From NCBI GenBank assembly GCA_027310845.1, contig DAIDAB010000004.1:1-24497 (forward strand): 24,497 nt of DNA, read 5' to 3'. Below the pieces are notes generated by a model. It ran no database searches. It saw nothing but the letters and a program-made list of their open reading frames with translations, and had not been told where the DNA came from. This stretch comes from a bacterium. Lineage in GTDB: Archaea > Thermoproteota > Nitrososphaeria > Nitrososphaerales > CADDZS01. Shown here in pieces: positions 1-24,497 of this stretch. Position 1 is the first letter of the stretch, and every line of letters starts with the position of its first letter. Made by a program: the position numbers and the translations under genes.

Positions 1-1424
1 ATTTTGGTCGCGCCATTCCTCTTTCTAAAAGTTCCTACCCCAAGTGTCCAGAGTTTTTCCAGTTTGCCGTTCCCCGAGACAGATCCGTTCCCAATCACAA
101 TCCCGTTGGACTCTACGCGCCTCACGACCTCCCAAAGGCCAAGCAAAACTTCAATGTCTTCTTTGCTTGGTTTCGAAACAGACTCTACACTCAATTTGGA
201 GGGCGAGAGCTTGTTAGAATAGTCTGGAGCCTCTTGAACTAGAGCGAGACCCTGCACAAGTTTAAGGTCATATGGATAGTCTGATGGATTAGTGGTTTGA
301 ATGATCCTCATTTTCTTCTTCTGCTTTTCCTTCAGAATTTCAAGTGCCTCAGGTTCGTATCCCGGCGCAAGCACAATTTCAGTGTAGACAGAGTTGTCTT
401 GAACGCCTTCGTTTCTTCCGATAAGCTTCGCAGTTTCCACATCTACATTTCTATTGAGCACGGTCGTGTTTCCAAAGTCGGCCTCGGGGTCGCACTCATG
501 CGCCAATTTGTATGCGTTAGAGAGTGAAGTCGAAAAAGCGAATCCAGAAATCTGGCCGTGTTTCACCGTGGCCGCCGCTGCGTGCTCCTCGAAACCCTCG
601 AGAATCTCGTAGGCGCCCGCGATGTCAAGGTAGTTGTTGTAGGAGCGCACATCACCAAAAAGCTGCTTCCAGTCTGAGAGACCTCCACGAGCACCATTGA
701 CCGAATAGATCATCGCTCTTTGGTCCGGGTTTTCACCGTACTTTGGCGATTCAAATTGCCGTGCAGAAACGAAGTAGGAATCATGGAACTGCTTTTGCGG
801 GTAGAATCTTTTGCTCAACTCGTTGTAAATCGCGGTGTCATATCCTGCGACGATTTCAAAAGCTGCAACAGCCATCCGACGTCTGGTCTCAAGAGAAACT
901 GCGTTCTTTGTATCAAGTTCTAACGAGATCTCATTGTAAAAGCTCGGTGAGGGAACCACGCAGACAGACTCGTAGTTCTTGGCGGATGCTCTCACGATCG
1001 ACGGACCGCCGATGTCAATCATCTCAATGAGATCTTCTTCTTTGGATTCTCTCTGAGCTGTGGCCTCGAAGGCATAGAAATTGCATACCACCATGTCGAT
1101 TGTGGAGATTCCTTTTTCTCCGATCTGTCGCATATGGTCTTGGCTCGACTTGCGGGCGAGGATCCCTGCGAATATTTCGGGTTGTAGCGTCTTCACACGC
1201 CCATCTAGCATTTCGGGAAAGTGACCCACTCTCTCAAGCGGCATCGCATGCAGGCCGGCTTTCTCGATCGCGGCGAGAGTCCCACCAGTCGCAATCAATG
1301 AGACTCTGTGGTCAGCGAGTTTCCTCGCGAAATCTATGAGACCGAACTTGTCAAAAGTGCTCAAGAGCGCAGTTTTGATCTTGAGATCCTCAAGTTCTCC
1401 GCTAGGCTCGCTTTGCTTTTGCAT
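1..1424 (-). CDS. purH: Bifunctional AICAR transformylase/IMP cyclohydrolase (PurH); 3' end truncated by the window edge
   Basis: Manual minus-strand translation from ATG at 1424 stays open to position 3 (474 codons): MQKQSEPSGELEDLKIKTALLSTFDKFGL...IATGGT...FPEMLDGRVKTLQP...EMIDIGGPSIVRASAKN...KYGENPDQRA...SYNNYLD...TVKHG...EIVLAPGY. These are PurH motifs. Not in the supplied ORF track. Confidence 0.93.
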   Translation of the reverse strand, partial: MQKQSEPSGELEDLKIKTALLSTFDKFGLIDFARKLADHRVSLIATGGTLAAIEKAGLHAMPLERVGHFPEMLDGRVKTLQPEIFAGILARKSSQDHMRQIGEKGISTIDMVVCNFYAFEATAQRESKEEDLIEMIDIGGPSIVRASAKNYESVCVVPSPSFYNEISLELDTKNAVSLETRRRMAVAAFEIVAGYDTAIYNELSKRFYPQKQFHDSYFVSARQFESPKYGENPDQRAMIYSVNGARGGLSDWKQLFGDVRSYNNYLDIAGAYEILEGFEEHAAAATVKHGQISGFAFSTSLSNAYKLAHECDPEADFGNTTVLNRNVDVETAKLIGRNEGVQDNSVYTEIVLAPGYEPEALEILKEKQKKKMRIIQTTNPSDYPYDLKLVQGLALVQEAPDYSNKLSPSKLSVESVSKPSKEDIEVLLGLWEVVRRVESNGIVIGNGSVSGNGKLEKLWTLGVGTFRKRNGATK

Positions 1425-1668
1425 TCTCTCTGATCTGGATTCCGACTAGATCAGCTATTTATTCCAAAGGATTCCCTTTGTCATTTACTGTTGGAAATAA
1501 ATTTAGATACTGCCAAGCAACAAGGTGCCGTCATCAAAGGAGCAACTGGGATCATAGTCCGGCGAATTCGAACAGAGACATTACTCTATCTTCCAGTGCA
1601 CAAAGCGATCAACAATCCGCTGGATATGTCGTGACTAGTTGTAACTAAGAATAAAGAACTGATTACTA

Positions 1669-2346
1669 TTGAAGATCTATACCAGAACTGGAGACAAAGG
1701 TGAGACTAGCCTCTACGGAGGCAAGAGAGTACGGAAGGATAACCTTAGGGTAGAGGCCTATGGCGCAATTGATGAGACAAATGCTTCTCTCGGATTTGCG
1801 CGTGCAGCGATCCACGAAGGGTGCTCTGGATCAAGAGAAGTCCTGAACTATATCGACACTGTGCTGGAACCGGTCCAGAACAAACTCTTCGCCATCGGTG
1901 CTACGCTTTCTGGCTCTGAAGATCAGAACTATTCCGTGAAGGATACAGATATTGAGCTCTTGGAGAATTCAATTGACAAAATGGATGAAGAGGTGCAACC
2001 TGTGAAAGCGTTTATCTTGCCTTTTGGAACTGATCTTTGCGCTAGGCTCCACATTGCTAGAACGATTTCAAGGCGCGCCGAGAGGAGGATAGTTGCACTT
2101 TCAAATGCTGAGGAAATCGATCCGAAAATAATCGCATATACCAACAGGCTTTCAGACTTTCTCTTTACGCTTGCAAGATACGCTAACAAGGCACAGGGTG
2201 TGCCAGACATTCTCTGGAAGAAGGAGCAACGGGAGCCATCTCAACCCCAGCATGTGCAGCAGCAGCTCATGATGAAGATGGATGTCTCTACAACTGAGAC
2301 CAAATCTAACGGCAATGGCAACTCGCACGTAGCTGCACGTCAGTAA
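1669..2346 (+). CDS. pduO: ATP:cob(I)alamin adenosyltransferase, PduO type, with a ~40-aa low-complexity C-terminal tail
   Basis: N-terminal KIYTRTGDKGET, RVEAYGAIDE, LHIARTISRRAERR and NRLSDFLF motifs; TTG start. Confidence 0.93.
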   Translation: MKIYTRTGDKGETSLYGGKRVRKDNLRVEAYGAIDETNASLGFARAAIHEGCSGSREVLNYIDTVLEPVQNKLFAIGATLSGSEDQNYSVKDTDIELLENSIDKMDEEVQPVKAFILPFGTDLCARLHIARTISRRAERRIVALSNAEEIDPKIIAYTNRLSDFLFTLARYANKAQGVPDILWKKEQREPSQPQHVQQQLMMKMDVSTTETKSNGNGNSHVAARQ

Positions 2347-2358
2347 GAAACCCCGGCA

Positions 2359-3765
2359 TTACTTCGCAAGAGTTGGCTTCACAAACTCGCCGTACCCCTT
2401 CGCACCAACAACTACATCATAATCCTCCATGATCGGGCTTCCTCGAAGGAAGACCGTCTGTGGGGAACCTCTGACTTCTAGCCCATCCCATGGAGTCCAT
2501 CCGGTTTTACTGTATGCCTTTTCATTGGAAATTCTGTATCTGGCATTCATGTCCAGAATCACAAGATCTGCATCCGCGCCAACCTCGATCGCCCCCTTCC
2601 TTGGAAAGAACTGAGCGTGCTTCGCAGGGTTCTCACAGGCAAGTTTCACAAAAGTCTCTAGGTTCAACTTTCCTTTGTTGATCGCGTCGAGAAAGAGCCG
2701 CAAATAATCCTGTACAACCGGCGTTCCCTTTGGCGAGGAGAAAAAGTCGGCCTTGCCTTTTTCTAATTCTTCCGTTGTGTGTGGAGCGTGATCGGTTGCA
2801 ATAATGTCAACTGTTCCATCCTTCAAGAATTCGTAGATAGAGTCCTGCTCCTCGCCCTTCTGATAGATTCCATGGCTGAAAGGACCAAGCCTCTCGTTGT
2901 CCTCCCTTGATAGAAAGAGAGCAAAGGGGTTTATCTCGGTAGTGAACCTGTACCCTCCATGTTTTAGGGTGCGACTGAGTTCAAGCTGAGGTCTCCAACA
3001 CACGTGGGCTAGTCGCAGTTTCGCATTACACGAGTTGGCAATCATGACTAAAACAGCGCTTGAAGCCGTTAGTGTGAGGCTATCCTTGTATGAGTAGCAA
3101 TCGAGGTAGGCATTGATATCATGTCTTCCTCCCTTCTCTAAAATCTCCTCTTCTGCTTCCTTCCAGATTTCGGGTTCTAGAGGGTGCACGACGCATGGCA
3201 ATTCGGTCTTTGCTATCTCTTCAAAGGTTCGCATAATTTGTCCATAATCAACAATCGAGGTTTCCGGAAGATATGGATAGACTGGCTTTGCACTCTTCGG
3301 CACAACCATGAAAAACTTGAAGCCAACTGCGCCAAGCTCAGCGATACGCGGGATTTCCTCCAATTTTGTGGGAAGTGCCCAATGATTGAAATCGACCACT
3401 GCCTTTGACTTGCAGTCATTCATCTTGGATAGGAAGTTCAATGCGGTGTTAGGAAGGGGATTGAGGTTAGGCATGTCAACAATGGTTGTCACTCCTCCGG
3501 CAGCAGCAGCTTTGGTTGCGGTGAGAAAATCTTCCTTGTATGTGAAACCAGGATCCCGCGAGTGGACGTGAAGGTCGATGAGCCCTGGGATCAGGAACCT
3601 ATTTTCCGCATCAATTATACGTGAAGCGCCTTCGTGAGCTGACTTGGAGATTTCAAGAATCTTTCCATCCAAGATAGAGACCGATGTTTCGGCGAAGGTC
3701 CCACGATGCCAGACCTTGGCGCTCCTTATGGCGAGATCTGCTGATTTTTGTTGTGAGCTGCTCAG
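2359..3765 (-). CDS. Dihydroorotase/allantoinase-family cyclic amidohydrolase with a divergent active-site loop; probable CTG start at 3765 (first canonical start is TTG at 3672)
   Basis: PGLIDLHVHSRDPG, AAGGVTTIVDMPN, GFKFF (carboxylated Lys position), TDHAPH and GADADLVI. The frame continues upstream of 3672 as ...SSSQQKSADLAIRSAKVWHRGTFAETSVSILDGKI, the usual first beta-strands of this family. Confidence 0.85.
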   Translation of the reverse strand: MSSSQQKSADLAIRSAKVWHRGTFAETSVSILDGKILEISKSAHEGASRIIDAENRFLIPGLIDLHVHSRDPGFTYKEDFLTATKAAAAGGVTTIVDMPNLNPLPNTALNFLSKMNDCKSKAVVDFNHWALPTKLEEIPRIAELGAVGFKFFMVVPKSAKPVYPYLPETSIVDYGQIMRTFEEIAKTELPCVVHPLEPEIWKEAEEEILEKGGRHDINAYLDCYSYKDSLTLTASSAVLVMIANSCNAKLRLAHVCWRPQLELSRTLKHGGYRFTTEINPFALFLSREDNERLGPFSHGIYQKGEEQDSIYEFLKDGTVDIIATDHAPHTTEELEKGKADFFSSPKGTPVVQDYLRLFLDAINKGKLNLETFVKLACENPAKHAQFFPRKGAIEVGADADLVILDMNARYRISNEKAYSKTGWTPWDGLEVRGSPQTVFLRGSPIMEDYDVVVGAKGYGEFVKPTLAK

Positions 3766-3921
3766 CTTCCCACTCGTTCCTGAATGCCGAATAACAGATT
3801 GCTCTTTTAGACTTTGCCTGCGAAGGAGACTTACAAAAACATCAATGAATCGAGATGCTCATATAACTGCTCTCATTTGTAGCAAGGTTGAACGCACTCA
3901 TAGGGATTTGGAACACTGAAG

Positions 3922-4356
3922 TTGAAGGTTCAATCTGGACTTACGCTGGAAGAATTTCTGTCTCCAAAATTAGGCGGAAGCACGCTCACTGTGAGGAAGG
4001 TCTCAAAAGATGAACTGTACGCAGAGTCGGACGGGGTAATCCAGATCAACGTGAAAATTGACAGGAAAGCGAAAAAGCTGACTGAAGAGCTCTACTCTCC
4101 TAAATGGGGACGAAAGATCACAGTACAGCAGATAGACGGCGACGAATTCCTAGAATTGCATGCCGCGGAAGAGCTAGAGAAAGAAAACTTTGAAGAGATA
4201 GCTGAAGATGTGTTGCTGGCGCTTGATTTGATAAGATCCTGGGCCACAGCAAACAAGTTTGCAGTTGTTGATCAAGAGATCGAGCCTCCGAGTTTCGAGG
4301 AGATGGAACAAAAACCTGCGTCGAAGAACAGAAGCTCGAAAGCTTCAAGAGAGTAG
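3922..4356 (+). CDS. Hypothetical acidic protein, 144 aa
   Basis: Protein-like composition; fills the gap between a divergent gene and the co-oriented RNase Z-like gene; no recognisable motif. Confidence 0.7.
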   Translation: MKVQSGLTLEEFLSPKLGGSTLTVRKVSKDELYAESDGVIQINVKIDRKAKKLTEELYSPKWGRKITVQQIDGDEFLELHAAEELEKENFEEIAEDVLLALDLIRSWATANKFAVVDQEIEPPSFEEMEQKPASKNRSSKASRE

Positions 4357-4401
4357 GTGTCTCTCGTTTATGCGTCTTTTAGATCAAGCTGATGTGAGCA
4401 T

Positions 4402-5169
4402 TTGACATCTGTGAAATTCTTTGGAACGTCTGCCGCAGATCCGAGCAATAACAGAGGATTTGCTTGTATTGGTCTTGTCAATGGAGATGAAAATGACGTC
4501 ACACTTCTTGATTGCGGTGATGGATCTATCAGGAAACTGCTTGAGAACAATGTTGACGTTCTCTCAATTTCGAACATCTTGATTACGCATTACCACTCGG
4601 ATCATCTCAGTGGCCTGACTCAGATTGTGGAAACGATGGGCATCAAAAGAAGAACTTCTGTGTTGGGCTTGTACGGACCAGGGGGTCTTCACGAATATTT
4701 CTCCCTCATTCAGAAAACAACTAACGTAGCTGCGAACAGGAAATTCGAGATCAAAATAAACGAGATCAGCGCGGGCGAGAAGATCCAGATCGGGAATTAT
4801 TCAGTTTCTTCATTCTTGATGCAACATACAGTTCCATGCCTCGGGTACAGATTCGGAGGAAGAGATATTTCTCTTGCCTATACTGGGGACACCGAGCCGT
4901 GTGAAGGCTCGCTTGATCTAGCGAAAAATGTCGGACTATTGATTCACGAAGCTACTTTCCTAGAAAAGGATGTGGACAAGGCGCGACAAAGCAAACACTC
5001 AACCCCGAGAGAAGCCGCAAGGACTGCTAGAGATGCTTCAGCAAAGAAATTGATCTTGACTCATGTAAACGAGCAATGCGAAACGGAAGCGGAAATGCTG
5101 GCGGAGGCACATGGAATCCACAGTAACGTTTCAGTTGCGTACGACGGTTTGGAAGTGGATCTCTCTTAA
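4402..5169 (+). CDS. RNase Z/ElaC-family metallo-beta-lactamase hydrolase lacking the flexible arm (exosite)
   Basis: FGTSAADPSNNR, LDCGDG, THYHSDHLSG (HxHxDH), HTVPCLGY, YTGDT, LIHEATF, HST and LILTH. Only ~8 residues lie between GYRF and AYTGDT. Confidence 0.85.
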   Translation: MTSVKFFGTSAADPSNNRGFACIGLVNGDENDVTLLDCGDGSIRKLLENNVDVLSISNILITHYHSDHLSGLTQIVETMGIKRRTSVLGLYGPGGLHEYFSLIQKTTNVAANRKFEIKINEISAGEKIQIGNYSVSSFLMQHTVPCLGYRFGGRDISLAYTGDTEPCEGSLDLAKNVGLLIHEATFLEKDVDKARQSKHSTPREAARTARDASAKKLILTHVNEQCETEAEMLAEAHGIHSNVSVAYDGLEVDLS

Positions 5170-5234
5170 GGCTTAAAAACTGAAACAATGGTTTGCAAGT
5201 CGGTCACATCGCATTATTCGGCTTACTTTCTTCT

Positions 5235-5309
5235 GGGGTTGTGGTGTAGCTTGGTTAGCATTCCACCCTTGGGCGGTGGAGGTCTCAGGTTCGAATCCTG
5301 ACAACCCCA
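5235..5309 (+). tRNA. tRNA-Pro (anticodon TGG), intronless, CCA not encoded
   Basis: Acceptor stem GGGGTTG/CAACCCC, D-loop with GG, anticodon stem CCACC/GGTGG around loop CTTGGGC, T-arm TCAGG-TTCGAAT-CCTGA, discriminator A. Confidence 0.96.
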
Positions 5310-5479
5310 TTCGTCGTTTGAATCATGAGCGCACTAGCAATGATAAAGGTGTGCTTTGGCGATGACGCTTTCAGCTATGATAGCTCATCTGAAAATTGTT
5401 CCATTCTAGCCAGAATTTCCCACGGAGTCAGTTCATTTGTATCCTGAATCATCTCTTGCATGTGTAGCGGCTCAAGAGT

Positions 5480-5797
5480 ATGTCGCCGAGGATGACCAAC
5501 AGCAGGCCGGTCACAATCCTGCCATGGGAAGAATATTGCACAATGACAGAAGAGAAGAGCGCCTTAGTTCCAACCGGGGAATGCACTCCGATAAATCATT
5601 CTGTAAGAGAGCAGCTTTCCTATTACAAGAGATGGAAGAGAAAGCACTCCTATGGAATGAAACTGGCTGAATCTGCCTTCTCCTCCTTTAAGAGAACCTT
5701 CGGCGGATCAATCAAATCTATCAAATGGAAGAACATGGAAAACGAACTCCTCTTGAAAACGTCCAAATACAACGCGTTCATGCGGATGAATCCCTGA
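5480..5797 (+). pseudogene. C-terminal fragment of an IS5-family DDE transposase (IS remnant)
   Basis: RWKRKHSYGMKLAESAFSSFKRTFG...NELLLKTSKYN aligns by eye with the C-terminus of the intact transposase at 13861-14778 (WKKLKDYGKRWMAEIVFSSFKRVLG...EASLKVMLYN). The first two catalytic Asp motifs are not recognisable. Confidence 0.8.
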
Positions 5798-5881
5798 AAG
5801 TGTGCGAACATCTTGGCGCAGAATGCTCATTCATTCAGTGTTAAACAGAGCAATTAGACTCATATTATTAGGCGGTGATTG

Positions 5882-6094
5882 ATGGATTCTAGAATAGATT
5901 TGTCACGGGAGCTGTTCCTTATGCCGAGCAGTGAGCAATCTCATAAGTAGAGGATAAGCAATGGCTTTGGAGAGCTAGATACAGTAATTGCATTGAAACA
6001 AGCAGAAGCTACAATTCCTCAATTGAAACAATTAAAGCAATATATGATGTCCAAACAGAATGGCTTTCAATACAATTCTTGTTTTGCTCCCTAG
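5882..6094 (+). pseudogene. Possible small gene interrupted by one in-frame TAG (5948-5950)
   Basis: SD-like GGCGGTGA at 5871-5878 precedes ATG 5882. The frame gives 22 codons, TAG, then 47 more sense codons to TAG at 6092-6094. No homology recognised. Confidence 0.25.
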
Positions 6095-6196
6095 CTTTAT
6101 ATTTTCTCCCCCCTCTCTCGTGTTTCACCGCCGCGCGCATACACGTCCTTAAGGCATAACGATCCACAAAGAAATATCCAATTACTCAAAGTGACC

Positions 6197-7879
6197 CTAG
6201 ACGGCCGGGATCTGAGGGGCTTGCGGCTTCTTCCGATCTAGCCCGTAGGTCGCGGCCCTTTCCAAATTCAGGCCCCTCTTTCTGCAGATTGAAGAAACGA
6301 CGCGGAGCATCGCCTTTCCGCCGAGACCTATCAGAGCTCCAGTGCCGAGCTTTGAAATAATGCTGGGGTCCCTGCCGCTTCTTCCTCTAGCGAATGCGTC
6401 TCTACTTGCAAGTTTTGCTAGATGGCGGTAGGATGCATAATAGACTGCGAGTTGAGATTCATCTAGTGTTACTGATGCAAACTCCCTGTTCTTTGTGAGT
6501 CCTAGAGGTACGTTTTGCATCGGAGTGATTGTGAATTCAAATGGCCTCCCGTCGACCTCGGAGTCGCTCATTTGGTTGATCAAAGCTACTGTCTCCCAAT
6601 TATCTTCTGGAGTCTCACTTGCCTGTCCAACTTGAATAGTGAACGCTGGCCTCCAGTAGTACTTGTTCATCACATATGTACCCTGCCAGACAATCTCCTG
6701 CCACGAACCGTCAGGTCCTATCTTAAGTGGAAGAGTCTTGTTCGGCATGTGAATTCTTGCTAATCGGTCACTGCCAGTCTCGACCCCGACCTGGAGTCCT
6801 ATCCAGTTGTTTGGCCCCGCTTTGATTATTTCTGATATCCTCTTCAAAAGTTCTGGATACGCCGCAGGAATGGAAATCCTCCCATGTGTCGGGTTGGAGT
6901 GCAGGATTCCCTTTGTCTGCATCACATATGTCATGAGCTCTTCAATCGCTTCAGCGTTTGGAACGAAATTCCTCCCATGATTGAACGCGAAAATCTCATC
7001 GCTGTGAAGCCAAGCATGATTAATCCCTGCTCTAACGTTGACCTCAAGTTCCTTTCTGACTTTTTCTGGAGGATAGTATCTGAGGGGCCTGAGTGTCACC
7101 TCACAAAAATCGCATCCAATTCCACATCCTCGCATGACTTCAACCATGCCTTTGACCGTTGGATTGACAATCTCAGGAATGTCTTCCAGCTTTGGAAATT
7201 GTCTTGAGAATTGGTAGCGGGATACAAATTTCGGGTTTCCAACGAATTGCTTGTGGAAACTAGCATCGAAGGTCTGGAAGCCTCTGTAGAATTCGTTTTT
7301 CTGCGAGGAATCTTGAGTTAGATATCTGAACAAATCGCAAATGATGTCGTCTGTTTCGCCTTGAAAAGCGTAGTCGATGTTTAATGTATCCAGTTCTTCA
7401 GGCCGAATTGTGAGTTCCCACACACCAGGTCCTCCTACAACGAGCTTCGCTTTCTTCCCTGCCCTGATTCTGTTGATCTTACGCATTAAGGCATTGAACT
7501 CTTCGTGAACATAAGCAGGGGCATCGGTCTGGAAGAAGACAGAGTAGGACATTGTCAGCGGAGCCAGTCCTAGCGGGTCCATCGTTGTAACGCCGATAAG
7601 TTCGGTATCCGCATCCACGAATTCCTCGATATGGTCTTCATGCGCCACGACAATCTCATCAGAGCTATACTCTCGAAGAAGCGAGGCTTCCACTTTTCTC
7701 AGAGCATAGGGCGCAAACTTGGCTCTCCCATTTTCCTGTGGGGGTGGACGTCCTTTAAGATACTTGTAAACTCTGTTTGGAAGTCCGCTTGTAGGAGCGC
7801 TTGGCAGGAAATCGAGAAGTGGGAAATTCCGATAATCATGGGAAAGGGTAGTATCAGAGACTAGCACATACTTGGCCAT
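6197..7879 (-). CDS. Radical SAM protein with an N-terminal B12-binding-like domain; resembles archaeal GDGT ring synthase (Grs)-type lipid-modifying enzymes
   Basis: EVMRGCGIGCDFC (CxxxCxxC), VVGGPGVW, APYALRKVEA, MDPLG and GVETGS. The radical SAM call is secure. The Grs assignment is recalled family resemblance only. Confidence 0.85.
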   Translation of the reverse strand: MAKYVLVSDTTLSHDYRNFPLLDFLPSAPTSGLPNRVYKYLKGRPPPQENGRAKFAPYALRKVEASLLREYSSDEIVVAHEDHIEEFVDADTELIGVTTMDPLGLAPLTMSYSVFFQTDAPAYVHEEFNALMRKINRIRAGKKAKLVVGGPGVWELTIRPEELDTLNIDYAFQGETDDIICDLFRYLTQDSSQKNEFYRGFQTFDASFHKQFVGNPKFVSRYQFSRQFPKLEDIPEIVNPTVKGMVEVMRGCGIGCDFCEVTLRPLRYYPPEKVRKELEVNVRAGINHAWLHSDEIFAFNHGRNFVPNAEAIEELMTYVMQTKGILHSNPTHGRISIPAAYPELLKRISEIIKAGPNNWIGLQVGVETGSDRLARIHMPNKTLPLKIGPDGSWQEIVWQGTYVMNKYYWRPAFTIQVGQASETPEDNWETVALINQMSDSEVDGRPFEFTITPMQNVPLGLTKNREFASVTLDESQLAVYYASYRHLAKLASRDAFARGRSGRDPSIISKLGTGALIGLGGKAMLRVVSSICRKRGLNLERAATYGLDRKKPQAPQIPAV

Positions 7880-8752
7880 GTTGATCCTTACCTTGTTTTC
7901 TAACTTTTTTGCTACTTCTTAATCAAAGGGCACCGAAATCGAGAGGTAACTGCATGCGGTTTTCTCTCGAAAGTCCTTTCGATATCAACCCCCGCCAAAA
8001 CTGGCAGGAATCAGCTTTTGCATGCCAACCGAGCTAAACCGATCTACTGAGCTTAGTCTTGATGCCCAAATTAAAATCTTTGCTTTCGACGATTTTGAGC
8101 GTTAAACGGTGCACAATCAAGGCTATCTCCAACTCTCAATGCCTCATATAATTAACACGCGCTTTCATTCGATTGACTGTTCTAAGATAAGCACGAATCT
8201 TCTTCTCTTCTCAAAGTCAGTGCGTAGAAGATCTCTGGAGAAGTATAGGTTCACTGGCGAATTTTTTCAGACAAGAACTATGCGGTTCTCAAAGTAGTGT
8301 CCCAAGTCAACAAGCACAATCTTTCAGCTTGATCTATTTCTTGCCTCAAGGCATATAGAACTTCATGCCTATGCCAAACGCTGATAATTTAGACTGATAA
8401 GTTGTGTTCAATTGCACATTGTCAATGATGGCTCTGAAAGTTTGACTCTTTCTCACTTTGAAGTCCAAAGGGCCGTTTTGTTGTTCCTACTTCGATTTTG
8501 ACCATAACGGTGGTCGATACAGCAAGGCCCGATGGTATCGAAAATGGCTATTAGGTTACTATATTTCCAGAATGCTGAGAACAGTTCCGAAGAATATCGG
8601 GACAAGCTAGAATTAATTTGTAATTCCTTCAAGAGATCAAATGGCAAAAGTGCGATGTATCGGAATCGGAAGTAGCATAGTATCTGTAGTACGGATCACA
8701 GCTACGTTTTTCTAATCCATCAGCGCATATCGCCAATGGAAGAACTCACATT

Positions 8753-8962
8753 ATGAGTACCCTGAAACAAACGCATTCTGTTTCGAATGCCCAAGAGTCG
8801 CTGCCACTGGCTGAACAGTTTGATATCAACTTAAGGCAGAGCTGTATAGACTGCGCGTTTGTCATTAGCTGCCCGATAGCTCAAGAAAAGGGCGGCCCTG
8901 ATATCGATGTGCTAGTCGGAAGCTACAGGGTGGCGGCGTTGAAAGAGCGCTGTCTGCTCTAA
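8753..8962 (+). CDS. Small hypothetical protein with CxxC-x5-C
   Basis: ATG start, 69 aa; its stop overlaps the convergent stop of the FtsZ-like gene (8959-8962). No recognised family. Confidence 0.3.
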   Translation: MSTLKQTHSVSNAQESLPLAEQFDINLRQSCIDCAFVISCPIAQEKGGPDIDVLVGSYRVAALKERCLL

Positions 8963-9807
8963 ATACCAAATAGTATTGCCGTCATGCTAATTCGTCCGGT
9001 CTCCACTTGTGGTTGGAGTCTGGACTCAACCGCGGACCTCAGTCCCTCTCTTATTCTTATTCCCATTTTGACATTGACTCTGCGAATTAATTTCATCGCG
9101 TCTTTGTCGGTTTGAAGATCGGTTTCAGTTAGCTCGACACCTTGTTTCATCGCTATGGTTTTCGAAATTGAATAGATTTCTCGAAGCTTCACTTCTTCGG
9201 CGCACGAGAAATGAAGTAATGCAGATCGTGCAACCAAGCAGGAATCAGGAAGTCTGGAAATGATACCGGTAGGCAAATCATCAGACTCGTTGAAAGCCAA
9301 ACCAATCCCTCTAGCGATATTTTTAACATCCGCGATGTCGATGTTTAGTAGGCTTGGTACAACAAGGCTCTCGAAGAAATGAAAGATGACATTTGAAATC
9401 TCCGAGAACCAGTCATTCCTAGAAGACTCGCAGAGCACAACTGCGTCGGAGATTCTCAGATACCTCTTAGAAAAACCAAATTGAGTCTTGGGCGCAAATG
9501 CAAGCACAATTGGTCCCTCGGATCTTGGTCGGAATGAGCGCAAGAAAGAGAATTCTCTCGGCGCGCCGATAAGTCCTACCACATCAAAATCGTAGAGACG
9601 CGACGAATCCATTTTTTCTTGTTCCTGTAGAGAAGATGCCGCGAGGACCCTTATCCCGAGGGGGGAGAAGAATCTGAGAGTATCTTCAAGAGCTTTCGGA
9701 GGTGTCGTCGGCAACTTTGAGCCCAGAATAATCGCTACACGGTTGGGCCTGGTGATTAGTCGCTCTTCTGGGTCAGGGCCCTGATACATATCCGAAATCG
9801 ATTCCAT
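8959..9807 (-). CDS. Degenerate FtsZ/tubulin-fold protein (T7 loop intact, GTP-binding glycine loops lost)
   Basis: PSLLNIDIADVKNI matches FtsZ PGLMNVDFADVRTV. ARSALLHFSCAEEVKLREI matches ARGVLVNITAGFDLRLDEF. NVKMGIRI and ISMTAILFGI match TVVIGTSL and LRVTVVATGI. No GGGTGTG and no GxGGGG. Confidence 0.75.
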   Translation of the reverse strand: MESISDMYQGPDPEERLITRPNRVAIILGSKLPTTPPKALEDTLRFFSPLGIRVLAASSLQEQEKMDSSRLYDFDVVGLIGAPREFSFLRSFRPRSEGPIVLAFAPKTQFGFSKRYLRISDAVVLCESSRNDWFSEISNVIFHFFESLVVPSLLNIDIADVKNIARGIGLAFNESDDLPTGIISRLPDSCLVARSALLHFSCAEEVKLREIYSISKTIAMKQGVELTETDLQTDKDAMKLIRRVNVKMGIRIREGLRSAVESRLQPQVETGRISMTAILFGI

Positions 9808-9835
9808 CGGGCTCGCCCGCCGTGGAAAGGTAATT

Positions 9836-10081
9836 TCAATCAGCTATCCACGGAAGGGCATCTCTCCGCCTGAGCAAACCTGCCCGGCGGAACTGATTGA
9901 CCGTCCTGTGAACGAAATCAGCTATCCTCTGACGTTGCCAAACCACTAACCATGCGTCGAATGCGCCATAGGCAAAACCTGCCCATGGACCGAGCTGAGA
10001 GACACCAATCCTATATGCAAAAAGTATGCTGGCTACATCTACAAATGATGCCACAATGTTTTCTCGTGTCTCGCGAAGCAA
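9836..10081 (-). CDS. Small putative membrane protein (about two hydrophobic segments and an Arg-rich C-terminus)
   Basis: IVASFVDVASILFAYRIGV and GPWAGFAYGAFDAWLVVW followed by a basic tail. Ends 28 bp before the FtsZ-like start; a TATA-like box sits 25 nt upstream of its TTG. Confidence 0.6.
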   Translation of the reverse strand: MLRETRENIVASFVDVASILFAYRIGVSQLGPWAGFAYGAFDAWLVVWQRQRIADFVHRTVNQFRRAGLLRRRDALPWIAD

Positions 10082-10105
10082 GTCTGAGATAATTGTGATG
10101 CGACC

Positions 10106-10112
10106 TATTTAA
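10106..10112 (-). promoter_or_regulatory. Putative archaeal TATA box (TTAAATA) for a leaderless transcript of the membrane protein/FtsZ-like operon
   Basis: TTAAATA on the minus strand ends 25 nt before TTG 10081, the usual spacing for leaderless archaeal mRNAs. Confidence 0.5.
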
Positions 10113-10114
10113 TT

Positions 10115-10135
10115 CGGTTATGAATTCCAGAACCG
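10115..10135. promoter_or_regulatory. Imperfect 21-bp palindrome, candidate operator
   Basis: CGGTTATGAATTCCAGAACCG has 16 of 20 non-central positions self-complementary. It lies directly upstream of the TATA box in a divergent intergenic region. Confidence 0.35.
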
Positions 10136-10280
10136 TACCGTTAATGCTACATTGAGATAATTTGTAACCACTTTGCCGGAATCCAAGTTAAAGAAGGGAT
10201 TTATCCCTACATTCATCATCGCGTCCATACAGTGAACTAGTACGCAGGACTCGAAATCGGCCGCCGCTCGACGGTCAAGA

Positions 10281-10562
10281 ATGGAAGTGAAGATCGATAT
10301 CATGCGGGCAATCAGAGAAGGAGCAGGGAGGCCGACTCATATTATGTATCGCTCTAATCTTTCTTGGAGTGTGATGCAAAACTTCATTTATTCTATGGAG
10401 CTTCAGGGTCTTGTGATCACAAGAGATAGTGAGGGGAGAAAGGCGTATTCTCTGACCGAGAAGGGCCAGCGAGTTCTTGATACTTATCTTTCTGTCAGAA
10501 AGCAACTGGATGCACTCACTCCAATTGTGACAAGCACCTTAGCATCTGACCAAGCTCATTGA
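10281..10562 (+). CDS. Archaeal winged-helix transcriptional regulator (COG3432-like); true start possibly upstream (ACG at 10242)
   Basis: DIMRAI...PTHIMYRSNLSW...GLV...YSLTEKG. In-frame RRSR lies immediately before the ATG. Confidence 0.85.
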   Translation: MEVKIDIMRAIREGAGRPTHIMYRSNLSWSVMQNFIYSMELQGLVITRDSEGRKAYSLTEKGQRVLDTYLSVRKQLDALTPIVTSTLASDQAH

Positions 10563-10649
10563 AGATTTTCGCGTGAAAGTGCAAAGCGAAAGTCAGGCGA
10601 TTATGTTATCTATCGATCTCAGAAATAGAGCGTTTCGTCAGGCGAAAGA

Positions 10650-11093
10650 TTGCCTACTGTCGAAGCGAGCGAGCAGTTTGAGATCGATGCGAGCAGAGAC
10701 AAGTGCTGGAATTTCTTCTCCGAACTTTCGAATATAGCCTCCTGCATCCCGGGCTGCGAATCTGTCATACGAATCGACGACACGACCGCAGAGTTGCGAG
10801 TAAAGCTCAAAGTCGGATACCTTGCAAAGACTTTCCAAATGAAAGCGAGGTTCAAGGAAGTTTTGCCTCCGGGCCATATTGCTTTCGTTGGAAACGGACC
10901 AGATGCAGAAGTTTCTGGTGCTTTGGATATCAATCCTACAGAAATTGGGAGTCGCACATCAGTCAAATACAGTATAGAGATACGACCCATCTCTGTCGTC
11001 GGAAGGACCGCAGTTTCGATGATGGGAAAAGACTTGGTTAAGAAACAAGTGAGGCAGTTTGTCCTATGCGTGAAGGCAAAGCTCGAAGTCTAG
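10650..11093 (+). CDS. coxG: CoxG/SRPBCC-family protein
   Basis: FEIDASRDKCWNFFSELSNIASCIPGCE and VKLKVGYL are the START/SRPBCC CoxG pattern; lies next to CoxS/CoxM-like genes. Confidence 0.8.
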   Translation: MPTVEASEQFEIDASRDKCWNFFSELSNIASCIPGCESVIRIDDTTAELRVKLKVGYLAKTFQMKARFKEVLPPGHIAFVGNGPDAEVSGALDINPTEIGSRTSVKYSIEIRPISVVGRTAVSMMGKDLVKKQVRQFVLCVKAKLEV

Positions 11094-11096
11094 TAC

Positions 11097-11642
11097 TCAG
11101 GTCTTCATACGCTTGACTGTTTCTCTCAACCATTTTGTAGTTTTTCCCTCGCTGACGGAAACGAAATTCCTCATGTCGCCAAGTGACATGAATTCAACAG
11201 AGTCTATCTCGTCAGGGTTGGGGTAGTACTCCCCATCGTATCTTCCGCAATAGACCTTGCAGAACTCGTTCTCCTTATGATCTCCCAAGTCTTCTATGTA
11301 CTTAAAATCAAACAGATGTGCGAGCATCGGAACCTCTGAAATCCCGAGCTCTTTACCGAAGGCTCTTTGAAGGGCAGACTCATACGTCTCTCCCTCCCTA
11401 ACATGGGTGGTCGCCGAAACGTCCAGTCTGCTTCCGCCTAGCTTCTTCCCAGATCTCCACTGAAGCAGATACTTGCCATCTTTCCGTTGGATCATCCCGA
11501 TAACTGCTGCATGAAGCTTGGAGGAAACGGTAAGATGCAATTTCTCTCTTGATTCTAAAGTCAAGAGCTTTCCTCGCTTATCTGAGGTATAGATCATCTC
11601 GCGTCCGCTTGCACTTGACGAATCACGCTTTCGGGAGGTCAT
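11097..11642 (-). CDS. NUDIX-fold protein resembling type 1 IPP isomerase (IDI1), with the catalytic Cys replaced
   Basis: KLH...LHAAV...YLLQWRS.KK...DVSATTHVREGE...KELGI...FKY...ENEFCKV...PNPDEI. Start placed at ATG 11642 (alternative 11597), because the track start at 11801 overlaps the coxS-like gene. Confidence 0.75.
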   Translation of the reverse strand: MTSRKRDSSSASGREMIYTSDKRGKLLTLESREKLHLTVSSKLHAAVIGMIQRKDGKYLLQWRSGKKLGGSRLDVSATTHVREGETYESALQRAFGKELGISEVPMLAHLFDFKYIEDLGDHKENEFCKVYCGRYDGEYYPNPDEIDSVEFMSLGDMRNFVSVSEGKTTKWLRETVKRMKT

Positions 11643-11701
11643 TTGAGTATCTGCGCTCGCGAATGAATTTCTGGCTTTTGAAAAACACTTCTGTCGATTT
11701 C

Positions 11702-12199
11702 TCAGGAATCGTGTTCTTGCGTCTGGTTTCGAGCCTCCTTCATGGCGCGCGAGGCGGCTTTGACTGACTCGAAGATCTTTGTATACCCCGTGCACCTGCA
11801 CAAGTTTCCTACCAAAGCCTCCCTTATTTCAAACTCTGTTGGTTCTGCAGTGCTGTCCAGAAGTGCCTTGGCCGACATTATGAATCCGGGCGTGCAATAC
11901 CCGCACTGGAGGCCTCCAATATCAATGAATGATCTCTGGATAATGTCAAGTTCGTTGTTCTTGACAAGCCCTTCAACAGTCATGATCTCTCTGTCCACAG
12001 CTTGCATGGCATACATCATGCATGAGTAAGTCGCCTTTCCATCCACAACGACGGTGCAAGAACCGCAGCCTCCGGTTTCGCATCCCTTCTTGGTTCCAAT
12101 CAGCCCGAGCCTCTCTCGGATAACATAATTGAGCGACTCAGAGGGATCGATTGCAAGTCCGTGCCTTTGGCCATTCACTTTCAGAACTATCTCCTCCAA
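11702..12199 (-). CDS. 2x[2Fe-2S] small subunit of a xanthine/CO/aldehyde dehydrogenase-family molybdoenzyme (CoxS/CutC-like)
   Basis: GTKKGCETGGCGSCTV...SC, LQCGYCTPGF and GNLCRCTGY. Confidence 0.95.
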   Translation of the reverse strand: MEEIVLKVNGQRHGLAIDPSESLNYVIRERLGLIGTKKGCETGGCGSCTVVVDGKATYSCMMYAMQAVDREIMTVEGLVKNNELDIIQRSFIDIGGLQCGYCTPGFIMSAKALLDSTAEPTEFEIREALVGNLCRCTGYTKIFESVKAASRAMKEARNQTQEHDS

Positions 12200-12202
12200 A
12201 AC

Positions 12203-13174
12203 TCACTTCCCTCCAAGTGCGCTCATTGATCTCTTGCATGCGTTAGTGGTCGCCCTCGCCGCAAGCACTTTAGCTAGCTGGAGCCGGTAGTCGCTGGATG
12301 CTCTGAAGTCGGAAACTGTTTTGATTTCTTTGGGTATGCTATTAGAGAATATGGTCTTGATTCTCTCTACATCGGTGGCCTCAGTACCCGACAAGGCATC
12401 CTCAGTCGATTTGACACGCATCGGTTTTTCCCCAACTCCTCCTCCTAGCACAATCACTGGCTCTGCGATTCTACGTTTCTGGTCTACAGAAAGAGAAACC
12501 CCGCAGTTGATCAGCGCCCAGTCATCATGGGTTGCGGCGAATTTCTGAAAAGCACTAGATCTTCTTGAGCCATCCCGCGCAAGGGGCAATTCTATCTCAC
12601 TTACAAATTCTCCTTGTTCCAACGCAATTGCGAAATATCCAATCATGAATTCATCGATCTTCTTCTTTACGCCGCTGGGGGCAAGTCTGACCTCAGCGTT
12701 CAAACATTGCAGAGCAACAGGCAGATCCAAGAACGGAAGCGCCGTGCATATTGCGCCTCCGATTGTTGCAACGTTCTTCACCTGAGGAGGTTGGATTGAA
12801 TTTAGGGCGTCAGAAATAGCGGAGAACTCATCTCTCGCAGCAAGTTCACTCGATCTGGCAAGCTCCGACAACGTTGTCGTTGCACCAATTCTCAAAAAAT
12901 CTCTTCCCAAGGAGAAATATGAAAGATTCAAGCCGCTTATGTCAATAAGGGTTTCAACATCTGTGATGAGGCCCCTGTGTACGACTTCATAGATGCCTGT
13001 TCCTCCGGCAATTATCCTGCCACGCTCGCCGAGATTCATAAGTTGCCTACAAAGCTCCTGTTCCGTCTTTGGCCTCAGATAAGACTTCGGTCTGAATTCA
13101 AGCGACAATGTCGGTACTTTGATTCGTTTCTTACGCTGCAGTATATCAGATTTCGCCAAACTGTCAACAATCAA
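12203..13174 (-). CDS. FAD-binding medium subunit (CoxM/CutB-like); alternative TTG start at 13108
   Basis: IIAGGT, LIDIS, LRIGATTT, QVKNVATIGG and AFQKF. The ATG overlaps the upstream TGA (ATGA). Confidence 0.92.
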   Translation of the reverse strand: MIVDSLAKSDILQRKKRIKVPTLSLEFRPKSYLRPKTEQELCRQLMNLGERGRIIAGGTGIYEVVHRGLITDVETLIDISGLNLSYFSLGRDFLRIGATTTLSELARSSELAARDEFSAISDALNSIQPPQVKNVATIGGAICTALPFLDLPVALQCLNAEVRLAPSGVKKKIDEFMIGYFAIALEQGEFVSEIELPLARDGSRRSSAFQKFAATHDDWALINCGVSLSVDQKRRIAEPVIVLGGGVGEKPMRVKSTEDALSGTEATDVERIKTIFSNSIPKEIKTVSDFRASSDYRLQLAKVLAARATTNACKRSMSALGGK

Positions 13175-13746
13175 CGCATCTTCTCAGAAGAGATCATCTT
13201 CACGAGATCTGCGTTCGTGATAATGCCAGTTACTTGGCCTTTCTTGGCAGTCAGGACAGCTTGAAAATGCTGGAGAAGTGGGATTAAAACTGAGATTGGT
13301 GTGTCCTCAGCTAGCATAGGGAATGCCTCGTCCATAACGTCTAGAATTGGTCTAGAAAGAAGCAACTTCGGATTCGTGACTCTCAGGAGCCTGTTGGAAA
13401 TGTTTCTCTCTGATATGCTCCCGACCCAGTGATTATTTTTGTCACGCACAGGAATCTGCTTGAATCCATGCTGTTGCATTATCTGGACGGCTCGTGAGAT
13501 CAAATCTGACTCTTCAAGGCTGACGACCCTTTTCATGGCGATATCTCCAGCTAAGCCAATTTGTGGGCTCCCAAAAGAATCCAGGATTTCGTATGCTTTG
13601 CGAACAAGTTCATAGCTTGGGCTAAGCTTTCTATTCTCAATCTTTGTCACGGTAGATTGACTTACTCCTATGTACGAGGCAAACTTTCTCTGGCTAAGCC
13701 CTAACTTCACTCGTCTTTTCTTGATCTCTTCGATCGGGGGAAGCAT
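13171..13746 (-). CDS. XRE-type HTH regulator with a C-terminal CBS pair (COG3620-like)
   Basis: IKKRRVKLGLSQRKFASYIGVSQSTVTKIE (HTH_3), followed by CBS motifs FKQIPV and GIITNADL. Confidence 0.92.
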   Translation of the reverse strand: MLPPIEEIKKRRVKLGLSQRKFASYIGVSQSTVTKIENRKLSPSYELVRKAYEILDSFGSPQIGLAGDIAMKRVVSLEESDLISRAVQIMQQHGFKQIPVRDKNNHWVGSISERNISNRLLRVTNPKLLLSRPILDVMDEAFPMLAEDTPISVLIPLLQHFQAVLTAKKGQVTGIITNADLVKMISSEKMR

Positions 13747-13792
13747 TTGGGTACTTGCACCGGTTGCACTTTGAGTCTCAATTCAATGATTC

Positions 13793-13798
13793 TTATAA
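13793..13798 (-). promoter_or_regulatory. Putative TATA box (TTATAA) for the HTH-CBS/coxM/coxS/NUDIX operon
   Basis: TTATAA ends 47 nt upstream of ATG 13746 and is the only TATA-like hexamer between the gene and the IS. Confidence 0.45.
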
Positions 13799-13805
13799 GG
13801 AATCG

Positions 13806-13814
13806 CCTCGAACC
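13806..13814. repeat. Left target-site duplication CCTCGAACC
   Basis: Identical to 14842-14850; identity extends 2 more nt (TA), so 9-11 bp is possible. Confidence 0.85.
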
Positions 13815-14841
13815 TAGGTTGTAGCACAACCATGAAGGAAAGCTTTTAGCTCTCAGATTCTTGTGCGATGATATGCCTCATGGGATGTCCTGGCACGATT
13901 ACAATGAATCTTTGGTCGAGAGAGGAAGGATCATCTTCGATCTTGGATTTGCAAGCTCTTGGAAGAGTGAGCTCAAATCGATGAATAAGCACAAGGTTGG
14001 AAGACCCTTTGATTTTCCTGAATCGTACATTGAATTTCTCACATTCATGAAAGTAGGATTTGACGCTCCGTATCGGTTGATTGAAGGAGCTACTGAAGCT
14101 CTCTCCGAATACATCTCATTTATCAAGAACATTTGTTTCACCCAGATTCGGAGGAGGATGATCCGTCTCATGAAGGGAAAGAAACCAGCGGAAATTATTG
14201 GAGCGGTGAATGATGGAAAGGAGCCTGTCACAGTCGTGGTTGATTCGACCGGTCTAACTACCACGAACAGAGGCTCATACATCGAGGATAAGTGGAGGAA
14301 GGAAAAGAGAAAGTTTCTCAAATTACACATTTTAGCTGATAAAAAGACAGGCAAGATCGCAGGCTTTAGAGTCACTTCAGAGCACACGGGCGATGCGAAG
14401 AAATTCGTTCCACTCGTCAAGGAGGCATCAAAGAAGAACAAGATCTCGAAGATCTATGGAGACACATCTTACGATGCAAGGAGGAATTTCAATCTCCTAG
14501 ATGAACTGGAAATCGAACCTGCAATCAAGATACGAAAGAATGCTAGAACTCTATCAAGAGGATCTCCTCTTCGAAGGGAGGAAACTGTCCTGATGAAGAG
14601 GCTCTGTCTCGAAGGGTGGAAGAAACTCAAAGACTATGGAAAGAGGTGGATGGCTGAAATTGTGTTCTCCTCGTTCAAAAGAGTGTTAGGTGAAGCTATC
14701 AGATCTAGGAAATTTCTCTGCCAGAAGGCTGAAGCTTCACTCAAGGTCATGCTTTACAACAAGTTCATCTCCGTGTAGAAATGAAAAATCATGCCGAACT
14801 AGAAAACACGTCTCAAATGAATTGAATTAGGCCACATGCTA
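13815..14841 (+). mobile_element. IS5-family (IS903-like) insertion sequence, ~1027 bp
   Basis: Flanked by direct repeats CCTCGAACC (13806-13814 and 14842-14850). Imperfect terminal IRs TAGGTTGTAGCACAA vs TAGCATGTGGCCTAA (reverse complement of right end; 10/15 identical). Contains one intact transposase. Confidence 0.88.
13861..14778 (+). CDS. IS5-family DDE transposase
   Basis: SWHDYNESLVERG (IS903-like N-terminus), VVVDSTG (D), GDTSYD (D) and RWMAEIVFSSFKR (E); uninterrupted frame. The real start may be a downstream ATG. Confidence 0.93.
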   Translation: MCDDMPHGMSWHDYNESLVERGRIIFDLGFASSWKSELKSMNKHKVGRPFDFPESYIEFLTFMKVGFDAPYRLIEGATEALSEYISFIKNICFTQIRRRMIRLMKGKKPAEIIGAVNDGKEPVTVVVDSTGLTTTNRGSYIEDKWRKEKRKFLKLHILADKKTGKIAGFRVTSEHTGDAKKFVPLVKEASKKNKISKIYGDTSYDARRNFNLLDELEIEPAIKIRKNARTLSRGSPLRREETVLMKRLCLEGWKKLKDYGKRWMAEIVFSSFKRVLGEAIRSRKFLCQKAEASLKVMLYNKFISV

Positions 14842-14850
14842 CCTCGAACC
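14842..14850. repeat. Right target-site duplication CCTCGAACC
   Basis: Identical to 13806-13814. Confidence 0.85.
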
Positions 14851-14964
14851 TAAACTCGCCTAGTGCGAGAATCGCAGGGGCGTATTGCTCGCCCGCCTTG
14901 TCGAAGTGTTCTTGGGCGTTTCAAAACCGTTATGTCGTTCGACTCTGTTTCATGTTAATTCACC

Positions 14965-15156
14965 TTGCAGCGAGAAAATAAATCGCCTGCTGCCAAGAAA
15001 GAGAAAGAAGCAGATAGCCTAAATTATTATTGTGCTAATTTCTTCGCGGCTTTCAAATCCGAGAAAGGTTTGGAAGAGCACATGAAAACGCACTTGGAAC
15101 TAAAGGTGGAGACATCAATCTGTCGAATGCAGGCAACGCCTGCAGGCGTAATTTAG
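14965..15156 (+). CDS. Small protein with a degenerate C2H2 zinc finger (second Cys replaced by Phe)
   Basis: Y-Y-C-A-N-F-F-A-A-F-K-S-E-K-G-L-E-E-H-M-K-T-H fits Y-x-C-x2-[C]-x3-F-x5-L-x2-H-x3-H. Codon TTC at 15040-15042 is one base from TGC. Confidence 0.6.
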   Translation: MQRENKSPAAKKEKEADSLNYYCANFFAAFKSEKGLEEHMKTHLELKVETSICRMQATPAGVI

Positions 15157-15232
15157 AGAAAGCATTCTCAGGGTTGAATCTCGGCAATTCGCGCAAAATT
15201 GACATTGGTGCTCGTAGGACTCGTAATGAAAA

Positions 15233-15394
15233 TCACCATTCTGAATACTTGTCGTGTCGAGTTCTCTCGTAGTGATCCATCAATCCTGCTCTTGCACCAA
15301 AAGATCGCCAACATTTCACGCAGGGAAACGTCAAATTTCTAAGCCATTGTTCCTTTTCCTGAGCATCTTTTCCGCGCCCTTCTGAATTTTCCAT
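15233..15394 (-). CDS. 53-aa C2H2 zinc-finger microprotein (below the ORF-track cutoff)
   Basis: Manual translation MENSEGRGKDAQEKEQWLRNLTFPCVKCWRSFGARAGLMDHYERTRHDKYSEW fits F-x-C-x2-C-x3-F-x5-L-x2-H-x5-H. GGAG lies just upstream of the ATG. Confidence 0.72.
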   Translation of the reverse strand: MENSEGRGKDAQEKEQWLRNLTFPCVKCWRSFGARAGLMDHYERTRHDKYSEW

Positions 15395-15910
15395 TTCTCT
15401 CCAAGCTTCTTGGATTGCAGAGGCAATTCATGCATACTTCAGTTTTTTTGAAGAAATCAAAGCTTACTCCTCTCTTCCAACTTGCTTCGTGACATTCGTC
15501 CTGTTGGAATCCACCTTTCAAAGTAGTTACACTTCCTAAAGATCATGGGATTGAGATATTCAAACAGATGGATGGGGTTGGAATAGCAACAAATCAGTCG
15601 TAGTCACCGTGATCTTAGCAGAGTATGGTCTTAAGACCAGGGGGCTGATTGTCATTAGCGCCGCTTCCTATTTTCCCATGGAATCAGATTTAAGAGTACT
15701 TGAGTTGATCCAACTTGGCTTACAAGTTCCTCAGTATGTAGAGTCCTGGCCACTTTTCTGTTTCGTATTCTCTCGCGTTTCCACCAGCGTATCACCAATA
15801 GTCCGTAGAATGAACTACCGAGAAGCCTGCACAAGACCATAATTCGCATTCAACGAGCGAATAATAGAGGCACGAGTTTTAATCAAGTTTAATCTCATCG
15901 GCACAAAACG

Positions 15911-15917
15911 TATATAG
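15911..15917 (+). promoter_or_regulatory. Putative TATA box (TATATAG) of the RNA polymerase operon, with an A-rich BRE-like stretch upstream
   Basis: CACAAAACG-TATATAGGG upstream of rpoH. Confidence 0.55.
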
Positions 15918-15982
15918 GGTAATTCACGAACGAACATTGATACTTGTATTCTACCGTAGGGTATCTCCTAGAAGGTGTTATA

Positions 15983-16255
15983 GTGGTAAAGAAGACGAAG
16001 AAAGAAGAGATAATCGAAGAACCCAAAGTCACTGATCATAAACTTGTGCCAAAGCATGAAATTCTTAATGAACCAGAAAAGAAGCAGATATTGTCGCAAT
16101 TCAGTGCGAGCGAGGATCAGTTTCCTTTCCTCTTCAGTACAGATCCTGTCGCAAGGGAAATTGGGGCGAAACCTGGTGACATGGTCAAGATAACTCGGAT
16201 CAGCGACACTGCTGGCGAGGCAATTTACTATAGGTATGTGGTGGAGTCGGTTTAG
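15983..16255 (+). CDS. rpoH: DNA-directed RNA polymerase subunit H (Rpo5)
   Basis: HKLVPKHEIL, DPVAREIGAKPGDMVKITRIS and YYRYVV. GTG 15983 is preferred because an SD-like AGGTG precedes it; TTG 15944 is an alternative. Confidence 0.96.
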   Translation: MVKKTKKEEIIEEPKVTDHKLVPKHEILNEPEKKQILSQFSASEDQFPFLFSTDPVAREIGAKPGDMVKITRISDTAGEAIYYRYVVESV

Positions 16256-16258
16256 CAA

Positions 16259-19200
16259 TTGCAGAGAGCCCAGAGTCAATATGATGCATGGCCTGTTCTG
16301 CAGGATATCCTTACCCGTGAGGGTGTAGCAAGGCAGCATCTCAATTCGTATAACGAGTTTATTCAAAGAGGGCTTCAGAGCATCATCGACGAGATTGGCT
16401 CGATCGACATCGAGACAGTGGGTACGCCCTACAAAGTAAAGTTCGGGAAGGTTAAACTCAAGCTGCCGCGAGTGGTTGAAATCGATGGCTCCGTGAGCAA
16501 CATTCTCCCGTTGGAAGCTAGACTTCGCAACCTCACTTACGCATCTCCAATCTTTGTGGACATGACTGTAGAAGAGGATGGTATAGTCAGAGAAAACCAA
16601 GAGCAACACATAGGCGATCTGCCCGTGATGGTTAAGTCGGATCGTTGCATGCTTGCAACTATGAACGGACAGCAGCTCATAGAGGTCGGGGAAGATCCTA
16701 AGGACCCTGGAGGTTACTTTATCATCAACGGCTCTGAACGAGTCATAGTCGGGCTCGAAGACCTTTCTCCTAACAAGATTCTGGTTGATCTAGAAAGGGT
16801 TGGGGGAGTCACAAATTACAAGGCCAAAGTCTACTCCTCAATTGTGGGCTATAGAGCAAAGCTCGAGATTACGCTTAAGCAAGACGAATCAATTGTCGTG
16901 AAGCTGCCAAGCTCGCCTGTTGATTTACCACTAATCATTGTCTTGCGTGCGCTCGGCCTAGAAACTGACAAGGAAATAGCTGAAGCGGTTTCTCTGAGGC
17001 ACCGAGTTCAGGATAGGCTGGAGGTCTCGTTCGAAAAGGCAAGTGAAGCCAAGACAACAAAGGACGCTTTGATGTATATTGGAAACAGAGTTGCCCATGG
17101 AATGCTCGATGAGTTCAGGCTCAGACGAGCCGAATCAGTTCTGGACTGGGGTCTTTTGCCCCATCTCGGAAAGACCAAAGATGACAGGTACGACAAAGCG
17201 ATCTTCTTGGGTGAATCAGTGAACAAGCTCCTCGAACTTCGTTTGAATCTGCTTGAACCCGATGACAAGGATCACTATGGAAACAAAGTCATCAAATTCG
17301 CAGGTCAGATGATCGCGGACCTGTTTCGCACAGCCTTCAGAAATCTGGCACGGGATATGAAATACCAGCTCGAAAGAACTGGGCAGAGAAGAGGATTGAA
17401 TGTGGTTGGCGCAGCGATTAGGCCAGGAATCATCACTGACAAATTGAACAATGCGATCGCTACGGGTAACTGGGGGAGAGGTAAAGTCGGAGTAACACAA
17501 CTCCTGGACAGAACTAATTACCTATCAACACTTTCCCATCTTCGAAGGATCCAATCACCTCTTTCAAGGAGCCAGCCAAACTTTGAGGCAAGAGACCTCC
17601 ATGCAACGCACTTTGGGAGGATCTGCCCGAGCGAGACACCAGAGGGATCTAACTGCGGTCTCGTTAAGAACCTTGCTTTGTCTGCAGTCATTTCAGTCAG
17701 TGTCCCCTCTGCCCAAGTCGTCGCAAAACTCTATGACCTTGGAGTAAAGCCATTCAAGGAAGCTGACGAGAAACTCAAAATGGATGGATGCAGAGTTTTC
17801 GTAGAGGGAAGATTTGTAGGTTTTGTTAAGGACGGCGACACGCTTGCCAAATCATTTAGAAAATTTAGGCGCGAGGGTCAGATTCATCCACACGCTGGAA
17901 TTGCATACTTTGCCGCACGAAGCGAGGGAGCCACAGACCGAGTATACATCGCAACAAATTCAGGCAGAGTCTTGCGCCCGCTCATCTTGTGTGAAGGAGG
18001 AAGGCCACTTCTCACTCCTGAATTGATCAAAAGAGTTGAGGCGCAACAGCTCAACTGGAGAGACCTTGTTCAGATGGGGGTTATCGAGCTACTCGATGCA
18101 AACGAGGAGGAAAACACCCTCATAGCAATAGACTACAAACACCTCGGAGAGAAACATACTCATCTCGAAATGTACCCCTCTGCAATATTGGGCATTGCTG
18201 CTTCAGTCATTCCTTATCCTGAACATAATCAATCTCCGAGAAACACATACGAATCTGCCATGGCTAAGCAGTCACTTGGCTTCCCGACGCCCACTTATCC
18301 ATTCAGCACCTACGTCAGGGAGCACCTTCTCGTCTACCCACAGCCGCCACTGGTGAAGACGAGGTCAACTTCGCTTCTGAGCCTTGACGAGCGCCCGACA
18401 GGAACCAATGCCGTCGTCGCGGTATTGTCGTTCGAGGGCTACAACATTGAGGACGCAATCATCTTCAACAAATCAGCAATCGACAGAGGGCTAGCCAGGT
18501 CAATTTTCTATCGATTATACGAGGCGGAGGCGAAACAGTACCTTGGAGGTATGAAGGATACATTCGAAGTCCCCCGTCCTGATGCGAACATTAGAGGTTA
18601 TCGCGGTGAGAAGTATTACCGACTGATTGAATCTGACGGAGTCGTGATGCACGAAGCACAGGTAGCTGGAGGAGATGTCATCATCGGAAGAACTAGCCCT
18701 CCGAGATTCATGGAGGAATACAAGGAGTTCGAGGTCAAGGGCCCCTACAGGCGGGATACTTCAATCGGAGTTAGGGCGAGTGAAAGTGGAGTCGTCGACG
18801 CGGTTTTCATCACGGAAAACGAAGAAGGTGGAAAGATGTACAAAGTCCGCGTCAGGGACATGAGGATACCTGAAATCGGAGACAAGTTTGCCTCTCGACA
18901 TGGTCAGAAAGGAGTCATCGGCCTTGTCGTAAACCAAGAAGATATGCCCTACACAGAAGAAGGACTTGTTCCTGACGTTATCATCAATCCGCATGCATTT
19001 CCGTCGCGAATGACTGCGGGCCAATTCCTCGAATCTCTTGCTGGCAAGGCAGCAGCAGTCAGAGGAAGACCAGTCGACGGAACTGCATTTAGCGGCGAGA
19101 ACGCAGAATCCCTTGAAGCGGCACTTAGGGAGGGAGGATTTGCACCCACTGGGAGAGAAGTGATGTACGATGGAAGAACTGGCCGCAAGTTTGCTGCGGA

Positions 19201-19615
19201 CGTGTACATAGGCGTTGTATTCTACCAAAAGCTTCACCACATGGTCGCCGACAAGATTCACGCGCGAGCTCGTGGACAGGTGCAGATGCTCACAAAACAG
19301 CCAACGGAAGGAAGAGCGAGAGGCGGCGGTCTCAGGTTTGGAGAAATGGAGCGCGACTGCCTCATTGCTTATGGAGCTTCAATGGTCTTGAAGGACAGAC
19401 TTCTCGACGAGGCGGACAAGACGGAAGTGCATGTGTGTGAGAAATGCGGTCTGATAGCATACTACGACGCGAAGCAGAGAAAGTACGTGTGTAGAATAGA
19501 TGGTGATAGTGCGAGAATCTCAACAATAGTGATTGCGTACGCCTTCAAACTATTGTTGCAGGAAATGATGAGCCTCAACATCGCGCCCAGGCTTATGCTG
19601 AAGGACAAAGTGTGA
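16259..19615 (+). CDS. rpoB: DNA-directed RNA polymerase subunit B (Rpo2), unsplit
   Basis: GGYFIING, ETPEGSNCGLVKN, HNQSPRNTY, GDKFASRHGQKG, HAFPSRMT and GGLRFGEMERD. Confidence 0.99.
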   Translation: MQRAQSQYDAWPVLQDILTREGVARQHLNSYNEFIQRGLQSIIDEIGSIDIETVGTPYKVKFGKVKLKLPRVVEIDGSVSNILPLEARLRNLTYASPIFVDMTVEEDGIVRENQEQHIGDLPVMVKSDRCMLATMNGQQLIEVGEDPKDPGGYFIINGSERVIVGLEDLSPNKILVDLERVGGVTNYKAKVYSSIVGYRAKLEITLKQDESIVVKLPSSPVDLPLIIVLRALGLETDKEIAEAVSLRHRVQDRLEVSFEKASEAKTTKDALMYIGNRVAHGMLDEFRLRRAESVLDWGLLPHLGKTKDDRYDKAIFLGESVNKLLELRLNLLEPDDKDHYGNKVIKFAGQMIADLFRTAFRNLARDMKYQLERTGQRRGLNVVGAAIRPGIITDKLNNAIATGNWGRGKVGVTQLLDRTNYLSTLSHLRRIQSPLSRSQPNFEARDLHATHFGRICPSETPEGSNCGLVKNLALSAVISVSVPSAQVVAKLYDLGVKPFKEADEKLKMDGCRVFVEGRFVGFVKDGDTLAKSFRKFRREGQIHPHAGIAYFAARSEGATDRVYIATNSGRVLRPLILCEGGRPLLTPELIKRVEAQQLNWRDLVQMGVIELLDANEEENTLIAIDYKHLGEKHTHLEMYPSAILGIAASVIPYPEHNQSPRNTYESAMAKQSLGFPTPTYPFSTYVREHLLVYPQPPLVKTRSTSLLSLDERPTGTNAVVAVLSFEGYNIEDAIIFNKSAIDRGLARSIFYRLYEAEAKQYLGGMKDTFEVPRPDANIRGYRGEKYYRLIESDGVVMHEAQVAGGDVIIGRTSPPRFMEEYKEFEVKGPYRRDTSIGVRASESGVVDAVFITENEEGGKMYKVRVRDMRIPEIGDKFASRHGQKGVIGLVVNQEDMPYTEEGLVPDVIINPHAFPSRMTAGQFLESLAGKAAAVRGRPVDGTAFSGENAESLEAALREGGFAPTGREVMYDGRTGRKFAADVYIGVVFYQKLHHMVADKIHARARGQVQMLTKQPTEGRARGGGLRFGEMERDCLIAYGASMVLKDRLLDEADKTEVHVCEKCGLIAYYDAKQRKYVCRIDGDSARISTIVIAYAFKLLLQEMMSLNIAPRLMLKDKV

Positions 19616-19646
19616 TCTTAGAAGAGTAGGGGGTTCGAGAAAGGAT

Positions 19647-22600
19647 ATGTCGATTGAAGAGTCTATCAAATCTGTCGGTGGAATAAGGTTCGCCCTCAGC
19701 TCTCCGAGTGAGATAAGGAAATACAGCGTCGCTGAAATTACAGCTCCTGAGACGTACGACGAGGACGGGATGCCAGTACAGGGAGGATTAATGGACAACA
19801 GGCTGGGGACGCTTGAACCGGGGCAGAAATGCGCGAGTTGTGGAAACACAGCTCCTAAATGTCCAGGACACTTTGGACATATTGAACTCGCAGAACCAGT
19901 AATCCACATCGCCTTCGTGGATGACATCCATAAGCTACTCATCTCGACTTGCCGGGCTTGCGGACGTCTACTCCTTTCCCAAGATGATATTGCGGAATAC
20001 AAGAAGAGGCTTGATGAAAGGTCTTCTGCCTCACCCATGCTGATTGAAATTATCTCTCGCGAGATACTGAACAAAGTCAAGAAGGCCAAAGAATGCTTTT
20101 TCTGTGGAAGGGGGCAATACGAGATCGAATTCACCAAACCGACCGTATTCCACGAAATCACAGAAAGCGGCGGGGCGACAAGACTCTTGCCCGTTGCTAT
20201 AAGAGAACGGCTTGAAAGAATCACAAATGACGACCTAAGACTGCTTGGGTACGACCCATCAAGCGCGAGGCCTGAGTGGCTAGTGCTTCAGGTTTTACCT
20301 GTTCCTCCAGTCGCGGTCAGGCCATCGATAACACTCGAATCGGGAATCAGATCAGAAGACGACCTCACTCATAAGATTGTCGACATTCTCCGTGTGAACC
20401 AGAGGGTAAGAGAGAGCAAAGAATCTGGAACTCCTCCGTTGATCGTGCAAGATTTAGTAGACTTACTACAGTACCATGTTACGACTTACTTTGATAATGA
20501 AGTATCAGGCATTCCTCAGGCTCATCACAGATCGGGGCGTCCACTCAAGACAATCAGCCAGAGGCTCAAGGGAAAAGAAGGGCGATTCAGGGGTAGTCTC
20601 TCTGGAAAGAGAGTTGATTTCTCAAGTCGAACCGTCATTTCTCCAGACCCCTCGCTCGACATTTCCGAAGTCGGCGTTCCATATGAGGTCGCAAGAAAAC
20701 TCACTATCCCGGAAAAGGCTTCTCCTTGGAATCTTGAATTCCTGAAGAAACTCATACTCAACGGACCCTTCAAACATCCGGGAGCGAACTACATAATCAG
20801 GCCAGACGGCATCAAGATCAGACTGGACTATGTAACTGACCTCCAGATGCACGCGGATTCACTTGCTCCAGGATTCATAGTCGAACGTCACCTAACCGAC
20901 GGAGACATTGTGATCTTCAATAGACAACCGTCCTTGCACAGAATGTCTGTAATGGCACACTACGTGAAAGTGCTTCCTTACAGGACATTCAGATTGCATC
21001 CTGCCGTGTGCCCTCCATACAACTCTGATTTTGATGGGGATGAAATGAACCTTCATGTGCCACAGAGCGAGGAAGCAAGGTCAGAGGCTCTCACATTGAT
21101 GCGGGTCCAAGATCAGATACTTTCCCCGAGATACGGCGGACCGATCATTGGCGGGATCAGGGATTTTCTCACCGCTGCATACCTTCTGACAAAAGAAGGA
21201 ACCTACATCACAAAGGATGAGTTCACCAGCTTGGCGCTCGCTGGAGGAATGACAGCGGATCAGGAATTGCCAAAGCCGGAAAAGAGTGAACCTGAACCAC
21301 TCTATACAGGAAGACAACTATTCTCGCTCTTCCTGCCCAAGGATTTCAACTACGTTCTGATCTCAAAGTGGGAAAAGAGCTCACGAGGTGCCACGAAAGA
21401 TGTCGTGATCAAGAATGGACAGCTCCTTAGTGGAGTAATTGACCGTGCTGCAATTGGTGCTGAGGAGTCAGACTCTATACTCCACAGAATCGCAAAGGAC
21501 TACGGAACGGAAGAAGCGAGGCGATTCCTAAACTCAATATTGAGGCTGCTCAAGGGTTTCATCACAAGATCTGGCTTTAGCTACGGATACGACGAGCTTG
21601 AGCTTCCAGAAGATGTGAGGAATAAGATCTCCGAGACTTTGGACGAATCATATTCCAAGGTGAAGGATCTCAACGAACAGTACAGGAAGGGTGCGTTGCC
21701 AGAGACCAGAGGACTCTCGCCGGAGAGTGCACTCGAGTTCTATGTGGCGAACGAGCTTTCAAGGGCAAGAGAAAAGGCAGGAAGGATTGCCGACAAATCA
21801 TTCTCAATACAGAATGCGGGAATCATCATGGCCAGAACCGGAGCAAGGGGCTCTACGCTGAACCTTGGTCAGATGACAGCTGCCCTAGGTCAGCAGTCGG
21901 TCAGGGGAAAGAGGATCGAGAAAGGATACCAGAACAGGGCCTTGCCTCACTTTGCACCTCATGACCCAAGCCCAGATGCTAGAGGTTTCGTCCGGTCAAA
22001 TTACAGGGATGGACTTAACGCGATAGAATTTTTCTTTCACGCGATGGGAGGGAGAGAGGGCCTCGTCGACACCGCGGTAAGGACTCAGCAGAGCGGATAT
22101 ATGCAAAGACGACTGGTCAACGCTCTTGAACATCTCAAGGTCGAGTACGACTTGACCGTCAGAGATCCAAACGGCAACATCATCCAGTTCAAGTACGGGG
22201 AGGATGGAATTGATCCCGCGAAGAGCGACCATGGACTCGCAGTCAACTTAGAGCGGCTTGTCGACACCATGGCGCTTTCGGCTGACGTCTCGAGGCCTGC
22301 AGCTGAATCAACAATCGAGAAGACGGTTGAAAAATACTCTGAATCCCTAAATCCAAGACTCAAGGCTGACTTGCTTGGCACACTCAAGGATTCCAAGCTT
22401 GATCCAAAATCTGTGGAGAAGGTATGCGAGCGAGTCGTCGAGCTTGTGAAGAAGAGTACCGTTGAGCCTGGAGAGGCGTCAGGAATCGTGGCTGCCCAGT
22501 CAATCGGCGAGCCCGGAACACAAATGACGCTCAGGACATTCCACTTCGCAGGGGTCAAGGAACGCGACGTCACACTGGGACTACCCCGACTCATAGAGCT

Positions 22601-23438
22601 CGTCGATGCGAGGAAACTACCAGCCACTCCCTCGATGGATGTATTCTTGGATGAGGAGACACCCAAGTCAAATGAGAAAGCAATACGCGTTGCAAACCAG
22701 ATTAGATTCACAAAAGTAGGGAACCTGATTGATTCTGCTGAAGTTGAGCCAGCCGGAGGAATCATGCTCTATCTAAGCAAGGCAAAAATGGCAGAAAGGC
22801 AATGCACCATCAAAGACATTCAGGAGGCTATCGAATCTCCAAAGAGAGTGATTGAGGTTGACGAAAAGCGAAATATTATTACGATCAAGATTGACGTTGA
22901 CTTTGCCTCTCTCCATGTCCACAAGAATAAGATCCTGAACCAAAGAGTAAAAGGCATACCAGGTATTGACCGTGTTACCGTGGTAAAGGAAGGAGATGAA
23001 TGGAAGATCCAAACATCGGGTTCAAACCTCCAGAAGGTCAGGGCGATTGAAGGCGTCGACAAGACACGGACCACAACCAACAACGCCTTTGAAATCTATC
23101 AGACGCTTGGAATCGAGGCAGCGCGGCAGGCGCTAGTCAAGGAAATAATGGGAACTCTCGAGGAGCAGGGACTAGAGGTTGACATCAGGCACATCTATCT
23201 CGTTGCGGATCTCATGACAAGCAAAGGGTTCCTTCAGCAGATAGGGAGGCACGGAGTCGCGGGTACAAAGACAAGCGTTCTTGCTAGAGCTGCATTTGAA
23301 ATCACAGTGCCCACGTTGGCTGAGGCAGCTGTGAGAGGAGAAACAGAGGATCTAAAGGGTGTCACTGAAAACGTCATCGTCGGTCTTCCTATACCGGTGG
23401 GAACTGGAATGATTGACGTCTTTATGCGCGGTGTCTAG
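19647..23438 (+). CDS. rpoA: DNA-directed RNA polymerase largest subunit, fused A'/A'' (Rpo1)
   Basis: CPGHFGHIEL, GKRVDFSSR, NRQPSLH, NSDFDGDEMN, GLVDTAVRT (bridge helix), GEPGTQMTLRTFH (trigger loop) and LARAAFE in one 1263-aa ORF. Confidence 0.99.
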   Translation: MSIEESIKSVGGIRFALSSPSEIRKYSVAEITAPETYDEDGMPVQGGLMDNRLGTLEPGQKCASCGNTAPKCPGHFGHIELAEPVIHIAFVDDIHKLLISTCRACGRLLLSQDDIAEYKKRLDERSSASPMLIEIISREILNKVKKAKECFFCGRGQYEIEFTKPTVFHEITESGGATRLLPVAIRERLERITNDDLRLLGYDPSSARPEWLVLQVLPVPPVAVRPSITLESGIRSEDDLTHKIVDILRVNQRVRESKESGTPPLIVQDLVDLLQYHVTTYFDNEVSGIPQAHHRSGRPLKTISQRLKGKEGRFRGSLSGKRVDFSSRTVISPDPSLDISEVGVPYEVARKLTIPEKASPWNLEFLKKLILNGPFKHPGANYIIRPDGIKIRLDYVTDLQMHADSLAPGFIVERHLTDGDIVIFNRQPSLHRMSVMAHYVKVLPYRTFRLHPAVCPPYNSDFDGDEMNLHVPQSEEARSEALTLMRVQDQILSPRYGGPIIGGIRDFLTAAYLLTKEGTYITKDEFTSLALAGGMTADQELPKPEKSEPEPLYTGRQLFSLFLPKDFNYVLISKWEKSSRGATKDVVIKNGQLLSGVIDRAAIGAEESDSILHRIAKDYGTEEARRFLNSILRLLKGFITRSGFSYGYDELELPEDVRNKISETLDESYSKVKDLNEQYRKGALPETRGLSPESALEFYVANELSRAREKAGRIADKSFSIQNAGIIMARTGARGSTLNLGQMTAALGQQSVRGKRIEKGYQNRALPHFAPHDPSPDARGFVRSNYRDGLNAIEFFFHAMGGREGLVDTAVRTQQSGYMQRRLVNALEHLKVEYDLTVRDPNGNIIQFKYGEDGIDPAKSDHGLAVNLERLVDTMALSADVSRPAAESTIEKTVEKYSESLNPRLKADLLGTLKDSKLDPKSVEKVCERVVELVKKSTVEPGEASGIVAAQSIGEPGTQMTLRTFHFAGVKERDVTLGLPRLIELVDARKLPATPSMDVFLDEETPKSNEKAIRVANQIRFTKVGNLIDSAEVEPAGGIMLYLSKAKMAERQCTIKDIQEAIESPKRVIEVDEKRNIITIKIDVDFASLHVHKNKILNQRVKGIPGIDRVTVVKEGDEWKIQTSGSNLQKVRAIEGVDKTRTTTNNAFEIYQTLGIEAARQALVKEIMGTLEEQGLEVDIRHIYLVADLMTSKGFLQQIGRHGVAGTKTSVLARAAFEITVPTLAEAAVRGETEDLKGVTENVIVGLPIPVGTGMIDVFMRGV

Positions 23439-23459
23439 AAGTAATAGGAGTGAGAGCAT

Positions 23460-23981
23460 ATGCCGGTATCATCGGAACTCGAAAAGCAGCTCAAAGTTGC
23501 TGCGAAAACTGGTAAATATCTCGTGGGCCGAAAGGAAGTTCTCGCTTCACTAAAGGGGTCAAAACTACTTGTCTGGTCGGCTTCCGCAAATATTCCAGAT
23601 GAGCTCCTGAACCAGTGCAAGACCCTCCAAATTCCTGCGCTCAGGTTCGACGGGGATCCTATAGCCCTCGGCAAGACATGCGGCATACCTTTCAAGGTCT
23701 CGGTTATTGCGATCAGGTCTGCTGGCGATGCAGATCTGAATCCATTCGCGGCCTCCCAAGATTATGCAGTTCCGAGATCTGGCCTTCTCACACAGATGCC
23801 AGTTCCAAGGGTCCATTCTGAGATTCCGGAAGGCTCAGCGAAGGAGCCCAAAGATGTCAAAGAACCTAAAAAGGCAGAATCCAAGGAATCGGTAGAGAAG
23901 GAAGAAGCTCCAAAGAAAAAGACAAAGTTATCGAAAAGCTCGAGGGAAAAGAAACCCAAGGCGAAGAAGACAAAAGAGTAG
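23460..23981 (+). CDS. rpl30e: Ribosomal protein eL30 with a ~70-aa Lys/Glu-rich C-terminal extension
   Basis: LKVAAKTGKYLVG, LGKTCGIPFKVSVIAI and AGDAD; canonical operon position; SD GGAGTGA upstream. Confidence 0.93.
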   Translation: MPVSSELEKQLKVAAKTGKYLVGRKEVLASLKGSKLLVWSASANIPDELLNQCKTLQIPALRFDGDPIALGKTCGIPFKVSVIAIRSAGDADLNPFAASQDYAVPRSGLLTQMPVPRVHSEIPEGSAKEPKDVKEPKKAESKESVEKEEAPKKKTKLSKSSREKKPKAKKTKE

Positions 23982-24036
23982 ATAACGATCCGCCCCCAAA
24001 TATTGTTTTTCAAGTCTAGAGGTACTGCAGCACCAA

Positions 24037-24483
24037 TTGCCTGAGAGAATTAAACTGACGTCGGAAGAACTCGGACTTATGTCGCTATTTCAAAACGTAT
24101 CTGGCGCAACAGCAAGAGATTGTGTACTTGATCCAAAGTTGGAACGAGTAATATTTGTAGTTAGCAAGGGAGAGATGGGGCTTGCGATCGGAAAAGCGGG
24201 GGCTACTATCAGAAACGTCCAACAGATGATTGGAAAACAAGTTGAGTTAGTGGAGTGGGCTGATGATGCAAGGCAATTCATAATGAACGCTCTCAATCCA
24301 CAGTTTGTGAGTGATGTGCGAATGTCGGAAAAGCCTGACGGCTCGAAAACTGCAACTGTGGTTGTCGATCAAAGAAAGAAAGGGGCTATTCTCGGAAAGG
24401 AAGGGAGGAACGCAGAGAAGGCGAGACTGCTTGCAAAGCGCTATTTTGATGTCGAGACAATACACATAATCACTCCACAATGA
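24037..24483 (+). CDS. nusA: Archaeal NusA (two KH domains)
   Basis: GLAIGKAG and GAILGKEGRN KH motifs; canonical position after rpl30e. Confidence 0.96.
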   Translation: MPERIKLTSEELGLMSLFQNVSGATARDCVLDPKLERVIFVVSKGEMGLAIGKAGATIRNVQQMIGKQVELVEWADDARQFIMNALNPQFVSDVRMSEKPDGSKTATVVVDQRKKGAILGKEGRNAEKARLLAKRYFDVETIHIITPQ

Positions 24484-24497
24484 GAAAAGAAGAAATT

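Follow-up and report, generated by a model that had tools for sequence, protein, structure and literature searches.

The window analysed here, a 24,497-nt stretch of DNA taken at its full length, carries a gene for a protein, hereafter pseudo-FtsZ, which adopts the two-domain FtsZ fold and retains the T7 synergy loop, while the nucleotide-binding face of that fold is dismantled. The gene is a divergent FtsZ paralogue restricted to one lineage, and we regard its existence, fold and motif pattern as well supported, with little room left for doubt. In FtsZ, the T7 loop of one subunit brings about GTP hydrolysis in the neighbouring subunit. We tentatively propose, with a probability of roughly 0.45, that pseudo-FtsZ serves as a chain-terminating T7 donor, which would cap FtsZ filaments, sequester FtsZ or act on it as a GAP.

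The pseudo-FtsZ gene and its family

8959..9807, minus strand: pseudo-FtsZ coding sequence (282 aa plus stop; 69 homologues; FtsZ fold at Z 19.6)

A word-indexed search matched 69 proteins (the window's own included), almost all of them unnamed or labelled 'hypothetical', with the named homologues coming from 'Nitrososphaerales archaeon' MAGs. An exhaustive phmmer search of 1.8 billion cluster representatives returned 31 clusters, all belonging to the pseudo-FtsZ family, with FtsZ absent from them. When compared with Pfam, pseudo-FtsZ itself had no match, PF00091 included, and no additional domain was found; 4 of the 45 homologues making up the family alignment (A1), on which the conservation counts and the AlphaFold2 model are based, weakly match PF12327 (FtsZ_C). 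The NCBIfam ftsZ model TIGR00065 reached a sub-threshold 12.5 bits over residues 143-258, compared to a cut-off of 295.2.

Pseudo-FtsZ has the FtsZ fold

The AlphaFold2 model built from the 45-sequence alignment (mean pLDDT 79.6, pTM 0.79) bears out the tubulin/FtsZ fold that the original prediction had read from the sequence. Foldseek searches of the PDB yielded 140 matches at E <= 0.001 (best E 1e-10, probability 1.0), and VIA-align superposed 224 residues on M. tuberculosis FtsZ at 3.0 A with a Z of 19.6. For Foldseek and VIA-align alike, all 50 PDB entries among the matches listed are FtsZ, and CetZ, tubulin and TubZ were rejected as closer matches on this basis. The VIA-align span pairs model residues 19-282 with chain residues 6-312, covering both FtsZ domains; with the alignment reaching residue 282, the C-terminal strands are indeed alignable up to the final FGI, as had been claimed. 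Moreover, hhalign matched A1 to an alignment of 22 canonical FtsZ sequences from the same order, Nitrososphaerales (A2), with 94% probability and an E of 1.3e-7, residues 100-213 corresponding to FtsZ 151-295 and the match being centred on H7-T7-H8. The structural and profile matches stand clearly above the level of chance. Compared with FtsZ structures that have been solved, the whole protein shows an identity of 13-16%. Searches of the ESM Atlas and of AlphaFold DB clusters led to FtsZ-like entries, several of them unnamed, and to no different fold.

The T7 face is retained and strongly constrained

9313..9408, minus strand: H7, T7 loop and H8 (residues 134-165), the best-conserved block and the core of the hhalign match
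9325..9357, minus strand: T7 synergy loop 'PSLLNIDIADV' (residues 151-161), conserved and part of the predicted FtsZ interface
8962..9312, minus strand: C-terminal FtsZ_C-like domain with strands S7-S10 (residues 166-282), from the AlphaFold2 model and VIA-align

The 'bottom' face of pseudo-FtsZ is strongly constrained, the T7 loop (N155, D157 and D160) above all. The loop lies exactly at the positions first assigned to it, and its acidic residues, whose conservation among homologues the original prediction had singled out for checking, are indeed fixed: the three residues of the NxDxxD motif are invariant in 45 of 45 homologues. The invariant columns also include S147, P151, S152 and G169; the others lie mostly in the C-terminal strands, F104 and C126 being the only ones in the N-terminal domain. 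Accordingly graded is the mean frequency of the top residue, which amounts to 0.84 over residues 150-165, 0.62-0.63 in H7 and the C-terminal domain, and 0.52 in the N-terminal domain. In the hhalign alignment, the block ESLVVPSLLNIDIADV of pseudo-FtsZ stands opposite ETITTASLINIDFADL of FtsZ, which together represent H7-T7-H8, and a manual count over the T7-H8 stretch gives about 42% identity to the canonical FtsZ of the same genome. Because pseudo-FtsZ ends two residues past S10, the C-terminal linker and tail are absent.

The nucleotide-binding face is dismantled

9412..9753, minus strand: reduced N-terminal domain (residues 19-132), from AlphaFold2 secondary structure, hhalign gaps and a conservation of 0.52
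9712..9741, minus strand: strand S1 and T1 remnant 'RVAIILGSKL' (residues 23-32), with the GGxG loop gone; model residue 19 corresponds to M. tuberculosis FtsZ residue 6
9559..9585, minus strand: strand S4 and T4 remnant 'DVVGLIGAP' (residues 75-83), from local and global hhalign

The 'top', nucleotide-binding face has been taken apart, with the T1 and T4 glycines lost, and T3 (together with S3) and H6 deleted. At T1, 'ILGSKLPT' replaces the FtsZ 'GVGGAGCN' and only G29-S30 is left, in agreement with the loss of the T1 GGGG loop reported at the outset. At T4, 'GLIGAPR' lies opposite the FtsZ 'GLGGGTGTG' and lacks the GGGTG[ST]G signature; the family consensus here is GLIGE, with D75 and G81 nearly invariant among the 45 homologues. 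The model contains five N-terminal domain strands (24-28, 53-56, 76-80, 100-106 and 122-126) compared to six in FtsZ, and since 19 residues separate S2 from S4, as opposed to about 53 in FtsZ, S3 and T3 are gone. The hhalign gaps opposite FtsZ residues 186-200 (T6 to H6) correspond to the deletion of H6, and the core is altogether about 45-60 residues shorter than that of canonical FtsZ. Judging from these motifs, pseudo-FtsZ would be unable to bind GTP. The T3/S3 and H6 deletions did not figure in the original prediction.

The register of this divergent region merits some care. The initial identification of DVVGLIGAP as the T4 remnant stands, with hhalign placing it at S4/T4, while its coordinates shift from ~9553-9585 to 9559-9585; in the same register, 'IVLAFAPK' represents S5/T5 and 'ISDAVVLC' represents S6. 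A HMMER alignment to PDB FtsZ put 'VGLIGAP' on S5/T5 instead, a register that is probably wrong, because it disagrees with both the secondary structure of the AlphaFold2 model and hhalign. The assignment of the T4 remnant is supported by the global hhalign alignment, which sets 'DVVGLIGAPR' on S4 and 'GLGGGTGTG'. Upstream of S4, where global hhalign is unreliable, S1 and T1 were placed by the range of the structural alignment.

Distribution and gene neighbourhood

Among 401 genomes sampled evenly across the order, true pseudo-FtsZ matches are confined to one GTDB family, where they occur in 10 of the 12 genomes in addition to the source genome, and in three genera (4/4, 1/1 and 5/7 genomes). 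Matches at E~1e-6 in other families fall on the FtsZ of those genomes or on FtsZ-sized frames and were discarded. The pseudo-FtsZ-bearing family is probably the non-nitrifying 'heterotrophic terrestrial Thaumarchaeota'. The MAG 'Thaumarchaeota archaeon SubAcS9-71', placed in that group with a GC content of 46-48% (Sheridan et al. 2023, PMC10640624), is among the named records of the pseudo-FtsZ family, and the GC content of the window is about 47%. The window DNA derives from a mine-drainage metagenome.

9836..10081, minus strand: small ORF (81 aa) with two hydrophobic helices and a basic tail, 28 nt upstream of the pseudo-FtsZ start
10281..10562, plus strand: divergently oriented winged-helix protein (HTH_45; Pfam PF14947, 56 bits), syntenic in nearly all loci

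Over three genera, the gene order reads Nudix, CoxG-like, winged-helix protein (HTH_45) and then, divergently, the 81-aa ORF (where present), pseudo-FtsZ, a convergent 69-aa ORF (where present) and a radical-SAM protein. No division genes were found in this conserved neighbourhood (radical SAM, winged helix, CoxG-like and Nudix), which counts against reading pseudo-FtsZ as an FtsZ regulator. The 81-aa ORF was rejected as a universal or obligate partner or anchor, as 5 of the 10 loci that include the upstream region yielded no such ORF. Two short contigs from RNA libraries, which can contain DNA, cover positions 9767-9940 and thereby bridge the 81-aa ORF and pseudo-FtsZ, constituting weak evidence of transcription across this junction.

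Other FtsZ relatives in the same genome

The canonical ftsZ gene, which the original prediction had proposed to locate, is present in the source MAG (67% complete) and encodes a 353-aa protein that scores 344.5 bits with TIGR00065 and carries both GGGTGTG and NIDFAD. The same MAG encodes SepF (112 aa, 48.8 bits) and a weak candidate for an ESCRT-III-like (CdvB-like) gene. With canonical FtsZ and SepF both in this lineage, FtsZ-based machinery is plausibly in use there, and the initial remark that Cdv/ESCRT, not FtsZ, has been linked to division in the phylum does not fit it well. FtsZ was matched in all 12 sampled genomes of the GTDB family, in canonical form in 11, several of which carry two or three canonical copies, and canonical FtsZ is also encoded in other families of the order devoid of pseudo-FtsZ. 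Because every genome of the GTDB family has FtsZ, its co-occurrence with pseudo-FtsZ is uninformative.

Another contig (C183) of the source MAG encodes a second FtsZ-like protein, 352 aa in length. Its family (alignment A3) keeps T1 (GSAG), T4 (GGxVGSG), T5 (PFNFE) and T6 (DN), and has 'GLNNVVxFVKT' at the position of T7, with NxDxxD absent. Proteins of the C183 type occur in 10 of the 12 sampled genomes of the GTDB family; outside it, at least ten families of the order in which pseudo-FtsZ is absent contain orthologues of them, sharing 34-42% identity. The hhalign comparison of the A1 and A3 profiles detected no relationship between the two (0.5% probability).

Predicted complex with canonical FtsZ

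The structure of a complex of FtsZ (residues 25-340), GTP and pseudo-FtsZ (residues 17-282) was predicted alongside three controls. Modelling of such a heterodimer had been suggested from the start, and the model reproduces the proposed geometry, in which the predicted interface is the canonical longitudinal contact, with the T7 face of pseudo-FtsZ on the nucleotide face of FtsZ. The ipSAE amounts to 0.58 (runs 0.59, 0.58 and 0.45), compared to 0.00 in all three controls, and is graded 'weak support'. In the calibration of this score, 58 of 80 solved complexes passed the mark, as did 2 of 110 mismatched pairs; however, scores of 0.60 or less include only 7 of the solved complexes, yet both passing mismatches, so that 0.58 falls in a band in which predictions are wrong more often than right, except where the pairing was already likely. 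Furthermore, the score may perhaps reflect recall of solved FtsZ-FtsZ filaments.

On the FtsZ side, the predicted interface comprises T2 (65-68), T3 (87-93), T4 (126-127), T5 (155-161) and H6/H7 (188-200), and on the pseudo-FtsZ side residues 18-22, D75, T7 (151-160), H8, 198-219 and 245-252. The T3 and H6 segments deleted in pseudo-FtsZ thus form part of FtsZ's own side of this predicted contact (87-93 and 188-200). Positions conserved at >= 90% make up 15 of the 33 interface residues, compared to 47 of 266 overall (hypergeometric P 6e-5), although some of them are core residues.

Proposed function and alternative explanations

Under the reading that we favour, the T7 face of pseudo-FtsZ would dock on a normal FtsZ subunit at its top face, which carries the GTP, the likeliest partner being the canonical FtsZ of the same genome. 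The docked protein would complete the active site, triggering hydrolysis and ending the filament, and no further subunit would be accepted on top of it. Because the receiving elements T3 and H6 are deleted, pseudo-FtsZ could donate a T7 loop but not receive one. As summarised in a modelling preprint, treadmilling FtsZ filaments gain subunits at the bottom end and lose them at the top (bioRxiv 10.1101/2020.02.25.965095), so a T7-face binder would be expected either at the shrinking end, where nucleotide is exposed, or on free monomers carrying GTP; this published polarity does not accommodate the block of elongation at the growing end that the original prediction had envisaged. Pseudo-FtsZ might thus cap the top end of the FtsZ filament or, alternatively, sequester free FtsZ monomers and deplete them of GTP, the occupied top face no longer joining a filament. 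Either option would make it a regulator that restrains the Z ring or promotes its turnover. Since its C-terminal tail is absent, SepF should not tether it.

Alternatively, pseudo-FtsZ might act without nucleotide as a scaffold or adaptor, in a role that does not concern the ends of FtsZ filaments, with T7-H8 kept for folding or for some other partner. A candidate partner would be the small membrane protein that may be encoded by the two-helix 81-aa ORF, which has the same orientation and lies at a distance of 28 nt, and the RNA-library contigs bridging the two genes, as well as the absence of division genes from the neighbourhood, are in line with such a role. However, about half of the syntenic loci lack this ORF, and invariance falls precisely on the catalytic N/D/D of T7, for which we know of no structural role that would demand it. 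In addition, the resemblance of the T7-H8 block to canonical FtsZ (about 42% identity) far exceeds that of the whole protein (13-16%). Taken together, these observations render the scaffold role unlikely.

Considering that the defects of pseudo-FtsZ (pocket dead, T7 intact) and of the C183-type paralogue (pocket kept, T7 lost) are complementary, the two might instead pair into a heterodimer that does not polymerise and has one composite GTPase site, a division of labour comparable to that of alpha- and beta-tubulin. Each protein occurs in 10 of the 12 genomes of the GTDB family, and homologues of both are recorded on contigs of 739,446 bases, hence probably on one and the same contig. Nevertheless, we consider this pairing distinctly unlikely, given that the C183-type family is distributed far more widely than pseudo-FtsZ, and that the T7-H8 block resembles canonical FtsZ rather than appearing co-evolved with a divergent pocket. 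In a more general form, the two longitudinal faces of FtsZ would be split between two 'half-dead' paralogues, which either cap opposite ends of FtsZ filaments or associate obligately as a heterodimer whose GTPase site is single and composite. We regard this as a long shot; if true, however, the pair would represent a prokaryotic parallel to the asymmetry of alpha- and beta-tubulin.

Self-assembly of pseudo-FtsZ into nucleotide-independent filaments of its own is suggested only by its fold, common to a polymer-forming superfamily, and appears highly improbable, because the top-face elements that would receive T7 (T3 and the H6-H7 loop) are deleted and the surface of the N-terminal domain is poorly conserved. 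Finally, despite its very low identity to FtsZ and the lost catalytic pocket, the chance that pseudo-FtsZ is merely a decaying, non-functional FtsZ duplicate is negligible, because all 13 family matches, from three genera, have intact frames without stops, 23 columns are invariant and 24 nearly invariant among the 45 homologues, synteny is conserved, and the AlphaFold2 model is confident.

Comparison with known systems

Pseudo-FtsZ shares with canonical FtsZ the two-domain fold, the H7-T7-H8 segment with NxDxxD and the C-terminal strands S7-S10, but differs from it by lacking the T1 and T4 glycine loops, T3 (with S3), H6 and the C-terminal tail. With pseudo-FtsZ, the FtsZ relatives of Thaumarchaeota come to three types, the other two being canonical FtsZ and the FtsZ-like protein without T7. 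The latter is exemplified by the thaumarchaeal FtsZ-like protein Nmar_1262, in which T7 is absent and which did not polymerise in yeast (PMC3684127). Like pseudo-FtsZ, Nmar_1262 is a degenerate FtsZ paralogue from the same phylum; however, Nmar_1262 and the C183 type keep a T4-like motif (AGKAGSA and GGxVGSG, respectively) and have lost T7, whereas pseudo-FtsZ shows the reverse. The ESM Atlas also holds uncharacterised bacterial FtsZ-like clusters of 242-272 aa from Bacillota, Fusobacteriota and Bacteroidota, which, compared by fold alone, resemble pseudo-FtsZ in size and shape (TM 0.64-0.67 by query) and in the absence of the Tubulin Pfam domain. The existence of these short clusters implies that reduced FtsZ folds may recur.

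The logic proposed for pseudo-FtsZ is also that of engineered FtsZ 'capper' mutants, MciZ and SulA, where binding to the filament end or to the monomer stops assembly, and with the capper mutants it would further share the possession of a single functional longitudinal face. However, the capper mutants are point mutants, and MciZ and SulA are unrelated small proteins, whereas pseudo-FtsZ is a natural, conserved paralogue with the FtsZ fold. Moreover, MciZ and SulA bind the bottom (T7) face of FtsZ, while pseudo-FtsZ would bind the top face. The PDB entries whose titles inform this comparison (4u39 and 1ofu) are among the VIA-align matches. Should pseudo-FtsZ prove to be a T7-donating capper or GAP, it would constitute a natural counterpart of the engineered interface mutants used for studying FtsZ filament polarity.

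A literature search retrieved T7-less thaumarchaeal FtsZ-like proteins, plant ARC3, CetZ and artubulins, and found no family in which T7 is kept and the pocket is lost, in keeping with the initial statement that no described family with this motif pattern was known. As far as the literature was searched, natural prokaryotic FtsZ-fold proteins with one polymerisation face are thus undescribed, the nearest case being plant ARC3. This FtsZ-derived protein, which is not known to carry the tubulin signature motif either, acts on FtsZ and is the nearest functional precedent for the reading of pseudo-FtsZ as a T7 donor. ARC3 contains an FtsZ-like domain, inhibits Z-ring assembly and, according to PMC12232670 and its reference 49, was reported to enhance the GTPase activity of FtsZ2. 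Nevertheless, it is a eukaryotic, plastid-targeted protein with additional middle and MORN domains, whereas pseudo-FtsZ has no extra domains; the likeness lies in the function as proposed, and homology was compared at the level of the fold only. If pseudo-FtsZ is indeed a T7-donating capper or GAP, it would provide archaea that possess FtsZ, SepF and a weak candidate ESCRT-III (CdvB-like) gene with a genetically encoded means of their own to regulate how the Z ring turns over.

Genomic neighbourhood of pseudo-FtsZ

The genes directly beside pseudo-FtsZ, and some of those further out, recur with it at related loci, several of them at only part of these loci. Features of the window on either side of pseudo-FtsZ are as follows.

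Features of the window around pseudo-FtsZ
6197-7879, minus strand: radical-SAM protein, 560 aa
8753-8962, plus strand: 69-aa ORF with a C-x2-C...C stretch
9836-10081, minus strand: 81-aa ORF encoding a pair of hydrophobic helices with a basic tail
10281-10562, plus strand: winged-helix HTH_45 protein
13861-14778, plus strand: DDE transposase (PF01609)
16259-19615, plus strand: very large ORF, 1118 aa
19647-23438, plus strand: very large ORF, 1263 aa

The 81-aa ORF, which is conserved, lies on the same strand as pseudo-FtsZ and 28 nt 5' of it, and the junction between the two is spanned by contigs from RNA libraries; it is present in five syntenic loci and absent from the remaining ones. On the other side, the convergent 69-aa ORF overlaps the pseudo-FtsZ stop codon by 4 nt. 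It had no match in a Pfam search and is 56-72% identical across three loci (L005, L007 and L009). Divergent from the operon formed by the 81-aa ORF and pseudo-FtsZ is the HTH_45 protein, which keeps its synteny in 10 of the 12 loci and may be a local regulator. The radical-SAM protein is retained downstream of pseudo-FtsZ in seven loci (69-77% identity) besides the window's own. Further out, the DDE transposase indicates an IS element within the window, and the two very large ORFs are adjacent, in a region with a strong positive AT skew.

Additional FtsZ-type proteins in the source assembly

A second pseudo-FtsZ copy, also 282 aa long and 66% identical, is encoded in the source assembly on the 2.1-kb contig C158 (locus L005:448-1296, minus strand). 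Its flanks match those in the window, with the 69-aa ORF, the 81-aa ORF and the winged-helix gene at 72-80% identity, and it represents either a segmental duplication or a related strain that was co-binned. Two copies also occur in a further genome, G044.

The same assembly encodes a second FtsZ-like paralogue, of 352 aa, on contig C183 (locus L004:1261-2319, minus strand). This protein retains the GSAG, GGxVGSG, PFNFE and DN pocket motifs and lacks the T7 NxDxxD motif, so that its defect is the reverse of that in pseudo-FtsZ, with the pocket kept and T7 lost. Its orthologues (34-42% identity) are found in many families of Nitrososphaerales.

FtsZ-type proteins in the order and in bacteria

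Canonical FtsZ scoring above the TIGR00065 cut-off was detected in 57 of the 401 sampled Nitrososphaerales genomes, belonging to several families; in the same sample, the large families, mostly with closed genomes, yielded only weak FtsZ-like matches (E ~1e-13). Beyond the order, the AlphaFold2 model of pseudo-FtsZ resembles ESM Atlas clusters (TM 0.64-0.67) of uncharacterised FtsZ-like proteins from Bacillota, Fusobacteriota and Bacteroidota. These bacterial proteins, 242-272 aa in length and without a Tubulin Pfam domain, may be independent cases of FtsZ reduction.
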